Part shown: one piece after another, positions 1 through 64,000 of the stretch
Layout of the letters: the number at the start of each line of letters is the position of its first letter
Position numbering within the stretch: position 1 is the first letter of the stretch
Sequence record: NC_054915.1
DNA: 64,000 bases
From: Escherichia phage vB_EcoM_G8
Strand: one strand, 5' to 3'
The notes under the pieces: generated by a model
The model's database searches: none
Told to the model about the DNA's origin: nothing
What the model saw: the letters and a program-made list of their open reading frames with translations, nothing else
Made by a program: the position numbers and the translations under genes

Positions 1-1412
<1,412 letters not shown>

Positions 1413-1440
1413 TATTAAAGCATATTAAAGAGGATTAAAA

Positions 1441-3420
1441 ATGACTTTATTATCTCCGGGCATTGAGCTCAAAGAAACTACGGTTCAAAGCACCGTGGTT
1501 AATAACTCTACTGGTACAGCAGCTTTGGCCGGTAAATTCCAGTGGGGTCCTGCTTTTCAGATTAAACAGGTTACAAACGAAGTAGATTTAGTTAATACTT
1601 TTGGTCAACCAACCGCTGAAACTGCTGACTATTTTATGTCTGCGATGAATTTCTTGCAGTACGGAAATGACTTACGAGTAGTTCGTGCTGTCGATAGAGA
1701 TACCGCTAAAAACTCATCTCCGATTGCCGGTAATATTGAATACACTATTTCTACCCCAGGTAGTAACTACGCGGTTGGAGATAAAATCACTGTCAAATAT
1801 GTTTCAGATGATATTGAAACTGAAGGTAAAATTACTGAAGTAGACGCAGATGGAAAAATTAAGAAAATTAATATTCCTACTGCAAAAATTATCGCTAAAG
1901 CGAAAGAAGTCGGTGAATATCCAACACTAGGTTCTAACTGGACTGCAGAAATTTCTTCCTCTTCCTCTGGTTTAGCTGCAGTAATAACTCTTGGAAAAAT
2001 TATTACTGATTCTGGTATTTTATTAGCTGAAATTGAAAATGCTGAAGCTGCTATGACAGCTGTTGACTTTCAAGCAAGTCTCGAAAAATATGGAATTCCA
2101 GGAGTAGTAGCTCTTTATCCAGGCGAATTAGGCGATAAAATTGAAATTGAAATCGTATCTAAAGCTGACTACGCAAAAGGAGCTTCTGCATTACTCCCAA
2201 TTTATCCGGGCGGTGGTACTCGTGCATCTACTGCTAAAGCAGTGTTTGGATATGGACCGCAAACTGATTCGCAGTACGCTATTATAGTTCGTCGTAATGA
2301 TGCTATTGTTCAAAGCGTTGTTCTTTCAACTAAGCGTGGTGAAAAAGATATTTACGATAGTAACATCTATATCGATGACTTTTTCGCAAAAGGCGGCTCA
2401 GAATATATTTTCGCAACTGCACAAAACTGGCCAGAAGGCTTCTCTGGAATTTTAACTCTGTCTGGTGGATTATCATCAAATGCTGAAGTAACAGCAGGAG
2501 ATTTGATGGAAGCTTGGGACTTCTTTGCTGACCGTGAATCTGTTGACGTTCAACTGTTTATTGCGGGTTCTTGTGCCGGTGAATCTTTAGAAACAGCATC
2601 TACTGTCCAAAAACACGTCGTTTCAATCGGGGATGCTCGCCAAGATTGCTTAGTATTGTGCTCTCCTCCGCGTGAAACTGTAGTTGGAATTCCTGTAACT
2701 CGTGCAGTAGATAATTTAGTTAACTGGAGAACTGCAGCAGGTTCATACACTGATAATAACTTTAATATCAGTTCAACCTACGCAGCAATCGACGGCAACT
2801 ACAAATATCAGTATGACAAATATAATGATGTGAATCGTTGGGTTCCATTAGCAGCTGATATTGCTGGTTTATGCGCAAGAACTGATAACGTATCTCAGAC
2901 TTGGATGTCTCCAGCTGGTTATAATCGTGGTCAGATTCTTAACGTTATTAAACTGGCTATTGAAACTCGCCAGGCTCAGCGCGACCGTTTATACCAAGAA
3001 GCTATCAACCCAGTAACTGGTACAGGTGGTGATGGTTACGTATTGTATGGTGATAAAACAGCTACTTCTGTTCCTTCTCCATTTGATCGTATTAACGTTC
3101 GTCGTCTGTTTAATATGTTGAAAACGAATATCGGACGTAGTTCAAAATATCGTTTGTTCGAATTAAACAACGCGTTTACTCGTTCATCATTCCGCACAGA
3201 AACTGCCCAGTACTTACAGGGAATTAAAGCTCTCGGTGGAATTTATGAATATCGTGTAGTTTGCGATACAACAAATAACACTCCGTCAGTAATTGATAGA
3301 AATGAGTTTGTTGCAACATTCTACATCCAACCTGCACGCAGTATAAATTATATCCAACTTAACTTCGTTGCGACTGCTACTGGTGCAGATTTCGATGAGT
3401 TGACTGGTCTTGCAGGTTAA
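1441..3420 (+). CDS. 18: tail sheath protein gp18
   Basis: 659 aa ORF, ATG after AAAGAGG; length and sequence T4 gp18-like; follows gene 17 as in T4. Confidence 0.93.
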   Translation: MTLLSPGIELKETTVQSTVVNNSTGTAALAGKFQWGPAFQIKQVTNEVDLVNTFGQPTAETADYFMSAMNFLQYGNDLRVVRAVDRDTAKNSSPIAGNIEYTISTPGSNYAVGDKITVKYVSDDIETEGKITEVDADGKIKKINIPTAKIIAKAKEVGEYPTLGSNWTAEISSSSSGLAAVITLGKIITDSGILLAEIENAEAAMTAVDFQASLEKYGIPGVVALYPGELGDKIEIEIVSKADYAKGASALLPIYPGGGTRASTAKAVFGYGPQTDSQYAIIVRRNDAIVQSVVLSTKRGEKDIYDSNIYIDDFFAKGGSEYIFATAQNWPEGFSGILTLSGGLSSNAEVTAGDLMEAWDFFADRESVDVQLFIAGSCAGESLETASTVQKHVVSIGDARQDCLVLCSPPRETVVGIPVTRAVDNLVNWRTAAGSYTDNNFNISSTYAAIDGNYKYQYDKYNDVNRWVPLAADIAGLCARTDNVSQTWMSPAGYNRGQILNVIKLAIETRQAQRDRLYQEAINPVTGTGGDGYVLYGDKTATSVPSPFDRINVRRLFNMLKTNIGRSSKYRLFELNNAFTRSSFRTETAQYLQGIKALGGIYEYRVVCDTTNNTPSVIDRNEFVATFYIQPARSINYIQLNFVATATGADFDELTGLAG

Positions 3421-3436
3421 TACGGTGCATTCTAAA

Positions 3437-3454
3437 GGCCTGTTTCGGCAGGCC
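3437..3454 (+). terminator. stem-loop after gene 18 (no U-tract)
   Basis: GGCCTG-TTTCGG-CAGGCC. Confidence 0.4.
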
Positions 3455-3455
3455 A

Positions 3456-3463
3456 TATAAATA
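3456..3463 (+). promoter_or_regulatory. late promoter TATAAATA (gene 19, distal)
   Basis: Exact TATAAATA in 18-19 intergenic region. Confidence 0.6.
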
Positions 3464-3514
3464 CACTATATCCTTAATTCTTTAATTCTATATGCCCTAG
3501 GTTAAACATAGGGA

Positions 3515-3522
3515 TATAAATA
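3515..3522 (+). promoter_or_regulatory. late promoter TATAAATA (gene 19, proximal)
   Basis: Exact TATAAATA 15 nt upstream of gene 19 ATG. Confidence 0.7.
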
Positions 3523-3536
3523 CTACAGAGGCTAAT

Positions 3537-4028
3537 ATGTTTGTAGATGATGTAACACGCGCGTTTGAATCGGGTGATTTTGCGCGACCTAACTTATTCC
3601 AAGTAGAAATTTCTTATCTTGGACAAAATTTTACGTTTCAATGTAAAGCCACTGCTTTACCAGCTGGTATTGTAGAAAAAATTCCAGTCGGATTTATGAA
3701 CCGTAAAATTAACGTAGCAGGCGATCGTACATTCGATGACTGGACCGTTACAGTAATGAACGATGAGGCACATGATGCTCGCCAGAAGTTCGTTGATTGG
3801 CAAAGCATTGCTGCGGGGCAAGGAAACGAAATTACTGGTGGAAAACCTGCAGAGTATAAAAAGAGCGCTATCGTTCGTCAATATGCTCGTGACGCTAAAA
3901 CAGTAACAAAAGAAATTGAAATTAAAGGTCTGTGGCCTACTAACGTGGGTGAACTTCAATTAGATTGGGATTCAAACAATGAAATCCAAACCTTTGAAGT
4001 AACTCTTGCTCTCGATTATTGGGAATAA
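3537..4028 (+). CDS. 19: tail tube protein gp19
   Basis: 163 aa ORF MFVDDVTRAFESGDF…; T4 gp19 length and position. Confidence 0.93.
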   Translation: MFVDDVTRAFESGDFARPNLFQVEISYLGQNFTFQCKATALPAGIVEKIPVGFMNRKINVAGDRTFDDWTVTVMNDEAHDARQKFVDWQSIAAGQGNEITGGKPAEYKKSAIVRQYARDAKTVTKEIEIKGLWPTNVGELQLDWDSNNEIQTFEVTLALDYWE

Positions 4029-4035
4029 AATGAAT

Positions 4036-4049
4036 GGGGAGAAATCCCC
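4036..4049 (+). terminator. GNRA-tetraloop hairpin after gene 19
   Basis: GGGGA-GAAA-TCCCC. Confidence 0.4.
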
Positions 4050-4060
4050 ATCCTGCTTAA

Positions 4061-5685
<1,625 letters not shown>

Positions 5686-5686
<1 letters not shown>

Positions 5687-5925
5687 TGGAAGGTTTAATT
5701 GAAGCTATTAAATCAAACGACCTCGTAGCCGCTCGTAAATTATTTGCTGAAGCCATGGCTGCAAGAACGATTGATTTAATTAAAGAAGAAAAAATCGCTA
5801 TCGCTCGTAATTTCTTAATCGAAGGTGAAGAACCTGAAGACGAGGATGATGACGAAGACGAAGATAGTGATGATAAAGACGACAAAAAAGACGAAGACTC
5901 TGACGAAGACGAGGATGATGAATAA
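5686..5925 (+). CDS. 67: prohead core protein gp67 with acidic C-terminal tail
   Basis: 79 aa; ATGA overlap with gene 20 stop; C-terminus is an Asp/Glu run ([29 protein letters not shown]). Confidence 0.85.
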
Positions 5926-6350
5926 TGCTTCTGATCCCTGAAACTCATGAATTAGTTCTCGAGAATGTCGAAGCACTTATTCCTGAAGCACAGGGTCGCT
6001 TTGACGAATTGTCTTCTGCTTTAAATAAAGACGATATAAATACAATTGTCGAGAATATGCTTGATGATGAAACTGATTTAGCGGTTGCATTAGCTTCTAT
6101 TAATGAAAATATGCCGTTAAATGAATTCATCGTTAAACATGTTTCTGCCCGTGGTGAAATTACTCGCACTAAAGATCGCAAAACCCGCGAACGTAATGCA
6201 TTTCAAACTACCGGGTTGTCTAAAGCAAAACGTAGACAAATTGCTCGTAAAGCTACCAAAACGAAGATTGCCAATCCAGCAGGTCAATCTCGTGCTCAGC
6301 GTAAGCGTAAAAAAGCTCTTAAACGCCGTAAAGCATTAGGATTAAGCTAA
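5925..6350 (+). CDS. 68: prohead core protein gp68
   Basis: 141 aa, overlapping starts/stops with 67 and 21; basic C-terminus. Confidence 0.85.
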
Positions 6351-6988
6351 TGAATGAACCCCAATTACTAATTGAAACTTGGGGTCAACCTGGCGAAATT
6401 ATTGATGGCGTACCAATGCTTGAATCTCATGATGGAAAAGACTTAGGTTTAAAACCTGGTTTATACATCGAAGGAATATTCATGCAAGCGGAAGTCGTCA
6501 ATAGAAATAAACGTCTTTATCCAAAACGTATATTAGAAAAAGCGGTAAAAGACTATATTAATGAGCAAGTTTTAACTAAACAAGCTCTCGGAGAATTAAA
6601 TCATCCTCCACGCGCTAATGTTGACCCGATGCAAGCCGCTATCATTATAGAAGATATGTGGTGGAAAGGAAATGACGTATACGGACGAGCTCGTGTTATT
6701 GAAGGTGACCACGGTCCTGGAGATAAATTAGCAGCTAATATTCGTGCCGGATGGATTCCAGGAGTTTCTTCTCGTGGATTAGGTTCATTGACTGACACAA
6801 ATAAAGGTTATCGTATCGTAAACGAAGGATTCAAATTAACTGTAGGTGTTGATGCAGTATGGGGTCCAAGTGCTCCAGATGCATGGGTAACTCCTAAGGA
6901 AATTACCGAATCACAGACGGCGGAAGCCGATACAAGTGCCGATGACGCCTATATGGCTCTCGCAGAGGCCATGAAAAAAGCGTTATAA
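6350..6988 (+). CDS. 21: prohead core scaffold protease gp21
   Basis: 212 aa ORF in T4 gp21 position between 68 and 22. Confidence 0.9.
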   Translation: MNEPQLLIETWGQPGEIIDGVPMLESHDGKDLGLKPGLYIEGIFMQAEVVNRNKRLYPKRILEKAVKDYINEQVLTKQALGELNHPPRANVDPMQAAIIIEDMWWKGNDVYGRARVIEGDHGPGDKLAANIRAGWIPGVSSRGLGSLTDTNKGYRIVNEGFKLTVGVDAVWGPSAPDAWVTPKEITESQTAEADTSADDAYMALAEAMKKAL

Positions 6989-6991
6989 ATA
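6984..6991 (+). promoter_or_regulatory. late promoter TATAAATA (gene 22)
   Basis: Exact motif overlapping gene 21 stop. Confidence 0.65.
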
Positions 6992-7018
6992 TTATTATCT
7001 AAACAACAGGACTACAAA

Positions 7019-7828
7019 ATGCTTAAAGAACAACTGATTGCTGAAGCGCAGAAAATTGATGCTTCCGTTGCTCTTGATAGTATTTTCGAATCAGTTAATA
7101 TTTCTCCGGAAGCAAAAGAAACTTTCGGCACTGTATTCGAAGCTACCGTCAAGCAGCACGCCGTTAAATTAGCTGAATCTCATATCGCTAAAATTGCTGA
7201 AAAAGCAGAAGAAGAAGTAGAAAAAAATAAAGAAGAAGCAGAAGAAAAAGCTGAGAAGAAAATCGCTGAGCAAGCTTCTAAATTCCTTGACCATCTTGCA
7301 AAAGAATGGCTCACTGAAAATAAATTAGCAGTAGATAAAGGCATCAAAGCCGAACTGTTTGAATCCATGCTTGGTGGATTGAAAGAGCTCTTCGTTGAAC
7401 ACAACGTTGTTGTTCCAGAAGAATCAGTTGATGTTGTAGCTGAAATGGAAGAAGAACTGCAAGAACATAAAGAAGAATCAGCTCGTCTGTTCGAAGAACT
7501 CAATAAGCGTGACGCATATATCAATTATGTGCAGCGTGAAGTGGCATTGAGCGAAAGTACTAAAGATCTGACTGAGTCTCAAAAAGAAAAAGTCTCTGCT
7601 CTGGTCGAAGGTATGGATTATTCAGATGCATTCTCAAGTAAATTGAGTGCAATCGTAGAAATGGTGAAGAAATCTAATAAAGATGAAAGCACTATTACTG
7701 AGAGTATAAATACTCCTGATACTGAAGCAGCCGGACTAAATTTCGTCACTGAAGCTGTAGAAGATAAAGCTGCACAGGGTGCAGAAGATATTGTAAGTGT
7801 ATATGCGAAAGTCGCATCTCGTTTCTAA
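7019..7828 (+). CDS. 22: prohead core scaffold protein gp22
   Basis: 269 aa, Glu/Lys-rich predicted coiled coil, directly upstream of major capsid gene. Confidence 0.9.
   Translation: MLKEQLIAEAQKIDASVALDSIFESVNISPEAKETFGTVFEATVKQHAVKLAESHIAKIAEKAEEEVEKNKEEAEEKAEKKIAEQASKFLDHLAKEWLTENKLAVDKGIKAELFESMLGGLKELFVEHNVVVPEESVDVVAEMEEELQEHKEESARLFEELNKRDAYINYVQREVALSESTKDLTESQKEKVSALVEGMDYSDAFSSKLSAIVEMVKKSNKDESTITESINTPDTEAAGLNFVTEAVEDKAAQGAEDIVSVYAKVASRF
7705..7712 (+). promoter_or_regulatory. late promoter TATAAATA inside 3' end of gene 22 (gene 23)
   Basis: Exact motif 135 nt upstream of gene 23 ATG. Confidence 0.6.
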
Positions 7829-7846
7829 TTTTAAAGGTTAACACAA

Positions 7847-9412
7847 ATGACTATCAAAACTAAAGCTGAACTTTTGAACAAATGGAAGCCATTACTGGAA
7901 GGTGAAGGTTTACCGGAAATTGCTAATAGCAAACAAGCGATTATCGCTAAAATCTTTGAAAACCAGGAAAAAGATTTCCAGACAGCTCCGGAATATAAAG
8001 ACGAAAAAATTGCTCAGGCATTCGGTCCTTTCTTAACAGAAGCTGAAATCGGTGGTGACCACGGTTACAATGCTACCAACATCGCTGCAGGTCAGACTTC
8101 TGGCGCAGTAACTCAGATTGGCCCAGCTGTTATGGGTATGGTACGTCGTGCTATTCCTAACCTGATTGCTTTCGATATTTGTGGTGTTCAGCCGATAAAC
8201 AGCCCGACTGGCCAGGTATTCGCAATGCGTGCAGTATACGGTAAAGACCCAATCGCTTCCGGTGCTAAAGAAGCATTCCACCCAATGTATGGTCCAGATG
8301 CAATGTTCTCTGGTCAAGGTGCTGCTAAGAAATTCCCGGCTCTGGCTGCTAGCACACAAACCGTTGTAGGTGATATCTATACTCACTTCTTCCAGGAAAC
8401 TGGTACTGTATATCTGCAAGCTTCCGCTGTAGTAACAATCGATGCTAGTGCTAGTGATGCAGCTAAATTAGATGCTGAAATTAAGAAACAAATGGAAGCT
8501 GGTGTACTGGTAGAAATCGCTGAAGGTATGGCTACTTCTATCGCTGAACTCCAGGAAGGTTTCAATGGTTCTACCGATAACCCATGGAATGAAATGGGCT
8601 TCCGTATCGATAAACAAGTTATCGAAGCTAAATCTCGCCAGCTGAAAGCTGCTTACTCTATCGAATTAGCACAAGACCTCCGCGCTGTTCACGGTATGGA
8701 TGCTGACGCTGAACTGTCTGGTATTCTGGCTACAGAAATTATGCTGGAAATCAACCGTGAAGTAGTTGATTGGATTAACTACTCCGCTCAGGTTGGTAAA
8801 TCTGGTATGACCCTGACTCCGGGTTCTAAAGCTGGTGTATTTGACTTCCAGGACCCAATCGATATTCGTGGTGCTCGCTGGGCAGGTGAATCCTTTAAAG
8901 CTCTGTTGTTCCAGATTGACAAAGAAGCAGTTGAAATTGCTCGTCAGACCGGTCGTGGTGAAGGTAACTTCATTATCGCTTCCCGTAACGTAGTTAACGT
9001 TCTGGCTTCAGTTGATACCGGCATTTCTTATGCTGCACAAGGTCTGGCAACCAGCTTTAACACTGATACTACCAAGTCAGTATTTGCTGGTGTTCTGGGT
9101 GGTAAATACCGTGTATATATCGACCAGTATGCTAAACAGGATTATTTCACTGTAGGTTATAAAGGTCCGAACGAAATGGATGCTGGTATTTACTATGCTC
9201 CATATGTAGCTCTGACTCCGCTGCGTGGTTCCGATCCGAAGAACTTCCAACCGGTAATGGGATTCAAAACTCGTTACGGTATCGGTATCAACCCATTTGC
9301 AGAATCCGCTGCTCAGGCTCCGGCTTCTCGCATCCAGAGCGGTATGCCTTCTATTCTGAATAGCCTTGGTAAAAACGCTTACTTCCGCCGTGTATATGTT
9401 AAAGGTATCTAA
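7847..9412 (+). CDS. 23: major capsid protein gp23
   Basis: 521 aa MTIKTKAELLNKWKPLLEGEG…RRVYVKGI; T4 gp23 length and hallmark N-terminus. Confidence 0.95.
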   Translation: MTIKTKAELLNKWKPLLEGEGLPEIANSKQAIIAKIFENQEKDFQTAPEYKDEKIAQAFGPFLTEAEIGGDHGYNATNIAAGQTSGAVTQIGPAVMGMVRRAIPNLIAFDICGVQPINSPTGQVFAMRAVYGKDPIASGAKEAFHPMYGPDAMFSGQGAAKKFPALAASTQTVVGDIYTHFFQETGTVYLQASAVVTIDASASDAAKLDAEIKKQMEAGVLVEIAEGMATSIAELQEGFNGSTDNPWNEMGFRIDKQVIEAKSRQLKAAYSIELAQDLRAVHGMDADAELSGILATEIMLEINREVVDWINYSAQVGKSGMTLTPGSKAGVFDFQDPIDIRGARWAGESFKALLFQIDKEAVEIARQTGRGEGNFIIASRNVVNVLASVDTGISYAAQGLATSFNTDTTKSVFAGVLGGKYRVYIDQYAKQDYFTVGYKGPNEMDAGIYYAPYVALTPLRGSDPKNFQPVMGFKTRYGIGINPFAESAAQAPASRIQSGMPSILNSLGKNAYFRRVYVKGI

Positions 9413-9427
9413 TCTTTGACGATTTAA

Positions 9428-9456
9428 GGGACCTTCGGGTCCCTTTAGTTGTTTTT
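9428..9456 (+). terminator. intrinsic terminator after gene 23
   Basis: GGGACC-TTCG-GGTCCC followed by TTTAGTTGTTTTT. Confidence 0.7.
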
Positions 9457-9460
9457 ATGG

Positions 9461-9468
9461 TATAAATA
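9461..9468 (+). promoter_or_regulatory. late promoter TATAAATA (gene 24)
   Basis: Exact motif between gene 23 terminator and gene 24. Confidence 0.7.
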
Positions 9469-9495
9469 AATCATATAAACCAAAAGGAAAGCGCA

Positions 9496-10779
9496 ATGGC
9501 TAAAATCAACGAACTTCTGCGCGAATCAACCACAACGAATAGCAACTCAATCGGTCGCCCAAATCTCGTTGCTTTGACTCGCGCTACCACTAAATTAATA
9601 TATTCTGACATTGTAGCAACGCAAAGAACTAATCAACCTGTTGCTGCTTTTTATGGTATCAAATACCTTAATCCAGACAATGAATTTACATTTAAAACTG
9701 GTGCTACTTATGCTGGCGAAGCTGGATATGTAGACCGAGAACAAATCACAGAATTAACAGAAGAGTCTAAATTAACTCTCAATAAAGGCGATTTATTCAA
9801 ATATAATAATATCGTTTATAAAGTATTAGAAGATACACCATTTGCTGATATTGAAGAAAGCGATTTAGAATTGGCTCTTCAGATTGCAATTGTTCTTTTA
9901 AAGGTTCGTCTATTTTCTGACGCAGCGTCAACAAGCAAATTTGAAAGCTCTGATAGTGAAATTGCGGATGCTAGATTCCAGATTAATAAATGGCAAACCG
10001 CAGTTAAATCTCGCAAACTTAAAACTGGTATCACAGTTGAATTAGCACAAGATTTAGAAGCAAATGGATTCGATGCTCCTAATTTCTTGGAAGATTTGCT
10101 TGCAACTGAAATGGCAGATGAAATCAATAAAGATATTCTGCAGTCTTTGATTACAGTATCAAAACGTTATAAAGTTACAGGAATTACTGATACTGGATTC
10201 ATTGATTTGAGTTATGCATCTGCACCTGAAGCTGGTCGTTCATTATACCGAATGGTATGTGAAATGGTTTCGCATATCCAAAAAGAATCAACTTATACAG
10301 CAACGTTCTGTGTTGCTTCTGCTCGTGCCGCCGCGATTCTTGCTGCATCAGGTTGGTTAAAACATAAACCAGAAGATGATAAATATCTTTCACAAAATGC
10401 CTATGGGTTTTTAGCTAATGGATTACCTCTTTACTGCGATACCAACAGTCCGTTAGATTATGTTATTGTGGGTGTTGTAGAAAATATCGGCGAAAAAGAA
10501 ATTGTAGGGTCCATCTTTTATGCTCCATACACTGAAGGAGTAGATTTAGATGACCCGGAACATGTCGGTGCATTTAAAGTTGTAGTTGATCCGGAAAGTT
10601 TGCAACCGTCTATCGGTTTATTAGTTAGATATGCTTTATCAGCAAATCCTTATACCGTAGCAAAAGATGAAAAAGAAGCAAGAGTAATTGACGGTGGAGA
10701 CATGGATAAAATGGCGGGTCGTTCAGATTTGTCTGTTTTATTAGGTGTTAAACTACCAAAAATTATCGTTGATGAATAA
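9496..10779 (+). CDS. 24: capsid vertex protein gp24 (gp23 paralog)
   Basis: 427 aa following gene 23 and a late promoter. Confidence 0.9.
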   Translation: MAKINELLRESTTTNSNSIGRPNLVALTRATTKLIYSDIVATQRTNQPVAAFYGIKYLNPDNEFTFKTGATYAGEAGYVDREQITELTEESKLTLNKGDLFKYNNIVYKVLEDTPFADIEESDLELALQIAIVLLKVRLFSDAASTSKFESSDSEIADARFQINKWQTAVKSRKLKTGITVELAQDLEANGFDAPNFLEDLLATEMADEINKDILQSLITVSKRYKVTGITDTGFIDLSYASAPEAGRSLYRMVCEMVSHIQKESTYTATFCVASARAAAILAASGWLKHKPEDDKYLSQNAYGFLANGLPLYCDTNSPLDYVIVGVVENIGEKEIVGSIFYAPYTEGVDLDDPEHVGAFKVVVDPESLQPSIGLLVRYALSANPYTVAKDEKEARVIDGGDMDKMAGRSDLSVLLGVKLPKIIVDE

Positions 10780-10785
10780 AACAAA

Positions 10786-10810
10786 GGGACCAAAAGGTCC
10801 CTTTTTATTT
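10786..10810. terminator. bidirectional terminator between gene 24 and rnlB
   Basis: GGGACC-AAAA-GGTCCC with T-run on plus and A-run upstream. Confidence 0.7.
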
Positions 10811-11813
10811 AACTTACCAACTCAATCCAAGCTGGACGAAGTACATCTTGTACCATTTTAACTAATTCCTTCTTAATCAAAGAAGGATTATCTGCTTGAG
10901 TTAGAGTAATACCTTCACGAGAAGTTTCTTCCAAAATATCTTGAACAGTTAGTCCCATCACCTTTCCAAAATCTTTTGGACCAATTTCGCCAATTTTAGA
11001 AATAACGTTATTTACTCGGTTTAGTGTAACGTAACAAGCTAAAATCCCCACCAATTTGTTATCAGCTTCTGACAGTTCAACTTTAGCTTTAATAGGCTTA
11101 TCAGACTTTTTCTTTTCACTAAATTTAGAATTCTTGCATTTAATTGCTACACGATTGCGATTAGGCAGCCAAGAAGGATAACAAGGTTTCAATACATATC
11201 CTTCAGCGGTAAATACTTCGCCTTTTGCTTCGGCATTCCAAACGCATTTATTTGCATCAACTAATCCAGCATGGTCTACTGTAAAATTATAATCTTGGAC
11301 GACAGAATCTAAATCATTTGGCAATTTAATAAGCTCTTCAAATTTACCGCGACCTAAAAGTGGAGCCATTTTAAATTTAAATGTATTGCAGAATGATTCC
11401 ATCATATAATCGTCGACATAAGTCACATCGCCACTTTCTGTAGTGACAATAATGTCAAATACATAAAAATCTTTATCACCATAATCGACATTCTTCTGAA
11501 TGCCAGGTCCAGCGAATTCGCCAAAGACTTGATAAGATACAACCGCTGAGGTTTCCATAATATCTTGTACTGCTTTAATGGAATCAGCGTAATTCTTTAA
11601 AATAATTTCATACCCAAAGAAATCTTCAGCAGGAAGAATAGGACCAGTACGTTTAGCGCAAGTTACTTTATCACGCTCAATAATCAATGAGAAATTTGTG
11701 CCGTGAATCTTTTCACGAGCTACCCATTCGCCGCCAGTCAATCCCAAGCTATAAAGTTTTTCAATAAATTTAGAGTTGTAATGATTTTCAAGACTGCTAT
11801 ACTTTTTAAACAT
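10809..11813 (-). CDS. rnlB: RNA ligase 2 (Rnl2)
   Basis: 334 aa [20 protein letters not shown]…EKIHGTNFS; nucleotidyltransferase lysine motif KxHG; T4 Rnl2 length. Confidence 0.9.
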
Positions 11814-11822
11814 AATTAATCC

Positions 11823-12101
11823 TCAAAATGTAATTTCTAACCAATCACCATCACGCTGATCACTATTAACTTTAAAGCTGAATCCTTCTTTTCTCAGCCA
11901 ATCACCAATTTCTTCAGTAATCAATTTATCGCGAGCAGTACAATAATAACTAAAATATGTTTTACCTTGTTCAGCTGCTTTATTAGCAAGTTCCGAAAAA
12001 TCTTTAATAAAACACTCTAGCTTAAACTGTTTACTTTTGAATGCTTTTTCGCGTAATTGATTAGCAAAAGATTCATTTTCATAAAGATCATACTGTTCCA
12101 T
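11823..12101 (-). CDS. 24.2: hypothetical protein (T4 24.2 position)
   Basis: 92 aa ORF; symbol assigned by synteny only. Confidence 0.6.
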   Translation of the reverse strand: MEQYDLYENESFANQLREKAFKSKQFKLECFIKDFSELANKAAEQGKTYFSYYCTARDKLITEEIGDWLRKEGFSFKVNSDQRDGDWLEITF

Positions 12102-12303
12102 TTTTCACCTTTTTATTAATATGTCTTTTTCTATAGACAACTTTTTCTCGAGTTTCAAATTTATTTTTAGCAGTCATAGCTCGAGCCCATAATACAGCCA
12201 CTTCTTTCGCCTGTAAATTTAATTCACGAGCAATTTCAATGAATGACTTTCCAGACTCATGGAGAGTAAACACCACAACCTCAGTTCTCATAATCAATCT
12301 CAT
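12088..12303 (-). CDS. 24.3: small protein with helix-turn-helix-like segment (T4 24.3 position)
   Basis: 71 aa; segment SGKSFIEIARELNLQAKEVAVLWARA resembles an HTH; alternative ATG at 12291. Confidence 0.55.
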   Translation of the reverse strand: MRLIMRTEVVVFTLHESGKSFIEIARELNLQAKEVAVLWARAMTAKNKFETREKVVYRKRHINKKVKNGTV

Positions 12304-12360
12304 GTTATCGGGTTGGTGCCATTATATACATCATTTTCTGATTGTGTTTTGTGTGCTTTC

Positions 12361-12386
12361 AAAATGAAGAAAGGGGCCGAAGCCCC
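12361..12386 (-). terminator. terminator after hoc
   Basis: Minus strand GGGGC-TTCG-GCCCC then TTTCTTCATTTT. Confidence 0.65.
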
Positions 12387-12392
12387 TTATGA

Positions 12393-13529
12393 TTATGGAT
12401 AGGTATAGATGATACCAGTTTCTAAAGCAGTTTTATGAATGATGTATCCATTACGCGATTCTTGGACATCAACTTCTGGATAATCTTTCATCATCTTCTG
12501 GAGAGTGTAACGATGCAAGTAGTACTTACTATCTGGATCGTCAGTTTTCCAATCTTTACCTTCTTCAGTCATTTTTTGGATTTCATCCATAACCCACCAA
12601 CCGCACCAGATATAAGCTGAAGTACGATGTGGAAGAGGATGAACATAAGGTAATTCACCTTCTGGTTCTGGAGCAACTTTATCAGTTACCTGAACTTGAC
12701 CTGTTGCTGTAATAGTTTTGCTATCATAATCAGCAGCAGTAACAGTTGCAGTAACTTCAATAGTTTGACTTCCAATAGATGAGGTATCAACGGTATATAC
12801 ATTAGTTGACCCTTCTACAGGAGAAGAATCTTTCTTCCATGAATAAGCAATTTGTGCTTCTTCTGGTGCGCCAGTAACATTAGCAGTAAATGTAGCCGAA
12901 GCATCTTGTTGAACGTTAATAGAAGGAGGAGTCAATGTAACCTGTGGATTCATTGTCTTCTTATTAACCGTTAATGATACTTCATTAGAAGTAACTTCTT
13001 TTGCATCATAATCTGTCGCGGTTACTTGAGCTACACACTTGATTTTTTTAACTCCACTTATAGTTGGAGTATAGCTAAATGTAGAGTTAGTTTCTCCACC
13101 AACTTGTGAATCATCTACATACCACTGATACGTAGCAGACGCTCCAACGGGTTGAGAAGCTAAGGCAGCAGTAAATTCAACAGCTGTTCCGATTACGCCA
13201 GCATCAGGGCTACCAGGAGTTACGGCTAAAGTAGTTGTTTGTGTCTTATTTTGAACTGTGATAGTTGTAGTAGCTTCTGCTGTTTCAGCTTCAGCTTCAG
13301 CTTCTGGAACTGTATTTGTTGCAACTACTTTAATAGTCTTTTGACCGGCAGGTCCTTTTAATACATAATTAAAAGTTGCTGACGTTTCTTCCTGTTGAAC
13401 ATTATCTACGCTCCAAGCATAGGTAATAGTTCCACCTCCAGTTTCACCACTGGGTGTAGCAGTAAACTGCTGAGTCTGATCTATAACTCCAGTAGGTGTT
13501 TTAGGAGTTATATCAACTGTAAAAGTCAT
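12393..13529 (-). CDS. hoc: highly immunogenic outer capsid protein Hoc
   Basis: 378 aa, Thr/Val-rich tandem Ig-like segments and C-terminal capsid-binding region; T4 hoc position. Confidence 0.88.
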   Translation of the reverse strand: MTFTVDITPKTPTGVIDQTQQFTATPSGETGGGTITYAWSVDNVQQEETSATFNYVLKGPAGQKTIKVVATNTVPEAEAEAETAEATTTITVQNKTQTTTLAVTPGSPDAGVIGTAVEFTAALASQPVGASATYQWYVDDSQVGGETNSTFSYTPTISGVKKIKCVAQVTATDYDAKEVTSNEVSLTVNKKTMNPQVTLTPPSINVQQDASATFTANVTGAPEEAQIAYSWKKDSSPVEGSTNVYTVDTSSIGSQTIEVTATVTAADYDSKTITATGQVQVTDKVAPEPEGELPYVHPLPHRTSAYIWCGWWVMDEIQKMTEEGKDWKTDDPDSKYYLHRYTLQKMMKDYPEVDVQESRNGYIIHKTALETGIIYTYP

Positions 13530-13538
13530 AAGTTATCC

Positions 13539-14219
13539 TTATTTTAATGTTACGAAAGAAGAGTTGCGTGTTTCACGAATTAAAACTGATCCATCACGAT
13601 TAATGTAATAAATTAAGCTAAATAAAGTTTGGTGTGCTGACGCATGCTCAAAACTAGTTGGGTGAGATTTCCAATCCGGAGTTTCAGCTATCCATTGATA
13701 AATCCACCAAGGAACAGTGCAGAATCCTGGATTTTTTCCAATCAGCTGAAGATTCGGACTAAAGTTTTCCGGAAGAGTAAATACAGACGGCTTTTCAGAT
13801 TCAATAATCTCAGCTACAGCCTGTTCAAATTTTTCTTCAACAAAAGGAGTATCTTCAATCAAAACTGAGGTATTTTCAGGAATTTTATCCGTTTCTACTA
13901 CTTCAATTTTAATGTCAGATTTAACCGGAGAATCAATCAGAAGTGCTGCTTCTGGATTGACTTCTTCATCGTCATATTTTAATCCCTCTGCGGCATCAGC
14001 AGCATCAATTAAGTCTTTAATAGATAACCCATCAGTCTCTGGCATAGGTTCACTAGCGAGCTTCTGGAGGGCTTCTTCAATATCATTAACGATATTATCA
14101 AAAGATTTATTCTTTTTGACCTTTATACCAAACTGTTCAGCATATTCAGCTAATTTAGCTTTAGCTTCTTTGTTATCATCAAGAGCCTTCAGCTCTGCAA
14201 TATAATCTTTATCTATCAT
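13539..14219 (-). CDS. inh: inhibitor of prohead protease Inh
   Basis: 226 aa ORF immediately upstream of hoc on the same strand, as in T4. Confidence 0.8.
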   Translation of the reverse strand: MIDKDYIAELKALDDNKEAKAKLAEYAEQFGIKVKKNKSFDNIVNDIEEALQKLASEPMPETDGLSIKDLIDAADAAEGLKYDDEEVNPEAALLIDSPVKSDIKIEVVETDKIPENTSVLIEDTPFVEEKFEQAVAEIIESEKPSVFTLPENFSPNLQLIGKNPGFCTVPWWIYQWIAETPDWKSHPTSFEHASAHQTLFSLIYYINRDGSVLIRETRNSSFVTLK

Positions 14220-14232
14220 AATATTTCCTCAG

Positions 14233-14240
14233 TATAAATA
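14233..14240 (+). promoter_or_regulatory. late promoter TATAAATA (uvsW)
   Basis: Exact motif 30 nt upstream of uvsW ATG. Confidence 0.65.
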
Positions 14241-14269
14241 TAGATATATTTATTACATGGTATTTAGAC

Positions 14270-15781
14270 ATGACTGACATTAAAGTACATTTTTATGATT
14301 TTAGTCACGTGAGAATTGATTGTGAAGAAAGTACATTTCATGAACTCCGTGATTTCTTTAGCTTTGAAGCTGATGGGTATCGTTTTAATCCGAAGTACAG
14401 ATATGGCCACTGGGATGGACGAATCCGTCTTTTAGATTATAATCGACTTCTTCCATTCGGCTTAGTCGGGCAAATTAAAAAGTTCTGTGATAACTTTGGC
14501 TATAAAGCCTGGATTGACCCACAAATTAACGAAAAAGAAGAATTATCAAGAAAAGATTTTGATGAATGGCTTTCTAAATTAGAAATCTATTCAGGAAATA
14601 AAAGAATTGAACCACATTGGTATCAAAAAGATGCAGTGTTCGAAGGATTAGTTAATCGTCGTAGAATTCTTAATCTTCCAACATCCGCTGGTAAATCGTT
14701 AATTCAAGCTTTGCTTGCGCGATATTATTTGGAAAATTATGAAGGTAAAATTCTTATCATTGTTCCAACAACTGCTCTGACAACTCAGATGGCTGATGAC
14801 TTCGTCGACTATCGTTTATTCAGCCATGCAATGATAAAGAAAATTGGTGGCGGAGCATCAAAAGATGATAAATATAAAAATGATGCACCAGTCGTTGTTG
14901 GTACATGGCAAACTGTAGTAAAACAACCGAAAGAATGGTTCTCACAGTTTGGAATGATGATGAATGATGAATGCCATCTTGCTACAGGAAAAAGTATTTC
15001 ATCTATCATATCAGGTTTAAATAACTGCATGTTCAAATTCGGTTTGTCTGGTTCATTACGTGATGGCAAAGCCAATATCATGCAGTATGTTGGAATGTTT
15101 GGTGAAATATTTAAGCCAGTAACGACTTCTAAGTTAATGGAAGATGGACAAGTAACTGAGCTAAAAATTAATAGTATTTTTCTTCGCTATCCCGATGAGT
15201 TCACTACTAAATTAAAGGGAAAAACTTATCAAGAAGAAATAAAAATTATTACTGGGCTTAGTAAAAGAAATAAATGGATCGCTAAATTAGCTATTAAGCT
15301 TGCACAAAAAGATGAAAACGCTTTTGTCATGTTTAAACATGTATCGCATGGTAAAGCTATTTTCGATTTAATTAAAAATGAATACGATAAAGTTTATTAC
15401 GTATCAGGGGAAGTTGATACCGAAACCCGCAACGTAATGAAAACTTTAGCTGAAAACGGTAAAGGAATAATTATAGTAGCGAGTTATGGTGTATTTTCTA
15501 CTGGTATTTCAGTTAAAAATCTGCATCACGTTGTTTTAGCGCATGGTGTTAAATCAAAAATCATTGTATTACAAACAATCGGTCGTGTATTACGTAAGCA
15601 TGGTTCTAAGACAATAGCAACGGTCTGGGACCTCATAGATGACGCGGGCGTAGTTTCTAAATCAAAAACATCTTCTAAAAAATACTCGCATTTAAACTAT
15701 CTTTTAAAACATGGACTTGATCGTATTCAGCGTTATGCTGATGAAAAGTTTAATTATGTGATGAAAGAGGTTAAACTTTGA
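14270..15781 (+). CDS. uvsW: UvsW DNA/RNA helicase (SF2)
   Basis: 503 aa; Walker A-like PTSAGKS, DEAH-like MNDECH; late promoter upstream. Confidence 0.9.
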   Translation: MTDIKVHFYDFSHVRIDCEESTFHELRDFFSFEADGYRFNPKYRYGHWDGRIRLLDYNRLLPFGLVGQIKKFCDNFGYKAWIDPQINEKEELSRKDFDEWLSKLEIYSGNKRIEPHWYQKDAVFEGLVNRRRILNLPTSAGKSLIQALLARYYLENYEGKILIIVPTTALTTQMADDFVDYRLFSHAMIKKIGGGASKDDKYKNDAPVVVGTWQTVVKQPKEWFSQFGMMMNDECHLATGKSISSIISGLNNCMFKFGLSGSLRDGKANIMQYVGMFGEIFKPVTTSKLMEDGQVTELKINSIFLRYPDEFTTKLKGKTYQEEIKIITGLSKRNKWIAKLAIKLAQKDENAFVMFKHVSHGKAIFDLIKNEYDKVYYVSGEVDTETRNVMKTLAENGKGIIIVASYGVFSTGISVKNLHHVVLAHGVKSKIIVLQTIGRVLRKHGSKTIATVWDLIDDAGVVSKSKTSSKKYSHLNYLLKHGLDRIQRYADEKFNYVMKEVKL

Positions 15782-16470
15782 ATTATAAATTAATATATGA
15801 TAATTTAATTAATAGAGCCCAGAATCGGGCTCGCCTTAATGGATACACTGAAACACATCATATAATTCCTAGATGTATGGGTGGTACAAATGATAAGTGT
15901 AATTTAGTAGAACTAACGGCTGAAGAACATTTTATAGCCCATAAACTTTTAGCTAAAATTCATCCAAACCATTACGGTATAATTAAAGCTGTTATATGTA
16001 TGGGGATGAATTCAAATACTCATGAAAGACACGTCAATAAATCTTACGCATGGGAACGTCGTAAAATGGCAGAACTTCAATCCGGCGAAGGTAATCCATT
16101 TTACGGAAAACACCATACGGAAGAACATAAACAATATATGTCAAAACTCATGAAAAGTCGTCCAATTACATGGGGAAATAAAATTAGTAAAACTAAAAGA
16201 ATGAACCCAACGAAATGGACTGAAGAAGCTAAAAGATTACATTCAATCAATCAATCGGGTAAAAATAACGGCATGTATGGAAGGAAACATTCCGCTAAAT
16301 CTATTCAGAAAATTAAAGATAACATGCCAGATAATTCAGGAGCTAATAACCCAGCTGCTAAACCTATAGAAGTAAATGGTGTTAAGTATAAATGTATGAA
16401 AGATGCTTCTAAAGCTACTGGATTATCAATGTACAAACTAAGAATACTTAGAAAAACAGTCAATTTATAA
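15778..16470 (+). CDS. HNH-family homing endonuclease-like protein with NUMOD-like repeats
   Basis: 230 aa; no in-frame ATG near N-terminus, TTG at 15778 overlaps uvsW TGA; HNH motif ETHHIIPRCMGGTNDKCNLVELTAEEHFIAH; repeats GEGNPFYGKHHTEEHKQYMS and GKNNGMYGRKHSAKSIQKI. Confidence 0.75.
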   Translation: MNYKLIYDNLINRAQNRARLNGYTETHHIIPRCMGGTNDKCNLVELTAEEHFIAHKLLAKIHPNHYGIIKAVICMGMNSNTHERHVNKSYAWERRKMAELQSGEGNPFYGKHHTEEHKQYMSKLMKSRPITWGNKISKTKRMNPTKWTEEAKRLHSINQSGKNNGMYGRKHSAKSIQKIKDNMPDNSGANNPAAKPIEVNGVKYKCMKDASKATGLSMYKLRILRKTVNL

Positions 16471-16482
16471 GGGCTTCGGCCC
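16471..16482 (+). terminator. UUCG hairpin between HNH gene and uvsW.1
   Basis: GGGC-TTCG-GCCC followed by TTTGGAG. Confidence 0.4.
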
Positions 16483-16495
16483 TTTGGAGAAAAAG

Positions 16496-16726
16496 ATGTT
16501 ACTAAAATTTAAACAATTTCTTTATGAAGCTTCTATTGATGAATTTATGGGTAAAATTGCCTCTTGTCAAACATTAGAAGGTTTAGAAGAACTTGAAGCT
16601 TATTACAAGAAAAGAGTCAAAGAAACTGAATTAAAAGATACTGATGACATCTCTGTGAGAGATGCTTTGGCAGGAAAAAGAGCTGAATTAGAAGATTCAG
16701 ACGATGAAGTAGAAGAAAGCTTTTAA
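16496..16726 (+). CDS. uvsW.1: UvsW.1 small acidic protein
   Basis: ATG 16496 after GGAGAAAAAG gives 76 aa (track ORF 16484 is longer); acidic C-terminus. Confidence 0.75.
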   Translation: MLLKFKQFLYEASIDEFMGKIASCQTLEGLEELEAYYKKRVKETELKDTDDISVRDALAGKRAELEDSDDEVEESF

Positions 16727-16736
16727 ATTAAAAAAA

Positions 16737-16759
16737 GGCCCAACCAAAAAGGAAGGGCC
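16737..16759. terminator. hairpin between convergent uvsW.1 and uvsY.-2
   Basis: GGCCC-13 nt-GGGCC, A/T-rich flanks. Confidence 0.4.
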
Positions 16760-16782
16760 AAAACTATAGACTAAAGGTCACA

Positions 16783-16950
16783 CTATAGCAAAAGTTGTGT
16801 TTCATTTAATTGTTCTTCCGAACTTTCTGAAACTGGTAGTTCTTTAATGTAATTATAGCAAGGCCCAGGATGTACAGGACCTTTGTCTGTTTCAACAACC
16901 AATGCAGAATCGATTGGAGTTTTACAGACAACACAAATCTTATCTGACAT
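16783..16950 (-). CDS. uvsY.-2: small Cys-containing protein (uvsY.-2 position)
   Basis: 55 aa ORF not in track (<60 aa): MSDKICVVCKTPIDSALVVETDKGPVHPGPCYNYIKELPVSESSEEQLNETQLLL; SD GAGGAGACAATC upstream. Confidence 0.6.
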   Translation of the reverse strand: MSDKICVVCKTPIDSALVVETDKGPVHPGPCYNYIKELPVSESSEEQLNETQLLL

Positions 16951-16978
16951 GATTGTCTCCTCTGAATTATATATCTAT

Positions 16979-17203
16979 TTATACAACTCTCATATGCATA
17001 TCAATGCCCATATCTTTAGAATAAAAATATTCATCAAGATATCCGGCAAATTTTCCTTTAATATAAAGGACATCTTCACCACACGGGTGGTCGGCCAGGA
17101 TACGAATATCCTGACGCTTAAGATTATGCTTTTTCATTAAGAATTGAATTTCCGTTTCAAATTCTTCTTCATAATTAAAAGCATCATCAATGCTATATTT
17201 CAT
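16979..17203 (-). CDS. uvsY.-1: hypothetical protein (uvsY.-1 position)
   Basis: 74 aa, start overlaps uvsY stop. Confidence 0.7.
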   Translation of the reverse strand: MKYSIDDAFNYEEEFETEIQFLMKKHNLKRQDIRILADHPCGEDVLYIKGKFAGYLDEYFYSKDMGIDMHMRVV

Positions 17204-17616
17204 TATTTTCCAGCCTCAAATGCTCGCATGTCTTGAATATGCTTAATAGCAAATCCACGTGATTTAATAGCATCAAGAGCTCCGCTACAGAAATCTAATA
17301 AAATTCCCCAATATTGTAATGAAGTATCAACCTTTAAAACATCCTTATCAGCTGATAAAACTGTCTTCATTTCTGATTTCTCGTAACGATCCATACTAAA
17401 TTCATCACCATCTCCTCGTCCCGAGTAGTAGTCTAATCTAGCTTTAAGAGCAACTTTTTTCTGTGCGTCAATTCTAAGCATTTCCTTTTTAATACTTGAA
17501 TGCTTATTAAGCCATTTACTATATAACATCACATTATTAGCTGCTTCATACTGTAATTTAGTCGAATCTATAAACACATCTTTCTTCAATTCTTCTTGAA
17601 GATCTTCTAATCTCAT
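17203..17616 (-). CDS. uvsY: recombination mediator UvsY
   Basis: 137 aa MRLEDLQEELKKDVFIDSTKLQYEAANNVMLYSKW…; MotA-type promoter upstream. Confidence 0.9.
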   Translation of the reverse strand: MRLEDLQEELKKDVFIDSTKLQYEAANNVMLYSKWLNKHSSIKKEMLRIDAQKKVALKARLDYYSGRGDGDEFSMDRYEKSEMKTVLSADKDVLKVDTSLQYWGILLDFCSGALDAIKSRGFAIKHIQDMRAFEAGK

Positions 17617-17656
17617 ATTGTTCTCTATTCAATTGTTATTGGATGGACTTAGATTC

Positions 17657-17684
17657 ATTATACCACGTTTTAACGTGAAGCATT
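17657..17684 (-). promoter_or_regulatory. MotA-type middle promoter upstream of uvsY
   Basis: Minus strand AATGCTTCA (MotA-box-like) - 13 nt - TATAAT; spacer has palindrome CACGTTAAAACGTG. Confidence 0.55.
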
Positions 17685-18081
17685 ATACCCTATTACTCGA
17701 AGCCAGTTGCAGTTTTATCTGCTCAATATCATCAGGGTTATCGATGACCGAAAAGCGTATTTCTACTATCAGAGTATAATCATCATAAACTGGTATTACA
17801 TTAACTGATAATTTATCAATACGTGGCTCATAGTTTCTTACTGCGCTTTCGATATTGCGCTCAACTGTGTCAGCAGTAAGAGGAGTCATATTCTCAAAAA
17901 GCTGGTCTGATAAATCACATCCAAATTCAGGGTCAAACGGTCTTGAACCTTTTCTTGTTGTAATAATTCCCAAAAGACTGTTTTTAATTGACCTTAATCC
18001 AAGTGATCTGGAAACATCTTTGTTCCAATCCATTTTCATTTCCGGGTCAATGTCAGAATAAAGCTTATTAATATTTGCCAT
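17683..18081 (-). CDS. 25: baseplate wedge protein gp25
   Basis: 132 aa, T4 gp25 length and position. Confidence 0.9.
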   Translation of the reverse strand: MANINKLYSDIDPEMKMDWNKDVSRSLGLRSIKNSLLGIITTRKGSRPFDPEFGCDLSDQLFENMTPLTADTVERNIESAVRNYEPRIDKLSVNVIPVYDDYTLIVEIRFSVIDNPDDIEQIKLQLASSNRV

Positions 18082-18707
18082 TATAGTAACTCAAAGAACT
18101 CTTTGAGGCCTCTTATTACGTGAGCATGGGTTTTTCCACACTCTGGACACTTAATTGGAACAGCCAAATAAACGGTAGGTTTTAAAAGCATATCTTTTAT
18201 AGCTACAATATCTGACTCTGTGATGATAGAATATAAATCTTCTAGTTCCTTTTCATTTAAGTCTTCAACTGGAATGCTTTCCCCGTTAGCATGAATCGTT
18301 TCTATACATGATACTATCATGTGGGCTATATTTTTATCATCAAAAATTTTAGGGTATCGTAATTTAATTTTAATGTCACCCAGTGTATACCAGAGGTCTT
18401 CTGGTGCATCTATTTGTGTGTGTAATAGATTTATATGGGTTGGTATTTCAGTTCCACAGGTGCACTTCCAGGAGTTTTCGTGATTAACTTCGCCGAGAGA
18501 ATGTGCCCATAAATGAATCAACAATAGTTCTGATTCTTGGCGGTTTAAATCTTTTGCATTTGTGCAGTCTTTGATTAGCTTTTTAACAACTACTTCTACT
18601 GAACCATTATTTTTGGCAGTAATAAGTTCTAGATATTCTTTAAGCGTGAATGCGCGACAATTGATTATTTTAGAACCAACTCTCACATCAAATTTGTATT
18701 CATACAT
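18081..18707 (-). CDS. 26: baseplate hub protein gp26
   Basis: 208 aa, divergent from gene 51. Confidence 0.85.
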
Positions 18708-18729
18708 ATTTTAGCTCCTTTATTTATCA

Positions 18730-18737
18730 TATTTATA
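18730..18737 (-). promoter_or_regulatory. late promoter TATAAATA (gene 26), overlapping the gene 51 promoter
   Basis: Plus-strand tatttata, i.e. TATAAATA on minus strand. Confidence 0.55.
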
Positions 18738-18741
18738 AATA
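18734..18741 (+). promoter_or_regulatory. late promoter TATAAATA (gene 51)
   Basis: Exact motif; overlaps opposite-strand TATAAATA. Confidence 0.65.
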
Positions 18742-18758
18742 GAATAAAAGGAGCATCT

Positions 18759-19508
18759 ATGGCAAACATTATTCGTTGTAAATTACCAGATGGTGTTCAT
18801 CGTTTTAAACCATTTACGGTAGAAGATTATCGAGATTTTTTGTTAGTTCGAAACGATATAGAACATCGGTCACCACAAGAACAAAAAGAAATAATTACTG
18901 ATTTAATTGATGATTATTTTGGAGACTATCCGAAGACTTGGCAACCATTTATATTTTTGCAGGTATTTGTAGGGTCAATAGGTAAAACTAAAGTACCGGT
19001 CACATTTGTATGTCCAAAATGTAAAAAAGAAAAGACAGTTCCATTTGAAATATATCAAAAAGAATTAAAGGAACCTGTTTTTGATGTAGCTAATGTTAAA
19101 ATTAAATTAAAGTTTCCTTCTGAGTTTTATGAAAATAAAGCAAAGATGATTACTGAAAATATTCATTCTGTTCAAGTAGATGAAACTTGGTATGATTGGA
19201 AGGAAATTAGCGAATCAAGTCAAATAGAACTCGTTGACGCCATCGAGATAGAAACATTAGAACAAATTCTCGATGCAATGAATCCTATTAATTTAACTCT
19301 ACATATGTCATGCTGTAATAAGTACATTAAAAAATACACTGATATAGTAGACGTGTTTAAGCTATTAGTTAACCCAGATGAGATATTTACTTTTTATCAA
19401 ATTAATCACACACTCGTAAAAAGTAATTATAGCTTAAATTCAATAATGAAAATGATTCCTGCTGAGCGCGGATTCGTATTAAAACTGATTGAGAAGGATA
19501 AACAATAA
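18759..19508 (+). CDS. 51: baseplate hub assembly protein gp51
   Basis: 249 aa after late promoter and AAAGGAG. Confidence 0.85.
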
Positions 19509-20683
19509 TGAGTATGTTGCAACGCCCCGGATATCCAAATCTCAGCGTTAAATTATTTGATAGCTACGACGCTTGGAGTAATAATAGATTTGTTGAATTA
19601 GCTGCTACTATTACCACATTAACTATGCGGGATTCTCTTTATGGCCGAAATGAAGGAATGCTGCAGTTTTATGATTCTAAAAACATCCATACAAAAATGG
19701 ATGGAAATGAAATAATTCAGATTTCTGTAGCTAATGCAAATGATATTAATAATGTTAAAACACGAATTTATGGATGTAAGCATTTTTCCGTGTCAGTAGA
19801 TTCAAAAGGCGATAACATCATTGCTATTGAATTGGGAACTATTCATTCTATAGAAAATCTTAAATTTGGTAGACCATTTTTCCCTGATGCAGGTGAATCT
19901 ATAAAAGAAATGCTTGGTGTCATTTATCAGGATCGCACATTATTAACTCCAGCGATAAATGCTATAAATGCTTATGTTCCTGATATTCCATGGACTAGCA
20001 CATTTGAAAACTATTTGTCATATGTAAGAGAAGTTGGTCTAGCTGTAGGAAGTGACAAATTTGTATTTGTGTGGCAAGACATCATGGGAGTTAACATGAT
20101 GGACTATGATATGATGATAAATCAAGAACCATATCCAATGATTGTCGGTGAGCCATCTTTAATAGGTCAATTCATCCAAGAATTAAAATACCCATTAGCA
20201 TATGATTTCGTTTGGTTGACTAAATCGAATCCTCACAAACGTGACCCAATGAAAAATGCTACTATCTATGCGCATTCATTTTTAGATTCTTCATTACCAA
20301 TGATTACTACAGGAAAGGGTGAAAACTCTATTGTAGTGTCAAGGTCAGGTGCTTATTCTGAAATGACTTATAGGAATGGATATGAAGAAGCTATTCGTCT
20401 TCAAACTATGGCACAATATGACGGTTATGCTAAATGTTCTACTGTCGGTAATTTTAACTTGACTCCTGGTGTTAAAATTATTTTTAATGATAGTAAAAAT
20501 CAATTTAAAACCGAATTTTACGTTGATGAAGTCATCCATGAATTATCCAATAATAATTCAGTAACTCATCTATATATGTTCACTAATGCAACGAAACTGG
20601 AAACAATAGACCCAGTTAAGGTTAAAAATGAATTTAAATCTGATACTACCACTGAAGAAAGTAGTTCTTCCAATAAGCAATAA
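19508..20683 (+). CDS. 27: baseplate hub protein gp27
   Basis: 391 aa, ATGA overlap with gene 51. Confidence 0.9.
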
Positions 20684-21216
20684 AGAAGTTTCTATTCCTA
20701 AAATGGGTCTTAAACACTATAACATTTTAAAAGATGTTAAAGGTCCTGATGAAAATTTAAAACTTCTTATTGATTCTATTTGTCCGAATTTATCACCGGC
20801 AGAAGTTGATTTCGTTTCTATTCATTTATTGGAATTTAATGGAAAGATTAAATCTCGTAAAGAAATAGATGGCTATACTTATGACATTAATGATGTTTAT
20901 GTATGCCAAAGATTAGAATTTCAATGGCTATACTTATGACATTAATGATGTTTATGTATGCCAAAGATTAGAATTTCAATACCAAGGAAACACATTTTAT
21001 TTTAGACCTCCTGGAAAATTTGAACAATTTTTAACGGTGAGCGATATGTTATCTAAATGCTTACTTAAGGTCAATGATGAAGTTAAAGAAATTAATTTTC
21101 TTGAGATGCCAGCATTCGTTTTAAAATGGGCAAATGATATTTTTACAACTTTAGCAATTCCTGGCCCTAATGGTCCAATAACTGGAATTGGCAATATTAT
21201 TGGATTATTTGAATGA
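20628..21216 (+). pseudogene. 28: baseplate hub gene 28 interrupted by a frameshift (55-bp tandem duplication)
   Basis: ATG 20628; frame 0 ends WLYL-stop at 20937-20939; remainder in +1 frame to TGA 21214-21216 overlapping gene 29 ATG; removing one 55-nt unit restores a 177-aa ORF. Confidence 0.8.
20871..20980 (+). repeat. perfect 55-bp tandem duplication (2 units) inside gene 28
   Basis: 20871-20925 and 20926-20980 both ggctatacttatgacattaatgatgtttatgtatgccaaagattagaatttcaat. Confidence 0.95.
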
Positions 21217-22985
21217 AAAAGCCACAAGAAATGCAAACGATGCGTAGAAAAGTTATTTCAGATAATAAACCAACACAGGAAGCGGCTAAATCCGCTTCCA
21301 ACACTTTATCTGGACTTAACGATATATCTACGAAATTGGATGATGCTCAAGCTGCTTCTGAATTAATTGCTCAAACTGTCGAAGAAAAATCGAATGAAAT
21401 AATTGGAGCAATTGACAATGTAGAAAGCGCAGTGAGTGATACTACTGCCGGTTCTGAGTTAATTGCTGAAACTGTCGAAATTGGCAACAATATTAATAAA
21501 GAAATCGGTGAATCACTCGGGAGCAAATTAGATAAATTAACAAGTTTACTAGAGCAAAAAATTCAGACAGCTGGAATTCAACAGACGGGAACTAGTTTAG
21601 CCACGGTTGAAAGCGCTATTCCTGTTAAAGTCGTTGAGGATGATACTGCCGAATCTGTGGGTCCTTTATTACCAGCTCCTGAAGCAGTTAATAATGATCC
21701 TGACGCTGATTTTTTCCCTACCCCTCAACCAGTTGAACCCAAACAAGAATCACCAGAAGAAAAACAGAAAAAAGAAGCATTTAACTTAAAATTATCACAA
21801 GCTTTAGATAAATTAACAAAGACAGTTGATTTTGGATTTAAGAAATCCATTTCAATTACTGATAAAATATCAAGCATGCTATTTAAGTACACCGTCAGTG
21901 CTGCTATTGAAGCCGCTAAAATGACTGCAATGATATTGGCTGTTGTTGTTGGAATAGATCTGTTGATGGTTCATTTTAAATACTGGTCAGATAAATTTTC
22001 AAAAGCCTGGGATTTATTTAATACTGACTTTACTAAATTCTCTAGCGAAACCGGAACGTGGGGTCCTTTATTACAGAGCATCTTTGGTTCTATTGATAAA
22101 ATTAAGAAGCTGTGGGAAGCTGGAGACTGGGGCGGATTGACAACAGCTATTGTCGAAGGACTTGGAAAGGTTCTTTTTAATTTAGGAGAGCTTATTCAAC
22201 TTGGAATGGCTAAATTATCTGCGGCAATTCTTCGAGTTATTCCTGGTATGAAGGATACTGCTGATGAAGTAGAAGGAAGAGCACTAGAAAATTTCCAAAA
22301 TACTACAAATGCTTCTCTTAGCAAAGAAGACCAAGAAAAAGTTGCAAATTATCAATATAAAAGAATGAATGGCGATCTTGGTCCAATAGCAAAAGGGCTA
22401 GACAAAATTGCGAACTGGAAAACTCGTGCATCTAACTGGATTCGTGGTGTTGATAATAAAGAAGCACTAACGACTGATGAAGAGAGAGCAGAGGAAGAAG
22501 AAAAATTAAAGCAACTTTCTCCGGAGGAAGCTAAAATTGCTTTAATGAAAGCTAATGAAGCTCGTGCTGCTATGAATCGTTTTGATGAATACGCTAATTC
22601 AGCTGATATGAGTAAAGACTCAACGGTTAAATCAGTTGAAGCTGCTTATGAAGATCTTAAAAAACGGATGGATGACCCGGATTTAAATAATTCACCGGCA
22701 GTTAAAAAAGAACTTGCTGCTAGATTTTCTAAAATTGATGCTACTTATCAAGAGCTCAAGAAAAATCAGCCTAATGCCAAACCTCAAACTTCTGCTAAAT
22801 CGCCAGAAGCGAAACAGGTCCAGGTTATTGAAAAGAACAAAGCACAGCAAGCTCCTGTTCAGCAAGCATCTCCTTCAATCAATAATACTAATAATGTTAT
22901 TAAGAAAAATACTGTCGTTCATAATATGACACCTGTCACAAGCACAACTGCTCCTGGTGTATTTGATGCGACTGGAGTTAATTAA
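21213..22985 (+). CDS. 29: baseplate hub / tail length determinator gp29
   Basis: 590 aa. Confidence 0.9.
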   Translation: MKKPQEMQTMRRKVISDNKPTQEAAKSASNTLSGLNDISTKLDDAQAASELIAQTVEEKSNEIIGAIDNVESAVSDTTAGSELIAETVEIGNNINKEIGESLGSKLDKLTSLLEQKIQTAGIQQTGTSLATVESAIPVKVVEDDTAESVGPLLPAPEAVNNDPDADFFPTPQPVEPKQESPEEKQKKEAFNLKLSQALDKLTKTVDFGFKKSISITDKISSMLFKYTVSAAIEAAKMTAMILAVVVGIDLLMVHFKYWSDKFSKAWDLFNTDFTKFSSETGTWGPLLQSIFGSIDKIKKLWEAGDWGGLTTAIVEGLGKVLFNLGELIQLGMAKLSAAILRVIPGMKDTADEVEGRALENFQNTTNASLSKEDQEKVANYQYKRMNGDLGPIAKGLDKIANWKTRASNWIRGVDNKEALTTDEERAEEEEKLKQLSPEEAKIALMKANEARAAMNRFDEYANSADMSKDSTVKSVEAAYEDLKKRMDDPDLNNSPAVKKELAARFSKIDATYQELKKNQPNAKPQTSAKSPEAKQVQVIEKNKAQQAPVQQASPSINNTNNVIKKNTVVHNMTPVTSTTAPGVFDATGVN

Positions 22986-22993
22986 GGAATAAT

Positions 22994-24088
22994 ATGGCAA
23001 TTGTTAAAGAAATAACTACTGATTTAATTAAAAAGTCCGGTGAGAAAATTTCAGCCGGACAGAGCACTAAATCAGAAGTAGTAACTAAAACATACACTGC
23101 CCAGTTTCCAACTGGGCGTGCTAGTGGTAATGACACTACAGGGGACTTCCAGGTAACAGATCTGTATAAGAATGGATTATTATTTACTGCATACAATATG
23201 TCATCTAGGGATTCTGGAAGTCTTAGATCGATGAGATCTAACTACTCTTCTTCATCTTCGAGTATTTTAAGTACAGCTAGAAACACTATTAGTAGTACAG
23301 TATCAAAACTATCAAATGGATTAATATCAAATAATAATTCAGGAACAATAAGTAAAGCTCCTGTCGCAAACATTCTTTTACCGAGATCTAAATCTGATGT
23401 TGACACATCATCACATAGATTTAATGATGTTCAAGAAAGCCTTATTAGTAGAGGCGGAGGTACTGCTACTGGTGTGCTAAGTAATATTGCTTCAACCGCA
23501 GTATTTGGGGCACTGGAAAGTATAACACAAGGTATAATGGCTGATAATAATGAGCAGATTTATACGACAGCCAGAAGTATGTACGGTGGCGCTGAAAATA
23601 GAACTAAAGTGTTTACATGGGATTTGACTCCACGTTCAACAGAAGATTTAATGGCTATTATTAATATCTATCAATATTTTAACTATTTTTCTTATGGTGA
23701 AACAGGTAAATCTCAATACGCTGCTGAAATAAAGGGGTATTTAGATGATTGGTATCGTTCTACGTTAATTGAACCTTTATCTCCGGAAGACGCAGCTAAA
23801 AATAAAACACTATTTGAGAAAATGACAGCAAGTTTAACGAACGTTCTTGTAGTTTCAAACCCGACAGTTTGGATGGTGAAAAACTTTGGTGCAACATCTA
23901 AGTTTGATGGAAAAACGGAAATATTTGGTCCATGCCAAATACAGAGCATTAGATTTGATAAAACACCTAATGGTAACTTTAACGGATTAGCTATTGCTCC
24001 AAACCTCCCTAGTACATTTACTCTCGAGATTACTATGAGAGAAATTATCACGTTAAACCGTGCTTCTTTATATGCGGGGACTTTTTAA
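22994..24088 (+). CDS. 48: baseplate tail tube cap gp48
   Basis: 364 aa. Confidence 0.88.
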   Translation: MAIVKEITTDLIKKSGEKISAGQSTKSEVVTKTYTAQFPTGRASGNDTTGDFQVTDLYKNGLLFTAYNMSSRDSGSLRSMRSNYSSSSSSILSTARNTISSTVSKLSNGLISNNNSGTISKAPVANILLPRSKSDVDTSSHRFNDVQESLISRGGGTATGVLSNIASTAVFGALESITQGIMADNNEQIYTTARSMYGGAENRTKVFTWDLTPRSTEDLMAIINIYQYFNYFSYGETGKSQYAAEIKGYLDDWYRSTLIEPLSPEDAAKNKTLFEKMTASLTNVLVVSNPTVWMVKNFGATSKFDGKTEIFGPCQIQSIRFDKTPNGNFNGLAIAPNLPSTFTLEITMREIITLNRASLYAGTF

Positions 24089-25011
24089 TGTATTCTTTAG
24101 AGGAATTTAATAATCAAGCAATAAACGCAGATTTCCAACGTAATAATATGTTTAGCTGCGTTTTTGCAACAACTCCATCAACTAAAAGCTCTTCGTTGAT
24201 AAGTTCAATTAGCAACTTTTCTTATAATAACTTGGGCCTAAATTCAAATTGGTTAGGATTAACTCAAGGTGATATTAATCAGGGAATTACCACGCTAATT
24301 ACAGCTGGCACACAAAAACTAATAAGAAAATCAGGAGTCAGTAAATATCTTATTGGTGCCATGAGTCAACGTACTGTCCAGAGTTTATTAGGATCATTTA
24401 CAGTCGGTACATATTTAATCGATTTCTTTAATATGGCGTATAATTCATCTGGATTGATGATATATTCTGTAAAAATGCCAGAGAATAGATTATCCTATGA
24501 AACTGACTGGAACTATAATTCTCCTAATATTCGTATAACTGGGAGAGAATTAGACCCTTTGGTTATTTCATTTAGAATGGATTCAGAAGCTTGTAACTAT
24601 CGTGCAATGCAAGACTGGGTTAACTCCGTTCAAGACCCAGTAACTGGACTACGTGCTTTGCCGCAAGATGTCGAGGCAGATATTCAGGTTAATCTTCATT
24701 CTCGTAATGGATTGCCTCATACTGCGGTGATGTTCACCGGATGCATTCCAATATCAGTGAGCGCTCCTGAGTTATCATATGATGGAGATAACCAAATAAC
24801 TACATTTGATGTTACTTTTGCGTATAGAGTGATGCAGGCTGGAGCAGTTGATAGGCAAGCTGCGCTTGAATGGCTTGAATCTGCTGCTATAAATGGTATT
24901 CAAAGCGTTCTCGGAAATAGTGGAGGTGTTACTGGACTATCTAATTCGCTTTCACGACTCAGTAGACTAGGAGGAACCTCAGGAAGCATTTCAAATATTA
25001 GTATACTATGA
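24088..25011 (+). CDS. 54: baseplate tail tube initiator gp54
   Basis: 307 aa, TAATG overlap with gene 48. Confidence 0.85.
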   Translation: MYSLEEFNNQAINADFQRNNMFSCVFATTPSTKSSSLISSISNFSYNNLGLNSNWLGLTQGDINQGITTLITAGTQKLIRKSGVSKYLIGAMSQRTVQSLLGSFTVGTYLIDFFNMAYNSSGLMIYSVKMPENRLSYETDWNYNSPNIRITGRELDPLVISFRMDSEACNYRAMQDWVNSVQDPVTGLRALPQDVEADIQVNLHSRNGLPHTAVMFTGCIPISVSAPELSYDGDNQITTFDVTFAYRVMQAGAVDRQAALEWLESAAINGIQSVLGNSGGVTGLSNSLSRLSRLGGTSGSISNISIL

Positions 25012-25059
25012 CAGGGATTGTCAATTCGCAGAGTAAAATATTAGGAGCAATATAACAAC

Positions 25060-25090
25060 GGGGACCTTTCGGTCCCCATATTTTTATTTG
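25060..25090. terminator. bidirectional terminator between gene 54 and alt.-3
   Basis: GGGGACC-TTTC-GGTCCCC then ATATTTTTATTT. Confidence 0.7.
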
Positions 25091-25374
25091 CGGAATGAAA
25101 TGAAAGCAGAAACTGAAGCAACTAAACTGTCTTCAATATAAACTTCAATTTTTACCGGAGCTTCTGACTCAAATTTACCTGTTACTACACCCTGAAAAAT
25201 ACTTTCAGTCTGTTCTGGCTTTGAAAAATTTTCAGAAGGAAAAATTCCAAACTTTTTATCTGTTCCGAAAATTTTGATAAATTCATCATAAACTGCTTCA
25301 TTAAAAGCATTATCAGCAGGAATAACGCCTTCAACTACAAGTTCTTGACCTAAAAAGCGTAAAGAAGATTTCAT
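25084..25374 (-). CDS. alt.-3: hypothetical protein (alt.-3 position)
   Basis: 96 aa; preceded by promoter/stem-loop cassette and SD GAGGA. Confidence 0.7.
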   Translation of the reverse strand: MKSSLRFLGQELVVEGVIPADNAFNEAVYDEFIKIFGTDKKFGIFPSENFSKPEQTESIFQGVVTGKFESEAPVKIEVYIEDSLVASVSAFISFRK

Positions 25375-25381
25375 TTTGTGT

Positions 25382-25435
25382 TCCTCATGTTATGTCAGTA
25401 AGACTACTATAACACAACACGAGGGACTTGTAAAC
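25382..25435 (-). repeat. 54-bp promoter/stem-loop cassette, copy 1 (upstream of alt.-3)
   Basis: 53/54 identical to 37822..37875; minus strand GTTTAC-N18-TATAGT, arms CCTCGTGTTGT / ATAACATGAGG, SD GAGGA. Confidence 0.9.
25406..25435 (-). promoter_or_regulatory. sigma70-type early promoter (GTTTAC -35, 18-nt spacer, TATAGT -10)
   Basis: Minus strand GTTTACAAGTCCCTCGTGTTGTGTTATAGT. Confidence 0.6.
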
Positions 25436-25610
25436 TACATTTTGAACTTTTTAGTACGCGTAATAGGCATGCGTCGATTTTATACTGTTTCATTGTTTGA
25501 AGAGCAGTATCAAAAACAGCATTAATGACACCAATTGGATTTCCACCCAAGTTTTTAAGCTTAACTAATGATAGTTTCTCATTAACACCTATCATTACGA
25601 TATGCATCAT
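25407..25610 (-). CDS. alt.-2: Alt N-terminal fragment paralog (matches Alt residues ~64-120)
   Basis: 67 aa MMHIVMIGVNEKLSLVKLKNLGGNPIGVINAVFDTALQTMKQYKIDACLLRVLKS aligns with Alt MMHIVPFTLTAKGSIAKLKGLGPSPINYINSVFTVAMQTMRQYKIDACMLRILKS. Confidence 0.7.
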   Translation of the reverse strand: MMHIVMIGVNEKLSLVKLKNLGGNPIGVINAVFDTALQTMKQYKIDACLLRVLKSSKCSLQVPRVVL

Positions 25611-25792
25611 TTTATCGCCCGGCTTAACGTTTTATTCGTATCACCGCCAGAGGTGTATGTACAAAATCTAAATCCAGGAAGCACGCTTTCTTCGCCGGCT
25701 TGAATAGCAAAAATTTGTGGTATTTTATGCTTAGGATTTAAGTTAACAGCCGGCGCCGAAGCGCCGTCAAATAATTCTGTAATAAGTTCCAT
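25607..25792 (-). CDS. alt.-1: Alt N-terminal fragment paralog (matches Alt residues ~2-58)
   Basis: 61 aa MELITELFDGASAPAVNLNPKHKIPQIFAIQ…FRFCTYTSGGDTN aligns with Alt N-terminus MELITELFDEDTTLPITNLNPKKKIPQIFSV…FRLCTYTSGGDTN. Confidence 0.7.
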   Translation of the reverse strand: MELITELFDGASAPAVNLNPKHKIPQIFAIQAGEESVLPGFRFCTYTSGGDTNKTLSRAIK

Positions 25793-25795
25793 GAT

Positions 25796-27844
25796 TTATC
25801 CTTGAACGAACTTGTAAGGCATGTTTGCAATATCTATGCAAGACGCAATAATTCCAAGAGATGATTCTACTTTCTGTTTAACATTTGATGAAACAAATGA
25901 TGCAAAGTCAACTCTATCTTCTATATCACCTGTCATTGTAACCAATTCACCAGTTTCCATTAAACGGTCACCGTCATAAATTACCGATTCGGTGAGTTCT
26001 TCTGTGGTCATAACTTCAGCTTGAATAAGCTTGTTGTTAGTTCTAACTGTTCCATCGTTGTAAGATGCATCGGTTATTTTATTAACTTTGACCATTAATC
26101 CACGTGGCAAAATGACTTCCATTTCATTTGAAGGCGCTAAACTTCCACCGGGTAAAACAACATTGACCTTATCAGCCCCAGTAATAACCCATCCAATTCC
26201 AACTAAATTATCACTAGAATTTACAAGTCCTTCATCAGTTTTATCAATAGAAACACTTAAACGCTTTTCGTCTGGTAAAACACCCACAGATGAATCAGTC
26301 ATCCAAGTACCAAAAATATTTGGATATAATGATGTTGACACAAAGTTTCTAAAATAAAAAACTCGATTTTTTACCATTGCTTCATATATTGAAGGTAACA
26401 TTCGTTGTGAACGATACAAAGTAATACCTTTTGGTAATCGTTCACCATTTTTAAAGGCTGAATCTAAATTATCAATGGCTTGTTCTATTTCAGGTGCTGT
26501 TAAAATACTTGTACGCTCATCTGGATTATATAATCCCAAAAGAGCATTATTCATGTCTACATATCCTGAACCTACATATTCACGAATTCCGCGTTTTTGC
26601 GCTGGTGTGTATTTAGATGAATCTTTATTTTCGACTATAGGATGTAATGACCATCCAGCGGTAAGAGCATATCCACGTAATTCTCTTCGAATAATCTTTG
26701 TTTTTATTGCATTCCAAGAATTTTGTACTAACTCATTTGCAGCATCTTGGTTTAAATGCGAATGTCTGTTAATATTTCTTTCAAACCAAGCACCTTTATA
26801 TTTTTCTAAAGTATCATCAACTATAGAAGCAATAGTTTCTAAAGTTTTTATTGAAGTAATAGATTCTTTTCGTAATCTTTCTAAAGCTTTATTTTTTATT
26901 TCTGCATTAATAATGGATTCTTTATCTTCAGGAATTATAGAAGCTTCTCTGAATGCCATTCCAGCTGTAACACTACTAAGAGCATTCTCTAATGCAAATC
27001 CTGAAGTAGAAATAACAGTTAATTCATTAGCGTCAGAAATTAAAGGAGCGTCCGCTGGTTTATTTAATTCTGCCGCTGAAGCCTCAAATTTTTGAAACAT
27101 CGGTGTTTCAAATCTAGAAGATTCCAATGACTGACTTTGTGCAATTGCTCTACGGGAAATTTTAACTTTAACGATTACAGCTTGGTCAGAACGTTTATCA
27201 TTTTCTTGTGCAATAGATGCTGCAATTGCCTCATTTTTAGTTACTTGAGCTCCAGTATCTTTATTGATATAAACATCACCGACCTTCGATTCAACTTTAG
27301 TAAAGAGCTCGGTACTAATTTCCGGAACCCCTGGAATGTCTTCTAGTGATACATTTTTGCGATGTATAAGAATATATGCATACTTTTTATCATAATCCCA
27401 GAGTTCCTTAAGAAGGACGTATCTGCCACCTGAACGACTACGGATAAGTCTATCAGCAATAACTTGAATTTGTCGAGCTTGACCGGCGGTTTTAGACTTA
27501 AGAATACGAAGCATACAAGCATCAATTTTATACTGACGCATTGTTTGCATTGCAACAGTAAAAACCGAATTGATATAATTAATTGGGCTTGGACCAAGAC
27601 CTTTCAATTTAGCAATTGAACCTTTAGCGGTTAATGTAAAAGGAACAATATGCATCATTTTATCGCCCATCTTTAAATCACGATTAGTATCACCTCCAGA
27701 TGTATAGGTACATAAACGAAAGCCTGGTTGTTCAATTGCGTCATCAACATGAACTGAAAAAATTTGCGGTATTTTCTTCTTTGGATTTAAGTTTGTAATC
27801 GGAAGAGTAGTATCTTCGTCAAATAATTCTGTAATTAGTTCCAT
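25796..27844 (-). CDS. alt: ADP-ribosyltransferase Alt (capsid-packaged)
   Basis: Track ORF is 683 aa; second Met gives 682 aa starting MELITELFDE; late promoter TATAAATA upstream. Confidence 0.9.
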   Translation of the reverse strand: MELITELFDEDTTLPITNLNPKKKIPQIFSVHVDDAIEQPGFRLCTYTSGGDTNRDLKMGDKMMHIVPFTLTAKGSIAKLKGLGPSPINYINSVFTVAMQTMRQYKIDACMLRILKSKTAGQARQIQVIADRLIRSRSGGRYVLLKELWDYDKKYAYILIHRKNVSLEDIPGVPEISTELFTKVESKVGDVYINKDTGAQVTKNEAIAASIAQENDKRSDQAVIVKVKISRRAIAQSQSLESSRFETPMFQKFEASAAELNKPADAPLISDANELTVISTSGFALENALSSVTAGMAFREASIIPEDKESIINAEIKNKALERLRKESITSIKTLETIASIVDDTLEKYKGAWFERNINRHSHLNQDAANELVQNSWNAIKTKIIRRELRGYALTAGWSLHPIVENKDSSKYTPAQKRGIREYVGSGYVDMNNALLGLYNPDERTSILTAPEIEQAIDNLDSAFKNGERLPKGITLYRSQRMLPSIYEAMVKNRVFYFRNFVSTSLYPNIFGTWMTDSSVGVLPDEKRLSVSIDKTDEGLVNSSDNLVGIGWVITGADKVNVVLPGGSLAPSNEMEVILPRGLMVKVNKITDASYNDGTVRTNNKLIQAEVMTTEELTESVIYDGDRLMETGELVTMTGDIEDRVDFASFVSSNVKQKVESSLGIIASCIDIANMPYKFVQG

Positions 27845-27867
27845 CATATCCTCTCTAGTGTTTATTC

Positions 27868-27875
27868 TATTTATA
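27868..27875 (-). promoter_or_regulatory. late promoter TATAAATA (alt)
   Basis: Minus-strand TATAAATA ~20 nt upstream of alt start. Confidence 0.7.
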
Positions 27876-27880
27876 AAATT

Positions 27881-27898
27881 AAAGGCCCGAAGGCCTTT
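27881..27898 (-). terminator. hairpin at end of 62-aa ORF, before alt late promoter
   Basis: AAAGGCC-CGAA-GGCCTTT. Confidence 0.5.
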
Positions 27899-28085
27899 AG
27901 TAATCTAGTGGTAAGAGAGTACGATATATTTCAAACTTTGGTCCTTTTTCATAGGCATCAAATGTTTCTGTGAATTTATTATAAGCGTATGCATCTACAA
28001 ATTCGAGAATGACTTGTGATACAGAAGTAGAAACATCTCCACCTTCTTTTTGAGCAATGACAATTGTTTCTAAGTAAGCTTTCAT
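27897..28085 (-). CDS. hypothetical 62-aa protein translationally coupled to DNA ligase
   Basis: ATGA overlap with gene 30 stop; N-terminus MKAYLETIVIAQKE. Confidence 0.6.
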   Translation of the reverse strand: MKAYLETIVIAQKEGGDVSTSVSQVILEFVDAYAYNKFTETFDAYEKGPKFEIYRTLLPLDY

Positions 28086-29545
28086 AGACCAGTTACCTCA
28101 TGAAAATCGCCAAATACATCTTCGAACGTATTAGCTTTAGTTTTATCTTCACGTAAACGAATCGCAATCGGAAGAAATAATTTAACGTAATCAGTGCGGC
28201 CATCAGATTTTAACCAACCGTTGCATTCGCACTCTAGAATTTTTCCAATATAATAATTTTGGTTTTCCATAATGCGAGTACGGTCAAGTTCATGCGATTT
28301 TACACCGGCTTTATCTTTTAAGCCTGAACCAGCATTTACCTTAATTTTTCCACACTCTGACTCAAGAATAAATCCACCTGCTTTAGTAGGGTCTTTACGG
28401 TGAGGATAAATTCCTACAATTTTTAAATCAACATCAATTACTTCTTTAAATTTATAGATATTTTTTGAACGAGCATTTTCCCATAATCCATCGATATTTT
28501 TGAGAATAATACCTTCAAGACCTTGGTCAATATACTTTTTATAAATTACCTTAGCTTCATCTAGGTTATTTACTACCTGGTTTTCAATTAAAATTACTTT
28601 ATCATAGCCTGATGTCATTTGTTCTAGTTTAGAAAAACGTACATCATATTTCAAACGAAATGCAGGAAGACCGTATATTTCTACCAACGGGACATAATCC
28701 CAGACCTGAAACTTCATGCATTGAGCTTCTTTTTCAGAAATGGTTCCCTTTAAAGATTTATTGGCGATTCCATTAGAAGTAGTACGTGATTCAGCTACTT
28801 CGGCGAATTCTTTGGCTTTACTAATTTCAGGATAAGCATCAAAAAGAAAATCTAGGCCTTCTGGCTCCTTTTTAACTTGCTCATGGTATACCAATTCGCC
28901 ATCAATTAACACGCCTTCTGGATGAATCTGGCGGGCTTCAGCGGTCATTTTGATTAATTCTTCCTTAAGAAGATCTAATCCTAGATATTCATTACCGGCT
29001 CGTGATAAAAGACGAACATCATCTAATTCATCACCTCTGACTTCGGCAAAGCACCGAGCCCCATCAGCTTTTAACTGGGCAAAGGCTGGAAATTTGATAT
29101 TCTTATTAATGCCTTTTTCATCATAAGAACTTGCAAGCATTTGAGGTTGTTCAGGAATTAAACCTGGCCAAACTTTGTTTGCAATAGATACTGAAGCACC
29201 ACATTCAAGGTCTCGCATCATCACTCGACGCAAAACTTCAACATCATCTTTTTTACCATCGGTGATATATCCAGTTAATTCCTCAATTGCTGCATTTCCA
29301 GTCAATTTCCGAGTAGCTAATGTGAATTCAATGAAGTCAAGCATATCGGTAAGAGTCAACATTCCAAAACTCTGGGTAGCAATACCAGGTTTAGGCCATT
29401 TCTTGATATAATACTGCAACCCACGAGAATAAGTCAGACGATATACTCGTTTAAGCAATTCATTATCTTCATTCTTTTCAAGAATTGCTTGCTTCTGCTT
29501 AGTTGAACCAATAGATGCTATTTCGTTCAGAATTTTAAGAATCAT
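28082..29545 (-). CDS. 30: ATP-dependent DNA ligase gp30
   Basis: 487 aa; adenylation lysine context AQLKADGARC (KxDG). Confidence 0.93.
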   Translation of the reverse strand: MILKILNEIASIGSTKQKQAILEKNEDNELLKRVYRLTYSRGLQYYIKKWPKPGIATQSFGMLTLTDMLDFIEFTLATRKLTGNAAIEELTGYITDGKKDDVEVLRRVMMRDLECGASVSIANKVWPGLIPEQPQMLASSYDEKGINKNIKFPAFAQLKADGARCFAEVRGDELDDVRLLSRAGNEYLGLDLLKEELIKMTAEARQIHPEGVLIDGELVYHEQVKKEPEGLDFLFDAYPEISKAKEFAEVAESRTTSNGIANKSLKGTISEKEAQCMKFQVWDYVPLVEIYGLPAFRLKYDVRFSKLEQMTSGYDKVILIENQVVNNLDEAKVIYKKYIDQGLEGIILKNIDGLWENARSKNIYKFKEVIDVDLKIVGIYPHRKDPTKAGGFILESECGKIKVNAGSGLKDKAGVKSHELDRTRIMENQNYYIGKILECECNGWLKSDGRTDYVKLFLPIAIRLREDKTKANTFEDVFGDFHEVTGL

Positions 29546-29811
29546 TATTCATCCTTCAGAGTTTGGTTTACAGCTCTATTATAAATCAATTCATCATTAA
29601 GCTCAGTCAAAGACTTATGATATGTGGTTCTAACTTTATTTCCTTGCATCCAGTGCTTGATATAAATGAAACCTTGCTCTACACATTTTTTAAAAATTCG
29701 TTCGTCTTTTTGAGCTCGGAATTCTGGATTGCATCTAAAAAATTGATTTACGTGACCGTAATCACGTGTAGTATTACCTTCATTTTCATAAATAGTGTGA
29801 ACAACAAACAT
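29545..29811 (-). CDS. 30.1: hypothetical protein (30.1 position)
   Basis: 88 aa, overlapping stop/start with neighbours. Confidence 0.65.
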   Translation of the reverse strand: MFVVHTIYENEGNTTRDYGHVNQFFRCNPEFRAQKDERIFKKCVEQGFIYIKHWMQGNKVRTTYHKSLTELNDELIYNRAVNQTLKDE

Positions 29812-30659
29812 TAGAATGCTCCTTGGAAAATATTATCACCACTAGTAAGTCTATTAAAATACCCTGCGTCGCCAGGCTTAATATAACTCCACGTATGGAA
29901 TGGATGCATCTGGTGTGAGTGCGTATAATATGGATGATATGGATTATAAGGATTAAATCCAGGAGTTCTCCAGGTAGTGTTCCAGCGAAAAGAATCGTTT
30001 TTAATCATCTTCTCAATTACATCTTTTATAGCTTTTTCACTATCAAAACTTTCTTTATTTTCCTTTGATGGAAAAAGCTTATTCTCTACATCATTCCATG
30101 TATAAACTCGCTGTGCAGTTTTTGGAATACTGTCACGCTCTCCTCGAGCCATCCAATAAACTGGAACATTTAATATTTCACTCGCATGATCGCAGTGGTG
30201 AGCGAGATCGTCAATATAACAAATTACGTTATATTTCTCTTTTGCCTTTTTGAACAACTCTTCTTTTGAAGAATCATGACCACACATCAATACTTCTGAG
30301 AAGGCACCAGGAAAAAGAGCATTCAAATTAAATTGACGATTCAGCAGAGCGTCAATAGAATCACCCAATGCTGTAACAGCTACAAAATTATAATCTTCTT
30401 TTAATTTGTTAATTACACACAGGGCATCTTTATATGGCGACAAGTAACGAATAAAATCTGAACGATTGTATTTTTCAATTAGCTTAACGCCAAGTTCTTC
30501 ATCACAATTAAAAAGTTTACCAGGAGAAATAAATTTCTCATCTTGGATCATTTTTAAAATATGTTCCAATGGAAGATTATATTTCTGAGCAAAATAAGGA
30601 AGGCCTGATTGCCAGCTTAAACATACTCCATCAATATCAGTTAAAATAGTAGGCTTCAT
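29811..30659 (-). CDS. 30.2: HAD-superfamily hydrolase-like protein (30.2 position)
   Basis: 282 aa; N-terminal LTDIDGV matches HAD motif I DxDG; His/Tyr/Pro-rich tail NPYNPYHPYYTHSHQMHPFH. Confidence 0.7.
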   Translation of the reverse strand: MKPTILTDIDGVCLSWQSGLPYFAQKYNLPLEHILKMIQDEKFISPGKLFNCDEELGVKLIEKYNRSDFIRYLSPYKDALCVINKLKEDYNFVAVTALGDSIDALLNRQFNLNALFPGAFSEVLMCGHDSSKEELFKKAKEKYNVICYIDDLAHHCDHASEILNVPVYWMARGERDSIPKTAQRVYTWNDVENKLFPSKENKESFDSEKAIKDVIEKMIKNDSFRWNTTWRTPGFNPYNPYHPYYTHSHQMHPFHTWSYIKPGDAGYFNRLTSGDNIFQGAF

Positions 30660-31114
30660 AGAGAGTCTCTTAATAGGTTTAACACATCAATAAATTCAGC
30701 TTCGGTTAGTATTGTATCATCTTTTGTTAGACCACTAGCCATGCTGTGCTTCAAAACTTTTCCTTTCGAGACTTGTAATGCATCACGAAAGCCCTTGTTT
30801 TGGATCGCTGCTTCAAAATATGCATTTGTGTATAATTCTTTCCACGCCGGGGAGTATCTTGAAAACGGAACTCCGAGCCAGAAGAGGGTCCCACGGTCCT
30901 GAGCTCTTGCATAAGACCTTCCAGCTTGCTGTGCGGCCAATCCAGACAACCCAAATATACGACGTTGTTGTTCAACATTTTTCACCTTGCACTCTTGGAG
31001 GAATCCTTCAAGACCTCCAAATTGAATACCATCCATAACGAAAGGCCATTGGGCGAAATTACTTAATGCGCATGATGGCCATCTAAAACTACTTCTAATC
31101 TCTAACTCAGACAT
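30656..31114 (-). CDS. 30.3: NADAR/YbiA-family protein (30.3 position)
   Basis: ATG 31114 (track ORF starts at TTG 31120); 152 aa; LSNFAQWPFVMDGIQFGGLEGFLQECK resembles E. coli YbiA FSNFAAWPIKVDG…. Confidence 0.7.
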   Translation of the reverse strand: MSELEIRSSFRWPSCALSNFAQWPFVMDGIQFGGLEGFLQECKVKNVEQQRRIFGLSGLAAQQAGRSYARAQDRGTLFWLGVPFSRYSPAWKELYTNAYFEAAIQNKGFRDALQVSKGKVLKHSMASGLTKDDTILTEAEFIDVLNLLRDSL

Positions 31115-31312
31115 TTTCAATACTTATAATTTCAACATCAGCCCAATGACCATAGCAAGGAAGACGAAATTCAACTGGCCAGTTAGGGTCCTTTCTAATA
31201 TAATAGACTCAACTCGTGGTTCTTCATGTTCATCAGTATATGGATTTTTATCTGTTACTTTATATGTGACCTTAATGTACTGAATTCCAAAAATCTTATT
31301 AATTAATTATAT

Positions 31313-31510
31313 TCATACTAATTCCTTTAATCCGTAAATAGGAGATAATTCATCACCCATGCGAAGGTCTTCATTTCCATCTACCCAGGAAACAATATAA
31401 GCCTCTTTTATTTGAATACCACTCCATTTAAATGGAGGTAGAACCTTAGAAATTAATCCAGGTATACCAACTCCCTTTAATTCAACAGTTTGACCTAAAA
31501 AGAATTTCAT
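31313..31510 (-). CDS. hypothetical protein
   Basis: 65 aa ORF in the 30.x small-ORF cluster. Confidence 0.5.
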   Translation of the reverse strand: MKFFLGQTVELKGVGIPGLISKVLPPFKWSGIQIKEAYIVSWVDGNEDLRMGDELSPIYGLKELV

Positions 31511-31797
31511 TAGAACCTCATCTGAAAACCATGCGATTTAACATTACCGCCACCAATATCAGAGATATTAATTTCGCGCGCAATTGAAGGGTCAATGTCA
31601 ATTTCGCGATTGAGTTTAGTGATAGCTAAAGTATCGCGCCCATTTACAGTACGAAACTCTAAAGGACAAACCACATCAACGTAGTTTTTAATCGATTCGC
31701 TAGTAGGTTGCAAATGTGCAGGAAGGTCTTTAGGCGCCTTTGAGAAAACAACTTCACAGAAATTTTTGCGGGTATCAAAATAAGTAGTCATAAACAT
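31510..31797 (-). CDS. hypothetical protein
   Basis: Track ORF 189 aa extends through a hairpin; ATG 31797 after GAGGAAA gives 95 aa (MFMTTYFDTRKNF…). Confidence 0.55.
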   Translation of the reverse strand: MFMTTYFDTRKNFCEVVFSKAPKDLPAHLQPTSESIKNYVDVVCPLEFRTVNGRDTLAITKLNREIDIDPSIAREINISDIGGGNVKSHGFQMRF

Positions 31798-31933
31798 AAC
31801 ATTTTCCTCAATAGGGGCCGAAGCCCTTTTCTTTTGTTTGTATAAGATAATACTATCACAAAGGAACCGTACTGTAAACAACTTTGTGCAATCTTTGGAA
31901 AATAAAAAAAGGACTCCCGAAGGAGTCCTCAAC

Positions 31934-32110
31934 TTATGCTTTCTGCTTACCAAAACGAGAAGCATCATCTCGAAGAACCGCACGTGCTCGGCGCATGATC
32001 TTCTCAACAGTTTGATTGATACGAGAGTTCGACCCACGCTTGTAGCCAGCGCGTTTAGAATCACCAACTTTCTTTTCAACTGATTTCTTTGCTTTAGCTT
32101 GTTTTGCCAT
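31934..32110 (-). CDS. small basic hypothetical protein
   Basis: ATG 32110 gives 58 aa MAKQAKAKKSVEKKVGDSKRAGYKRGS…; Lys/Arg-rich. Confidence 0.5.
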   Translation of the reverse strand: MAKQAKAKKSVEKKVGDSKRAGYKRGSNSRINQTVEKIMRRARAVLRDDASRFGKQKA

Positions 32111-32355
32111 TATAAATTCTCTTTTAAATGAAAATGCAGGACTTATTGGCATTGCCTGCGCAAGCCCTCAAGGGGAACATAGGTTTTTGGATATTTAACG
32201 ACCAGGATAACCATAAACCCGTCATCATTCACATTCAAGAGGTACACCATAAAACTGCCGGGGTCTTAAAACTATAATGATTCGCAAATCATTAATCAGA
32301 CAGTTCGATGGCTCCTCGATTTTAGATCACACTAAGGCAGTGAATCTCCAATAAA

Positions 32356-32604
32356 TTACTTCAGTGTTACCACAAAGTGACGAACTGCTTTTCGTGCAGC
32401 AGAAGCCAGAGGCTTAGCATACTTAAGTTCATCTTTTTCCTGAAGCTCAGCAGCTAATGCAGTTTGAGCAGGATTTAGATGTTTGAAATAACGCAGGATT
32501 TCAAGAGCTTCGGCTTCAACATCAATAGATGCGCCATAGTTTTCGTGACCATTATTCCATGCGTTTCGTTGCAGTTCAAGAGCGTGTTGTAATTGTTTAA
32601 TCAT
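32356..32604 (-). CDS. rIII: lysis inhibition accessory protein RIII
   Basis: 82 aa ORF immediately downstream of gene 31 in transcription direction, T4 rIII length and position. Confidence 0.75.
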   Translation of the reverse strand: MIKQLQHALELQRNAWNNGHENYGASIDVEAEALEILRYFKHLNPAQTALAAELQEKDELKYAKPLASAARKAVRHFVVTLK

Positions 32605-32743
32605 TTAAAAATTCTCGTTAGAGATTAAAACTCGGTAGTCACGTTCTTCTGAATTTCATCTTCTTTCGACAGATCTCTCAGTTGTAGACTACCACATAGA
32701 ATTGTTCGGTTAACTTATTATTCCGACACCCAATTCATATTAT

Positions 32744-32751
32744 TATTTATA
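32744..32751 (-). promoter_or_regulatory. late promoter TATAAATA directly after gene 31 stop (rIII)
   Basis: Minus-strand TATAAATA. Confidence 0.55.
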
Positions 32752-33087
32752 TCACTTATAAAGACACGGAATAGCTTTATAGTGACAGGTAACAAATTTT
32801 TGTTTAATTTCTTTTGGCTGCTTAAGACCCAGAGCTACAAAAGGATGCGGAACGTTTCGAATTTGACCAACTGGAAGAGAAGTCAAATCACCAACTTCAC
32901 AAAAACCTTCAGGAACATCAGGACCGACAGAGTGAATTACACACAGTTCAGGAACTTCACCTTGAACACGTTTACCGATAATAAGTCCTGATTCTGTAAC
33001 TTCTTCATCACCGGCTTGTGCAGGTTCAGAAACTAAAATAACATATTCACCTACAGCACGAATTGGTAGCTGTTGTACTTCAGACAT
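32752..33087 (-). CDS. 31: co-chaperonin gp31 (GroES analogue)
   Basis: 111 aa [39 protein letters not shown]…. Confidence 0.9.
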
Positions 33088-33143
33088 CGTTTTTCCTTTT
33101 TGTTAACAGATGAATTAATAATAACAAATAATTCTTAAAGCAT

Positions 33144-33452
33144 TTATTTACCAATAAATTGAAGCAAATGCTCAACTTTCATACCATTAACGGAAATCAA
33201 TTTGTCAATAGAAAAACCTCGCCATGCACCAAGCTCAACATCAAATACCGGAATCATGTCAGTAGATTCTTTCCGAGTAGATTCAGTCAATTTACCAGTT
33301 TGCATGGTTGGCATAAAGTCTGCATCACGAGTACCTTTCATAGTACGAATAGTACCATCAGACTTTTCAAAAACTACGTTTGAAATACCCATGGACAATT
33401 TAGTTTTTAAAATTTCGCGAATTGCTACTTTCTGCTCAGTTGTTAGTTTCAT
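33144..33452 (-). CDS. 31.1: hypothetical protein (31.1 position)
   Basis: 102 aa. Confidence 0.65.
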   Translation of the reverse strand: MKLTTEQKVAIREILKTKLSMGISNVVFEKSDGTIRTMKGTRDADFMPTMQTGKLTESTRKESTDMIPVFDVELGAWRGFSIDKLISVNGMKVEHLLQFIGK

Positions 33453-33689
33453 TTATTTACCTATCACAGTTTTAATATGAGTTGTTCCACGTTCTTTAAG
33501 GGTGGAAAGTAATTTTTGGCATTTTTCTAAATCAGATTTCCAACTATATGGTTTATCAATACAAACCCAATTTGTCTTATAATACTGTTTCCATTTAGAG
33601 AAAAAATATTTCTTATACTCTACAGCAAACGAGATGTTCTCATTAGAATAAGAACTAATTGCTGTGAGCTTTACCAAACGAAATTTCAT
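33453..33689 (-). CDS. 31.2: hypothetical protein (31.2 position)
   Basis: 78 aa. Confidence 0.6.
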   Translation of the reverse strand: MKFRLVKLTAISSYSNENISFAVEYKKYFFSKWKQYYKTNWVCIDKPYSWKSDLEKCQKLLSTLKERGTTHIKTVIGK

Positions 33690-34270
33690 TATTCACCGCA
33701 GAATTCGTTGATATTTTCCCAGTTTAACTTATTCAAGTTTTTCTTAGGAACATTAAACACTTCAATACCTGCATTTCGCAGAATATCATCCCAGCCAGGT
33801 TTATTTTTATCATATGTTTCGCAATAAACCAGCTTTTTAATACCAGATTGAGCTATCGCTTTTGCGCAATCTGGACAAGGAGAAAGTGTTACATACATAG
33901 TAGCACCTTCAATAGAAGAACCATTTCGTGCAGCAAACAAAATTGCATTTAGTTCAGCATGAATTTCATTTTTAGATGACCATTCCGAGTGAGCACTACG
34001 ATATTCTTTCGCCAAGACAAAACGATCAGTTGAACCAAATGATACGCATTCAGGCTTATGACCTTGAATGATAGTATGTTTAGGCTTATTCAACAACCAA
34101 CCTTGCTCAGCAGCATAATCACAACAGTTCACACCCCCTGCGGGTGAACCATTATACCCAGTAGAAATAATACGTCCATTCTTTTCAATTACTGCTCCTA
34201 CCTTCCAGGAGCAACATTTTGATTCCTGCGATACTAAATATGCAATTTGAAGTACTGTACTCGCTTTCAT
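33689..34270 (-). CDS. cd: dCMP deaminase
   Basis: 193 aa; deaminase zinc motifs HAELNAILFAA and SPCPDCAKAI. Confidence 0.92.
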   Translation of the reverse strand: MKASTVLQIAYLVSQESKCCSWKVGAVIEKNGRIISTGYNGSPAGGVNCCDYAAEQGWLLNKPKHTIIQGHKPECVSFGSTDRFVLAKEYRSAHSEWSSKNEIHAELNAILFAARNGSSIEGATMYVTLSPCPDCAKAIAQSGIKKLVYCETYDKNKPGWDDILRNAGIEVFNVPKKNLNKLNWENINEFCGE

Positions 34271-34605
34271 TTCATAATCACCAGATAAGCAGATTTAGCA
34301 GTTTCAACCCGATAAATTTCGTGACGAAGTTTAGTTATACTTTTAATAACAGAACTAATTATATTCTGCCCATCTTTAAAGCGGTTTTTCTTATCAATAA
34401 AAACTGCGCCAGTCATCTTTTTGTGAAGCTCAACCGGATACTTCGTCACAATAATAGCATCATACACAGAAGGATGAATACTATTCACTAGAGTGTCATT
34501 CATTAAAGTTATTCTAATGAACTGTGCTGTTTCAGAATCAAGCGCTCTATGATCACCAGTATCGTTTTCAAGACAATTATCAATTATATCAGTTAAATTC
34601 ATCAT
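34267..34605 (-). CDS. cd.1: hypothetical protein (cd.1 position)
   Basis: 112 aa. Confidence 0.6.
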   Translation of the reverse strand: MMNLTDIIDNCLENDTGDHRALDSETAQFIRITLMNDTLVNSIHPSVYDAIIVTKYPVELHKKMTGAVFIDKKNRFKDGQNIISSVIKSITKLRHEIYRVETAKSAYLVIMK

Positions 34606-34841
34606 AGTACGCCATACACCCTTTGTGCTTCAACTAATCCATCAAAATCCAGTTTAAGATGCGATATTTGATCGCCATCACCTGGATTCACAATTACTAA
34701 TACTGAACGAGGAGTTTCGGTAATAACACGAACCGATGTTTCAGGAAATCGTTCAGAAACCTTATTTACTAATTCCTGTGCAAATAGTTTAACTTTTTCT
34801 TGGAATTCTTTAACAGTAATCGGTTTTTCACTTAGCAGCAT
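34602..34841 (-). CDS. cd.2: hypothetical protein (cd.2 position)
   Basis: 79 aa. Confidence 0.6.
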   Translation of the reverse strand: MLLSEKPITVKEFQEKVKLFAQELVNKVSERFPETSVRVITETPRSVLVIVNPGDGDQISHLKLDFDGLVEAQRVYGVL

Positions 34842-34902
34842 TTTGTTTTCCTCATTTGTTTGGTAGAGCTATAATATCACAACTCTACCGTAAAGTAAAC
34901 TA

Positions 34903-35208
34903 TTAAATTGCTTTGAATTCCGCAGTTTGAGATTCAAAGCGAATGTCGCCTTGAATAACTAGTTCAGCATCAAGACCAAATACGACAATGATATGCGCTG
35001 ACCCAGGATACAGTTGAATAACAACAGAATCTACTTGACCAGGAAGCAAAGTATTCAAAACATGAGTCACTTGAGCATGGATTCGAAGCTCAGCTGCGTT
35101 ATCAAGTTTTTCAAACATATTATTAGCGATAATTTGGCTAAACACTACTTCTACGATTTTAGAGTAAGTCGGAAATATATTTACCTCACATAATTTTCTT
35201 CGAGCCAA
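34903..35208 (-). CDS. hypothetical protein
   Basis: 101 aa ORF between cd.2 and pseT. Confidence 0.55.
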   Translation of the reverse strand: MARRKLCEVNIFPTYSKIVEVVFSQIIANNMFEKLDNAAELRIHAQVTHVLNTLLPGQVDSVVIQLYPGSAHIIVVFGLDAELVIQGDIRFESQTAEFKAI

Positions 35209-35242
35209 TTAATAATAGTCCAAGTTTCATGGTGCCAAGCCA

Positions 35243-36443
<1,201 letters not shown>

Positions 36444-36447
<4 letters not shown>

Positions 36448-36674
36448 TTATTTTTCTCAACCAATGATTGAATATAATCATGCAGGTCTTTAGATGCTTT
36501 ACCCCATTTATTTTGATATTCATTTTTGAGATTAGCACGTGATTGAGCTAATAAAACATCATTAGTTGGAGGTAAAGATTCTAACCGCTGAATCTGGCGT
36601 CCATAAATCATTGCAGCCATCTCGGATTCATAAATCAATCCTTTGAGATGTTCAAATTGATGCCATGAAATCAT
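36444..36674 (-). CDS. pseT.2: hypothetical protein (pseT.2 position)
   Basis: 76 aa. Confidence 0.6.
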
Positions 36675-36970
36675 TTACATTTATCCTCTTTTAACTCTTG
36701 ACGATAATAACATATCATAGTTTTCTGGTCATGTACATATCGTTTTACATCATTAAGCCAAATACGAAATTCCTGGGAATCTTCAAATGGCATACCGACC
36801 CAAGCTTTACCATCGATAACTTTAACTTGCCAAGATAGTTTAGCTTCATCATATGACTTTATTTGTACAGGCCAATTAGGATGAACTGTTTCTTTCTTTA
36901 CTTCTAGAGGCTTTGTAGAACAACCAACTAGAAGACCAATAGATAATATTACTGCTGATAGTTTAATCAT
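36671..36970 (-). CDS. predicted small lipoprotein
   Basis: 99 aa; N-terminus MIKLSAVILSIGLLVGCSTK has signal peptide with lipobox LVGC. Confidence 0.65.
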   Translation of the reverse strand: MIKLSAVILSIGLLVGCSTKPLEVKKETVHPNWPVQIKSYDEAKLSWQVKVIDGKAWVGMPFEDSQEFRIWLNDVKRYVHDQKTMICYYRQELKEDKCK

Positions 36971-37320
36971 TTAGAAAGGTCCTGGATGTCTTCTGCGAAC
37001 TTGTTGAAGGAGTTGTTGATTTGTTTTTCAACCAATCCTGGCTTATGAGCCACCACATCCGCCTTCTTTGCGTCTTTGCGCAGTTTTTCATTTTCACGCT
37101 CAATAGCAGCAATTGCCTCACGATTTTTATTATTCATCGCATCAATATAATTATACTGAATTCGCAAATTATTTAATGCTAAGGCGTTTTCATTGGCCGT
37201 TTTTGTAATTTCTACAACAGACGTTTCTAATCTTTCAATTTTATTTTTTAAAATTAAAGAAGTTCCGCCTAATGCAATTACAATTAATAGCAAACCTGTT
37301 GTCGTATTACTTAATTGCAT
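36967..37320 (-). CDS. predicted single-pass membrane coiled-coil protein
   Basis: 117 aa; hydrophobic segment GLLLIVIALGGTSLIL then heptad-rich region; overlaps alc stop. Confidence 0.6.
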   Translation of the reverse strand: MQLSNTTTGLLLIVIALGGTSLILKNKIERLETSVVEITKTANENALALNNLRIQYNYIDAMNNKNREAIAAIERENEKLRKDAKKADVVAHKPGLVEKQINNSFNKFAEDIQDLSK

Positions 37321-37814
37321 AAAGTTTTAATAACCTCTATAATATCGTCTTGAGAAAGACCGTTAATTAAAATATGATGTTCAGCCGGAGATTTAGAAAT
37401 TTTAAAGCATGCCTCAACATCTTCTGCCATATCCGATGCACTACGATTTGGATTACTAATTCCAAGGCGGTGTTTTCCCGTTAAAGGATTAACGATAATA
37501 TAGCATTTACAGCTATTGATATGAACATTAGGTTGAGTCTGATTAATGAACACTTCACAATCATACTTAGCGAGTTGATTTTCTAAAAAGACTTTCATCT
37601 CCTCAACCGCATCAGGAAGCATATCACGGGCTTTCTCAAGACGACGATTTCGATATTCTTTAACGGTCGTTTTCCGCTTAACTTGCTTAGCTAAATCTTT
37701 CTTAAGATCAGTGATATATCCAACTCGACGATTTCCTTTGAATACAGAAATCCCATCTGTAGTATCACCGTATGCTTCAACGACCATTTCAGTAGTAATA
37801 AGCTGCAAATCCAT
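37311..37814 (-). CDS. alc: Alc transcription termination factor
   Basis: Second Met gives 167 aa (MDLQLITTEMV…); preceded by SD GAGGA. Confidence 0.85.
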   Translation of the reverse strand: MDLQLITTEMVVEAYGDTTDGISVFKGNRRVGYITDLKKDLAKQVKRKTTVKEYRNRRLEKARDMLPDAVEEMKVFLENQLAKYDCEVFINQTQPNVHINSCKCYIIVNPLTGKHRLGISNPNRSASDMAEDVEACFKISKSPAEHHILINGLSQDDIIEVIKTLCN

Positions 37815-37821
37815 CATAAAG

Positions 37822-37875
37822 TCCTCATGTTATGTCAGTAAGACTACTGTAACACAACACGAGGGACTTGTAAAC
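37822..37875 (-). repeat. 54-bp promoter/stem-loop cassette, copy 2 (upstream of alc)
   Basis: 53/54 identical to 25382..25435; single A/G difference at 37849. Confidence 0.9.
37846..37875 (-). promoter_or_regulatory. sigma70-type early promoter (GTTTAC -35, 18-nt spacer, TACAGT -10)
   Basis: Same cassette as 25406..25435 with weaker -10. Confidence 0.5.
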
Positions 37876-37878
37876 AGC

Positions 37879-39466
<1,588 letters not shown>

Positions 39467-39474
39467 AATAAAAT

Positions 39475-39488
39475 GGGCCTTGCGGCCC
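39475..39488 (-). terminator. hairpin between nrdB and denA
   Basis: Minus strand GGGCC-GCAA-GGCCC then ATTTTATT. Confidence 0.45.
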
Positions 39489-39493
39489 ACTCC

Positions 39494-39997
39494 TTAAAAG
39501 TATTTTTTAAAACTCATCATAACTTTATCATCAACATCATTATCAATCTGTGCAACAAGATAGGATGACAGTTCTACTTCTTGTGGCGCGGATTGAACAT
39601 TATCAGAATTAAGATATTCACGAATCCAAGGATATGGATGTTTAACCGGAGCATCGGTAATTGGGCATGGAAGACCACACTGTTTCATACGAGATACAGT
39701 TAAGTAATCAATAAAGCTCCACATGCTATTTGTATTTAATCCAGGAACATCGCCATCTTTAAATAAATGAACTGCCCAATCTTTTTCTTGGCGGTTAACT
39801 TCCATGAAAATATCAACTGCTTCTTGTTCACACTCTTGAGCAATTTTAACCCATTCATCACCATCAGTACCGGATTGAAGTTGACGAATAATATATTGAG
39901 TGCCTTTAAGGTGAAGCTGCTCATCACGTGCAATGAACTTCATAATCTTGGCATTACCTTCCATAATTTCCATGTTCTTATGGAAGTTAAAGGTACC
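39494..39997 (-). CDS. nrdB: ribonucleotide reductase small subunit NrdB, exon 2 (5' boundary approximate)
   Basis: Translation …NMEIMEGNAKIMKFIARDEQLHL… matches NrdB C-terminal half; boundary by alignment to E. coli NrdB spacing, +/- few nt. Confidence 0.8.
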   Translation of the reverse strand, partial: GTFNFHKNMEIMEGNAKIMKFIARDEQLHLKGTQYIIRQLQSGTDGDEWVKIAQECEQEAVDIFMEVNRQEKDWAVHLFKDGDVPGLNTNSMWSFIDYLTVSRMKQCGLPCPITDAPVKHPYPWIREYLNSDNVQSAPQEVELSSYLVAQIDNDVDDKVMMSFKKYF

Positions 39998-40592
39998 GTT
40001 ATGTTCGATTGAGCTCGCTAATTCTCAACCCGTTCTCTTATGAACTGCTACATATTACTATGCAGACCAGACTATATCACAATCCCAGAGGGATTCTCCC
40101 CATTTCGAGTCGCTTGACTCTACGTCCGAAGACTAGTCGTTGAACCTTGCTTTGCAATTGTCGCCGTGCCATCGTTTATATGTTGATGGTGATAAATCTT
40201 TCTTATCACAATATGGACAATTCAATTGAATTCTATTTGGATTTAATTTACATCTGTCATTATGTTTTAGATAAAATCCAGGACCTTTACCAATGTGACC
40301 ACAGAAATCACATGTGATTTCTTTTTGTGCAGGATGGGTCCCGTTCTTAACCATTTCTAATGTTTTTGCTGATGTTCTTTTCTTATGGTCTTCCATCAGA
40401 ATCTTTAGGTAGGTCCGTCAGCATCTATCCAAATTTTTCTATAGTTCAATTGTGCATCCTCTTAAAAGTATAATCATATTATACCAATTAAAGGTGCAAG
40501 CAAAACCTTGGCTGCTAGTTTTCCTATAAAGGACTTTCCAGCAATTAAAGGAGTTTTCGATAAACGTTACCGTTTAAAGGCGCATTTTACGC
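39998..40592 (-). mobile_element. group I intron in nrdB with truncated endonuclease ORF (boundaries approximate)
   Basis: nrdB frame interrupted after RFYVSF and resumes ~595 nt downstream; contains 87-aa Cys-rich ORF. Confidence 0.75.
40133..40396 (-). CDS. truncated intron-encoded endonuclease remnant (I-TevIII-like)
   Basis: 87 aa ORF inside nrdB intron; Cys-rich ITCDFCGHIGKG…NCPYCDKK, no complete catalytic domain. Confidence 0.6.
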   Translation of the reverse strand: MEDHKKRTSAKTLEMVKNGTHPAQKEITCDFCGHIGKGPGFYLKHNDRCKLNPNRIQLNCPYCDKKDLSPSTYKRWHGDNCKARFND

Positions 40593-41264
40593 AAAAGATA
40601 CATAAAAACGAATAGCTTCTAAGGCATTAATAACGTGCAAACAGAGGTAAAGAGATTTCATTAAAGCACGTTTAGCTTCGGCTTCTTGCTTAATAGCCCG
40701 GTTTAAACGAAAGTCGGCATCAGGAGATTCTTTAGCTAGTTCTACAAATTCTTTAGCATTTTCCCATTCACGGGTTTTAGTTAAAACATCATCATAATAG
40801 CGACCGATAGATTCAGCACGTTTCATAATAGCTTCATCTAATACAATCTCATCAAATACCTTTGACGGATCAGTATAAAGATTTCGCATGATATGAGTAT
40901 ATGAACGACTGTGAATAGTTTCACTAAAAGTCCATGTAGCAACCCATGTATCAAGGCTTGGGTCTGAAAGCAATGGCATAAGTACAGCAGACGGCGCACG
41001 ACCTTGAATACTATCAAGTAATGATTGATACTTCAGATTATTAGTAAAAATATTTTGTTGATACTGAGGAAGCTTATTAAACTGTGCAGCATCCATCATC
41101 AAGTTTACTTCTTCCGGACGCCAGAAAAACGAGAGCGAACGTTCAATAAGTTCTTCAAATACTCGATGCCGTTGAATATCATAACGCGCAATACCAAGAC
41201 CTGAACCAAAAAACATAGGTTCTTTTAAAACATCGACCTGTTTAGTATTAAAAACTGTACTCAT
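40593..41264 (-). CDS. nrdB: ribonucleotide reductase small subunit NrdB, exon 1 (3' boundary approximate)
   Basis: MSTVFNTKQVDVLKEPMFFGS…EAIRFYVSF then in-frame stop inside intron. Confidence 0.8.
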
Positions 41265-42856
41265 TATTTTGTCCTGTAAACTAAATTTCCACAGTCCCAG
41301 ATTCTTCTAAGACCATTTGCATAACAATTTTCTACTTCAGTTATTGTATCATCATAATTTTTAAGCTTGTTTTTAAGCTTATGTTTCATATAGCTTGAGC
41401 GGTGAAATACCTCTCCTTTATCGACGTACCAATAACATGGCTCAGAGATATGACTAAATTCCATGACAGAGTCATAAACATTTGATAATGTACTGCACCA
41501 TCTTCGATTGCCATAAGATAGACAATTAATTCCTTTTAATAATTTTGAGGCTCCTCCTACAACGCAAACCCCTAATTTTGAACACATCCTTAAAAGTTCA
41601 TCACCCGAGCTATATCTAGATTTACCGATAGAAATAATTTGAACTAACTCATTATTGTAATAAAGTCCTTTATACGTATGAGCTCCTGAGCAAAATCCTT
41701 GAAGATGATTCTTATTAATAAATTCTTTTGCCTCATCCTTATTAACAAAACGCGCTTTGCATTTTCGGGCTGGTATTCTTTCTGATAATCCTAATTTATG
41801 CTTTATAATGGATTTCCAGATCTCTCTTTTTGTATCATCAATCCATTCATTTTCGAAGATGTGAAGTAATTGAATTCCTTGTGCTTCACACATCTCTGTC
41901 TTCATCAAATGATAAGTTTCTTTAATTTTATCTGTTTCCTTTGACCCGCTAGAATGCCAATAAATTCCATCGTATTCTATAGCCAATTTTTTCTCAGGAA
42001 TGTAAATATCTAATTCATACGGAGGAATAATTTTTCTAGTTTCTACGCAATCAAATCCTAGATCTAAAATGAATTGCTCTATAGAACTTTGAGTATAATG
42101 AACGTCAATTAGTCCTTTGGATGAAAGAGCTCTATAAGCCGTCATCCGAGAACAATTTGCTAATTGTTGTAGTTCTTCTATAGAAATTTTGTAATTGATT
42201 TTATCTAGTATATCATGATTAATATGACCGTTATTTTTAATAGATTTTCCTATAGATGAATATAACGATGCCTTATATTCTTCAGTCCAATTTAATTTAG
42301 TCTTCTTAGATTTTTCGCGAGATTTTCTAGAATTCAGAATATCAACTGATTTACCGTTTTCTATAACTTTTCTCGCTTCTTTCACGCTTTCTAATTGTGA
42401 ATTATGCGTTACCCCATATCGTTCAATTAAAGTTTTTCTATTTTTATTTCTTGAAATTTTTTGATGAGTTGTTCCATATTTTTCTAAATAATTTTTGCGT
42501 TGAAGTTCAGACAAATATTTTTTATATTTTTCTTTTCCGCCAAAATTTGTATCACGGCTTTGAATTCTCTTATCCGCGAAAAATATCCCTGCGCAGGATT
42601 TACTACATGTTGCTGGAAATACACGTTTCTTTGCTGTTTTCAGAGAAATGAAATTTCCACAAACTGCACATTTTAGATCGTTAATGTCAATGCCTTCCAT
42701 AATTTGGAACACATTGAGCTTAAAATCTATTCCATCAGTTAGAAGAGCTTTATCTTCTTCTGTTAGTCTAGATTTAAGTTTTTCTTCTCCAAATGGAAGA
42801 AACTTTCCGTTTTTGTATATATTATCAAACATAGCGTTATTCTTAGTTAACCACAT
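41264..42856 (-). CDS. large multidomain nuclease-like protein (Cys cluster, NUMOD3-like repeats, HTH, Vsr/DUF559-like core, unknown C-terminal domain)
   Basis: 530 aa uninterrupted ORF, ATG 42856; stop overlaps nrdB ATG (TAATG); motifs CAVCG…CSKSC, KYGTTHQKIS / ERYGVTHNSQ, YELDIYIPEKKLAIEYDGIYWH. Confidence 0.8.
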   Translation of the reverse strand: MWLTKNNAMFDNIYKNGKFLPFGEEKLKSRLTEEDKALLTDGIDFKLNVFQIMEGIDINDLKCAVCGNFISLKTAKKRVFPATCSKSCAGIFFADKRIQSRDTNFGGKEKYKKYLSELQRKNYLEKYGTTHQKISRNKNRKTLIERYGVTHNSQLESVKEARKVIENGKSVDILNSRKSREKSKKTKLNWTEEYKASLYSSIGKSIKNNGHINHDILDKINYKISIEELQQLANCSRMTAYRALSSKGLIDVHYTQSSIEQFILDLGFDCVETRKIIPPYELDIYIPEKKLAIEYDGIYWHSSGSKETDKIKETYHLMKTEMCEAQGIQLLHIFENEWIDDTKREIWKSIIKHKLGLSERIPARKCKARFVNKDEAKEFINKNHLQGFCSGAHTYKGLYYNNELVQIISIGKSRYSSGDELLRMCSKLGVCVVGGASKLLKGINCLSYGNRRWCSTLSNVYDSVMEFSHISEPCYWYVDKGEVFHRSSYMKHKLKNKLKNYDDTITEVENCYANGLRRIWDCGNLVYRTK

Positions 42857-42872
42857 CCTTGTGGTAATTATA

Positions 42873-45137
42873 TCATAATTTACAGGATGAACAATCTTCA
42901 GCTTTTGGAGTTTCTATTTCATAATCATCAGTACCAGAACCATCGCGGGTATTATGATAATAGAAATTTTTTCCGCCAAAATACCAAAAATACAAAAGGT
43001 CATCAATCATTATTGACATTGGAACCTTTCCTTTTGGAAAAATCTGTGGGTCATAATATGTATTTGCTGAAGCTGATTGACATACCCATTTCAGCATAAT
43101 AGCTACCTGCGTAAGATAAGGTTTATTGCCTTTCTTAGCTAATTTCCACGTATAATCATATAGGTCTATGTTATGCTCAATATTGGGCACGACTTGATTA
43201 AAGGAGCCCTCTTTTGATTCTTTAACAGAGACTGGTCCACGTGGAGGCTCGATACCGTTTGTACTGTTAGAAACTTGGGAAGATGACTCACATGGCATAA
43301 GTGCTGATAATGTGCTATTACGGATGCCAAAGAGCTTAAGGTCTTCCCGCAGCGACGACCAGTCACAAACGTATTTTGGAGCTGCGATTTGGTCAATCTT
43401 TTTATTGTACCAGTCGATAGGTAATTCGCCTCGAGACCAACGAGTGTCTGAATAATATTCGCAAGGTCCTTTTTCTTTGGCGAGCTTAATGGATGCTTTA
43501 ATGAGTCCATACTGTAATCTCTCAAATAGTTCATGTGTTAAATCGTTAGCATCTTCATAAGAAGCAAAGTTACTTGCCAGCCAAGCCGCATAGTTGGTAA
43601 CACCTACACCGAGGTTACGACGCTTTTTAGCTTTTTCTGCTTCAGGAACTGGATATCCTTGATAATCCAAAAGATTATCAAGAGCGCGAACTTGAACTTC
43701 TGCCAATTCATTAATTTTATCTTGGTCTTGCCAATCGAAGTTATCCAACACAAATGCAGATAACGTGCACAAGCCAATTTCCGCATCAGGACTATTCACA
43801 TCATTTGTTGGAATAGCAATTTCACAGCACAAGTTACTCTGACGAATGGGTGCCTTTTCACGAATAAACGGAGTATAGTTATTCGTATTATCAATGAACT
43901 GTACATAAATCCTTGCTGTTCCTGAACGTTCAGTCATGAGCAATTCAAATAGTTCACGGGCTTTAATACGCTTTTTACGAATATTAGGGTCTTTTTCTGC
44001 TGCTTCATATAATTCACGGAAACGGTCTTGGTCTTTAAAATAAGAATAATAAAGCTCGCCACCCATTTCATGCGGACTGAACAAAGTAATGTAATCGTTC
44101 TTTCCGAATCGTTCCATCATTAGATCATTCAGTTGAACACCATAATCCATATGACGAATGCGGTTTTCTTCTACACCTTTGTTATTTTTCAAAACAAGAA
44201 GATTTTCAACTTCCAAATGCCAAATAGGATAATAAGCAGTAGCAGCGCCGCCACGAATTCCACCTTGTGAGCATGATTTAACAGCAGTCTGAAAATGTTT
44301 CCAAAAAGGAATAACACCAGTATGGCGTACTTCACCCATGCCAATCTTAGAACCTTCGGCACGAATCATACCAACGTTAATACCAATTCCAGCACGTTTG
44401 GAGATATATTCAACAATTGAAGCGGAAGCCTTATTGATAGACTTTAATGAATCACCTGCCTCAATAACAACACATGAACTAAACTGTCGAGTCGGAGTAC
44501 GACAACCAGCCATAATAGGAGTTGGTAATGAAATCTGTCGAGTAGATACTGCTTCATAAAAACGGATAACGTGTTTTAATCTATCAACAGGTTCATCTTG
44601 ATGCAGTGCCATTCCAATAGTCATAAATGCAAACTGTGGAGTTTCATAAATTTGACCAGTGGTTTTATCTTTAACTAAATATTTTTCTTTTAATTGCATC
44701 GCCCCGGAATAAGTAAATTCCATATCCCGCTCGTGCTTAATTTTTGATTCTAAAAATGTAATTTCTTCTGCTGAATATTTTGACAATAATTCAGGGTCAT
44801 ATTTACCTGCATTTACACAATAAGAAATATGGTCAATAAATGAACGTGGTTCATACTGCCCATAAACATGCTTACGAAGAGCGAACATTAAACAACGTGC
44901 AGCTACATATTGGTAATCAGGCTCTTCAACCGAAATAGAATTCGCAGCGGCCTTAATGACAATAGTCTGAATATCATCAGTTGTCATTCCATCACGGAGA
45001 TAAGATTTAATATTTTCATATAATTCATAAGGATCTACTGATGTTCCTTCAGCTGCCCAAGATAAAACTTTAATAATTTTTTGTGGGTCAAAGCTCTGAG
45101 AAACACCACTACTTTTGATAACATTAATTAATTGCAT
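42873..45137 (-). CDS. nrdA: ribonucleotide reductase large subunit NrdA
   Basis: 754 aa; N-terminal ATP-cone, catalytic Cys motifs, C-terminal CSSCKL. Confidence 0.93.
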   Translation of the reverse strand: MQLINVIKSSGVSQSFDPQKIIKVLSWAAEGTSVDPYELYENIKSYLRDGMTTDDIQTIVIKAAANSISVEEPDYQYVAARCLMFALRKHVYGQYEPRSFIDHISYCVNAGKYDPELLSKYSAEEITFLESKIKHERDMEFTYSGAMQLKEKYLVKDKTTGQIYETPQFAFMTIGMALHQDEPVDRLKHVIRFYEAVSTRQISLPTPIMAGCRTPTRQFSSCVVIEAGDSLKSINKASASIVEYISKRAGIGINVGMIRAEGSKIGMGEVRHTGVIPFWKHFQTAVKSCSQGGIRGGAATAYYPIWHLEVENLLVLKNNKGVEENRIRHMDYGVQLNDLMMERFGKNDYITLFSPHEMGGELYYSYFKDQDRFRELYEAAEKDPNIRKKRIKARELFELLMTERSGTARIYVQFIDNTNNYTPFIREKAPIRQSNLCCEIAIPTNDVNSPDAEIGLCTLSAFVLDNFDWQDQDKINELAEVQVRALDNLLDYQGYPVPEAEKAKKRRNLGVGVTNYAAWLASNFASYEDANDLTHELFERLQYGLIKASIKLAKEKGPCEYYSDTRWSRGELPIDWYNKKIDQIAAPKYVCDWSSLREDLKLFGIRNSTLSALMPCESSSQVSNSTNGIEPPRGPVSVKESKEGSFNQVVPNIEHNIDLYDYTWKLAKKGNKPYLTQVAIMLKWVCQSASANTYYDPQIFPKGKVPMSIMIDDLLYFWYFGGKNFYYHNTRDGSGTDDYEIETPKAEDCSSCKL

Positions 45138-45454
45138 AAGTCCTCAACTTGAAAATCGTCTTTAAACAATCGGTTAACTATATGAGCTATTATATCACCA
45201 TGACACGGCTTTGGTTTACATGTGCATCCTAGCCTCATTCCACGTAAAGGCTCTAAATGTGCTTTAGTTATTTCTCCAGATTTAATTCGACGTATAAAAT
45301 CTTTTTTGAATAATTCAATGGCAGCCTCCCGGCTGCCAGCATCTTTACCGACGTAATTTCCCCAAAATGTACCGCGATGAATATTAACATCAAAGTCGGA
45401 TTTGTATTTATTCACTACCCGGCATAGACGGCCCACGCTGGAATAATTCGTCAT
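45128..45454 (-). CDS. hypothetical Cys/His-motif protein
   Basis: 108 aa; motif [17 protein letters not shown]; stop overlaps nrdA start. Confidence 0.6.
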
Positions 45455-45671
45455 ATTGTTTTTCCGTTAAAACAGTAATATCATAGTAACAATCAGAAGA
45501 AGTTTTAACTGTAGAAATTTTATTATCAAAATACTCACGAGTCATTTTATGAGTATAATATTTTTTGCCATAAATGATAATAGGCTGTTCTGGTCCTGGA
45601 ACTTCTAACTCGCTTGGATTAGGAAGTGTAAAAAGAACAACACCAGAAGTATCTTTAAATCGTAAAATCAT
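45408..45671 (-). CDS. hypothetical protein
   Basis: 87 aa, start overlaps td stop. Confidence 0.55.
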
Positions 45672-45979
45672 ATTGCCATTTTCCCTTTAATTGCTGGATG
45701 CGATTCATAATTTTCAAGGATAAAATCTTTCGGTTTCATGTATTCAGTTAACCAGTAAAGCTGTGTTTCGGTGTCACAATTTCCAAACTCTATAGGCCAA
45801 TCAATTTTAAGTTCACACAGTTCTTTAGGCTCACGACGTAAAATTTCTTTACATTGCTCAGTATGATTCATATAGATATGAGTATTACCACCGGAAAATA
45901 TCAAATCTCCCGGAATAAGATTACACATCTTAGCCACAATATGCGTCAAGGCAGCGTACGAGGCAATGTTGAATGGTAG
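45668..45979 (-). CDS. td: thymidylate synthase, exon 2
   Basis: [39 protein letters not shown]… (ThyA C-terminal); exon1+exon2 = 286 aa. Confidence 0.9.
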
Positions 45980-46995
45980 CATTATGTTCAGATAAGGTCG
46001 TTAATCTTACCCCGGAATTATATCCAGCTGCATGTCACCATGCAGATCAGACTATATCTCCAACTTGTTAAAGCAAGTTGTCTATCGTTTCGAGTCACTT
46101 GACCCTACTCCCCAAAGGGATAGTCGTTAGGCATTTATGTGGAACCAATTCCATTTATCAGATTTTACACGATAAGTAACTAATCCAGACGAAATTTTAA
46201 AATGTCTAGCTGCATCTGCTGCACAATCAAAAATAACCCCATCACATGAAATCTTTTTAATATTACTAGGCTTTTTACCTTTCATCTTTTCTGATATTTT
46301 AGATTTAGTTATGTCTGAATGCTTATGATTAAAGAATGAATTATTTTCACCTGAACGATTTCTGCATTTACTACAAGTATAAGCAGAAGTTTGTATGCGA
46401 ACACCGCACTTACAAAACTTATGGGTTTCTGGATTCCAACGCCCGTTTTTACTTCCGGGTTTACTGTAAAGAGCTTTCCGACCATCAGGTCCAAGTTTAA
46501 GCATCTTAGCTTTAACAGTTTCAGAACGTTTCTTAATAATTTCTTCTTTTAATGGATGCGTAGAACATGTATCACCAAACGTTGCATCAGCAATATTGTA
46601 TCCATTAATTTTAGAATTAAGCTCTTTAATCCAAAAATTTTCTCGTTCAATAATCAAATCTTTCTCATATGGAATTTCTTCCAAAATAGAACATTCAAAC
46701 ACATTACCATGTTTGTTAAAAGACCTCTGAAGTTTTATAGAAGAATGGCATCCTTTTTCTAAATCTTTAAAATGCCTCTTCCATCTCTTTTCAAAATCTT
46801 TAGCACTTCCTACATATACTTTATTGTTTAAAGTATTTTTAATCTGATAAATTCCGCTTTTCATAAATACCTCTTTAAATATAGAAGTATTTATTAAAGG
46901 GCAGTCCTACAATTTAGCACGGGATTGTCTACTAGAGAGGTTCCCCGTTTAGATAGATTACAAGTATAAGTCACCTTATACTCAGGCCTCAATTA
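45980..46995 (-). mobile_element. group I intron in td carrying I-TevI
   Basis: td reading frame interrupted between …VFLG and LPFNIASY…; 1016-nt intervening segment contains I-TevI ORF. Confidence 0.85.
46127..46864 (-). CDS. intron-encoded GIY-YIG homing endonuclease I-TevI
   Basis: 245 aa MKSGIYQIKNTLNNKVYVGSAKDFEKRWKRH…; lies inside td intron. Confidence 0.93.
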   Translation of the reverse strand: MKSGIYQIKNTLNNKVYVGSAKDFEKRWKRHFKDLEKGCHSSIKLQRSFNKHGNVFECSILEEIPYEKDLIIERENFWIKELNSKINGYNIADATFGDTCSTHPLKEEIIKKRSETVKAKMLKLGPDGRKALYSKPGSKNGRWNPETHKFCKCGVRIQTSAYTCSKCRNRSGENNSFFNHKHSDITKSKISEKMKGKKPSNIKKISCDGVIFDCAADAARHFKISSGLVTYRVKSDKWNWFHINA

Positions 46996-47544
46996 ACCCA
47001 AGAAAACATCTACTGATCGTTGATACCACTGCAAATCCAAATAACCATTACGCACATTAAACTGATAGAACATATGACAGGGCGGTAATGCCATTTGATT
47101 GATTTCAGCTGGATTCCATGCTGAAACGATTTGACGTCGATCAGTTGGTAATTTTTTAATACGATCAATAGTTTCAACTAATTGATCCACACCACCGAAA
47201 TCACGCCATTGTTTACCGTATATAGGACCAAGTTCACCACTATGATATCCTAGGTCTTTAGCCTGGTTTTCATAGTTATCGTCCCAAATAGTTTTACCTT
47301 GAATAAGACTACCATGAGTGCGAAGACGTAAATCATTAACATTGGTAGAACCGGAAATAAACCATAAAAGCTCAGCAACGCATGCATTCCAGGCGAGCTT
47401 CTTAGTTGTTACTGCAGGAAAACCTTTGGTTAAATCCCAACGCAATTTAGTACCGAACAGAGCAATTGTTCCTGTGCCCGTTCGGTCATCGGTTTCATAG
47501 CCATTTTCAAAAATGTCTTTAATTAAATCTTGGTATTGTTTCAT
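46996..47544 (-). CDS. td: thymidylate synthase, exon 1
   Basis: MKQYQDLIKDIFENGYETDDRTGTGT…QWYQRSVDVFLG; in-frame stop follows inside intron. Confidence 0.9.
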
Positions 47545-47589
47545 TTAGTACCTTATATAAATTATAATACATTTTATGAAGCTAAATAA

Positions 47590-47937
47590 TCAATACGGTT
47601 TAGCATCAAATTTTCTCTCAATTTCAGGCGTGAAATATAATTCTTTACCGCGTTTGGAAAAGCGACCAATAATATGATAATTATTCTCATCAAACGTGAT
47701 ATTACCAATATCCATAGCTTTCAACCAAATATCGATATTTCTATCCAGCTTTATGTCAAAATTCCAATACGGAGAACTATTACCGAAAATACTGCAAGCG
47801 GATTCAGTGAAACAACTGCTATAAATCTTGTCTTTAGGAACTACTAATTGATAGACACCTTTAATAAACTGAGGACCCTGCCACTTTGGCTGTTTCGCGT
47901 CTTTTTCTAATAAAATAGGGTAATAATTAAAATTCAT
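47590..47937 (-). CDS. hypothetical protein in frd-td insertion cassette
   Basis: ATG 47937 gives 115 aa MNFNYYPILLEKDAKQPKWQGPQFIKG…; no recognisable motif. Confidence 0.6.
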   Translation of the reverse strand: MNFNYYPILLEKDAKQPKWQGPQFIKGVYQLVVPKDKIYSSCFTESACSIFGNSSPYWNFDIKLDRNIDIWLKAMDIGNITFDENNYHIIGRFSKRGKELYFTPEIERKFDAKPY

Positions 47938-47957
47938 ATTTTCCGCCACGCGTTATT

Positions 47958-48778
<821 letters not shown>

Positions 48779-48787
48779 TATATTTCC

Positions 48788-49030
48788 TCAAACAGACTTT
48801 TTCACAATTTTCCAATCAGCTTTAAACTGTTCAACGTCAGAATGGTAAATCCAGAATCCTGCGCTTTCTCCATCCTCATAAAGAGGGCATCCATCACATT
48901 CATCTTCCCATCCCATATCACGCAAAAGACGTTCAGCTTTTTCAACAAGTTCAGAATCTTTACCAATAATATTAAAATACCATTTACCTCTAACTTCTGA
49001 ATCTTTGATACTCTGGCGTTGTAATCTCAT
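48788..49030 (-). CDS. hypothetical protein
   Basis: ATG 49030 after AAGGAGAATAAA gives 80 aa MRLQRQSIKDSEV…; track N-terminal extension covers a promoter/stem-loop. Confidence 0.55.
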   Translation of the reverse strand: MRLQRQSIKDSEVRGKWYFNIIGKDSELVEKAERLLRDMGWEDECDGCPLYEDGESAGFWIYHSDVEQFKADWKIVKKSV

Positions 49031-49055
49031 TTTATTCTCCTTAGTTGATAAGGCT

Positions 49056-49085
49056 ATAGTATCACTACCATAGCCTGTTGTAAAC
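49056..49085 (-). promoter_or_regulatory. early promoter with embedded palindromic stem-loop
   Basis: Minus strand GTTTAC-N18-TACTAT; palindrome GGCTATGGTAGTGATACTATAGCC (49052-49075) spans spacer and -10. Confidence 0.55.
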
Positions 49086-49087
49086 AA

Positions 49088-49348
49088 TTATTTTTGAATT
49101 TTATCGAGCCACTTACCAAGCTTAATCATTTCTTTAGTAGCCTTTTCCATACTTCTGAACTTAACCAATAGAGGATAGGTATCGACACCCATAACTAAAC
49201 TGGTTACAAGACTGTGTTCACCCACAAGCCATAACGAATACGTTTGAATATCGAGCCCGTAATTTCTGTCTTTATGGACCCGTACACCCATCACTTCAAA
49301 TTTCTCACTAGCTTTTTCTACCGCATCCAGGAAATCATCTTTAGTCAT
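49088..49348 (-). CDS. hypothetical protein
   Basis: ATG 49348 (after TAAGG) gives 86 aa MTKDDFLDAVEK…; track start 49390 lacks SD. Confidence 0.5.
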   Translation of the reverse strand: MTKDDFLDAVEKASEKFEVMGVRVHKDRNYGLDIQTYSLWLVGEHSLVTSLVMGVDTYPLLVKFRSMEKATKEMIKLGKWLDKIQK

Positions 49349-49349
49349 A

Positions 49350-49730
49350 TTAGGCCTTAAAAGTTTTTCGCAAAAGTTCAATGATTTCATCTACATTATT
49401 TTCGTCAACAATGCAGTGAATTTTTGTTACGCCATAAACCTTGTCTTTGACTTCATCTTCTTCAGAAGTCGGTTCTTTATACTCACGAAAACAATGAAAT
49501 TCGTCTTCGCAAATTTCTAAAAGTCTATCTTTGAGGTAAAAATGCTTTCCATTTGCACATTCAATGTGTTTTACTGCTTTATATCCATTAGCGACGGAAA
49601 CTTCTTTAACTTCAAACCATCCTCCATTCTCTCGAATGGCTTTAACTATTGATGAATTAGAACGTGGGCTATAATTAATAAATGTATCAATAAGTCTTGG
49701 AACAAGTTCATACTTTTTACCGGTATACAT
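49350..49730 (-). CDS. hypothetical protein
   Basis: 126 aa, SD GAGGAAA, preceded by stem-loop. Confidence 0.6.
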   Translation of the reverse strand: MYTGKKYELVPRLIDTFINYSPRSNSSIVKAIRENGGWFEVKEVSVANGYKAVKHIECANGKHFYLKDRLLEICEDEFHCFREYKEPTSEEDEVKDKVYGVTKIHCIVDENNVDEIIELLRKTFKA

Positions 49731-49774
49731 TACGGTTTCCTCATTTTAATAGGGGCTTGATAGCCCCTTGATAA

Positions 49775-50002
49775 TTATTGTTCAATCAATCCCATGTAAA
49801 ATTCTGCGTCTTCAGAATCCATGCCATCACAATATTCATTAGCCATAAAGCGGGTGAGGTCTTCAAGAGGACCTTCAATAACAATTTGAATACTCCAAAA
49901 CTTAGAATCTTGCACGCTTGTGATACTAAGTTCAGGATAACGATTACGAATAATCTCTTCAATATATTCAAAATCAACGATGTCAATATCAACTTTAGCC
50001 AT
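49775..50002 (-). CDS. hypothetical acidic protein
   Basis: ATG 50002 after AAAGAGGAAAATAAT gives 75 aa [16 protein letters not shown]…. Confidence 0.55.
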
Positions 50003-50045
50003 ATTATTTTCCTCTTTAATTATTAGCAGTATTGCCGATAGTTGT

Positions 50046-50075
50046 ATAGTACCATGGAAGGACAAGAATGTAAAC
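50046..50075 (-). promoter_or_regulatory. early promoter (GTTTAC-N18-TACTAT) just after gene 32 terminator
   Basis: Minus strand GTTTACATTCTTGTCCTTCCATGGTACTAT. Confidence 0.5.
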
Positions 50076-50094
50076 CGTTTTGTGAAAAAATTTT

Positions 50095-50125
50095 TGAAAT
50101 AAAAAAGGGGACCTCTAGGGTCCCC
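50095..50125 (-). terminator. intrinsic terminator after gene 32
   Basis: Minus strand GGGGACC-CTAGAG-GTCCCC then TTTTTTATTTCA. Confidence 0.7.
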
Positions 50126-50147
50126 AATTAATTAGTAATATAATCTA

Positions 50148-51053
50148 TTAAAGGTCATTCAAAAGGTCATCTAGGTCCGTGTCATCAGCACTAGATGAAC
50201 TGCCAGAGCTTGAGCTCATAAAATCATCTTCAGTTTTTGTATTGAAGTCATCAACATTGAATGCATCCAAATCATCAGCAACTTTATCAGCTTTCTTAGC
50301 AGCAGTCGCTGCGGCACCACCCATAGCAGCAGTTCCCATAACTTGACTGAACTTAGTGCTCAGTTCTTCAAACGATTTGAATTTATCTTTAGAAGTCATT
50401 TCAGAAAGGTCAACCATTTGTTCGAACAGTTCTTTCTGGAAAGATTCATCATCAATGTTTGGAATCGCAGATTGATTCAGGAATTTAGATTCGTCGTAGT
50501 TACTAAAACCAGAAACTTGTTTAACTTTCAGTACAAAGTTAGCACCTTCCCACGGACAAGTTACATCAACTGGAGTTTCACCCATTTCAACATCAACCGC
50601 AATCATTGCATTGATTTTATCCCAGATTTTCTTACCGAAGCGGTATTTAAATACTTTACCTTCGTTTTCTGGAGCAGCTGGGTCTTTTACTACAAGAATA
50701 TTAGCCCAGTAAGAAGTTTTACGTTTAACAAGACTGTACTCTTTATTGTCAGTGTTGTACAGATCATTTTTACTGATGTACTGACATACTGGGCAAGAAT
50801 CGTAATCACCATGGGTAGATGAACATGTTTCAATATACCATTTACCATTTTTCTTGAAACCGTGATTTACAAGAATTGCGAATGGTGCTTGTTCATCATT
50901 TTTAGACGGAAGAAAACGAATTACTGCTTGACCGTTACCCGCATTATCGAGTTTCAGTTTCCACTCGCCTTTATCTTCAGAAGAAAAACCTTTATTGCCA
51001 TTCAGTTTAGCCATTTGTGCAGCAAGTTCAGCAGTAGATTTACGTTTAAACAT
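50148..51053 (-). CDS. 32: single-stranded DNA-binding protein gp32
   Basis: 301 aa [36 protein letters not shown]…; acidic C-terminal tail; operator and terminator flank it. Confidence 0.95.
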
Positions 51054-51107
51054 TTTATTTCCTTTTTAATTTAATTTAATTAACAGTTGGTGCTATGACA
51101 CTTTACC
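51054..51107 (-). promoter_or_regulatory. gene 32 translational operator (pseudoknot-like element plus AU-rich leader)
   Basis: Minus strand GCTATGAGGTAAAGTGTCATAGCACC then TTAATTAAATTAAATTAAAAAGGAAATAAAATG; overlaps segG stop. Confidence 0.65.
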
Positions 51108-51740
51108 TCATAGCTGGCATAATTCGCAATACTCTGGGTCTTCGAGAGGTATCCAACCTGAGTTGAAATACTTTACCATCGATTTAGCAGTTGTATCAGT
51201 TATATTTATATTACCTTTAACTCTTCGCCATCCAGGAGTTTTACCGTACAGATTAGAGGATAATAATAACACATAATTCTCGTAAGCAATATGAGATAAT
51301 TTCCAAGACTCTATATTAGCTCGTGATGTTTTCCAAGGTCTAAAATCGTCACGGTTCATATAATTAGCCAATCTCATATGCTCTCTAACTTCCGGGTCTT
51401 TGGCTGGATGAGTTTCACCACTCACACCAAATCCACCACCAGCATATACCAGATTAAAATAGTCTGGATTATCTCTGGCATTTACTTCAAGTTGGTATTT
51501 TCGTTCTGCTTCAATAACATCCAAGTCATCATCAATTTGAATTATTTTAACGCTCGGTTTTTGAAGCATTAGCGCATTCAAAAATCTTTTTTGTTTACAT
51601 GAGCTCCAGTATTCCTTTCCGGAAGAGTCATATATTATTCCGTTCTCAAATGAGCAATTTAATTTACTACCGATATAGTAGTATGGCGGAGTCTTATTTT
51701 TGACACGGTCTTCAAATGTAAACCAATATACTATATTCAT
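51108..51740 (-). CDS. segG: GIY-YIG homing endonuclease SegG-like
   Basis: 210 aa; N-terminal MNIVYWFTFEDRVKNKTPPYYYIGSK is GIY-x10-YIG-like; sits between 32 and 59. Confidence 0.75.
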   Translation of the reverse strand: MNIVYWFTFEDRVKNKTPPYYYIGSKLNCSFENGIIYDSSGKEYWSSCKQKRFLNALMLQKPSVKIIQIDDDLDVIEAERKYQLEVNARDNPDYFNLVYAGGGFGVSGETHPAKDPEVREHMRLANYMNRDDFRPWKTSRANIESWKLSHIAYENYVLLLSSNLYGKTPGWRRVKGNINITDTTAKSMVKYFNSGWIPLEDPEYCELCQL

Positions 51741-51741
51741 A

Positions 51742-52395
51742 TCAATACTTACAAGATTTCACAGTTTCAATGAAAACACTTTTAGCTTTCTGTGAATCAA
51801 TATTTAAAATTTTTCTATAAGCCTTTAACTTTATAGAATAATTATTCCAGACTAAATTATCAGTCTGTTCATCATGTTTATCAATTATATTTAAAAACGA
51901 ATCAAGCAAGATAAACGTCTCAAACGAAATTATGTTCGATTGCAGAAGTTTAAAAATATAACTTGATTGAACTTTTGGATTATACTCAAAGATTTCTTTA
52001 AAAGCAGAAACTTCAACTTTTTTACTAAAATAGTAAATATTGCGAATATCTTCTTCAAACTTAAATTTAATTTGCTTTAAGCGTCCGATATATTCACGAT
52101 AAAACACAAGTGCATCAGCGTCAGAGATGTCACCAATCCAAGCATCTTGGTTAGCAACCAAATTACTTATAAAAATTAAAGCAAGTTCCTTTAATTTATA
52201 TTTTTCTGATAACTTCTGGAAAAAATACTTATCCCTTCGCTTTTGATAAGCGGCATCAGACACCCGCATGCACCAATTATACTTAATTACATCATACTTT
52301 CCATTCATATGTTGTTTTATCATTAAGTATAATTTATAAACTGATTTACCATCAATGTATCTTTCACCACCAGCAGGCATGCGGAGTTTAATCAT
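51742..52395 (-). CDS. 59: helicase loader gp59
   Basis: 217 aa. Confidence 0.9.
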   Translation of the reverse strand: MIKLRMPAGGERYIDGKSVYKLYLMIKQHMNGKYDVIKYNWCMRVSDAAYQKRRDKYFFQKLSEKYKLKELALIFISNLVANQDAWIGDISDADALVFYREYIGRLKQIKFKFEEDIRNIYYFSKKVEVSAFKEIFEYNPKVQSSYIFKLLQSNIISFETFILLDSFLNIIDKHDEQTDNLVWNNYSIKLKAYRKILNIDSQKAKSVFIETVKSCKY

Positions 52396-52730
52396 AGTAG
52401 AAAATCTAATGTATTAGTTTTTTCACAACGAACAACAGAAGGACGTAAAAGATTTTCGTCAATAGCTTCTGACTGAATTTTTTCAATTATACCCGAAGGA
52501 ATAAATTTAGCAAATTGAGTTTCAGGAATAGAATTTTCTTCTAAGAATGCTGTTGTAGCTTCAAGATAACTCATTCCAAACTTTTCTACCATTTTTTCAA
52601 TAATAAATCCGTTTTCTTGACGATCAAGAAGCTTTGCTATTTCATCCTTTTCTTTCTTGATTGAAAGTTCTTTTTCTGAAAGACCGGTCTCATCGACCGG
52701 ACGAATATCATTTAGAGAAAACTGTGTCAT
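52392..52730 (-). CDS. 33: late transcription co-activator gp33
   Basis: ATG 52730 gives 112 aa MTQFSLNDIRPVDETG… (track starts at TTG 52739). Confidence 0.85.
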   Translation of the reverse strand: MTQFSLNDIRPVDETGLSEKELSIKKEKDEIAKLLDRQENGFIIEKMVEKFGMSYLEATTAFLEENSIPETQFAKFIPSGIIEKIQSEAIDENLLRPSVVRCEKTNTLDFLL

Positions 52731-52977
52731 AAAGTTCAACTACCTCTTCAGTTTCAGCTTCAAACACATCACGATTATCTTTATGATACAAAGCTAATAG
52801 ACGATTAAACATCTTACCATCAACGCCAAGTTCATCTTTGGCACGAATTCGAATGTCTTTAATCAATTCATTATAACCGGAAATTTTCAGTTTATGATCA
52901 GATGCTTCTTTAATAAATTTAGCCAAGTCTTCGCCATGGATAGCTTCATCAAATTCAACCATTTCTTTTTTAGCCAT
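52708..52977 (-). CDS. dsbA: dsDNA-binding protein DsbA
   Basis: 89 aa. Confidence 0.8.
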   Translation of the reverse strand: MAKKEMVEFDEAIHGEDLAKFIKEASDHKLKISGYNELIKDIRIRAKDELGVDGKMFNRLLALYHKDNRDVFEAETEEVVELYDTVFSK

Positions 52978-52985
52978 TATTCACC

Positions 52986-53903
52986 TCAAAATTCATTAAT
53001 GCTATTAGTTAATTTAGAAAGACCCGCTTTTACAAAATATGAATAAATTTTGCCACGCGGTGGTAATTTATATGAATTATAGTAATTCACAATGTTTGAA
53101 GCAATATTATCAGGAATATAATCAAAATCAATTAGAACTAAATTTTCTTTATAACGATTATATTCAGATTCTGTGAGAAGCACCTTAGCTTGCTCACGGT
53201 CATTAGCAATAGCTTCAACGATTGAAGTTTTCATTGAAGGAGTTCGTTCACCTTCAACTTTGGTAAACCAAAAGTCAGATCGTACTTTAACTGAAGCAAC
53301 GTTATCCTTTTTGTCGCCTTTAAGGATTTTAGTCATACAGTCAATTTCAGCAGAACCGCTTTTAATTTTAACCCATTTCTTGTGCATCGGTGACCATTGC
53401 TTAACATTTGGATATTTGTGAAGCTGTGTAAAGTCACCATCCGATGAAATGATTAAAATCTTGTGTCCTTCTAAAGAGAACTTTTTAACAAGAACAGCAA
53501 TGTGGTCATCTGCTTCATACTTATCAATATCCATAACAATGTATGGCATATAAGCTTTCAATTCATCTATAACTTTATGGCTGGATTCAAAATAACCTTC
53601 CCAGTCCCAAGTAGATTCTTCTCGTGCTTTTCCACGGTTTTTCTTGTAATAGTAAGCAAAATCACGACGCCAATATCCAGATTTCGCGTTATCAATACAC
53701 AGTACAATTTTAGTGTATCCAAGCGTTTTTGCTTTTTTGACATTAAACTTAATTGAGTTCAATATCAAATGACGAACCATTGATAAATTAATTTTTTCTT
53801 TATCTGGAAAGTTTACCAAAGCAGTTGAAAGCGCAATTTGACTAAAGTCAATTAAGCAGATTCCTTCTTTGTAATCTTCATCCAACATCATTTCTAAATC
53901 CAT
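52986..53903 (-). CDS. rnh: RNase H / FEN-type 5'-3' exonuclease
   Basis: ATG 53903 gives 305 aa MDLEMMLDEDYKEGICLIDFSQIA…; early promoter upstream. Confidence 0.88.
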   Translation of the reverse strand: MDLEMMLDEDYKEGICLIDFSQIALSTALVNFPDKEKINLSMVRHLILNSIKFNVKKAKTLGYTKIVLCIDNAKSGYWRRDFAYYYKKNRGKAREESTWDWEGYFESSHKVIDELKAYMPYIVMDIDKYEADDHIAVLVKKFSLEGHKILIISSDGDFTQLHKYPNVKQWSPMHKKWVKIKSGSAEIDCMTKILKGDKKDNVASVKVRSDFWFTKVEGERTPSMKTSIVEAIANDREQAKVLLTESEYNRYKENLVLIDFDYIPDNIASNIVNYYNSYKLPPRGKIYSYFVKAGLSKLTNSINEF

Positions 53904-53932
53904 ATGAACCTCGTTCAATTAGTGAGATTTCT

Positions 53933-53962
53933 ATTATATACCATCCAAATCTTAAAGTAAAC
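53933..53962 (-). promoter_or_regulatory. early promoter for rnh (GTTTAC-N18-TATAAT)
   Basis: Minus strand GTTTACTTTAAGATTTGGATGGTATATAAT, about 30 nt upstream of rnh ATG. Confidence 0.65.
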
Positions 53963-53965
53963 AAG

Positions 53966-53973
53966 TATAAATA
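53966..53973 (+). promoter_or_regulatory. late promoter TATAAATA (gene 34)
   Basis: Exact motif 35 nt upstream of gene 34 ATG; adjacent to divergent rnh early promoter. Confidence 0.7.
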
Positions 53974-54007
53974 CTTATTATTGAAAACACAATAGGAGCC
54001 CGGGAGA

Positions 54008-57000
54008 ATGGCCGAGATTAAAAGAAAGTTCAGAGCAGAAGATGGTCTGGACGCAGGTGGTGATAAAATAATCAACGTAGCTTTAGCTGATCGTACCGTA
54101 GGAACTGACGGTGTTAACGTTGATTACTTAATTCAAGAAAACACAGTTCAACAATATGATCCAACTCGTGGATATTTAAAAGATTTTGTAATCATTTATG
54201 ATAACCGCTTTTGGGCTGCTATAAATGATATTCCAAAACCAGCAGGAGCTTTTAATAGCGGACGCTGGAGAGCATTACGTACCGATGCTAACTGGATTAC
54301 AGTCTCATCTGGTTCATATCAATTAAAATCTGGTGAAGCTATTTCGGTTAACACTGCAGCTGGTAATGACATCACGTTTACTTTACCATCTTCTCCAATT
54401 GATGGTGATACTATCGTTCTCCAAGATATTGGAGGAAAACCTGGAGTTAACCAAGTTTTAATTGTAGCTCCAGTGCAAAGTATTGTAAACTTTAGAGGTG
54501 AACAGGTACGTTCAGTACTAATGACTCATCCAAAGTCACAGCTAGTTTTAATTTTTAGTAATCGTCTGTGGCAAATGTATGTTGCTGATTATAGTAGAGA
54601 AGCTATAGTTGTAACACCAGCGAATACTTATCAAGCGCAATCCAACGATTTTATCGTACGTAGATTTACTTCTGCTGCACCAATTAATGTTAAACTTCCA
54701 AGATTTGCTAATCATGGCGATATTATTAATTTCGTCGATTTAGATAAACTAAATCCGCTTTATCATACAATTGTTACTACATACGATGAAACGACTTCAA
54801 TACAAGAAGTTGGAACTCATTCCATTGAAGGCCGTACAACAATTGACGGTTTCTTGATGTTTGATGATAATGAGAAATTGTGGAGATTGTTTGACGGGGA
54901 TAGTAAAGCACGTTTACGTATTATAACAACTAATTCTAATATTCGTCCAAATGAAGAAGTTATGGTATTTGGTGCGAATAACGGAACAACCCAAACAATT
55001 GAGCTTCAGCTTCCTACTGATATCTCTGTTGGTGATACTGTTAAAATTTCCATGAATTACATGAGAAAAGGACAAACAGTTAAAATCAAAGCTGCCGGTG
55101 AAGATAAAATTGCTTCTTCAGTTCAATTGCTGCAATTCCCAAAACGTTCAGAATATCCGCCTGAAACTAAATGGGTAACTGTTCAAGAATTAGTTTTTAA
55201 TGGCGAAACTAATTATGTTCCAGTTTTACAACTTGCTTATATAGAAGATTCTGATGGAAAATACTGGGTTGTACAGCAAAACGTTCCAACTGTCGAAAGA
55301 GTAGATTCTTTAAATGATTCTACTAGAGCAAGATTAGGCGTAATTGCTTTAGCTACACAAGCTCAAGCTAATGTCGATTTAGAAAATTCTCCACAAAAAG
55401 AATTAGCAATTACTCCAGAAACGTTAGCTAATCGTACTGCTACAGAAACTCGTAGAGGTATCGCAAGAATAGCAACTACTGCTCAAGTGAATCAGAACAC
55501 CACATTCTCTTTTGCAGATGACCTTATCATTACTCCTAAAAAGCTGAATGAAAGAACTGCTACAGAAACTCGCAGAGGTGTCGCAGAAATTGCTACGCAG
55601 CAAGAAACTAATACAGGTACTGATGATACTACAATCATTACTCCTAAAAAGCTTCAAGCTCGTCAAGGTTCTGAATCATTATCTGGTATTGTAACTTTTG
55701 TATCTACTGCAGGTGCTACTCCAGCTTCTAGCCGTGAATTAAATGGTACAAATGTTTATAATAAAAACACTAATAATTTAGTTGTTTCACCTAAAGCTTT
55801 GGATCAGTATAAAGCTACTCCAACACAGCAAGGTGCAGTAATTTTAGCAGTTGAAAGTGAAGTAATTGCTGGACAAAGTCAGCAAGGATGGGCAAATGCT
55901 GTTGTAACGCCAGAAACGTTACATAAAAAGACATCAACTGATGGAAGAATTGGTTTAATTGAAATTGCTACGCAAAGTGAAGTTAATACAGGAACTGATT
56001 ATACTCGTGCAGTCACTCCTAAAACTTTAAATGACCGTAGAGCAACTGAAAGTTTAAGTGGTATAGCTGAAATTGCTACACAAGTTGAATTCGACGCAGG
56101 CGTCGACGATACTCGTATCTCTACACCATTAAAAATTAAAACTAGATTTAATAGTACTGATCGTACTTCTGTTGTTGCTCTATCTGGATTAGTTGAATCA
56201 GGAACTCTCTGGGACCATTATACACTTAATATTCTTGAAGCAAATGAGACACAGCGTGGTACACTTCGTGTAGCTACACAGGTCGAAGCTGCTGCAGGAA
56301 CATTAGATAATGTTTTAATAACTCCTAAAAAGCTTTTAGGTATTAAATCTACTGAATCGCAAGAAGGTGTTATTAAAGTTGCAACTCAGTCTGAAACTGT
56401 GACTGGAACATCAGCAAATACTGCTGTATCTCCAAAAAATTTAAAATGGATTGTGCAGAGTGAACCTACCTGGGCAGCTACTACTGCGATAAGAGGTTTT
56501 GTTAAAACTTCATCTGGTTCAATTACGTTCGTTGGTAATGATACGGTAGGTTCAACACAGCCATTAGAATCATATGAGAAAAATAGCTATGCAGTATCAC
56601 CATATGAATTAAACCGTGTATTAGCAAATTATCTGCCGTTAAAAGCAAAAGCTGTAGATAGTAATTTATTGGATGGTCTAGATTCATCTCAGTTCATTCG
56701 TAGGGACATTGCGCAGACAGTTAATGGTTCACTAACCTTAACCCAACAAACGAATCTGAGTGCCCCTCTTGTATCATCTAGTACCGGTGAATTTGGTGGT
56801 TCATTGGCCGCTAATAGAACATTTACCATCCGTAATACAGGAGCCCCGACCAGTATCGTTTTCGAAAAAGGTCCTGCATCTGGGGCAAATCCTGCACAGT
56901 CAATGAGTATTCGTGTATGGGGTAACCAATTTGGCGGCGGTAGTGATACGACTCGTTCGACAGTGTTTGAAGTTGGCGATGAAACATCTCATCACTTTTA

Positions 57001-57877
57001 TTCTCAACGTAATAAAGACGGTAATATAGCGTTTAGCATTAATGGTACTGTAATGCCAATAAATGTTAATGCTTCCGGTTTGATGAATGTGAATGGCACT
57101 GCAACATTCGGTCGTTCAGTTACAGCCAATGGTGAATTCATCAGCAAGTCTGCAAATGCTTTTAGAGCAATAAACGGTGATTACGGATTCTTTATTCGTA
57201 ATGATGCCTCTAATACCTATTTTTTGCTCACTGCAGCCGGTGATCAGACTGGTGGTTTTAATAGATTACGCCCATTATTAATTAATAATCAATCCGGTCA
57301 GATTACAATTGGTGAAGGCTTAATCATTGCCAAAGGTGTTACTATAAATTCAGGCGGTTTAACTGTTAACTCGAGAATTCGTTCTCAGGGTACTAAAACA
57401 TCTGATTTATATACTCGTGCGCCAACATCTGATACTGTAGGATTCTGGTCAATCGATATTAACGATTCAGCCACTTATAACCAGTTCCCAGGTTATTTTA
57501 AAATGGTTGAAAAAACTAATGAAGTGACTGGGCTTCCATACTTAGAACGTGGCGAAGAAGTTAAATCTCCTGGTACATTGACTCAGTTTGGTAACACACT
57601 TGATTCGCTTTACCAAGATTGGATTACTTATCCAACGACGCCAGAAGCGCGTACCACTCGCTGGACACGTACATGGCAGAAAACCAAAAACTCTTGGTCA
57701 AGTTTTGTTCAGGTATTTGATGGAGGTAACCCTCCTCAACCATCTGATATTGGTGCTTTACCATCTGATAATGCTACAATGGGCAATCTTACTATTCGTG
57801 ATTTCTTGCGAATTGGTAATGTTCGCATTGTTCCTGACCCAGTGAATAAAACAGTTAAATTTGAATGGGTTGAATAA
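54008..57877 (+). CDS. 34: long tail fibre proximal subunit gp34
   Basis: 1289 aa; internal ~40-aa repeats (TATETRRG.A.IAT…TPKKL); late promoter upstream. Confidence 0.93.
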   Translation: MAEIKRKFRAEDGLDAGGDKIINVALADRTVGTDGVNVDYLIQENTVQQYDPTRGYLKDFVIIYDNRFWAAINDIPKPAGAFNSGRWRALRTDANWITVSSGSYQLKSGEAISVNTAAGNDITFTLPSSPIDGDTIVLQDIGGKPGVNQVLIVAPVQSIVNFRGEQVRSVLMTHPKSQLVLIFSNRLWQMYVADYSREAIVVTPANTYQAQSNDFIVRRFTSAAPINVKLPRFANHGDIINFVDLDKLNPLYHTIVTTYDETTSIQEVGTHSIEGRTTIDGFLMFDDNEKLWRLFDGDSKARLRIITTNSNIRPNEEVMVFGANNGTTQTIELQLPTDISVGDTVKISMNYMRKGQTVKIKAAGEDKIASSVQLLQFPKRSEYPPETKWVTVQELVFNGETNYVPVLQLAYIEDSDGKYWVVQQNVPTVERVDSLNDSTRARLGVIALATQAQANVDLENSPQKELAITPETLANRTATETRRGIARIATTAQVNQNTTFSFADDLIITPKKLNERTATETRRGVAEIATQQETNTGTDDTTIITPKKLQARQGSESLSGIVTFVSTAGATPASSRELNGTNVYNKNTNNLVVSPKALDQYKATPTQQGAVILAVESEVIAGQSQQGWANAVVTPETLHKKTSTDGRIGLIEIATQSEVNTGTDYTRAVTPKTLNDRRATESLSGIAEIATQVEFDAGVDDTRISTPLKIKTRFNSTDRTSVVALSGLVESGTLWDHYTLNILEANETQRGTLRVATQVEAAAGTLDNVLITPKKLLGIKSTESQEGVIKVATQSETVTGTSANTAVSPKNLKWIVQSEPTWAATTAIRGFVKTSSGSITFVGNDTVGSTQPLESYEKNSYAVSPYELNRVLANYLPLKAKAVDSNLLDGLDSSQFIRRDIAQTVNGSLTLTQQTNLSAPLVSSSTGEFGGSLAANRTFTIRNTGAPTSIVFEKGPASGANPAQSMSIRVWGNQFGGGSDTTRSTVFEVGDETSHHFYSQRNKDGNIAFSINGTVMPINVNASGLMNVNGTATFGRSVTANGEFISKSANAFRAINGDYGFFIRNDASNTYFLLTAAGDQTGGFNRLRPLLINNQSGQITIGEGLIIAKGVTINSGGLTVNSRIRSQGTKTSDLYTRAPTSDTVGFWSIDINDSATYNQFPGYFKMVEKTNEVTGLPYLERGEEVKSPGTLTQFGNTLDSLYQDWITYPTTPEARTTRWTRTWQKTKNSWSSFVQVFDGGNPPQPSDIGALPSDNATMGNLTIRDFLRIGNVRIVPDPVNKTVKFEWVE

Positions 57878-57885
57878 GAGGTATT

Positions 57886-59001
57886 ATGGAAAAATTTATG
57901 GCAGAGTTTGGACAAGGATATGTCCAAACGCCATTTTTATCGGAAAGTAATTCAGTAAGATACAAAATAAGTATAGCGGGTTCTTGCCCGCTTTCTACAG
58001 CAGGACCATACGTTAAATTTCAGGATAATCCTGTAGGAAGTCAAACATTTAGCGCAGGCCTTCATTTAAGAGTTTTTGACCCTTCCACGGGAGCATTAGT
58101 TGATAGTAAGTCATATGCTTTTTCGACTTCAAATGACACTACATCAGCTGCCTTTGTTAGTTTCATGAATTCTTTGATGAATAATCGAATTGTTGCTATA
58201 TTAACTAACGGAAAGGTTAATTTTCCTCCTGAAGTAGTATCTTGGTTAAGAACCGCCGGAACGTCTGCTTTTCCATCTGACTCTATATTGTCAAGATTTG
58301 ACGTATCATACGCTGCTTTTTATACTTCTTCTAAAAGAGCTATTGCATTAGAGCATGTTAAATTAAGTAATAGAAAAAGCACAGATGATTATCAAACTAT
58401 TTTAGATGTTGTATTTGACAGTTTAGAAGACGTCGGAGCTACCGGGTTTCCAAGAAGAACGTATGAAAGTGTTGAGCAATTCATGTCAGCGGTTGGTGGA
58501 ACTAATAACGAAATTGCGCGTTTACCAACTTCAGCTGCTATAAGTAAATTATCTGATTATAATTTAATTCCTGGAGATGTTCTTTATCTTAAAACACAGC
58601 TATACGCCGATGCCGATTTACTTGCTCTTGGAACTACAAATATATCTATCCGTTTTTATAATGCATCAAATGGATATATTTCTTCAACACAGGCTGAATT
58701 TACTGGACAAGCTGGGTCTTGGGAATTAAAGGAAGATTATGTAGTTGTTCCAGAAAATGCTGTGGGATTTACGATATACGCGCAAAGAACTGCTCAAGCG
58801 GGACAAGGCGGTATGCGAAATTTAAGCTTTTCTGAAGTATCAAGAAATGGCGGAATTTCAAAACCCGCTGAATTTGGCATCAATGGTATTCGTGTTAATT
58901 ATATCTGTGAATCTGCTTCACCTCCGGATATAATGGTACTTCCTACGCAAGCATCGTCTAAAGCTGGTAAGGTGTTTGGACAAGAATTTAGAGAAGTTTA
59001 A
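57886..59001 (+). CDS. 35: long tail fibre hinge protein gp35
   Basis: 371 aa. Confidence 0.88.
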   Translation: MEKFMAEFGQGYVQTPFLSESNSVRYKISIAGSCPLSTAGPYVKFQDNPVGSQTFSAGLHLRVFDPSTGALVDSKSYAFSTSNDTTSAAFVSFMNSLMNNRIVAILTNGKVNFPPEVVSWLRTAGTSAFPSDSILSRFDVSYAAFYTSSKRAIALEHVKLSNRKSTDDYQTILDVVFDSLEDVGATGFPRRTYESVEQFMSAVGGTNNEIARLPTSAAISKLSDYNLIPGDVLYLKTQLYADADLLALGTTNISIRFYNASNGYISSTQAEFTGQAGSWELKEDYVVVPENAVGFTIYAQRTAQAGQGGMRNLSFSEVSRNGGISKPAEFGINGIRVNYICESASPPDIMVLPTQASSKAGKVFGQEFREV

Positions 59002-59006
59002 ATTGA

Positions 59007-59029
59007 GGGAGCCTTCGGGTTCCCTTTTT
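59007..59029 (+). terminator. intrinsic terminator after gene 35
   Basis: GGGAGCC-TTCG-GGTTCCC then TTTTT. Confidence 0.7.
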
Positions 59030-59032
59030 CTT

Positions 59033-59040
59033 TATAAATA
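59033..59040 (+). promoter_or_regulatory. late promoter TATAAATA (gene 36)
   Basis: Exact motif between gene 35 terminator and gene 36. Confidence 0.7.
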
Positions 59041-59063
59041 CTAATAAAATAAAGGGGCATACA

Positions 59064-59729
59064 ATGGCTGATTTAAAAGTAGGTTCAACAACCGGAGGCT
59101 CTGTCATTTGGCATCAAGGAAATTTTCCATTGAATCCAGCCGGTGACGATGTACTCTATAAATCATTTAAAATATATTCAGAATATAATAAACCACAAGC
59201 TGCTGATAACGATTTCGTTTCTAAAGCTAATGGTGGTACTTATGCATCAAAGGTAACATTTAACGGCGGTGTTCAAATACCATATGCTATAAACAATACA
59301 AATCAATCTGGTATTTATCCTGGTAATGGAGATGCAGCTACTTTTGTTACAGCAAATATTGATATTGTTTCATGGTATGGTATTGGTTTTAAATCATCAC
59401 AGGGTTCAGCAGCCAGAACTGTAGTAATCAATACACGTAATGGTGATATTAGTACAAAAGGTGTTGTATCCGCTGCAGGTCAAGTAAGAAGTGATGCGGC
59501 TGCTCCTATAGCAGCGAATGACCTTACTAGAAAGGACTATGTTGATGGAGCAATAAATACTGTTACTGCAAATGCGAACTCTAGGGTGCTACGGTCTGGT
59601 GACACCATGACAGGTAATTTAACGGCGCCAAACTTTTTCTCGCAGAATCCTGCATCTCAACCTTCACACGTTCCACGATTTGACCAAATCGTAATTAAGG
59701 ATTCTGTTCAAGATTTCGGCTATTATTAA
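59064..59729 (+). CDS. 36: long tail fibre distal connector gp36
   Basis: 221 aa, late promoter and terminator upstream. Confidence 0.88.
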   Translation: MADLKVGSTTGGSVIWHQGNFPLNPAGDDVLYKSFKIYSEYNKPQAADNDFVSKANGGTYASKVTFNGGVQIPYAINNTNQSGIYPGNGDAATFVTANIDIVSWYGIGFKSSQGSAARTVVINTRNGDISTKGVVSAAGQVRSDAAAPIAANDLTRKDYVDGAINTVTANANSRVLRSGDTMTGNLTAPNFFSQNPASQPSHVPRFDQIVIKDSVQDFGYY

Positions 59730-59737
59730 GAGGACTT

Positions 59738-62700
59738 ATGGCTACTTTAAAACAAATACAATTTAAAAGAAGCAAAATCGCAGGTGCACGTCCTGCTGAT
59801 TCAGTATTAGCCGAAGGTGAATTGGCTATAAACTTAAAAGATAGAACACTTTTTACTAAAGATGATTCAGGAAATATCATCGATTTGAGCATTTCTGCTG
59901 GTGGTAATATCAGTGGAAATATCACTCAAACTGGTAATTATTTACAAAATGGAACATATAATCTTAATGGAAACCAGTTTGTTTATGCAGGAAGATATAT
60001 TGAATTTTTACCTAAAACAGCTGGTAATGGCGCTTGGGCAAATCAACACCTAAATAAAGCTCCTATCTTTACAGATTTAAGTTCAGCTACTTCTGTTTCA
60101 GAATACCATCCGTTGATTAAACAACGCTATAAAGATGGAACTTTTTCATTAGGTACTTTAGTTTCTGAAGGTTCATTAAAATTCCATTACATTAATGAGG
60201 CAGGTGAATCTAAATATTGGACGTTTGCGCGCTCAGGTAATTTTCAAGTTGATTCTGGTAATTTATTAGTATCTGGTGGGTATTTAGTCGCTCATAGTAA
60301 TATTGAAACAAGAACAGGTTCTTTGATTGGTCCATCTGTTATAACTAAAAATATTTCATTTGATACAAAAGCATTCGGACAGTATGATTCACAGTCATTA
60401 GTTCAATATGTTTATCCTGGAACAGGTGAAGAAAATGGTATAAACTATCTTCGTAAAGTTCGAGCTAAATCAGGTGGAACCATTTACCATGAAATCGCTT
60501 CAGCTCAAACTGGTAAGAATGATGAAATTTCTTGGTGGACAGGAAATATACCTACTACTAAATTAATGGGTCTTCGTAATGATGGAGCAATGGTATTACG
60601 TCGTTCGCTTGCTATTGGCACAATTACCACTGACGAAAATACTAACAACTATGGCTCTCCTACTCCAATGGGAGAAAGATATATTGCTTTGGGCGATGCT
60701 GCCACTGGTTTAAAATACATTAAGCAGGGTGTTTATGATTTAGTAGGTAATTGGAATTCTGTTGCTTCTATTACTCCTGACAGTTTCCGTAGTACTCGTA
60801 AAGCATTATTTGGACGTTCAGAAGACCAAGGCGGAACCTGGACAATGCCTGGAACGAACGCTGCTCTCTTGTCTGTTCAAACTCAGGCAGATGTGAATAA
60901 CGCAGGCGATGGTCAAACCCACATTGGATATAATTCTGGCGGTAAATTTTCCCATTATTTCCGCGGTAAAGGCCAAACCAACATTAATACACAAGAAGGT
61001 ATGGAAGTTAACCCTGGTATTTTGAAATTGGTAACTGGTTCTAATAATGTACAGTTTTATGCTAACGGAACAGTATCTTCAATACAAAGAATTAAATTTG
61101 ATAATGGATTAGTTCTTACTGGTGCTAGACCCGATGGTATTCAACTTGACGCTCCTACAACAACAGATGGCACTAAAACTATACTGTGGGCTGGTGGTAC
61201 TCGCCCAGGTCAGAATAAAAGTTATGTATCTATCAAAGCATGGGGTAATGCCTTTAACGCATCTGGCGATCGTTCCCGTGAAACAGTTTTTGAGGTAGGT
61301 GATGGGCAAGGTTACCATTTTTATTCTCAACGTGTAGCTCCTGCGCCTGGTTCGACTGTCGGGCCTATTCAACTTCGAGTTAATGGTGGTTTATTGACTT
61401 CAGGTAGTATTGTTGCTTCTGGTTCTATTACAACCGAATCTTCTTTGAGTGTTAATAACGGCATGTCAGTAAACGGCCAAGTTAAAATCGGCGGAACGGC
61501 AGATAATTTCCGTATCTGGAACTCTCGTTATGGTGCCATTTTCCGTCGCTCCGAAACATCATTATATATTATCCCAACTAATGAAAATGAAGGGGAAAAC
61601 GGTGCAATAAGCAACCTTCGTCCGTTTAGTATTGAGTTAGGCACCGGCTCTGTTGTAATGGGAAACCATACTCAAGCGGGTAAAAACCTTTTCACGGTTG
61701 ATAACGTTTCTAAATTAGTACAAACTGATGTTCGTTTCCGTGTTAACATGGATTCCGACGGTATTGTTTTGAATGCTTCTTCTCAAGCAGCGTCTAACTT
61801 TATCCAAGGACGTAAAGCGGATGTTACAAAATGGTATCTCGGTATTGGCGACGGTGGTAACGTTGTTCGTTTACATAACTATACTTATTCCCACGGTATT
61901 GCATTAAACTCTGATACTGTAGATATTACTAAGCCTCTTAAAATTAATAATATTCGAATTGGTACAGATGGCAACATCACAGGTGGTACTGATAATTTTG
62001 CCAATTTAAATACAACGTTAAACAATAAAGTCAATGTTGGTGGTTGGTCAGGCGGAGCTACAACTGGGTGGTATAAGTTTGCGACAGTTAATATTCCTCA
62101 ATCTACTGGAACAGTATCATTTAAAATATATGGTGGTTCAGGATTTAATTTTAAAAGATATGGGCAAGCTTCTGTCGCAGAAATAATTCTTAGAACTGGA
62201 AATAATCCTAAAGGACTTAATGCCACACTATGGAACAGAACTTCTGAAGCATTTTCACAAATTGCCACAGTTAACACGAGCAATGATACATATGACGTTT
62301 ATGTTTATGTGGGAGGATATTCAAATGCTTTAGTCATCGAATATTCATGCACCAGTAATAGTACAGTAACCGTAGTCGGTCTTAACGGAGGAATTCAACC
62401 TATTGTTGAAACACTTCCAGAAGGTCATGTAGTAGGTAAAACTGTAAGATTATTGAATAACATCGATGGAATGTTTGCTGCTGGCGAATCTGATGTTGTT
62501 ACTCGTGGTGAATTTGTTACCAATAACCAAAAAGGTTTACGTATTAAATCTAGAGGTAATGATATTGATTCGAATGCTGCTATCATTCGAAATGATGGTG
62601 GAAGTTTTTATATTTTAGCTACAGACAAGAATACGTCAGAAAAACCCAATGCGGCTAGTGGTGATTGGAATAATTTAAGACCTTTCTCCATTAATATGGC

Positions 62701-63628
62701 TGATGGTCGCGTTGGTATGAACCATGGTCTAAATATTACCGGCGGTGGCTTGAATGTTACTGGTGGCTTGAATGTTACTAGTGGTAATACTAGTTTAGGT
62801 AATATCTCGTCTCGTGTAGTAGCAGGTTGGCGAGGAGCGTCTGGTTGGGCTGATAACTCGGATACAATGAAATCTAAAATCACCTTTATGGCAGACCATG
62901 GGGATTTATCTAATTCAGGCAGTTATTATCCTATTGTAGGTGCATACAGTAACTACGGCTCGGCGGGTTATCGTCAAACCTTTGAGTTCGGATGGGTCGG
63001 TTCCGGCACTACAGCGGGTTGGCGCGATGGTATTATTCGTATTCGCGGAGATAATGCTAATGGCCAGCAAGCAAGATGGCGCTTTACAATGGACGGTACT
63101 TTAGATTGCCCTGGTAAAGTACTGCTACCACAAACAGGTGCCTTTGGTGTCAATACATCAAATGGTCTCGGTGGAAATAGTATAACATTTGGTGATAGCG
63201 ATACCGGTATTAAGCAAAATGGCGATGGATTATTAGACATATATGCGAACAATGTGCAAGTGTTCCGTTTCCAAAATGGTGATTTGTACTCATATAAAAA
63301 TATAAATGCTCCAAACGTTTATATTCGTTCTGATATTCGTTTAAAATCCAACTTTAAGCCTATCGAAAATGCACTTGATAAAGTTGAAAAACTTAACGGT
63401 GTCATTTACGATAAAGCTGAATACATCGGTGGAGAGGCAATTGAAACTGAAGCGGGTATTGTGGCCCAAACGTTACAAGACGTTTTACCAGAAGCTGTCC
63501 GTGAAACAGAAGACAGCAAGGGTAATAAAATACTCACTGTTTCTTCTCAAGCCCAGATTGCTCTTCTGGTTGAAGCTGTGAAAACACTTTCTGCTCGTGT
63601 AAAAGAACTTGAATCTAAACTTATGTAA
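59738..63628 (+). CDS. 37: long tail fibre distal subunit gp37 with C-terminal intramolecular chaperone domain
   Basis: 1296 aa; N-terminus MATLKQIQFKRSKIAGARPAD; C-terminus …YIRSDIRLKSNFKPIENALDKVEKLNGVIYDKAEYIGG… resembles S74-type autoproteolytic chaperone. Confidence 0.9.
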   Translation: MATLKQIQFKRSKIAGARPADSVLAEGELAINLKDRTLFTKDDSGNIIDLSISAGGNISGNITQTGNYLQNGTYNLNGNQFVYAGRYIEFLPKTAGNGAWANQHLNKAPIFTDLSSATSVSEYHPLIKQRYKDGTFSLGTLVSEGSLKFHYINEAGESKYWTFARSGNFQVDSGNLLVSGGYLVAHSNIETRTGSLIGPSVITKNISFDTKAFGQYDSQSLVQYVYPGTGEENGINYLRKVRAKSGGTIYHEIASAQTGKNDEISWWTGNIPTTKLMGLRNDGAMVLRRSLAIGTITTDENTNNYGSPTPMGERYIALGDAATGLKYIKQGVYDLVGNWNSVASITPDSFRSTRKALFGRSEDQGGTWTMPGTNAALLSVQTQADVNNAGDGQTHIGYNSGGKFSHYFRGKGQTNINTQEGMEVNPGILKLVTGSNNVQFYANGTVSSIQRIKFDNGLVLTGARPDGIQLDAPTTTDGTKTILWAGGTRPGQNKSYVSIKAWGNAFNASGDRSRETVFEVGDGQGYHFYSQRVAPAPGSTVGPIQLRVNGGLLTSGSIVASGSITTESSLSVNNGMSVNGQVKIGGTADNFRIWNSRYGAIFRRSETSLYIIPTNENEGENGAISNLRPFSIELGTGSVVMGNHTQAGKNLFTVDNVSKLVQTDVRFRVNMDSDGIVLNASSQAASNFIQGRKADVTKWYLGIGDGGNVVRLHNYTYSHGIALNSDTVDITKPLKINNIRIGTDGNITGGTDNFANLNTTLNNKVNVGGWSGGATTGWYKFATVNIPQSTGTVSFKIYGGSGFNFKRYGQASVAEIILRTGNNPKGLNATLWNRTSEAFSQIATVNTSNDTYDVYVYVGGYSNALVIEYSCTSNSTVTVVGLNGGIQPIVETLPEGHVVGKTVRLLNNIDGMFAAGESDVVTRGEFVTNNQKGLRIKSRGNDIDSNAAIIRNDGGSFYILATDKNTSEKPNAASGDWNNLRPFSINMADGRVGMNHGLNITGGGLNVTGGLNVTSGNTSLGNISSRVVAGWRGASGWADNSDTMKSKITFMADHGDLSNSGSYYPIVGAYSNYGSAGYRQTFEFGWVGSGTTAGWRDGIIRIRGDNANGQQARWRFTMDGTLDCPGKVLLPQTGAFGVNTSNGLGGNSITFGDSDTGIKQNGDGLLDIYANNVQVFRFQNGDLYSYKNINAPNVYIRSDIRLKSNFKPIENALDKVEKLNGVIYDKAEYIGGEAIETEAGIVAQTLQDVLPEAVRETEDSKGNKILTVSSQAQIALLVEAVKTLSARVKELESKLM

Positions 63629-63630
63629 AA

Positions 63631-63646
63631 GAGGGCTTCGGCCCTC
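63631..63646 (+). terminator. UUCG hairpin between genes 37 and 38
   Basis: GAGGGC-TTCG-GCCCTC. Confidence 0.5.
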
Positions 63647-63658
63647 TAAGGATTTTTA

Positions 63659-64000
63659 ATGGCAATTGTAGGTGTTCCTGGCTGGATTGGTGAATCTGCC
63701 GTGAATGAAACTGGACAACGTTGGATGGATGCTGCGATGAGAGCTGTTCGTGTTTCAGTTCCCGGTTGGATGAGTTCAATGGCAGGAAAGTCAGTTGAAA
63801 AAGCTTATTCAATTGGCTCAAATCATTCATATAATAAAGATACTTTAATTAATTGGCTTAAATCAATTGGAACAGCTCCTGCTGTTGTAACAATAACAGG
63901 AGATATTGTTTCTAGTTCTTCAACTATTCCGTGCTTAGATTTTCCTAGTTCATTAACCAATGAATATGTGACATTGATTATTAACTCTGGCGTTACTGTT
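63659..64000 (+). CDS. 38: receptor-recognising adhesin gp38, N-terminal portion (runs off window)
   Basis: MAIVGVPGWIGESAVNETGQRWMDAAMRAV… resembles T2-type gp38 N-terminus; open to window end. Confidence 0.75.
   Translation, partial: MAIVGVPGWIGESAVNETGQRWMDAAMRAVRVSVPGWMSSMAGKSVEKAYSIGSNHSYNKDTLINWLKSIGTAPAVVTITGDIVSSSSTIPCLDFPSSLTNEYVTLIINSGVTV

Follow-up and report, generated by a model that had tools for sequence, protein, structure and literature searches.

A MobE-like HNH homing endonuclease gene with a TTG start, inserted at the uvsW/uvsW.1 junction of Escherichia phage vB_EcoM_G8

The junction between uvsW and uvsW.1 in Escherichia phage vB_EcoM_G8 contains an ORF which overlaps the end of uvsW and has no ATG codon near its 5′ end. 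This raises the question of whether it is a functional gene, to which protein family its product belongs and how it is accommodated between its neighbors. The locus was analyzed within a 64,000-nt stretch of sequence record NC_054915.1 (the window; all coordinates refer to it, and all features described below lie on the + strand). A preliminary description of this DNA had read the ORF as an HNH endonuclease gene. We consider it likely that it constitutes an active, free-standing HNH homing endonuclease gene of the MobE family, located at uvsW/uvsW.1, with coupled expression, a tail-replacing insert and the mobility proposed below. The sequence anatomy, homology, distribution and selection of this gene are established by the comparisons presented here.

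The ORF (15778..16470) encodes a putative protein of 230 aa. Its TTG start codon (15778-15780) overlaps the TGA stop codon of uvsW (15779-15781), forming the sequence TTGA, and it is placed in the -1 frame relative to uvsW. A GAGG Shine-Dalgarno (SD) sequence, embedded in the last uvsW codons, is located 7 nt 5′ of the TTG. A TAA codon (15772-15774) occurs in the endonuclease frame two codons 5′ of the TTG, and the ORF therefore cannot extend any further in the 5′ direction. Since, in addition, the first in-frame ATG is codon 34 (in the sequence CMGG, past the His-His pair of the HNH motif), TTG 15778 is the sole canonical start. Both the overlapping TTG start and the lack of a usable ATG near the N-terminus had been proposed in the preliminary description, and they are borne out by the sequence and by the starts of the orthologs. 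In those found at the uvsW/uvsW.1 junction, the codon that corresponds to the TTG and overlaps the uvsW TGA is ATG, GTG or TTG, and the encoded proteins invariably share with T4 MobE the N-terminus M-N-Y, which fixes the start of the endonuclease. Across nine lineages, the start codon is TTG or GTG in six and ATG in three. In each of the nine carrier genomes examined, the junction likewise reads TTGA and the ORF is intact. This rules out a sequencing error as the source of a false TTG, together with the upstream ATG that correction of such an error might have created. In the FL08 and UPEC01 annotations a truncated ORF has been called from an internal ATG; ATG-only annotation of this kind cuts the catalytic motif short.

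The non-ATG start, and the shorter ORF annotated in FL08 and UPEC01, could also be viewed as signs of a defunct or decaying gene, which has lost its ATG start and is untranslated. We regard this as very improbable. Strong purifying selection acts on the whole ORF, including codons 1-33, the GAGG sequence is placed at the ideal 7-nt spacing, and the catalytic residues are intact. Moreover, six of the nine lineages share a TTG or GTG start (the other three have ATG), and a start at codon 34 would deprive the protein of the catalytic His-His. The -1 frame of an ORF overlapping the uvsW stop is also what might be expected of a UvsW-endonuclease fusion, generated by programmed frameshifting at the overlap. 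Such a fusion is extremely improbable, given that (i) on direct reading, the uvsW frame lacks a canonical slippery heptamer at the junction, (ii) the in-frame TAA is located two codons 5′ of the TTG, (iii) the orthologs have true start codons at the same position, and (iv) T4 mobE has an ATG start with a different overlap geometry (TAATG).

Comparison of the endonuclease with the T4 Mob proteins, which had been recommended, ranked T4 MobE first among five T4 matches (42% identity over 181 residues, E 8e-34); the protein also matched PHROG 655, 'homing endonuclease' (3.9e-60). As predicted, it contains an HNH motif (THHIIPRCMGGTNDKCNLVELTAEEHFIAH). The catalytic motif spans residues 27-55 (HHIIPRCMGG...N...EEHFIAH; 15856..15942), in which H28, N42, H51 and H55 are invariant in an alignment of 58 homologs. 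The score of the endonuclease against the Pfam HNH profile PF01844 (16.2 bits, E 0.012) is under the gathering cut-off of 21.4. This profile performs poorly across the Mob subgroup, most homologs being likewise without a precomputed match. The NUMOD-like repeats noted earlier were recovered by Pfam as two NUMOD3 stretches (51.8 bits, cut-off 20.4). The first and best of these DNA-binding motifs comprises residues 94-122 (16057..16143), and the second, NUMOD3-like motif (GKNNGMYGRKHSAKSIQKIKD) is found at approximately residues 161-181 (approximately 16258..16320). The C-terminal part of the protein (residues 193-218; 16354..16431) contains a helix-turn-helix-like region with weak matches to the I-TevI DNA-binding domain. 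PF20987 matches it with 14.7 bits, under the cut-off of 27. A search of PDB sequences aligned residues 157-216 with 1i3j, the DNA-binding domain of I-TevI (E 0.006); this domain alone was matched, and I-HmuI was not found. Foldseek also matched the endonuclease to 1i3j, with a probability of 0.97 but an E value of 0.14. These matches are only suggestive of a C-terminal I-TevI-like DNA-binding domain. The homology to T4 MobE covers the nuclease and linker regions, and, as in the T4 Mob group, the gene is free-standing between host genes, outside any intron or intein, and variably present in close relatives.

Alignment of nine carriers and nine non-carriers revealed a 689-bp insert (15764..16452) relative to the empty site of T4 and T2, whose boundary is ambiguous by 3 nt due to the presence of AAA at both ends. 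The insertion point is located 18 nt 5′ of the ancestral uvsW stop. The helicase gene uvsW (14270..15781; an ORF of 503 aa, with Pfam UvsW domains in the orthologous loci) receives its last six codons from the insert. This replacement tail, AAAGAGGTTAAACTTTGA (15764..15781; K-E-V-K-L-stop), carries the GAGG sequence (15767-15770), the 7-nt spacer and the TTG. The C-terminus of UvsW is consequently MKEVKL-stop, compared with MKTVNL-stop in T4 and T2; uvsW of Proteus phage PM2 ends in a tail of the same type (AAAGAGGTTAAATTGTGA). The displaced native tail, AAAACAGTCAATTTATAA (16453..16470), now encodes the terminal KTVNL and stop of the endonuclease, in the same frame as in uvsW. It matches the T4/T2 uvsW end at 17 of 18 nt, with a single synonymous change (GTC for GTT), compared with 18 of 18 in T6, PST and other carriers. 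Neither the replacement tail nor the position of the insertion point within uvsW, 18 nt ahead of the ancestral stop, had been noted in the preliminary description.

The UUCG hairpin and the uvsW.1 SD sequence, described earlier as following the ORF, occupy 16471..16498. This region includes the native intergenic hairpin (GGGCTTCGGCCC; 16471-16482), GGAG (16486-16489) and the ATG of uvsW.1 (16496-16498). Since the same sequence is found in the empty site of T2, it does not belong to the mobile insert, and uvsW.1 (16496..16726; an ORF of 76 aa, with PF11637 UvsW-1 in the orthologous loci) retains its native translation-initiation context. Besides this phage, a duplicated or replaced uvsW tail is present in UPEC01, PM2, PSD2002 and YenM_P8. 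An empty-site construct, from which the gene and one repeat had been removed, aligned as a single 600-nt piece to gene-less Gaprivervirus genomes.

The presumed absence of a gene at this junction in T4 was confirmed: among the T-even phages the site is empty in T4 and T2, and occupied in T6 (AP018814 EcT6_00183; MH550421 T6ORF179). It had also been noted that in T4 segE is located upstream of uvsW, and that the inh-uvsW gap is short here. Both statements are correct; in this phage a 50-bp gap, without segE, separates the end of inh (14219) from the start of uvsW (14270). The full-length endonuclease gene was found in 47 of approximately 497 Tequatrovirus records (~9%), with 23 further partial megablast matches at 90-95% identity. 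The deposited copies share 96.7-99.9% nucleotide identity and the same position, most of them with the TTG start annotated, and at least four named T4-like genera have orthologs at the uvsW/uvsW.1 junction. The databases thus already contain the gene, which is annotated as a homing endonuclease in T6, PST, ACG-C40 and others (the copy of Yersinia phage PST is labelled 'mobD' with a note MobE, and that of ACG-C40 'MobE'). A literature search revealed no publication characterizing it, and it is an uncharacterized, real new MobE-like endonuclease.

In the flanks of the gene, 135 sites are polymorphic in both carriers and non-carriers, and the carriers are therefore not a clade in these regions. 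A divergent tract at the 3′ end of uvsW (15646..15763) is linked to the endonuclease gene. The nine carriers and nine non-carriers are separated by 30 fixed differences, all of them within 15646-15760 and 22 of them within only 49 bp (15646-15694); no others were found in 14200-17250. The last 144 nt of uvsW share 69-72% identity with T2/T4, compared with 98% for the preceding 300 nt. Insertion of the endonuclease gene explains this 115-bp patch with its sharp boundaries, in which uvsW, an essential recombination gene with 98% identity elsewhere, diverges to an inter-genus level. The tract occurs in 47 records, a total which, compared by count, equals that of the gene-carrying records. Its donor was not found, the closest full-length non-carrier match being ~74%; among the orthologous loci the best match is PSD2002 (73%). 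No linked divergent tract was seen in the Gaprivervirus carriers; over the final 330 nt of uvsW, and apart from the tail, only a single fixed site separates them from non-carriers. A linked tract as a general feature of these insertions is thus ruled out.

It may be proposed, tentatively and with some doubt, that the target of the enzyme lies in the recoded block 15646-15694 (87-135 bp 5′ of the uvsW stop) and that the tract is an immunity determinant, the alternative being a target which spans the insertion point. The clustering of fixed differences in the block, and the equal totals of records with the tract and with the gene, are consistent with this proposal, as is the nicking by T4 MobE of nt 122-126 of the recipient nrdB, downstream of the mobE position (PMC2790892). 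The single fixed site in Gaprivervirus argues against it: in the absence of a tract difference, immunity there must be conferred by the insertion or duplication as such. In addition, tight linkage and ~40% divergence would alone suppress recombination within the tract. Given the Gaprivervirus carriers without it, the Tequatrovirus tract may represent donor DNA that has hitch-hiked, and not a determinant of immunity.

The dN/dS ratio of the endonuclease gene is 0.03-0.06, and all nine copies are intact. A ratio this low is unlike that predicted for a purely selfish, cyclically decaying element. Together with the lack of a degenerate copy among the nine genomes, the retention of the same junction across several genera and a translation wired in between two recombination genes, it would fit a domesticated nuclease, kept for its benefit to the phage in marker exclusion or as a recombination partner of UvsW/UvsW.1. 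We consider domestication improbable. The presence of the gene in only ~9% of the Tequatrovirus records fits an optional element, it occurs on varied flanking backgrounds, and its closest characterized relative, MobE, shows the behavior of a mobile element (PMC2790892). Moreover, exclusion does not preclude homing.

We also inspected the region for elements that may govern expression of the endonuclease gene. The nearest upstream promoter-like element on the + strand is TATAAATA (14233..14240), located 30 nt 5′ of the uvsW ATG, which matches the T4 late-promoter consensus and by that likeness probably acts as a promoter. No other exact TATAAATA occurs on this strand between 14233..14240 and the endonuclease gene, and sigma-70-like sites just upstream of the gene are not in excess (11, compared with 12.7 in shuffled sequences). 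A promoter of its own directly 5′ of the endonuclease gene was rejected on these grounds. The near-match TATAAATT (15784-15791), just inside the ORF, appears coincidental, as transcripts would begin 3′ of the TTG.

Two hairpins were predicted around the start of the ORF. In the first (15745..15779; dG -8.7 kcal/mol, z -2.0, 66 nt), an 11-bp stem formed by 15745-15755 with 15769-15779 covers the GG of the SD sequence as well as the initial TT of the start codon. PM2 has an equivalent stem with two compensatory pairs, and none is formed in UPEC01 and Roth77. Conservation of this hairpin in all orthologs is therefore ruled out, since it is limited to the type found in the window and PM2, and the case for it as a conserved element is modest. 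The second is an internal GC-rich hairpin (GAGCCC-AGAAUC-GGGCUC; 15815..15832), 37 nt after the start (dG -13.2 kcal/mol, z -3.0). A stable hairpin at the equivalent position was obtained in 10 of 10 sequences folded, i.e. this gene, eight ortholog loci and T4 mobE (z -3.0 to -4.4), with stem sequences that differ among the orthologs; at this position the divergent YenM_P8 gene gave a z of only -1.25. A weak intrinsic terminator has been mapped inside T4 mobE (PMC2790892). The internal hairpin, which has a poor U-tract, matches it in position and may share its function. Translational coupling has been proposed earlier for the UAAUGA overlap of T4 mobE (PMC2988022), and weak coupled translation at the TTGA, as suggested in the preliminary description, is a reasonable inference, although with the GAGG sequence the site does not lack an SD sequence of its own.

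The cleavage, target site, mobility and coupled translation of the endonuclease are predicted here from T4 MobE. On the preferred reading, that of an active MobE-family homing endonuclease, the gene, lacking its own promoter, would be transcribed on the late uvsW transcript. Ribosomes would initiate at UUG 15778 via the GAGG sequence, overlapping the uvsW UGA, which would keep the output of endonuclease tied to, and below, uvsW translation. A further reduction of this output may be due to the internal hairpin near the 5′ end, which resembles the T4 mobE attenuator. The insert brings the replacement uvsW tail, and the displaced native tail serves as the C-terminus and stop of the endonuclease. 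During mixed infection, gene-less alleles of the T4 and T2 type would be nicked or cut by the enzyme at the uvsW 3′ end/uvsW.1 junction, and subsequent recombinational repair would transfer to the recipient both the gene and the neighboring 115-bp variant tract of uvsW.

A wider reading, which is possible although rather unlikely, is that this lineage is a specialist of gene junctions with translational coupling. At each colonization of uvsW/uvsW.1 a uvsW-terminus repeat of ~18-21 bp would be made or kept. The upstream copy would be edited (TAA to TGA, ATG to TTG/GTG) into a throttled start, and the downstream copy would keep the native initiation context of uvsW.1. The target site would be at least as long as the repeat, and the recoded uvsW block of Tequatrovirus would be a self-immunity determinant driving change in UvsW. 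If true, free-standing homing endonucleases would have a defined 'minimal-harm' architecture of insertion that can be used repeatedly, of which we found no description in the literature examined. The current understanding of homing endonucleases is not overturned; the enzyme belongs to an already known class and is ordinary within it. The locus nonetheless provides a well-delimited and, judging from its sequence, apparently active MobE-family endonuclease at a site without prior experimental study, with a target predicted to lie in T4/T2 uvsW, within its last 20-140 bp. The locus also offers a natural series of ATG, GTG and TTG starts for testing whether phages throttle selfish nucleases via translational coupling.

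Among known systems, the closest parallel is T4 MobE, the product of a promoterless gene, which nicks T2 nrdB and shows HNH-dependent over-inheritance (Wilson & Edgell 2009, PMC2790892). The two endonucleases share the MNY N-terminus and the HNH motif. Both genes are wedged between two genes (predicted to be co-transcribed in this phage) with a start overlapping the upstream stop, lack a promoter consensus directly 5′, contain a GC-rich hairpin ~30 nt into the coding region and are patchily distributed among T-even phages. They differ in (i) the site of insertion (nrdA/nrdB for mobE, uvsW/uvsW.1 here), (ii) the start (ATG with TAATG, compared with TTG with TTGA) and (iii) the C-terminal third of the protein, which cannot be aligned. 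The gene described here also supplies a replacement tail for the upstream gene and has its own end on the displaced native tail. T4 SegE, whose target is listed as uvsW (Edgell 2010 review, PMC2988022), is likewise encoded by a free-standing homing endonuclease gene flanking uvsW and variably present in T-even phages. It belongs to the unrelated GIY-YIG nuclease family, and its gene is inserted at the other end of uvsW, between inh and uvsW. T6 and PST contain both segE and the endonuclease gene, in contrast to this phage, which has no segE 5′ of uvsW. Finally, the predicted protein resembles the I-HmuI/I-TevIII-type HNH enzymes and the I-TevI DNA-binding domain (PDB 1u3e, 1i3j) in its modular layout, in which the HNH nuclease precedes extended DNA-binding elements of the NUMOD type and a helix-turn-helix-like module at the C-terminus.

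The window is a segment of a T-even (Tequatrovirus) genome with the gene order hoc, inh (13539-14219, minus strand), uvsW (14270-15781, plus strand), the endonuclease ORF (15778-16470, plus strand; 230 aa) and uvsW.1 (16496-16726, plus strand), followed by uvsY.-2, uvsY.-1, uvsY, 25 and 26 on the minus strand. As stated in the preliminary description, which was right in its facts and main interpretation, the ORF begins with a TTG (15778-15780) overlapping the TGA of uvsW (15779-15781); a Shine-Dalgarno GAGG (15767-15770) is located 7 nt before the TTG (all on the plus strand). An in-frame TAA (15772-15774, plus strand) precludes any upstream extension of the reading frame, and the first ATG in this frame comes at codon 34, past the His-His of the THHIIPRCMGG motif. 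Directly 3' of the ORF lie the hairpin reported earlier (GGGCUUCGGCCC), GGAG and the ATG of uvsW.1.

The NUMOD-like repeats noticed previously correspond to two Pfam NUMOD3 matches (51.8 bits; cut-off 20.4); the Pfam matches to HNH (16.2 vs 21.4) and to the I-TevI DNA-binding domain were below threshold. The predicted HNH motif is readable in the ORF, and H28, N42, H51 and H55 are unchanged throughout a 58-sequence homologue alignment. PHROGs places the protein in family 655 ("homing endonuclease"; 3.9e-60), and its top match in T4 is MobE, encoded between nrdA and nrdB; in the proposed BLASTP comparison the two proteins are 42% identical across 181 residues (E 8e-34). The AlphaFold2 model has a mean pLDDT of 84 (>94 in the nuclease domain, residues 1-70); the assignment to the MobE family rests on sequence, not structure.

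The gene occupies the identical position in 47 phage records (96.7-99.9% nucleotide identity), including T6, Yersinia phage PST, ACG-C40, UFV-AREG1 and EC121, i.e. in about 9% of the approximately 497 Tequatrovirus records containing the uvsW/uvsW.1 flanks. The site is empty in T4 and T2, in agreement with the preliminary description as regards T4. The gene is already annotated in public genomes ("mobD" with the note "MobE" in PST; "MobE" in ACG-C40), though uncharacterised; a literature search found no published description, and segE is the only homing endonuclease entry at uvsW in the review of Edgell et al. (PMC2988022). Most carrier annotations use the TTG start with the 4-nt overlap. In FL08 (comparison locus L007:2100-2693) and in the UPEC01 orthologue (L021:2597-3196), automated annotation begins at codon 34, which removes the catalytic His-His and creates an apparent 95-bp gap 3' of uvsW. 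In T6 and PST (L001:876-1493 and L002:876-1493), segE lies upstream and the HNH gene downstream, which leaves uvsW with a homing endonuclease gene on either side. Several phages have the HNH gene without segE, among them FL08, UFV-AREG1, vB_SsoM_113 and the window phage, whose inh-uvsW gap (14220-14269) is, as described, only 50 bp.

Other differences were observed in this region. The old T4 reference AF158101.6 (L004:2795-2815) reads ...AATTTAATAAGCTTCGG..., vs ...AATTTATAAGGGCTTCGG... in T2 and a recent T4 assembly (L013 and L005); this is a historical sequencing error fusing uvsW and uvsW.1 into one 587-aa ORF, as noted before (PMC1524935). In T6 MH550421 (L003:1497-3004) the gene is annotated as two ORFs, uvsW and "uvsW-B", and in T6 AP018814 (L001:1496-3004) it is a single intact gene of 502 aa, which likely reflects a frameshift or assembly difference. 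In Proteus phage PM2 (MF001355; L022:745-1620), the annotation splits uvsW into two parts (1-754 and 1583-2503), and a 291-aa "hypothetical protein" ORF lies between them or overlaps them; this may represent a second mobile insertion, here within the helicase gene itself. A Logan contig (DRR827159; L025:2897-3595) carries a 232-aa ORF with no Pfam match between uvsY.-2 and uvsY; it may be another optional insertion, since only short ORFs occupy this interval in related phages.

The insertion was mapped in an alignment of Tequatrovirus genomes, nine with the gene and nine without it. The empty site reads ...GTAATG-AAAACAGTTAATTTATAA-GGGCTTCGGCCC... and the filled site ...GTGATG-AAAGAGGTTAAACTTTGA ATTAT...CTTAGA-AAAACAGT(T/C)AATTTATAA-GGGCTTCGGCCC... 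(hyphens mark the boundaries), which places a 689-bp insert (15764-16452) 18 nt upstream of the ancestral stop codon of uvsW. The uvsW product of carriers ends in a substitute tail (MKEVKL-stop vs MKTVNL-stop), whose coding sequence holds both GAGG and TTG; the displaced native 18 nt keep their original frame and provide the last residues (KTVNL) and stop codon of the endonuclease. The same design was found in UPEC01 (ATTAAACAGGTGGAAATTTGA ... ATTAAACAGGTGGAAATATAAtg), PM2 (AAAGAGGTTAAATTGTGA ... AAAGAGGTTAAATTATGA), PSD2002 and YenM_P8, the last with a variant endonuclease having a different C-terminal domain. Gaprivervirus genomes lacking the gene read ...GTAATTAAACAGGTGGAAATATAATGAA..., and an "empty" construct, with the gene and one repeat deleted, gave a single 600-nt alignment to them. 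In these other genera the native stop of uvsW and the ATG of uvsW.1 overlap, and the repeat thus doubles a signal for translational coupling, its upstream copy being edited (ATA TAA to ATT TGA) and its downstream copy unchanged. No clear repeat was seen in the Roth77 lineage, those of orthologue loci L029, L030 and L031, or the Morganella phage.

Over 14200-17250, carriers and non-carriers are separated by 30 fixed differences, every one of which falls within 15646-15760 (22 of them in 15646-15694); none lies downstream of the insert. Elsewhere in this interval 135 polymorphic sites are common to both groups, so the flanks do not unite the carriers as a clade, and the gene is patchily distributed on recombinant backgrounds. 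The last 144 nt of uvsW share 69-72% identity with T2/T4, vs 98% for the preceding 300 nt; in the protein, GVKPKSANTKKKYV is replaced by GVVSKSKTSSKKYS. The tract is present at >=95% identity in exactly 47 records, and since every other record reaches at most about 74% over its full length, it has no known donor. Because Gaprivervirus carriers have no such tract, it may be a co-converted remnant of the original transfer and not a requirement for self-immunity. Native sequence is kept in both repeat copies (upstream, to a point ~4 nt short of where the stop codon ends; downstream, from -18 or -21 onward), and any target escaped by carriers must therefore either span the repeat or fall within the recoded tract.

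All nine Tequatrovirus copies are intact, and their pairwise dN/dS of 0.03-0.06 (dS up to 0.155) demonstrates purifying selection. The only exact late-promoter consensus (TATAAATA) near the gene on that strand precedes uvsW (14233-14240, plus strand), and a sigma-70-like scan near the gene revealed nothing above chance. Just inside the ORF, TATAAATT (15784-15791) differs at a single position from the T4 late-promoter consensus; any transcript initiated there would be missing the TTG start, and the match is probably coincidental in AT-rich sequence. A predicted 11-bp stem (15745-15755 with 15769-15779), whose advantage over shuffled sequences is modest (z -2.0), would mask part of the Shine-Dalgarno sequence and the start codon; it also occurs in PM2, with two compensatory pairs, and is absent from UPEC01 and Roth77. 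A GC-rich hairpin 30-55 nt into the coding region was found in the window gene, the eight other orthologue loci folded and T4 mobE (z -3.0 to -4.4), with stem sequences unrelated to one another; for the divergent YenM_P8 gene, z was only -1.25. The T4 mobE hairpin terminates 30-50% of transcripts (PMC2790892). A terminator function may be inferred for the hairpin of the window gene, and only inferred, because its U-tract is poor.

The closest homologues in public assemblies (54-70% identity) are all located between uvsW and uvsW.1 of other T4-like phages: Roth77-type Klebsiella phages, Gaprivervirus (UPEC01), Escherichia phage PSD2002, a Morganella phage, PM2 (Bragavirus) and several metagenomic contigs. 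All of them have an NTG as initiation codon, overlapping the uvsW TGA: TTG in the window type, UPEC01/L028, PSD2002 and L030, GTG in PM2 and L031, and ATG in Roth77, L029 and the Morganella phage. As read from these sequences, weak start codons are recurrent, although the variable base is the free wobble position of the last uvsW codon. Yersinia phage vB_YenM_P8 (PP693301; L034:618-1403) has a different endonuclease at this junction (261 aa, ATG start), which shares the HNH N-terminus MNYQKIYDDLI, has a longer, unrelated C-terminal region and is accompanied by the same duplicated native tail (FIKQVEI-stop); this suggests that domains have been exchanged within a site-specific lineage.

The replacement-tail and displaced-tail architecture, the conservation of insertion site and NTGA starts across genera, and the sharply bounded linked tract are new here, and of modest interest for homing-endonuclease specialists. 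With them, the cleavage assay proposed earlier becomes a specific, testable prediction. By analogy with T4 MobE (PMC2790892, PMC2988022), the gene would be co-transcribed with uvsW and translated at a low level from UUG by coupling, as the preliminary description had implied. The enzyme would nick or cleave the uvsW 3' end/uvsW.1 junction site-specifically in gene-less genomes, and the gene could spread through recombinational repair and co-conversion. T4 MobE, like all the junction orthologues, begins with M-N-Y, which together with their NTG at the uvsW TGA settles the start position of the endonuclease; the ATG of MobE overlaps the nrdA TAA.

Follow-up and report, generated by a model that had tools for sequence, protein, structure and literature searches.

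The 55-bp tandem duplication in gene 28 of the Escherichia phage vB_EcoM_G8 record: very probably an assembler overlap left untrimmed

In the genome record of Escherichia phage vB_EcoM_G8 (MK373787, 169,650 bp), gene 28 includes a perfect tandem duplication of 55 bp, and the reading frame is broken there. The gene product, gp28, is a component of the baseplate hub (PMC3004832). The question is whether the virus carries a disrupted hub gene, or whether the disruption exists only in the deposited sequence. The window analyzed here is the whole stretch of 64,000 nt that corresponds to positions 96,001-160,000 of this record, and coordinates are those of the window unless stated otherwise. The preliminary description of this DNA, based on the letters of the window, left three options: the duplication may be recent, it may come from the assembly, or it may be a mutation that needs suppression.

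The duplicated unit and the reading frame of gene 28

Genes 27, 28 and 29 stand in T4 order. The features of the locus are as follows.

19508 to 20683, plus strand: gene 27, baseplate hub protein gp27, 391 aa, with Pfam Phage-tail_1/2; gene 28 starts within its 3' end
20628 to 20939, plus strand: gene 28 as deposited, 103 aa, consisting of native residues 1-99 followed by WLYL (QBQ80072.1 / YP_010069484.1)
20871 to 20925, no strand: first copy of the 55-bp unit, made up of codons 82-99 of gene 28 and the first base of codon 100
20926 to 20980, no strand: copy 2 of the 55-bp unit, adjoining copy 1 at 20925/20926
20926 to 21216, plus strand: the rest of gene 28, codons 82-177 and the stop codon, in the +1 frame relative to the ATG at 20628
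21037 to 21216, plus strand: an ORF of 59 aa called mechanically from a GTG, equal to gp28 residues 119-177
21213 to 22985, plus strand: gene 29, tape measure/hub protein, 590 aa (QBQ80074.1); its ATG overlaps the TGA of gene 28 (ATGA)

The Pfam domain of the gene 29 product in relatives is T4_Tape_measure.

Direct comparison of the window sequence showed that 20871-20925 and 20926-20980 are byte-identical, with no spacer between them. TRF calls the repeat at 20869-20980 with a period of 55, 2.0 copies, 100% matches and a score of 224. Both results agree with the identity reported in the preliminary description. In the full record, the duplication occupies 116,871-116,980. The unit reads GGCTATAC...TTTCAAT, and the sequence around the junction is ...AGAATTTCAAT up to 20925 and GGCTATACTT... 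from 20926 on. At the edges of the repeat, the identity extends by two bases leftward ("AT") and by none rightward. This is the only near-perfect tandem duplication with a period of 15-200 in the 64-kb window, and record positions 96,001-169,650 (73,650 bp) contain one such junction. Identity over 55 bases would arise by chance with negligible probability, estimated at about 64,000 x 0.3^55.

Gene 28 is frameshifted in the record, since 55 is not divisible by 3. The course of the frames is as previously described: the frame from the ATG at 20628 stops at 20937-20939 after 103 codons (...EFQWLYL*), and the +1 frame carries gene 28 onward until a TGA (21214-21216) that overlaps the start codon of gene 29 (ATG, 21213). 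The translation of the remainder in the +1 frame is NGYTYDINDVYVCQRLEFQYQGNTF...GLFE*. Deletion of one unit gives, again as described, a single ORF of 534 nt and 177 codons. The preliminary description gave this length for T4 gp28, and the database entry GP28_BPT4 is indeed 177 aa long.

The identification of the gene as gene 28 is confirmed by its match to the Pfam family PF11110 (Phage_hub_GP28). The restored gp28 covers profile positions 1-154 of 154 with 358.8 bits and an E-value of 3e-108. The deposited 103-aa product covers positions 1-78 of 154 only, and the 59-aa GTG ORF covers positions 97-154. The interpretation of this short ORF as a separate gene was rejected, as it is the C-terminal part of gp28. 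The restored ORF thus resembles T4 gp28, the distal subunit of the baseplate hub and likewise a PF11110 protein, in its length of 177 aa and in covering the full profile, whereas the ORF as deposited ends at 103 aa with half of the domain. The gp28 proteins of T2 and of RB32-type phages are identical to the restored G8 gp28. The true gene 28 is almost certainly 20628-20925 joined to 20981-21216, intact and with 177 codons.

Gene 28 in related phages and the search for the junction

A query of 1001 bases from the gene 28 region matched 504 phage records. Among the matches listed, 946 bases are matched in each, which corresponds to the single-copy form. The gp27 sequence of G8 is found, identical, on at least 24 independent contigs, with an intact gene 28 next to it in each. 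In ten independent contigs with identical gp27, gene 28 is single-copy in all ten. The restored G8 gp28 shows 100% amino acid identity to these relatives (10/10), and all nucleotide differences are at third codon positions. An exact protein look-up found the restored sequence on at least 1000 contigs and the 103-aa form on one contig. Gene 28 is under strong purifying selection and otherwise undamaged, because the amino acid identity is complete, the changes are restricted to third positions and the same protein is present on at least 1000 contigs. The comparison with gene 28 of related phages, which the preliminary description had suggested, therefore gave the single-copy form among the matches listed and the single-copy, in-frame form in the ten contigs.

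The junction itself was searched for with a query of 40 nt centred on it, neither half of which alone can seed the 28-base word of megablast. It has no match in 50,697 phage records. As a positive control, the junction of a similar duplication in phage vB_EcoM_R5505 (see below) was searched in the same way and found its own record only, so the method works. In IMG/VR, the exact G8 junction is present on one contig, which is G8's own (IMGVR_UViG_2974742932_000001), and on no other. It was not found in JGI metagenomes or in 5,426 complete E. coli genomes. Exact look-ups of the G8 gp29 and gp38 proteins led to the NCBI record only, a collection of gene positions contained neither gp29 nor the truncated gp28, and no second assembly of G8 was found by these look-ups.

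These results bear on the reading in which the duplication is real, having arisen recently by strand slippage and being carried by the majority of the DNA molecules in the lysate that was sequenced, as a null or near-null allele. The two copies are perfect, as expected of a very recent event, and the 2-bp match at the edges could be the microhomology used in slippage. The otherwise undamaged state of gene 28 fits a very recent event or an artefact alike. Against this reading, an independent isolate or assembly with the junction was sought in the phage records, IMG/VR, the JGI metagenomes and the E. coli genomes, and none was found. Gene 28 was reportedly among the hub genes that Kikuchi and King defined in T4 in 1975 with conditional-lethal mutants. 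A lethal allele in the majority cannot persist in a plaque-propagated stock with normal tailed virions. According to the source paper, G8 was isolated, propagated and imaged, and it showed the A2 morphotype with normal tails, the head measuring 86 x 115 nm and the tail 104 nm (PMC6563267). Such virions do not agree with a hub gene that carries a null allele. The length of the unit and the sibling genome described in the next section also count against a real duplication, which we consider very unlikely.

A real duplication might also be tolerated if the ribosome recoded it, by a +1 frameshift, by a bypass like that of gene 60, or by production of a split gp28 from two polypeptides. A translational bypass of 50 nt is known in T4 gene 60, which gives the idea a precedent among T4-like phages. 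The sequence offers some material for it. The Leu codon TTA precedes the TGA stop (20934-20939), and a second TTA in the correct frame lies 28 nt downstream (20965-20967); in a hopping reading, these could serve as the take-off and landing codons. No RF2-like slippery site precedes the stop, and since the insert occurs in no relative, there is no conservation of it. Conserved inserts or signals of programmed recoding were sought among the 504 matching phage records, and none was found, those listed being single-copy. The R5505 duplication, which lies in gene 10, would require a second, independent recoding system. A +1 frameshift or bypass was therefore rejected as unsupported, with no slippery motif, no conservation and the gene 10 case left unexplained. 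The split into two polypeptides was rejected as well: the GTG at 21037 is the first ATG, GTG or TTG of the +1 frame, and a second polypeptide starting there would miss residues 100-118. Tolerance of a real duplication by any of these three routes is vanishingly improbable. That G8 DNA physically contains the duplication and that functional gp28 is still made through ribosomal hopping or other recoding is extremely improbable; if true, hopping in gene 28 would be the second translational bypass in a T4-like phage.

Assembly of the record and the sibling genomes

The G8 genome was published by Korf et al. 2019 (Viruses 11:454), whose Table S4 gives MK373787, 169,650 bp and 606.5x coverage (PMC6563267). 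As described in that paper, SPAdes 3.12.0 "(55kmer)" was the assembler for the Illumina data, every phage in the study yielded a single contig, and T4-like assemblies were afterwards rearranged to match published phages (PMC6563267). The period of the repeat, 55, equals the k of SPAdes stated there, and this exact coincidence is a further point against a natural duplication. The study used PacBio/HGAP as well as Illumina/SPAdes, and the accessible text of the paper does not state the platform used for G8 (PMC6563267), which is a point against the artefact reading. We infer that G8 belongs to the Illumina/SPAdes genomes and that a trimming step was skipped for it.

The layout of the record indicates that it was rotated. 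A protein-based locus search placed position 1 of the G8 record at the rIIA stop codon, and the record ends 11 nt past the rIIB ATG. Straight from the assembler, a permuted genome would begin at any position; this record begins at rIIA/rIIB, and it was therefore re-opened after assembly.

If the duplication is a product of the pipeline, recurrence in a sibling genome is predicted. It was found in vB_EcoM_R5505 (MK373786, the adjacent accession), the one T4-like sibling screened; the 50 genomes of the study include roughly 20 further T4-like ones. This record carries a perfect 55-bp tandem duplication at 86,685-86,795 (36886-36996 of the piece L031 used here), inside gene 10. The whole 167,317 bp contain no other near-perfect tandem duplication with a period of 15-299. 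Gene 10 is annotated as two overlapping CDSs, R5505_00174 and R5505_00175, and removal of one unit restores an ORF of 602 codons. The layout is like that of G8: the stop codon of rIIA opens the record (CDS complement 1..2178), the rIIB ATG is followed by 11 nt to the end of the record, and its final 60 nt are the same as the final 60 nt of the G8 record. The two cases thus share the study, the pipeline, the layout, the period of 55 and a frameshift in an essential baseplate gene, and each duplication is unique to its own record. They differ in position, gene 10 versus gene 28, as expected if the break made by the assembler is arbitrary. It is not credible that natural duplications of exactly length k arose independently in two viable phages of one study and disrupted an essential baseplate gene both times.

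The third genome of the study considered here behaves differently. In vB_EcoS_PTXU06 (MK373789), of 45,904 bp, the first 42,321 bp are free of any 55-bp duplication. The artefact is thus not universal among the genomes of the study, and its absence from 42 of 45.9 kb of PTXU06 is a point against the artefact reading. PTXU06 is not T4-like, and its assembly may have been handled differently. The size of this genome is itself inconsistent between sources, as Table S4 gives 42,321 bp and the GenBank record has 45,904 bp.

The G8 assembly was also considered as error-prone in general, and this was rejected. The other indels relative to R5505 with a length not divisible by 3 either form compensated pairs or are intergenic. 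The compensated pairs lie in divergent stretches, and gene 54 is the single exception. In gene 54 (24088-25011), G8 has a 2-nt insertion "TA" at about 25001 relative to R5505, which shortens the product from 321 to 307 aa; the coding sequence of the conserved C-terminal peptide TMTGIVNSQSKILGAI goes on in a different frame. The short allele is common to at least ten independent phage genomes, where it aligns gap-free, and because of this sharing the short form is a natural allele and not an error. It resembles the gene 28 duplication in being an indel of a length other than a multiple of 3 in a G8 baseplate gene. The extent and distribution are different: the gene 54 allele costs the last 14 residues and is seen in at least ten genomes, whereas the gene 28 duplication is seen in one record only.

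Two further observations were made in the window. At 25796-27847, a single alt-like ADP-ribosyltransferase ORF (683 aa) of G8 stands in the place of two adjacent ones annotated in R5505 (21097-25245 of the piece L032); this looks like ordinary variation of gene content in Tequatrovirus. At 59738-63628, an ORF for a gp37-like distal tail fibre protein, 1296 aa as delimited, has no exact copy in a collection of 15 billion proteins, and its neighbours gp34 and gp38 do have exact copies in the same collection. The annotated start of the gp37-like ORF may differ, or its adhesin region may be unique to G8.

Origin of the duplication and its consequences

The sequence of events that we propose is the following. 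The circularly permuted genome of G8 would have been assembled by SPAdes with k = 55 into a single contig that began and ended with the same 55 bases, which is the form in which SPAdes outputs a closed circle. By chance, the break introduced by the assembler would have fallen inside gene 28. The sequence would then have been re-opened at the rIIA/rIIB junction for collinearity with published T4-like genomes, with the overlap copy kept. The former contig ends would thereby have been brought together at 20925/20926, generating the perfect 55-bp tandem duplication. One of the two units would be the redundant SPAdes end overlap and would be absent from the phage DNA.

An end overlap of this kind has been described for another phage. 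For the T4-like phage 132, assembled with SPAdes v3.12.0, overlapping ends of "55 bp" were trimmed before re-opening (PMC8483715). Phage 132 and G8 are alike in the assembler version, the type of genome, the 55-bp overlap and the re-opening to a T4 reference. They differ in that one end was trimmed in phage 132, whereas both copies are retained in G8, side by side in gene 28. The Phage Annotation Guide also notes that assembly redundancies may end up within a contig (PMC8785237).

It is very probable (about 0.96) that the duplication in gene 28 stems from an assembler overlap that was not trimmed when the contig was rotated, and that it is a database error rather than biology. This reading is favoured because the length equals k, the record is rotated, a sibling carries the same signature, the junction is unique and the gene is undamaged. 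The 2-bp "AT" match at the edges counts against it to the extent that it equally fits natural slippage. Another kind of artefact is a possible source, such as a misjoin of two contigs sharing a k-mer overlap, an error of scaffolding or polishing, or a library chimera. Adjacent de Bruijn contigs share ends of length k, so that their end-to-end joining looks alike, and 55 bp fits this as well. The source paper reports a single contig for every phage (PMC6563267), and R5505 has exactly one junction, as predicted by a single closure of a circle; both speak against these sources, which are highly unlikely. The biological verdict is unchanged whichever artefact is responsible.

Of the three options in the preliminary description, the assembly artefact is thus retained, and the recent duplication and the mutation needing suppression are set aside in view of the match to k, the rotation and the sibling. 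Its headline, that an essential gene is frameshifted, holds for the database record and very probably does not hold for the virus.

The duplication has no biological significance of its own, and its value is for curation and method. MK373787 is the sole member listed for the species Tequatrovirus geeight (taxonomy lookup), and gp28 is falsely truncated both in this record and in the RefSeq copy of it (QBQ80072.1 / YP_010069484.1). MK373786, with a falsely split gp10, is a second record needing correction. The false gp28 and gp10 products spread to protein databases (UniRef A0A482N3E3), where they could pass for pseudogenes or recoding sites. When a perfect tandem duplication in a circular or circularly permuted genome has the length of a common assembler k (21, 33, 55, 77, 99 or 127), it should be presumed an artefact until reads decide.

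Follow-up and report, generated by a model that had tools for sequence, protein, structure and literature searches.

A 54-bp segment with a promoter-like sequence and two complementary arms occurs twice in Escherichia phage vB_EcoM_G8, each time in front of a gene, raising the question of what such a segment does there and how it came to be present in two places. We analysed a 64,000-nucleotide stretch of this genome (NC_054915.1; hereafter the window), which belongs to a Tequatrovirus (T4-like) and is 99.9% identical to vB_EcoM_112 around the first copy of the repeat. Hundreds of T4-like genomes match the window at 95% identity or more.

Two early promoter cassettes upstream of alt.-3 and alc

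Pattern matching and alignment place both copies of the repeat on the minus strand, with 53 of their 54 positions identical, as had been claimed in the original prediction; any match was seen in 0 of 100 dinucleotide-preserving shuffles. The sequence of copy 1 is GTTTACAAGTCCCTCGTGTTGTGTTATAGTAGTCTTACTGACATAACATGAGGA, and the single mismatch, T25409 versus C37849, falls on the third base of the -10 hexamer. In the alignment, similarity between the copies is bounded exactly by GTTTAC at the 5' end and GAGGA at the 3' end, the 40-nt flanks on either side being dissimilar. Both copies lie just 5' of a minus-strand start codon, again as predicted: the ATG of alt.-3 at 25374, and the start of alc at 37814 according to the T4 annotation, with a further in-frame ATG at 37817.

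25382-25435, minus strand: copy 1 cassette, from the -35 to the Shine-Dalgarno sequence (SD), upstream of alt.-3 (pattern match, 53/54 alignment)
25084-25374, minus strand: alt.-3, 96 aa, DUF5498, the gene served by copy 1
37822-37875, minus strand: copy 2 cassette, fully intergenic, 5' of alc; the rnlA stop codon TAA is at 37881-37879
37311-37814, minus strand: alc, which copy 2 serves; its 167-aa product (Pfam ALC) inhibits host transcription

Copy 1 is placed between alt.-2 and alt.-3, as in vB_EcoM_112 and T4, and copy 2 between rnlA (gene 63) and alc. T4 itself (NC_000866.4) carries both copies, and blastn found about 500 Tequatrovirus genomes with two places per record, a picture repeated in an IMG/VR search. 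Genome-wide searching for copies, as had been proposed, thus recovered the two per genome and no third close copy in the window, in phage genomes at blastn sensitivity or in IMG/VR. The record of phage fPS-65 annotates a 'predicted early promoter' at the position of copy 2; promoter features are absent from the T4 GenBank records at both cassette sites, and the cassette matched no Rfam family. Beyond alt.-3, a bidirectional GC-rich terminator-like hairpin (GGGGACC...GGTCCCC) is found at 25058-25079, between the convergent genes alt.-3 and 54, and is also a terminator in the annotation of vB_EcoM_112.

On the other side of copy 1, alt.-1 and alt.-2 (window 25407-25792, minus strand) are what is left of a second alt paralogue that an internal frame-shifting deletion has disrupted.

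25407-25610, minus strand: alt.-2, frame-shifted remnant whose open reading frame runs through the -35 and the 5' arm of the cassette to a TAG (25409-25407) inside the -10

This reading of alt.-2 through the cassette to the TAG is the same in the window and in T4. The paralogue adjoining copy 1 is variable: it can be truncated, it is full length in some Tequatroviruses, where it ends ...MSKKFKM* with a TAG stop codon that shares its G with GTTTAC, and in Dhakavirus VR5 there is a tandem pair of full-length alt genes. We considered whether the deletion ends at the cassette edge and rejected this, as the paralogue's 3' end (...KKFKM*) occupies the 19 nt preceding copy 1; the deletion lies within that gene and has no connection with the cassette.

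The promoter had been read as GTTTAC-N18-TATAGT, with TACAGT in copy 2, which is correct and is equivalent to the canonical TTTACA-17-TATAGT with an extended -10 TG.

25406-25434, minus strand: copy 1 promoter, with -35 TTTACA at 25434-25429, TG at 25414-25413 and -10 TATAGT at 25411-25406
37846-37874, minus strand: copy 2 promoter, with -35 TTTACA at 37874-37869, TG, and -10 TACAGT at 37851-37846

A consensus scan scored the copy 1 promoter at 10/12 of the sigma-70 consensus plus TG, making it the top site of its 1-kb region, and the copy 2 promoter at 9/12 plus TG. The TACAGT variant of copy 2 might have been private to vB_EcoM_G8, an idea that was rejected because at least 12 phage records have it in common; other Tequatroviruses have TATAGT. 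The SD GAGGA is found at the coding-strand 3' end of both copies, where it was expected (25386-25382 and 37826-37822), and is followed in each by 7 nt and then ATG. Upstream of the -35, copy 1 has an AT-rich sequence, CTAAAAAGTTCAAAATGTA, which is however coding sequence of the alt paralogue, and at copy 2 the AT content is only ~53% over the nearest 19 nt, an A/T-rich tract lying farther upstream.

These features, namely the GTTTAC -35, the TG-extended -10, the 17-nt spacer, the short A-rich leader and the GAGG SD, are those of the T4 early promoter family, which has an extended UP/-35/TGn/-10 consensus (Hinton 2010, PMC2988021), and like the genes of that family alc and alt.-3 are both early by RNA and protein in time-resolved T4 omics data (PMC9697503 supplements). 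The same data place the RNA of alt, alt.-1 and alt.-2 in the middle class and assign rnlA an early RNA and a late protein. The early RNA of alt.-3, compared with the middle RNA of alt, alt.-1 and alt.-2, fits with a separate early promoter before alt.-3. Our literature search found no published 5' ends or translation data at the alc and alt.-3 cassettes and no genome-wide T4 transcription start-site data; the T4 DksA RNA-seq paper does not mention alc or alt.-3.

Predicted hairpins and co-evolving arms

The two arms of the cassette had been described as pairing over 11 bp including two G-U, a pairing that is real and was understated. RNAfold predicts a stable stem in both minus-strand regions, consisting of a 14-bp lower stem (three G.U), a 2-nt interruption, a 4-5-bp upper stem and a 4-nt loop, with ~18 bp in all. 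The 44-nt hairpin core folds at -22 kcal/mol (z = -6.9), and 0 of 200 shuffles are as stable.

25411-25424, minus strand: copy 1 5' arm (anti-SD; RNAfold), covering promoter spacer and the start of the -10
25399 (A), minus strand: predicted +1 of copy 1, 7 nt past the -10 by the sigma-70 position rule
25383-25396, minus strand: copy 1 3' arm (RNAfold), including the SD GAGG
37851-37864, minus strand: copy 2 5' arm (anti-SD; RNAfold)
37839 (A), minus strand: predicted +1 of copy 2 by the same sigma-70 7-nt rule
37823-37836, minus strand: copy 2 3' arm (RNAfold), including the SD

In both copies the -10 sits in the upper part of the hairpin and the predicted +1 is located 3' of the 5' arm; on the T4 genome the predicted +1 sites correspond to about 123057 (alt.-3) and 136300 (alc). 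With the predicted +1 between the arms, only read-through RNA would be able to mask the SD. Folding of the two kinds of transcript follows this arrangement: RNA from the predicted +1 folds at -4.5 kcal/mol for alt.-3, with 198 of 200 shuffles folding at least as well, and at -6.3 kcal/mol for alc, with the SD open, while upstream-initiated RNA folds at -35.9 kcal/mol (z = -3.95) for alt.-3 and -37.1 kcal/mol (z = -3.36) for alc, with the hairpin intact in both. The predicted probability of the SD being unpaired is 0.02 in read-through RNA versus 0.60 in own RNA at alc, and 0.09 versus 0.21 at alt.-3, where the contrast is small; across nine alc lineages it does not exceed 0.05 in read-through RNA and reaches 0.4-0.7 in own RNA. 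A terminator scan called no terminator-like site at either cassette and no T-run follows the stem, which makes read-through from upstream plausible.

We compared the upstream regions of 28 alc homologues from IMG/VR together with those of VR5 (Dhakavirus), SF (Mosigvirus) and Marfa. In most lineages, GTTTAC is followed by a spacer segment that is complementary to the SD region, and the sequences of the paired arms differ between lineages (TCTCCATTTGGTT/AACCAAATGGAGA, TCCTCATTTTGTTG/CAACAAAATGAGGA, CCTCGTTTGTT/AACAAACGAGG, CCTCTCATTTT/AAAATGAGAGG and CTCCTCATG/CATGAGGAG). When every lineage's spacer was paired with every lineage's leader, for 11 lineages with 40-60% Alc identity, the mean duplex energy was -20.3 kcal/mol for cognate versus -10.4 kcal/mol for non-cognate arms, with 0 of 100,000 permutations as good, and the cognate partner ranked first in nearly all rows and columns of the spacer-by-leader matrix. 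A pair table anchored on the SD contains two to four canonical pair types at each of positions -12 to -1; all 14 alc-type cassettes have both G's of the SD GG paired, and 9 of the 13 alc lineages that possess the promoter have a 3' arm coinciding with the SD. Similarly, Tequatrovirus cassette variants keep the pairing through G.U to A-U and C-G to U.G substitutions. On these sequence comparisons, the two arms upstream of alc co-evolve in many T4-like lineages. The earlier proposal that read-through transcripts would mask the SD, and that transcripts started at the cassette would not, is in this way backed by predicted folding as well as by arm co-evolution at alc.

Some alc lineages depart from this arrangement. 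A strong hairpin is kept in L024/L033 and L028 and ends 4-5 nt before the SD, and SF/L026 and L034 have a short spacer hairpin only, indicating that SD masking may not be the hairpin's sole role. RNAalifold, run on a plain MAFFT alignment of 19 cassettes, returned no consensus structure, because the register of the helix slips by 1-3 nt between lineages. Separately, three VR26-like contigs (L018, L019 and L036) lack a GTTTAC promoter before alc and have a GGGG...CCCC terminator-like hairpin there instead; their tblastn match to Alc covers ~740 nt versus 500, suggesting an insertion or rearrangement.

Next, T4 (1-80 kb and 160-169 kb) and the window were scanned for strict early promoters with an SD and an open reading frame downstream, and about 30 cassettes were compared. 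Their pairwise identity over 54 nt has a median of 50%, with alc/alt.-3 at the top (53/54). Other close pairs, with an identity range given as 85-91%, are e.8/imm.1 (49/54, including a 40-nt exact run), ndd.4/nrdC.8 (46/54) and e.8/motA (44/54), so near-identical cassettes are a recurrent feature. Complementarity between spacer and SD is far above shuffles, and the cognate initiation region ranks first of 30, for ndd.4, nrdC.8, alc, denV, regB and modB, with a weaker signal for alt.-3 and motB.2. Overall, the spacer contains an arm that can pair with the promoter's own SD in about 8 of 30 T4 early promoters, and the known hairpin of gene 49 was found again by the scan as a positive control. 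Besides those of alc and alt.-3, the anti-SD spacers lie at the following T4 positions (NC_000866.4):

near 166807: ndd.4
53943: nrdC.8
65413: denV
62797: regB
13186: modB
8218: motB.2

In regB and denV orthologues of other lineages the arms differ in sequence and stay complementary, and this ortholog set includes one variant in which the 5' arm is formed by the -10 plus the discriminator. The descriptions of T4 early promoters that we surveyed contain neither the spacer/SD complementarity nor the 53/54 pair.

The same scan brought up further cassettes of other kinds. A ~30-nt module, TGGTACTATACAACTATCAACTACTGATAC, is nearly exact in T4 e.8 (near 70696), imm.1 (27080), motA (163673) and nrdC.10 (55384) and also occurs at window position 50075; these cassettes are another family of repeated cassettes. 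The window has five further strict early-promoter cassettes, with minus-strand GTTTAC at 49085, 34900, 31879, 50075 and 53962. Those at 49085 and 34900 have strong hairpins (-15.6 and -18.3 kcal/mol) that cover the -10 and the start site and end before the SD, and at 31879 the leader contains a GC-rich hairpin, GGGCTTCGGCCC.

How alt.-3 may have acquired its copy

Outside Tequatrovirus, the cassette in front of alt.-3 is of a different type (for example GTTTACAACACCACAAGGATGTGGTACTATTACCTTACACAAACATGAGGAG), which has no anti-SD arm, contains a 4-5-bp spacer hairpin, CCACAnGGATGTGG, and reaches a folding energy of just -7 to -13 kcal/mol. Conservation of this type extends over Dhakavirus-, Mosigvirus- and Marfa-like (Marfavirus) lineages, and all that it has in common with the T4-type cassette is GTTTACAA on the left and ACATGAGGA on the right, motifs common to many early cassettes. 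The T4 alc cassette resembles the alc cassettes of other genera, such as that of Marfa (CCTCGTTTGTT). Because the alt.-3 cassette differs outside Tequatrovirus, the alc cassette looks like the ancestral one, and the alt.-3 copy like an old patch copy of it, bounded by GTTTACAA and ACATGAGGA. On the simplest reading, the interior of the alt.-3 cassette would have been overwritten with the alc version in an ancestor of Tequatrovirus, possibly through a short recombination or gene-conversion patch anchored on these two motifs. The cassette had also been likened to mobile elements, a description that holds as far as this one apparent copying event and does not extend further, there being only two copies per genome.

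Among six Tequatrovirus genomes that we compared, the consensus is identical at both loci and each substitution is present in one copy only, with no sign of ongoing homogenisation between the two copies. The alt.-3 copies have more private substitutions than the alc copies: that of L057/L037 has four, some of which weaken the stem (-19.6 kcal/mol), and that of L038/L062 has three in the 5' arm, all of which preserve pairing (-25.7 kcal/mol). In Dhakavirus VR5 (L006 321-445 and 16891-17015), the alc and alt.-3 cassettes have an identical 32-nt 3' half (through ATGAA), suggesting that exchange between the alc and alt.-3 loci has occurred more than once; their 5' halves differ, and only the 5' arm of the alc copy matches the shared SD region. 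Additionally, in Mosigvirus mobillu (L003 1480-1545, near ndd), a 66-aa open reading frame is preceded by a partial, 40-nt relative of the cassette, whose 3' half (TATAGTAGTCCTACTGAAACATGAGGAACACAAAATG) is close to the T4 alt.-3 leader and whose 5' half is different and without an anti-SD arm.

Proposed mechanism, known designs and rival readings

We consider it probable that the repeat is an early promoter-leader cassette with an anti-SD spacer that would mask the SD in read-through RNA, ancestral at alc and copied to alt.-3 in Tequatrovirus. This reading builds on the anatomy of the sequence, the predicted folding, the co-evolution of the arms across lineages and the phylogenetic distribution of the cassettes; the start site, the masking and the recombination are inferred. 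According to this model, the variable part of the -35/-10 spacer would be used as the anti-SD arm of a T4-type early (sigma-70) promoter-leader. RNA polymerase at the cassette would start at about A25399 or A37839, between the arms, producing a short unstructured leader in which the SD is free, whereas transcripts from upstream (alt/alt.-1/alt.-2 for copy 1, rnlA for copy 2) would carry both arms and form the 18-bp hairpin that buries the SD. The cassettes would in this manner probably let alt.-3 and alc be translated only from own-promoter transcripts, so that synthesis of both proteins would be essentially confined to the time when their own early promoters are active, and read-through RNA persisting into the middle and late periods would be translationally silent.

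A comparable control is known in T4. The SD-masking cases covered in the T4 review by Uzan & Miller (2010, PMC3014915), which does not mention alc, are e, soc, 49 and I-TevI, all of them with late promoters. In these genes a helix formed in long read-through RNA sequesters the SD and in some cases the AUG as well, and a promoter within or between the arms gives a translatable transcript without the 5' arm, which is the arrangement predicted for alc and alt.-3. The promoter there is a late TATAAATA promoter, whereas here it is an early sigma-70 promoter and the cassette contains no TATAAATA. Because the internal promoter is early and not late, the temporal logic would be reversed, with translation on early and off on later read-through RNA. 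As modelled, the alc/alt.-3 cassette works like the e/soc/49/I-TevI family without being a strict member of it; our literature search found no experiment on alc or alt.-3 showing inhibited 30S binding or translation.

The other design to which the cassette had been compared is that of the PeSL elements (Arbiol et al. 2010, PMC2839356; Comeau et al. 2014, PMC4122927), cassettes of promoter and stem-loop for which terminator activity and recombination were shown in RB49/phi1 (PMC2839356, PMC4122927), with recombination crossovers mapped between the -10 and the SD or ATG (PMC2839356). The resemblance stands under the 2010 definition, by which the stem-loop may overlap the -10 (PMC2839356). The alc/alt.-3 cassettes likewise combine an early sigma-70-type promoter, stem-loop, SD and start codon; their stem-loop over the -10 and spacer corresponds to one of the five positional subclasses of 2010; their promoter fits the PST/T4 consensus TTTACW-N17-TAYWAT; and their sequence is repeated within the genome, with evidence of recombination inside cassettes. 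The resemblance breaks down at the terminator and at the PST/T4 layout. The alc/alt.-3 stem is AU/GU-rich rather than made of a G-run and a C-run, and at the sequence level neither copy has a terminator signature; moreover, the PST/T4 stem-loops are upstream of the promoter (2014 figure legend, PMC4122927), whereas here the stem-loop extends across it. PeSL elements have many copies, enriched in hyperplastic regions beside variable ORFans and indels; here there are just two highly similar copies, and the alc context is conserved, not hyperplastic, although T4 has about 30 related early cassettes and the alt paralogue next to copy 1 is variable. The PeSL papers never consider translation, whereas in the present cassettes the SD itself forms part of a 3' arm that co-evolves with its 5' partner. 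Repeats at the loci ipI, ipII and ipIII (Repoila et al. 1994, as discussed in PMC2839356) are also T4-early-promoter repeats with AT-rich stem-loops and were proposed to guide small-gene shuffling; they differ in that ipII and ipIII have long leaders and, in our cassette scan, hairpins that do not mask the SD. As regards early promoters and PeSL-like cassettes, the pair is a well-supported and unremarkable instance of regulatory designs already known from T4.

These comparisons allow other roles of the hairpin to be weighed. It could act in PeSL fashion, mainly attenuating or terminating transcription from the upstream gene or stabilising the 3' end of the upstream transcript, with the homology serving as a recombination site for module shuffling and the overlap with the SD being incidental. 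The terminator activity and mapped crossovers of RB49/phi1 are in line with such a role, as are the window hairpins at 49085 and 34900, which span the -10 without reaching the SD, the hairpins of alc lineages L024 and L028, which stop short of it, and the alt.-3 copy, itself evidence of recombination within cassettes. We nevertheless judge this role improbable: neither copy has a U-tract after the stem or a terminator call, the SD GG is paired in all 14 alc-type cassettes with arms that track lineage-specific SD flanks, and the RNAs of alc, regB and denV continue downstream as early RNA. The two copies in each genome are also 12.4 kb apart across the essential genes 30 and 31, so that excision between them would be lethal. 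The inverted repeat might, on the other hand, function as DNA, as a cruciform or single-strand hairpin that modulates the promoter or early shut-off, or as a hotspot for recombination or replication intermediates. Its centre falls on the -10 and start site, the way in which early promoters are shut off has been described as not fully understood (PMC3014915), and the helices outside Tequatrovirus are nearly all Watson-Crick, with a few A.C in the sense strand, so pair types there cannot separate sense RNA from DNA or antisense structure. Within Tequatrovirus, the two to three sense-strand G.U pairs of the helix would be A.C mismatches in the antisense strand, which folds 5-10 kcal/mol less well than the sense strand, and variants exchange G.U for A-U. 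There is no obvious rationale at the DNA level for a 3' arm that falls on the SD, as it does in 9 of the 13 alc lineages with the promoter, and the turnover of the arm sequences argues against a sequence-specific protein site, leaving a DNA element as a very remote prospect in our estimate.

A different reservation concerns alt.-3 alone. The hairpin may matter only at alc, with the alt.-3 copy being a neutral by-product of the recombination patch whose masking has no selected role. The absence of an anti-SD arm from alt.-3 in all sampled non-Tequatrovirus genera would agree with this, and so would the larger number of private substitutions in alt.-3 copies, among them the four that accompany a weakened stem in L057/L037, and the small predicted contrast in SD accessibility at alt.-3. 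We regard this restriction to alc as deserving some weight and yet rather unlikely, since the alt.-3 copy has been retained at 95% identity or more in ~500 Tequatrovirus genomes, the three 5'-arm substitutions of L038/L062 all preserve pairing, and alt.-3 is downstream of the middle/late-transcribed alt, where masking would be useful.

Beyond the masking cassette at alc and alt.-3, we tentatively raise the possibility of a general rule in T4-like phages, by which about a quarter of early promoters (those of alc, regB, denV, modB, ndd.4, nrdC.8, motB.2 and alt.-3) would encode a co-evolving anti-SD spacer arm and license translation only by initiation at the own promoter, such that early-promoter shut-off would end Alc and RegB synthesis despite persisting read-through RNA. 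This rule is not described in the T4 reviews that we surveyed and is the part most worth following up.

The dose and timing of Alc, which shuts off host transcription, and of RegB, a nuclease of early mRNA, matter in the first minutes of infection. If the proposed mechanism is true, a cis-acting RNA design would explain the abrupt stop of several early proteins while their coding sequences are still transcribed from upstream. A translational function would also be added to promoter/stem-loop cassettes, which have so far been discussed as promoter-terminator and recombination modules, and cassettes of 54-60 bp would provide compact parts for phage engineering, in which expression from a local promoter is insulated from read-through.

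Follow-up and report, generated by a model that had tools for sequence, protein, structure and literature searches.

Textbook accounts of phage T4 list three ADP-ribosyltransferases (Alt, ModA, and ModB). T4 Alt (gpAlt, P12726) is a packaged and injected enzyme that carries a gp21 cleavage site, MELITE|L, at its N-terminus (PMC5694885). T4 also contains two small open reading frames (ORFs), alt.-1 (P39495, Y12C) and alt.-2 (P39494, Y12B), which Nolan et al. (2006, PMC1524935) described as duplicated paralogs of alt; a full-text literature search on these two gene names returned that report as the sole relevant paper. In other phages, proteins named "Alt-like RNA polymerase ADP-ribosyltransferase" are encoded by G10400_00204, PP01_203, fPS-65 g194c, RB9_192 (which is labelled "alt.-2"), and fFiEco06 KMC06_gp217. 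The GenBank note for the last of these remarks that its residues 1-54 resemble T4 Alt.-1, and for residues 62-112 it draws a comparison with a different T4 protein, presumably Alt.-2. A further relative, g192c of phage fPS-2, is annotated as [quoted passage not shown] a pseudogene that the fPS-2 paper does not mention. That such sequences are decaying pseudogenes is essentially already known, and both published work and GenBank notes have recognized this status. Our literature searches found nothing new on a described second copy of alt, and no study of the targets of its enzyme.

We analyzed a 64,000-nucleotide stretch of the genome of Escherichia phage vB_EcoM_G8 (NC_054915.1), hereafter called the window, which carries this locus on its minus strand. 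The resident, full-length alt gene (25796-27847, minus strand) encodes an Alt-type ADP-ribosyltransferase of 683 amino acids from the first ATG of its ORF, with matches to Pfam PF03496 at residues 375-615 (E 1.3e-33) and to phrog_802 (E 7e-263), and it is 97.3% identical in nucleotide sequence to alt1 of phage G10400. Beginning 3 nucleotides downstream of the alt stop codon are two small ORFs, likewise on the minus strand. The first, alt.-1 (25607-25792, 61 amino acids), corresponds to residues 1-54 of the product of a second alt-type gene, called alt2 herein, followed by seven out-of-frame residues (TLSRAIK). The second, alt.-2 (25407-25610, 67 amino acids), corresponds to alt2 residues 62-116 followed by 12 novel residues (SKCSLQVPRVVL). 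The ATG of alt.-2 overlaps the stop codon of alt.-1 (ATGA), and alt.-1 retains both an inherited Shine-Dalgarno sequence, AAGGA, located 7 nucleotides upstream (within 25790-25803), and the gp21 cleavage motif MELITE|L. Example peptides are IPQIFAIQAGEESVLPGFR and FCTYTSGGDTNK for Alt.-1 and NLGGNPIGVINAVFDTALQTMK for Alt.-2. Further downstream is alt.-3 (25084-25374, minus strand), which encodes a 96-amino-acid DUF5498 protein (PF17602, E 5.4e-64). This gene is the downstream neighbor in genomes with the short ORFs and in those with an intact alt2 alike, and provides a synteny anchor.

The arrangement in the window is that of T4, with the same position, ORF lengths, ATGA overlap, frameshift in a run of four A residues, and deletion junction. 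There are eight differences between the two phages over 417 nucleotides; the alt.-2 proteins are identical, and the alt.-1 proteins differ at 3 of 61 residues, including a V15A change that is private to the window. The nearest genome to the window is that of vB_EcoM_112 (99.4%).

An earlier note on this DNA had proposed that the two ORFs are a split duplicate of the Alt N-terminus, with alt.-1 matching Alt residues ~2-58, including the N-terminal MELITELFD segment, and alt.-2 matching residues ~64-120. These alignments are reproduced by BLASTP against the Alt protein of the window, in which alt.-1 matches residues 2-58 (36/57 identical, 63%; E 2e-23) and alt.-2 matches residues 64-118 (34/55 identical, 62%; E 2e-21). 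Likewise, the Alt family profile phrog_802 is matched at positions 2-59 by alt.-1 (E 2.5e-18) and at positions 64-120 by alt.-2 (E 8.2e-20), and each protein matches a family of its own over its full length (alt.-1 to phrog_23015, 1-61 of 61, E 1.6e-45; alt.-2 to phrog_15247, 1-67 of 67, E 8.8e-50). At the nucleotide level, the similarity to resident alt forms a single continuous block (68.6% over 331 nucleotides, E 1e-25) rather than scattered motifs. Just 5′ of its ATG, the alt.-2 frame still encodes NVKPGDK, the seven residues that separate the two Alt matches, and thus a single 1-nucleotide frameshift separates alt.-1 from alt.-2. Pfam returned no match for either small ORF, including to the R-S-E type catalytic domain (ADPrib_exo_Tox), although Alt and alt2 both match PF03496. 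A search of the PDB produced no structure covering the N-terminal region of Alt, and yielded only weak matches of CdtA-type ADP-ribosyltransferases to residues 407-601.

The part of the earlier proposal that does not hold is the source of the copy. The short sequence is only ~68% identical to the neighboring alt gene, but is 98.3% identical over the first 348 nucleotides to alt2 of G10400. This second full-length alt paralog spans 2,058 nucleotides and encodes a 685-amino-acid protein with an ADP-ribosyltransferase domain (PF03496, E 4.5e-20). Conservation between it and Alt extends over ~237 residues at the N-terminus and includes a C-terminal YDGD-LMETGE region, and it scores higher than Alt against the alt.-1 PHROG family (137.8 versus 78 bits). 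We therefore consider that alt.-1 and alt.-2 together are a non-functional 5′ stub of alt2, a reading to which we assign a probability of about 0.88. In comparison to the alt2 orthologs, the stub has 98.3% nucleotide identity over codons 1-116, the same upstream stop codon and ribosome-binding site, and the same downstream promoter and alt.-3 gene. Unlike these orthologs, it lacks codons 117-685 and is frameshifted, and so cannot encode an enzyme. Its amino acid identity to T4 Alt is ~63% across the ~118 N-terminal residues, gp21 site included (PMC5694885). Of the conserved N-terminal block it retains just one half, and it has neither the catalytic domain nor the C-terminal propeptide.

Comparison with other T-even alt loci, which the earlier note had suggested, reveals the intact arrangement. 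The order alt, 2,058-nucleotide alt2, alt.-3 occurs in 13 of the relatives examined (G10400, PP01, fPS-65, and 10 others). Among 498 matching records of public phage genomes, 402 contain at least 80% of alt2, and the T4-type stub is present in 89 records as judged by sequences that span the junction. Ancestrally, the locus probably ran from the late promoter through alt and alt2 to an early promoter, alt.-3, and the terminator, an order that is still the commonest in Tequatrovirus.

The position at which alt2 is interrupted can be assigned precisely. The alt2-derived block in the window (25455-25792, minus strand), when aligned to G10400 alt2, comprises nucleotides 1-339 of the gene minus one A. 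It ends at a 9-nucleotide sequence, CTAAAAAGT (25446-25454, minus strand), which is the single retained copy of a direct repeat and marks a 1,699-bp deletion junction. In G10400, both copies are present, at 2953-2961 and 4652-4660 of the locus (L002), corresponding to alt2 nucleotides 340-348 and 2039-2047. Global alignment of the stub with G10400 yields a clean 1,699-nucleotide gap flanked by this repeat, and the 371 nucleotides downstream are 97% identical. The junction is the same in 4/4 of the stub-bearing genomes that were aligned there. Beyond it are the last 11 nucleotides of alt2 (TCAAAATGTAG; 25435-25445, minus strand), including the former TAG stop codon at 25435-25437, which are out of frame in the stub. 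Codons 117-685, and with them the whole PF03496 catalytic domain, are missing from the window.

These breakpoints suggest that, in a lineage that includes T4 and the window, a 1,699-bp deletion between the two CTAAAAAGT repeats would have removed alt2 from codon 117 onwards, probably by slippage or illegitimate recombination at the repeats; deletion is a more plausible direction of change than insertion. Because 1,699 is not a multiple of three, the remaining ORF reads past the old stop codon out of frame and into the alt.-3 promoter, and this readthrough accounts for the 12 novel residues of alt.-2. The initial product of this event would have been a 128-amino-acid ORF such as that still present in phages FL23 and N2. 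Subsequently, one A was lost from a run of five A residues in alt2 (AATAAAAACG), which is a run of four in the window (AATAAAACG; 25630-25633, minus strand, from the alignments), to create alt.-1 (61 amino acids) and alt.-2 (67 amino acids). Other lineages have gathered different lesions.

This history is reflected in a catalogue of independent lesions, all on one and the same deletion background, from 12 stub-bearing genomes, drawn from the 89 records by sampling INPHARED records one by one; loci from IMG/VR that are anchored on alt.-3 number only four, which is too few for a census. No further lesion is present in FL23 and N2, which carry the unsplit ORF. The A-run frameshift alone is found in the window, T4, L006, and Pu-Krd-SF5. 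In fPS-2, the only lesion is a stop at codon 6 (E6). Both lesions are present in SP21535, Lutter, and slur03, and are accompanied by a 1-nucleotide deletion in IME537 and by a 7-nucleotide duplication in HY03. The codon 6 change (GAA to TAA) is thus carried by 6 of the 12 genomes sampled. Phage fPS-2 has the same junction and locus as the window, but has kept the five A residues and acquired the E6 stop instead. Its g192c is an alternative path of decay from an ancestor held in common with the stub of the window.

Patterns of substitution also distinguish the stub from its parent. Across codons 1-113, 11 intact copies of alt2 differ by 35 synonymous variants and 1 nonsynonymous variant, a ratio which indicates that the alt2 enzyme is under strong purifying selection, as judged from these sequences. 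Variants found only in stubs comprise 8 nonsynonymous and 1 nonsense versus 5 synonymous changes, compared to 0 nonsynonymous versus 17 synonymous changes found only in intact copies (9:5 versus 0:17; Fisher p = 1e-4). Constraint is therefore relaxed on the stub relative to intact copies, and neither alt.-1 nor alt.-2 is kept by selection. The lesions and this relaxed constraint bear out an alternative offered in the earlier note, namely that the sequence is a decaying duplication, and the stub probably performs no function. Its persistence, as opposed to complete loss, could be neutral, or could reflect the presence of the alt.-3 promoter at its 3′ end.

That promoter is the only evidently functional element within the interval occupied by the two ORFs. 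A promoter scan identified a sigma-70 type early promoter (25406-25435, minus strand) with a -35 element, GTTTAC, at 25430-25435 and a TG-extended -10 element, TATAGT, at 25406-25411, separated by a spacer of 17-18 nucleotides (10/12 matches plus TG). The same site is annotated as "predicted early promoter" in fPS-65 and as "promoter" in Lutter, and the portions of a T4 infection study that cover these genes report alt.-3 RNA and protein as early (PMC9697503). The stub itself would be transcribed by read-through from alt. A T4-type late promoter, TATAAATA, precedes alt at 27868-27875 (minus strand) in a sequence scan, and no terminator-like sites were found on the minus strand from 27868 down to 25079; the late alt transcript is thus expected to extend across the stub. 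The alt/stub/alt.-3 unit is closed by a bidirectional intrinsic terminator in the gap between alt.-3 and gene 54 (25058-25079, no strand assigned), which was detected by a scan; in both fPS-2 and fPS-65, terminators are annotated in the corresponding position. The ribosome-binding site of alt.-1 is still good, and a certain amount of peptide may therefore be produced. T4 carries the allele found in the window, and for T4 those portions of the infection study class alt.-1 and alt.-2 RNA as "middle" and give neither a protein class (PMC9697503). Alt and Alt.-3 are readily detected in its whole-cell proteomics, and the label-free quantification (LFQ) row for Alt.-1 (P39495) reads 0 in every sample column, although this is weak negative evidence because a 61-amino-acid peptide yields few tryptic peptides.

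Several other explanations for the paired ORFs can be weighed against decay of alt2. One is that the first ~360 nucleotides of resident alt were recently duplicated in tandem. The stub does adjoin alt in the same orientation, and its homology to Alt residues 2-118 is continuous. However, identity is only about 68% to resident alt but 98% to another gene, its full-length paralog alt2. These values, together with the last 11 nucleotides and 3′ flank of alt2 at the 3′ end of the stub, refute a recent duplication of resident alt, and the junction lies between 9-nucleotide repeats that are both present in intact alt2. We regard this origin as extremely improbable. Equally hard to credit is the idea that alt.-1 and alt.-2 are expressed as one functional N-terminal-domain protein of ~128 amino acids through programmed frameshifting or transcriptional slippage at the A run, even though the split falls within a homopolymer, the ORFs overlap each other, and FL23 and N2 carry unsplit 128-amino-acid ORFs. 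Such a fusion needs a -1 shift at AAU-AAA-ACG, a sequence that does not fit the X XXY YYZ heptamer, and a TAA directly 5′ of the AAC codon in the alt.-2 frame confines the slip to the AAA codon. A run of four A residues is far too short for transcriptional slippage. Furthermore, the downstream RNA has no more structure than shuffled sequences (minimum free energy -14.3 versus a mean of -13.2 kcal/mol, z = -0.47), the site varies between alleles with five and four A residues, and more lesions occur elsewhere in both ORFs. Since sequencing often introduces single-base errors in homopolymers, and alleles without the split do occur, the split might be an assembly or sequencing error in what is truly a single 128-amino-acid ORF. 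This we judge to be vanishingly unlikely, as the four-A allele recurs in independently sequenced genomes, namely T4 (both OZ209023 and the assembly whose reference coordinates PMC9697503 uses), Lutter, slur03, SP21535, Pu-Krd-SF5, HY03, IME537, and one IMG/VR contig. Even an unsplit ORF would remain a truncated, out-of-frame remnant.

The earlier note also raised the possibility that alt.-1 yields a small packaged peptide. In this scenario, alt.-1 would be translated late from alt mRNA, and its product, bearing an Alt propeptide, would be directed to the core of the prohead, processed by gp21 to a peptide of ~55 residues, and packaged or injected, or would compete with Alt for packaging. The start of alt.-1, MELITE|LFD, is indeed identical to the Alt N-terminus, which gp21 cuts at ITE-6 (PMC5694885), and an (L/I)-x-E gp21 site ends its N-terminal propeptide as in the capsid-targeted internal proteins of T4. 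In the window, alt.-1 is moreover an intact 61-codon ORF with its inherited Shine-Dalgarno sequence, and it lies on the same transcript as late alt, from which no terminator separates it. The gp21 site has thus been kept, but the ORF has not been maintained across relatives, being destroyed by the codon 6 stop in half of the stub-bearing genomes sampled. Changes found only in stubs within codons 1-53 comprise 6 nonsynonymous and 1 nonsense versus 3 synonymous, which is consistent with relaxed constraint, and the zero LFQ for this small peptide in the rows of the T4 dataset noted above (PMC9697503) points the same way. The defined capsid-targeting sequence is MKTYQEFIAE of IPII/IPIII, and a targeting role has been demonstrated for internal proteins only, the sequence being "not conserved in other core proteins" (PMC9958956). 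The role of Alt propeptides is explicitly left open, and targeting by a 6-residue propeptide has never been demonstrated (PMC5694885, PMC9958956). We therefore consider a packaged alt.-1 peptide to be very unlikely, and give a similarly small chance to the alternative that loss of alt2 was adaptive in the T4 lineage. If the peptide were made, it might modulate the copy number of Alt or be injected with the DNA, and phages with the codon 6 stop would simply have lost this function. Adaptive rather than neutral loss of alt2 could reflect, for example, escape from a host system that senses a second ADP-ribosyltransferase.

If alt.-1 and alt.-2 are the remains of alt2, as we favor, the stub itself is of little importance because it is a decaying gene remnant. 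Therefore, we recommend that annotation pipelines label alt.-1 and alt.-2 (PHROGs 23015 and 15247) not as hypothetical proteins but as fragments of a pseudogene. The laboratory reference T4 is a deletion variant at the alt2 locus, whose fourth, Alt-like enzyme is still encoded in approximately 80% of the Tequatrovirus genomes that have been sequenced. For studies of host takeover by the ADP-ribosyltransferases of T4-like phages, alt2 is thus worth attention in phages other than T4.

The genome nearest to this region is that of Escherichia phage vB_EcoM_112 (99.4% identical), T4 is approximately 97% identical, and the phage carrying the window belongs to the genus Tequatrovirus. On the minus strand, DNA ligase (28082-29545) is followed by a small ORF (27897-28085), a terminator (27880-27899), a late promoter with the octamer TATAAATA (27868-27875), and alt (25796-27847; 683 aa). 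Downstream on the same strand lie alt.-1 (25607-25792; 61 aa) and alt.-2 (25407-25610; 67 aa), together called the stub, and then alt.-3 (25084-25374; 96 aa, DUF5498). Between alt.-3 and gene 54, which is on the plus strand, opposite to the alt genes, lies a bidirectional terminator (25058-25079). The late-promoter octamer occurs 18 times in the whole window compared to 9.0 expected, and all 100 shuffles gave fewer; the plus strand of the first 19 kb holds most of them.

The earlier note had described the stub as a split duplicate of the Alt N-terminus, and the resemblance is borne out by alignment. Alt.-1 aligns with Alt residues 2-58 (36/57 identical, E = 2e-23), alt.-2 with residues 64-118 (34/55 identical, E = 2e-21), and at the nucleotide level the similarity to the resident alt runs without interruption (68.6% over 331 nt, E = 1e-25). 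PHROG profiles likewise place alt.-1 on Alt-family positions 2-59 and alt.-2 on positions 64-120. Read in the third frame, the sequence spanning the alt.-1 stop encodes GDKMMHIV, corresponding to MGDKMMHIV in Alt, and therefore a single frameshift lies between the two ORFs.

However, the stub did not derive from the neighboring gene. For several relatives the match to the query fell into two parts spread over ~4.5 kb, and at the vB_EcoM_G10400 locus (L002) two full-length tandem alt genes precede alt.-3. The 5′ end of the second gene, which we call alt2, is 98.3% identical to the window stub over 348 nt, whereas the first alt of either phage is only ~68% identical to it. We therefore reject a copy of the neighboring alt N-terminus and conclude that the stub is the remnant of an old, diverged paralog. 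Its proposed status as a decaying duplication holds with regard to decay, but what decays is the leftover of a deletion in a separate paralog and not a partial duplicate of alt. The alt2 product has 685 aa and an ART domain (PF03496, E = 4.5e-20); it shares 41% overall identity with Alt, the N-terminal ~237 residues being well conserved and the C-terminus conserved. Intact alt2 occupies L002 2614-4671 and, at two further related loci, L024 2963-5020 and L025 3001-5058, compared to only 25435-25792 in the window. At all 13 intact loci examined, alt is directly upstream.

The first alt gene also varies among relatives, with annotated CDS lengths from 2,052 to 2,226 nt. In two IMG/VR contigs (L004 1786-3879 and L006 3486-5579) it is mosaic relative to the G10400 gene (L002 556-2610; window counterpart 25796-27847), with ~95% identity at nt 1-807, an unalignable segment at 808-1227, and only ~74% identity at 1228-2055. 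This mosaicism suggests exchangeable catalytic-domain alleles. In HY03 (L012 1-172) and Pu-Krd-SF5 (L015 1-179), the annotated CDS that directly precedes the stub measures 645 and 885 nt, respectively, versus the usual ~2,050, and the first alt gene of these phages may also be disrupted or split.

Breakpoints were obtained from a global alignment of the window with the G10400 locus, which yields three collinear blocks, all on the minus strand of the window. L002 2606-2772 corresponds to window 25800-25634 and, after a 1-nt gap, L002 2774-2952 corresponds to 25633-25455; a 1,699-nt gap then precedes the last block (L002 4652-5022, window 25454-25084), after which no event follows. Exact 9-nt direct repeats, CTAAAAAGT, flank the larger gap (L002 2953-2961 and 4652-4660; alt2 nt 340-348 and 2039-2047), and a single copy is left in the window (25446-25454). 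Judged from sequence, this arrangement is the signature of a probable deletion by slippage or illegitimate recombination. Directly 5′ of the junction repeat is a weak hairpin (25456-25474; ACGCGT-N7-ATGCGT, six pairs including one G-T), to which the stub-specific change F111L (C to A) contributes one more pair; the hairpin could be a coincidence or be tied to formation of the deletion.

As 1,699 is not divisible by 3, the post-junction frame passes the old alt2 stop codon TAG (25435-25437) and terminates at a TAG within the -10 box of the alt.-3 promoter. Thus, the last 12 residues of alt.-2 come from former 3′-terminal and intergenic sequence. An A5 run has also lost one A (AATAAAAACG to AATAAAACG), leaving A4 at 25630-25633. 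Alt.-1 consists of Alt2 residues 1-54 plus 7 out-of-frame residues, and alt.-2 of Alt2 residues 62-116 followed by the 12 novel ones.

With alt2 as the query, at least 80% of the gene was found in 402 of 498 matching phage records. A 140-nt probe centered on the deletion junction was spanned in 89 records, the remaining matches covering one arm only. Therefore, most records have an intact alt2 and a minority have the T4-type stub. Stub-bearing records were sampled at regular intervals along the ranking, and the same junction is present in all 12 stubs compared (by a match across it or an alignment over it). FL23 and N2 retain an unsplit 128-aa ORF; the window, T4, the L006 contig, and Pu-Krd-SF5 carry only the A-run frameshift; and fPS-2 carries only a GAA-to-TAA change at codon 6. 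Both lesions occur in SP21535, Lutter, and slur03, and are joined in alt.-2 by a 1-nt deletion in IME537 and by a 7-nt duplication in HY03. All four combinations of the codon-6 stop (window ~25777) and the A-run deletion are thus represented among the 12 genomes, indicating that co-circulating stubs recombined or that one of the two sites mutated repeatedly.

Selection was compared over the first 113 codons. Among 11 intact alt2 copies, all variants comprise 35 synonymous, 1 nonsynonymous, and 0 nonsense changes, a pattern pointing to strong purifying selection. Variants found only in stubs number 5 synonymous, 8 nonsynonymous, and 1 nonsense, versus 17, 0, and 0 for those found only in intact copies (p = 1e-4, Fisher's exact test). 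Given that ~78% of possible single-base changes are nonsynonymous, the stub ratio is near neutral expectation. The contrast indicates that this region is strongly constrained within the whole enzyme but unconstrained as a stub.

A residual function could be imagined if, as the earlier note had suggested, the Alt N-terminus carried a capsid-targeting signal and alt.-1 yielded a small packaged peptide. Alt is a prohead-core protein present at ~40 copies per head (PMC9026906), and gp21 cleaves it at ITE-6, taking six residues off the N-terminus, and at LTE-619, taking 63 off the C-terminus (PMC5694885). The exact gp21 motif of Alt, MELITE|L, is retained in window alt.-1, and thus the speculation is not baseless. 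However, half of the stubs sampled have a stop in place of the very codon for the cleavage-site glutamate, the capsid-targeting sequence defined by experiment is that of the internal proteins and is stated not to be conserved in other core proteins (PMC9958956), and a published account leaves open what the Alt propeptides do (PMC5694885). It is also unlikely that programmed frameshifting joins alt.-1 and alt.-2: the required -1 slip site, AAU-AAA-ACG, is no slippery heptamer and is polymorphic among stubs, a TAA in the target frame lies immediately upstream, and the downstream RNA fold is no better than shuffled sequence (z = -0.47).

No terminator-like site was found on the coding strand between alt and the stub, and the late alt transcript should therefore continue through it. 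Alt.-1 has an AAGGA ribosome-binding site inherited from alt2; no Shine-Dalgarno sequence is evident upstream of alt.-2, whose translation could be reached solely via stop-start coupling at ATGA. T4 carries the window allele, and time-resolved T4 omics assign alt.-1 and alt.-2 to the "middle" RNA class and neither to a protein class, with an LFQ of 0 for Alt.-1 (P39495) in every available sample column (PMC9697503). This is a weak negative for the 61-residue peptide, consistent with the other evidence. In the same dataset Alt accumulates late, and Alt.-3 is comparatively abundant among early proteins (LFQ ~1-2e9, beginning a few minutes post-infection; PMC9697503). Alt.-3 has its own early promoter (GTTTAC-N17-TATAGT; 25406-25435, minus strand), detected by promoter scan and annotated in fPS-65 and Lutter, and this promoter, at the 3′ end of 25407-25792, is the sole evidently working element in that interval.

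The stub is a pseudogene, a conclusion essentially known already. Nolan et al. 2006 list "T4 ORFs alt.-1 alt.-2" among paralogous alt duplications and mention that phage 44RR has a duplicate alt of full length (PMC1524935). For the second Alt-like protein of fFiEco06, a note in the record likens residues 1-54 to T4 Alt.-1 and residues 62-112 to another T4 protein, presumably Alt.-2. In RB9 the intact alt2 gene is labeled "alt.-2," and fPS-2 labels its own stub a putative pseudogene. Our analysis contributes finer detail: precisely located breakpoints with their repeat, the loss of one A from the homopolymer run, how often each state occurs, a list of lesions that arose independently, and the difference in selection between stubs and intact copies. 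Our literature search found no paper on targets of the alt2 enzyme. The wider point is modest: most relatives of T4 and the window phage have kept a fourth, conserved Alt-like ADP-ribosyltransferase, which these two lack.

Follow-up and report, generated by a model that had tools for sequence, protein, structure and literature searches.

The 64,000-nucleotide stretch of Escherichia phage vB_EcoM_G8 DNA analysed here (the window) carries the orthologue of bacteriophage T4 gene 30.3, known in T4-like Tequatrovirus as adfN (anti-DarT factor NADAR), and the product very probably acts as an anti-DarT1 enzyme. This analysis establishes orthology, synteny and the NADAR fold, and finds every residue of known importance retained. 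The function is already known: it was shown by experiment for the T4 orthologue, which falls in the same cluster as the window protein and is named 'Anti-DarT factor NADAR' (NADAR_BPT4) in UniProt.

The gene starts with ATG and comprises 152 codons followed by a stop; the mechanical open reading frame reaches back to a TTG at position 31120. Its TGA stop overlaps the ATG start of 30.2 in the sequence ATGA. Residues 17–43 read LSNFAQWPFVMDGIQFGGLEGFLQECK, identical to the motif quoted in an earlier note on this DNA, so that the 152-residue frame called there is confirmed, on the minus strand. The product matches PF08010 (Phage_30_3, 'Bacteriophage protein GP30.3') over profile positions 1–138 of 138 (E = 5.3e-69; 230.8 bits against a cut-off of 36 bits), and also PHROG 652 (E = 1.6e-50). 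It aligns with T4 gp30.3 at equal length and without gaps, with 148 of 152 residues identical (97%). The nucleotide differences are mostly silent (15 silent and 4 amino-acid-changing relative to T4; 13 and 3 relative to teqskov). The two family matches, the identity with T4 and the predominance of silent changes among close relatives show that the frame is not a chance one. The exact protein is on record once, as YP_010069497.1 of vB_EcoM_G8. The features of the locus are listed in the table.

Table. Features of adfN and its surroundings in the window
Feature	Position	Strand	Basis
adfN (30.3) CDS	30656..31114	-	PF08010 match and 148/152 identity with T4
NADAR N-terminal motif LSNF..F..DG....E-G-F-L-Q-x-x-K, residues 17–43	30986..31066	-	Conservation and YbiA alignment
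Catalytic E36	31007..31009	-	Invariant in the family
Catalytic K43	30986..30988	-	Present in 64/66 family members
Unusual E41 (codon 41)	30992..30994	-	Family alignment
H123, phage-type NADAR histidine	30746..30748	-	Invariant in 66/66
C-terminal α-helix, residues 138–151	30662..30703	-	Structure model
alt	25796..27847	-	Comparison with T4 NC_000866
Terminator-like hairpin after alt.1, between alt.1 and alt	27880..27899	-	Pattern match only
alt.1	27897..28085	-	Comparison with T4 NC_000866
30 (DNA ligase)	28082..29545	-	Comparison with T4 NC_000866
30.1	29545..29811	-	Comparison with T4 NC_000866
30.2, 282 aa, directly downstream of adfN	29811..30659	-	PHROG 420, no Pfam match
30.4 remnant (disrupted)	31107..31316	-	Comparison with T4 NC_000866
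30.5	31313..31510	-	Comparison with T4 NC_000866
30.6	31510..31797	-	Comparison with T4 NC_000866
Sigma-70/early-type promoter-like site, TTTACA-17-TAGTAT, TG-extended	31850..31878	-	Consensus match and T4 alignment only
Terminator-like hairpin after 30.9	31909..31930	-	Pattern match only
30.9	31934..32110	-	Comparison with T4 NC_000866
rIII	32356..32604	-	Comparison with T4 NC_000866
31	32752..33087	-	Comparison with T4 NC_000866

A megablast search with positions 30000..32000 returns 660 phage records at up to ~97% identity, nearly all of them Tequatrovirus (Escherichia, Shigella, Yersinia). The gene order alt, alt.1, 30, 30.1, 30.2, 30.3 is identical to that of T4, and 30.3 lies, as it does in T-even genomes, between 30.4 and 30.2 and upstream of the ligase gene. 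The earlier note correctly placed the gene in the same region as alt and the ligase, but its distance of two genes from alt is wrong: four genes (30.2, 30.1, 30/ligase, and alt.1) intervene. The hairpin between alt.1 and alt is likely the 3' end of the adfN/ligase unit and would separate this unit from alt. Judging from the sequence, alt and adfN are probably transcribed separately. No evidence was found for a functional tie of adfN to Alt beyond their co-location.

The NADAR assignment is supported through the relatives of the protein and its predicted structure. A Pfam search with the single window sequence matches PF08010 only and does not reach PF08719 (NADAR) at E ≤ 1. PADLOC, including its DarG models, gives no match. 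A single-sequence search against PDB chains was also unproductive, returning one spurious glycosyltransferase match (E = 0.95); YbiA is reached only by a family profile. The 'signature' on which the earlier note had relied is therefore a weak signal at the sequence level, although the assignment drawn from it is correct. One hundred gp30.3 homologues were collected, of which 44 and then 66 were aligned. The profile of this family matches E. coli YbiA (2B3W; E = 0.0033) over exactly the quoted motif. In the alignment with the YbiA motif FSNFA..DG..SEHYFQAQK, E36 corresponds to the motif glutamate and K43 to the motif lysine. Nine of the 66 family members also match PF08719 individually (best E = 1.5e-7).

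An AlphaFold2 model built from the 66-sequence alignment (pLDDT 93.2, pTM 0.88) is predicted to adopt the YbiA fold, with a helical core flanked by small β-sheets. Foldseek searches of the PDB with the model retrieve three solved NADARs: YbiA (2B3W), a P. nicotianae NADAR with ADP-ribose (8BAU), and the G. lovleyi DarG1 NADAR (8BAT), with probabilities of 0.99–1.00 and TMq of 0.58–0.66. YbiA is the best match (E = 1e-4, TMq 0.66), and nothing meaningful follows these three in the PDB, the next probability being 0.02. The same three structures are cited for T4 AdfN in published work (PMC11825919). The membership in the NADAR/YbiA family proposed from the DNA letters thus agrees with the profile match, the nine relatives, and the top three structural matches.

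Six residues are invariant among the 66 aligned members (E36, G37, F38, L39, Q40, and H123), and K43 is found in 64. In the model, H123 directly follows the last β-strand (residues 120–122). Phage NADARs carry a histidine where YbiA-type enzymes have glutamate and DarG1-type enzymes aspartate (PMC11125620, PMC11543638); the equivalence of H123 to these residues is taken from the two papers, not from structural superposition. The C-terminal helix is predicted to be intact in the full-length window protein (block pLDDT 89–97).

The function of the T4 orthologue is documented by several studies. DarTG1 resistance of T-even phages was mapped to gene 30.3, which received the name adfN in 2024–25 (Johannesman et al., Nat Commun 2025, PMC11825919). 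In that work, T4 adfN was sufficient to rescue RB69 on DarTG1, and T4 and T2 phages from which adfN had been deleted no longer formed plaques on DarTG1 hosts. The substitutions E36A and K43A impaired T4 AdfN, and purified T4 AdfN stripped ADP-ribose from DarT1-modified DNA. The RB69 allele is defective: a frameshift leaves the protein 15 residues short, with loss of the C-terminal helix. DarTG2 was not countered. Neither hydroxymethylation nor glucosylation of DNA was required for the effect, and T4 AdfN was fully effective only in T-even infection, pointing to a further phage co-factor (all PMC11825919). Independently, T4 gp30.3 hydrolysed guanine-ADPr in vitro and left thymine-ADPr intact; in uninfected cells it was unable to act as an antitoxin (Toxins 2024, PMC11125620). 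Gene 30.3/adfN is conditionally essential only on DarTG1 hosts, where transposon insertions in it are lost (HIDEN-SEQ, bioRxiv 10.1101/2025.11.20.689424). These experiments bear out the suggestion, made in the earlier note, of a counter-defence role against guanine ADP-ribosylation by DarT-type toxins. A function read from raw sequence alone thus coincides with one established by genetics and biochemistry in 2023–2025, that of a phage 'orphan antitoxin'.

The mechanism proposed for the window protein follows from this work. When a host with DarTG1 is infected, the DarT1 toxin would ADP-ribosylate guanines in the phage DNA and block replication. AdfN, a minimal single-domain NADAR N-glycohydrolase, would be expressed from the ligase-containing (30.x) transcription unit and cut the bond between ADP-ribose and guanine, with the E36/K43 helix and H123 arranged around the distal ribose. 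Replicable DNA would be restored, AdfN serving as an 'orphan antitoxin' that mimics DarG1. The enzyme would be specific for guanine-ADPr, and thymine-ADPr made by DarT2 would not be a substrate. The enzymology and the phage phenotype in this scheme are those published for the T4 protein, which is 97% identical. By analogy, we infer that the window allele, with N9S, G41E, and A115V, is equally active.

The window protein differs from T4 AdfN by four substitutions, N9S, G41E, A115V, and I125M. The first three are private to the window allele and set it apart from its nearest relatives (teqskov, F26, and T4). The protein is a singleton, found on one contig among ~15 billion proteins, and none of 1,509 homologue-bearing phage genomes exceeds 98.0% identity to it. 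An IMG/VR scan with the single protein yielded five loci, too few for allele statistics, and the phage collection was used instead. Position 41 is occupied by serine (51), glycine (11), or alanine (3) in the other 65 aligned members, and by alanine in YbiA. A 33-mer over the E41 codon occurs in none of 50,697 phage records, whereas the control for the T4 allele occurs in 139. In the model, position 41 lies between the catalytic E36 and K43, at the C-terminal end of helix 35–41; by helical geometry it would point ~140 degrees away from the E36/Q40 face. The window protein is a rare natural variant. Its G41E may alter the activity or the substrate range (towards another DarT1 variant or nucleic-acid context), or it may be a second natural loss-of-function allele like that of RB69; we consider such an altered allele unlikely. 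New biology would emerge only if the G41E allele behaves differently.

The surroundings of adfN also depart from those of T4. Genes 30.7 and 30.8 are absent, with a loss of ~780 bp that includes one promoter-like site (T4 L001:7488-8254; junction near 31826/31827). The absence is shared with vB_Eco_F26; most relatives keep both genes. The deletion places the promoter-like site of the window, which aligns with promoter-like sequence upstream of T4 30.8, directly before 30.6, 30.5, the 30.4 remnant, and adfN, fused to the hairpin preceding 30.6. Gene 30.4 itself is disrupted. An insertion of 4 bp after codon 5, duplicating TTAA, turns codon 6 into a TAA stop; further downstream a G-run has lost 1 bp, for a net gain of 3 bp. 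The gene is intact in T4 and F26, where it was read directly, and the disruption is also apparent relative to teqskov. None of 449 phage records covering at least 80% of the 30.4 stretch is at least 99% identical to it, and the best-scoring matches cover 228 bases of the record where the window has 231, the difference expected for records that lack both indels. The indels could mark a true pseudogene or be errors of sequencing. In T4, the end of 30.4 and the start of adfN share 8 nt, and the disruption removes what is likely a translational coupling into adfN. The frameshift, together with the lack of a strong Shine-Dalgarno sequence before the adfN ATG, means that adfN expression could differ in this phage; the absence of 30.7, 30.8, and an intact 30.4 may affect it as well.

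The gene could be an adfN orthologue whose allele is attenuated or poorly expressed, owing to an acidic E41 on the catalytic helix next to K43 and the lost coupling to 30.4, leaving the phage partly or fully DarTG1-sensitive like RB69. The occurrence of E41 in this protein alone among the 66 family members, the 33-mer counts, the singleton status of the protein, and the frameshift of 30.4 only in the window are consistent with this, and RB69 provides a precedent for a naturally defective allele (PMC11825919). However, the gene is not truncated and its product keeps each residue known to be critical, silent changes still dominate relative to teqskov, and position 41 is predicted to face away from E36/Q40. 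A 63%-identical relative lacks 30.4 altogether, so that coupling to 30.4 is not obligatory for adfN. On balance, an attenuated or poorly expressed allele appears quite unlikely, and an active anti-DarT1 enzyme is the preferred reading.

Distant gp30.3 homologues (35–47% identity), on a jumbo-phage contig and in three other contexts, have no conserved neighbours in common with T4 or with each other. The 63%-identical relative carries an additional 136-aa gene between 30.3 and 30.2; in another contig, 30.2 is split. The idea that gp30.2, which is translationally coupled to AdfN, is the T-even factor potentiating it finds no support in this neighbour comparison, though it may still hold within T-evens. 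On the 308-kb jumbo-phage contig, a gp30.3-family NADAR gene (38% identity) lies ~2.6 kb from NUDIX hydrolase and Thg1-like genes on the opposite strand (L002:9115-9879 and L002:10308-11294). This region may be an ADP-ribose/RNA-repair neighbourhood.

A main role on other ADP-ribose conjugates, such as guanine-ADPr in RNA, soluble ADPr-derived immune signals, or the modifications made by Alt, ModA, and ModB, would explain a site in the same region as alt. A 2022 study pointed out that in T4-like phages NADAR and ART genes lie together among the early genes and are co-expressed, and proposed that phage NADARs act mainly on soluble ADPr derivatives (PMC9503650). All NADAR families are also reported to remove guanine-ADPr from RNA in vitro (PMC12945103). 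Against such a role, the genetics of the T4 orthologue give a clean DarTG1-specific phenotype (PMC11825919, HIDEN-SEQ), alt lies four genes off and beyond a terminator-like hairpin, and no ART gene is a conserved neighbour of the distant homologues. In addition, reversal of cytidine-ADPr is tabulated only for NADAR-type and YbiA-type enzymes, not for phage NADARs (PMC12945103). We regard this role as highly improbable. A housekeeping N-glycosidase of the YbiA kind, with riboflavin-pathway intermediates as substrates, deserves almost no credence: YbiA is the best structural match and NCBIfam gives a weak match to TIGR02464 (riboflavin-intermediate N-glycosidase; E = 0.13), but the latter's 12.5 bits are far under the 73.7-bit cut-off, the last-strand glutamate that defines YbiA is replaced by the invariant histidine, and the gene is phage-specific with an anti-DarTG1 function demonstrated in T4 (PMC11825919).

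Homologues of gene 30.3 are present in ~1,500 of 50,697 phage records and are nearly always labelled 'hypothetical protein'; adfN, or anti-DarT factor NADAR, would be a better name. Several other annotations at the locus deserve attention. First, several T4-like GenBank records describe the small genes 30.1, 30.4, and 30.7 as 'putative baseplate hub', 'baseplate hub subunit', or 'baseplate tail tube cap', which look like propagated mis-annotations. Second, the 90%-identity cluster that contains the window protein mixes 152-aa gp30.3 with gp30.2 of 278–284 aa, and its representative has 279 aa. The mixture likely results from ORF calls that were fused or misjoined at the ATGA overlap and could mislead name transfer, for example by placing 'HAD-like hydrolase' onto AdfN. 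Third, gene 30.3', annotated in T4 (DUF2883, PF11097, E = 3e-44), corresponds to a +1-frame ORF inside adfN at 30751..30978 on the minus strand. In a comparison of eight alleles, nearly every substitution within the overlap leaves AdfN unchanged, and nearly every one alters the 30.3' product. Between the window and T4, there are 11 silent and 1 changing for adfN against 0 silent and 12 changing for 30.3'. One IMG/VR allele has lost the ATG of 30.3'. The substitution pattern fits a non-selected frame rather than a real overlapping gene, and PF11097 was probably built on a spurious ORF.

Among known systems, T4 AdfN is the closest to the window protein. The two share their length, the site between 30.4 and 30.2, E36, K43, H123, and the C-terminal helix; they differ in four residues, and in the window 30.4 is frameshifted and 30.7/30.8 are deleted. 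E. coli YbiA (2B3W, PF08719) is the best structural match and shares the SNFA..DG..E..F.Q..K motif, but is only 19% identical, carries the last-strand glutamate, and is a housekeeping riboflavin-intermediate N-glycosidase.

The DarG1 NADARs of E. coli C7 and Geobacter/Trichlorobacter lovleyi (8BAT) share with AdfN the NADAR fold (Foldseek probability 0.99) and the hydrolysis of guanine-N2-ADP-ribose, and AdfN mimics their antitoxin function. However, they are only ~16% identical to the window protein. DarG1 has an N-terminal extension and a catalytic aspartate, whereas the window protein consists of the core domain only and has a histidine. DarG1 is also encoded in an operon with DarT1, whereas adfN of the window is flanked by 30.2 and the 30.4 remnant, with no DarT neighbour. 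Unlike DarG1, T4 AdfN fails to neutralise DarT1 when the cells are not infected (PMC11825919, PMC11125620). The window protein would work like DarG1, yet is not a member of the DarG1 antitoxins.

Other phage factors act against the same defence. AdfN-Bas32 and AdfN-Bas60 (T5-like, Vequintavirinae) reverse the DarT1 modification and rescue phages on DarTG1 like T4 AdfN, but belong to other NADAR clades and were independently acquired (PMC11825919). They also work without infection and serve unrelated phages; the T4-type protein reaches full activity only in T-even infection (PMC11825919). AdfA (gp61.2) and AdfM (Tk.4) of T4 are also T-even anti-DarTG factors (PMC11825919, HIDEN-SEQ). Both are unrelated to AdfN: according to these papers, AdfA does not belong to the NADARs, and AdfM, a macrodomain protein, acts against DarTG2 and its thymine-ADPr.

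Follow-up and report, generated by a model that had tools for sequence, protein, structure and literature searches.

The pseT.3/pseT.2 genes downstream of alc in Escherichia phage vB_EcoM_G8 almost certainly encode a T4-type two-component spanin

Two small genes directly downstream of alc in Escherichia phage vB_EcoM_G8 (NC_054915.1) almost certainly encode a T4-type two-component spanin, PseT.3/PseT.2, which would disrupt the outer membrane in the final step of lysis. This pair is already known: bioinformatics has identified it, genetics has tested it, and its annotation extends to hundreds of genomes. Similarity of sequence is what carries the spanin function over from the T4 genes to the alleles described here, and it is extensive. 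Throughout, the window denotes the whole stretch of this DNA that was analysed, 64,000 nucleotides in length, and all positions are given in its numbering (Table 1).

Both genes are open reading frames that start with ATG, and their coordinates and lengths are exactly those given in a preliminary description of this DNA. That description also had the two genes overlapping and following alc directly, as indeed they do: pseT.3 overlaps the alc stop by 10 nt, pseT.3 and pseT.2 share the 4 nt of an ATGA (within AAATGA), and the 3′-end of pseT.2 overlaps the next ORF in a second ATGA. On either side, alc is recognized by PF17527 (E 5e-91) and the polynucleotide kinase gene pseT by PF25109 (E 1e-60), and the local order alc, pseT.3, pseT.2, pseT.1, pseT is collinear with that of T4. 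The placement of the pair 'upstream of pseT' is true only loosely, because two further ORFs, pseT.1 and one of 100 aa, intervene before pseT. The 100-aa ORF belongs to phrog_2364, a family of unknown function, yielded no significant match to Pfam or PADLOC, and has a counterpart in phage Aplg8 that is annotated as similar to RB32ORF217c / RB69ORF231c; T4 is without it and shows a clean alignment gap of ~300 bp at this place, the size of this one 303-bp ORF.

Table 1. Positions, in the numbering of the window, of the spanin genes, of features of their products and of other genes mentioned in the text
Feature	Positions	Strand	Basis or remark
pseT.3, i-spanin (inner-membrane spanin subunit), 117 aa	36967..37320	-	ORF listing; T4 identity; phrog_739; T4 and Aplg8 annotation
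PseT.3 N-terminal transmembrane domain (TMD), residues 8-24 (TGLLLIVIALGGTSLIL)	37249..37299	-	peak hydropathy window; coordinates verified by translation
PseT.3 substitutions relative to T4, residues 2-36	37213-37317	-	TMD and juxtamembrane segment
PseT.3 predicted periplasmic helix alpha-1, residues 25-91, coiled-coil character	37048..37248	-	AlphaFold2 model; heptad score; Kongari et al.
PseT.3 C-terminal motif KPGLVEKQINNSF, residues 93-105, start of helix alpha-2	37006..37044	-	orthologue conservation; probable o-spanin contact region
pseT.2, o-spanin (outer-membrane lipoprotein subunit), 99-aa precursor, predicted 83-aa mature form	36671..36970	-	ORF listing; T4 identity; phrog_812
PseT.2 signal peptide, residues 1-16; lipobox LVGC, residues 14-17 (36920-36931)	36920..36970	-	regex match; coordinates verified
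PseT.2 C-terminal Cys pair, Cys87 (36710-36712) and Cys98 (36677-36679)	36677..36712	-	invariant in 10 orthologues; T4 mutants
alc	37311-37817		
pseT.1	36444-36674		76 aa, between pseT.2 and pseT
100-aa ORF	36145-36447	-	between pseT.1 and pseT
pseT	35243-36148		301-aa ORF
denA (endonuclease II)	39056-39490	-	ORF starts with GTG
nrdB, split	39494-41264	-	frames 40587-41264 and 39494-39973
87-aa ORF	40133-40396		in the nrdB gap
530-aa ORF	41264-42856	-	between nrdB and nrdA
82-aa ORF	32356-32604	-	

The preliminary description had held back from assigning the two genes to named T4 genes, and this assignment can now be made. In BLASTP, PseT.3 is identical to T4 NP_049837 at 107 of 117 positions (91%, E 1e-79) and PseT.2 to T4 NP_049836 at 98 of 99 (E 6e-75); the lone PseT.2 mismatch is an X arising from an ambiguous base (N) in the T4 record, so that every determined residue is the same. 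Each protein also matches its own 'Rz-like spanin' family over its full length (PseT.3, phrog_739, residues 1-117, E 3.2e-37; PseT.2, phrog_812, E 3.5e-43). The T4 reference genome (NC_000866) contains the collinear genes pseT.3 (117 aa) and pseT.2 (99 aa), each named 'Rz-like spanin', and the PseT.3 orthologues of T4 and Aplg8 are annotated as PseT.3 or Rz-like spanin. More widely, the 1.5 kb around the pair reaches 98.7% identity with Tequatrovirus BCH953P2 and 95-99% with 495 phage records, many of which label the genes 'spanin Rz' and 'outer membrane lipoprotein Rz1' or 'Rz-like spanin'; by tblastn, PseT.2 is at least 99% identical in 349 phage records and PseT.3 in 114. By these matches, the source phage is a T4-like Tequatrovirus with an ordinary copy of the T4 spanin pair.

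The copy in the window shares with T4 the lengths of both proteins, the ATGA overlap, the position after alc, the LVGC lipobox, Cys87 and Cys98, an i-spanin free of cysteine and a predicted periplasmic domain of two helices; it differs in ten amino-acid substitutions in PseT.3 and in the additional 100-aa ORF between pseT.1 and pseT. All ten substitutions lie in residues 2-36, whereas residues 37-117 of PseT.3 and the whole of PseT.2 are without any amino-acid change. This cluster could reflect a local patch of recombination or relaxed constraint on the TMD; that it reflects host-specific tuning is very unlikely. The two genes are, judging from the codon differences between pseT.2 and its T4 counterpart (6 synonymous and 0 non-synonymous) and from paired homologues in the same order in 10 phages, real and under constraint.

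The experimental basis for calling these proteins spanins comes from T4, whose PseT.3/PseT.2 is one of three paradigm two-component spanins (Kongari et al. 2018, PMC6139136). When both T4 genes are supplied on a plasmid, a lambda Rz-am/Rz1-am lysogen that is defective in lysis is complemented. In T4 PseT.2, C87S, C98S and the combination of the two each give a lysis defect, such that both cysteines are essential; T4 PseT.3 has no cysteine (PMC6139136). In addition, disulfide-linked dimers of T4 PseT.2 are seen only when PseT.3 is present, and the secondary structure given for T4 PseT.3 comprises two helices joined by a very short linker, with only alpha-1 prone to form a coiled coil (PMC6139136). 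The antibody peptides of that work (PMC6139136) occur verbatim, and at the same positions, in the proteins of the window: ERENEKLRKDAKKA at residues 74-87 of PseT.3 and WLNDVKRYVHDQKT at residues 71-84 of PseT.2.

PseT.3 of the window has a single strongly hydrophobic stretch (residues 8-24; mean Kyte-Doolittle value 2.3 over 17 residues) and zero cysteines. A single-sequence AlphaFold2 model of the protein (mean pLDDT 88.7) forms a continuous helix from residue 5 to 91, is interrupted at K93-P94-G95 and continues as a second helix from 94 to 116; within residues 11-80, the mean pLDDT is 93-98 per ten-residue block, and by a crude heptad score residues ~17-60 rank highest. This two-helix model joined at KPG agrees with the published description of the T4 protein (PMC6139136), and the earlier reading of the 117-aa protein as one hydrophobic helix followed by a coiled coil fits both. 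By analogy with its T4 counterpart, we infer a type II topology in the inner membrane, with the N-terminus in and the C-terminus out. The net charge flanking the TMD is 0 on both sides, which makes the positive-inside count uninformative; the topology therefore follows from homology and from complementation by the T4 genes rather than from a positive-inside signal.

PseT.2 begins with MIKLSAVILSIGLLVGC, in which the lipobox fits the regular-expression consensus [LVI][ASTVI][GAS]C and is followed at +2 by Ser rather than Asp. Cys17 is thus the predicted lipid-attachment residue, and the signal peptide and lipobox proposed in the preliminary description for the 99-aa protein are borne out and fit the published account, as does its reading of both products as envelope proteins. 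The protein has cysteines at 17, 87 and 98. Its single-sequence AlphaFold2 model is of low confidence (pLDDT 51) and offers hints only: residues 49-59 may form strands and 66-78 a helix, with further short strands near the C-terminus.

Comparison of the locus with eight further phage loci shows which of these features persist as the sequences diverge. These loci were taken from Mosigvirus F27, Kanagawavirus IME523, Gelderlandvirus STML-198, Jiaodavirus Mineola, Winklervirus LC53, Pseudotevenvirus RB16, Aeromonas phage Aeh1 and the T5-like Pectobacterium phage My1. T4 and 8/8 of the further phages have, immediately upstream of a lipoprotein gene, one whose product has an N-terminal TMD; adjacency and order are thus kept in 10/10 genomes, even where the flanking genes are different (RB16, Aeh1 and My1). 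An N-terminal hydrophobic stretch is present in all ten i-spanin orthologues, which outside T4 are only 17-45% identical overall to PseT.3 of the window in the 10-sequence alignment. Near the C-terminus of these proteins, however, the segment KPGLVEKQIN-SF is nearly invariant: across the 10 orthologues, K93, P94 and L96 do not vary and V97, E98, I101, N102 and S104 are conserved in at least 90%. In distant Klebsiella and Serratia phages, this is the only part of PseT.3 that tblastn detects. We suggest that it is probably the surface with which PseT.3 contacts PseT.2. On the o-spanin side, the only invariant residues among the 10 aligned sequences are M1, G16, C17, P34, D53, C87 and C98; among them are the cysteine of the lipobox and the pair found essential in T4. 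The persistence of lipobox, Cys pair and gene pairing outside the T-even group fits a core function in lysis.

A Pfam scan to E 0.1 and an NCBIfam scan found no domain in either protein, Pfam only sub-threshold coiled-coil noise, and PDB profile searches with the 10-sequence alignments of each protein found no solved relative; for PseT.3, these searches returned only generic coiled-coil proteins at E 0.01 or worse. Two candidate memberships were considered and rejected. No Rz/Rz1-type model of Pfam or NCBIfam matched, so the pair does not belong to the lambda Rz/Rz1 sequence family, and the P2 LysB/LysC family was rejected in turn, with PseT.3 reaching only 14.5 bits (E 0.032) against TIGR03495 LysB, the cutoff of which is 92.75. 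Since neither the Rz/Rz1 nor the LysB/LysC models match, it is functional equivalence, and not sequence homology, by which the mechanism is carried over.

That equivalence is to lambda. Like Rz/Rz1, PseT.3/PseT.2 would combine a type II inner-membrane protein that has a helical periplasmic domain with a small outer-membrane lipoprotein; both systems depend on homotypic disulfide links, and the T4 pair functionally replaces Rz/Rz1 (PMC6139136). Despite these similarities, there is no detectable sequence homology between the two pairs, and several characteristics are altered. [quoted passage not shown] Coiled-coil character is found in just one of the two PseT.3 helices, unlike in Rz; PseT.2 is larger than Rz1 and predicted to have a beta-alpha-beta arrangement, whereas Rz1 is unstructured and rich in proline; and in contrast to lambda, the cysteines of PseT.3/PseT.2 are found only in the o-spanin, where both are essential (PMC6139136). 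P2 LysB/LysC is also a two-component spanin, with the topology proposed for the present pair, but its genes have an overlapped architecture within a lysis cassette, and PseT.3 lies outside the LysB family. The unimolecular spanin gp11 of T1 shares with the present pair a role in disrupting the outer membrane during lysis and an N-terminal lipobox; there, however, the lipoprotein signal and a TMD at the C-terminus belong to a single polypeptide, whereas here the two anchors are on two proteins.

The T4 late-promoter consensus (TATAAATA) has no coding-strand site between 32751 and 51203. A scan of 34.5-40 kb for sigma-70 promoters and terminators found 19 sites, compared with 22.8 expected from shuffled sequence; since such sites are no commoner than in shuffled sequence, we assign no promoter. 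An Rfam scan of the whole window gave no match, and short words from the sequences of holin T and endolysin E had no match in the window.

Several other features of the window were recorded in passing. The denA gene, collinear with T4 denA, encodes a GIY-YIG domain (PF01541, E 5e-6). Farther along, nrdB is split into two frames ~613 bp apart, and the gap contains the 87-aa ORF, which corresponds to the group I intron of T4 nrdB and the truncated I-TevIII endonuclease there and which in related records is called a 'defective intron-associated endonuclease'; an Rfam scan at the gathering threshold reported no group I intron in this gap. The 530-aa ORF lies where T4 has nrdB.1 and mobE and is the counterpart of the gene for the homing endonuclease Hef in phage U5 (AY262133, 96.9% DNA identity); its only Pfam matches, weak and sub-threshold, are to MTES_1575 and DUF559, families of Vsr-like endonucleases. 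On the other side of the pair and ~4 kb from it, the 82-aa ORF contains the words KQLQHAL and LEILRYF of T4 RIII, an accessory protein of lysis inhibition, and we take it to be rIII.

The function offered for the pair in the preliminary description was superinfection exclusion or the timing of lysis, by which an early device in the envelope would block the entry of DNA from a secondary phage or modulate the holin clock. Some aspects of the locus would suit this: both products are small envelope proteins, their genes are set among genes of early or middle type for nucleotide metabolism and host shutoff and not beside those for holin and endolysin, the coding strand has no late-promoter consensus upstream, and the presumed lysis-inhibition gene rIII is not far away. 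We nevertheless consider it extremely unlikely. Superinfection exclusion in T4 is the known province of imm and sp. Timing and inhibition of lysis in T4 are attributed to T, the holin, together with two antiholins, RI and RIII (PMC6832632; PMC8385771), and spanins act after holin and endolysin. A scan against the PADLOC defence models at E up to 0.01 gave no match to either protein of the pair. Most directly, the T4 orthologues, which are 91-99% identical, act as spanins in a complementation assay (PMC6139136), and the lipobox, the Cys pair and the pairing of i-spanin with o-spanin are kept in phages outside the T-even group. Both halves of the earlier functional guess are therefore set aside in favour of the spanin assignment.

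A further reading leaves the spanin assignment in place. The genes lie in an early/middle block and have no coding-strand late-promoter consensus, and therefore spanin complexes might bridge the envelope well before lysis; they might then have a second role, such as stiffening the envelope against lysis-from-without or influencing secondary infection. Such a pre-lysis role seems to us very unlikely. The chance that the two ORFs are functionally unrelated neighbours with an incidental pairing, one for a lipoprotein and the other for a membrane protein of different function (for example, an anchor for a replication or assembly factor), is close to nil. That there is no Pfam domain on either protein, and no solved structure of any relative, would leave room for it; against this stand the conserved adjacency and order in all ten genomes despite differing flanks, the translational coupling through the ATGA overlap, and the T4 results, in which PseT.2 dimers need PseT.3 and the complementing plasmid carried both genes (PMC6139136).

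As spanins, the two proteins would work as follows. The N-terminal helix of PseT.3 would fix the protein in the cytoplasmic membrane, from which a helical domain of ~90 residues would extend into the periplasm. PseT.2 would be exported and lipid-modified at Cys17; lacking an Asp at +2, it would be delivered to the outer membrane's inner leaflet. [quoted passage not shown] Within such a complex, Cys87 and Cys98 of PseT.2 would pass from an intramolecular disulfide to two intermolecular disulfides between PseT.2 subunits. The intact peptidoglycan mesh would keep the complexes inert until holin T lets endolysin E destroy the wall; a conformational change of the spanin would then fuse the inner and outer membranes, removing the last barrier and allowing the progeny out. 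We infer the fusion step, the restraining effect of peptidoglycan and the precise surface of contact by analogy with lambda Rz/Rz1, for which membrane-bridging complexes restrained by the peptidoglycan mesh are understood to fuse the membranes after endolysin has cleared that mesh away. In other phages, spanin mutants arrest as spherical cells at millimolar Mg2+. The T4 genes are reportedly also treated as a two-component spanin in the work of Summer et al. from 2007.

For the field in general, the gap that remains around PseT.3/PseT.2-family spanins is the lack of a solved structure, and their fusion mechanism is still borrowed from lambda. The pair in the window is of little discovery value in itself. 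It is a textbook component of T4 lysis, and the changes in residues 2-36 of PseT.3, together with the extra 100-aa ORF, leave its conserved functional features untouched.
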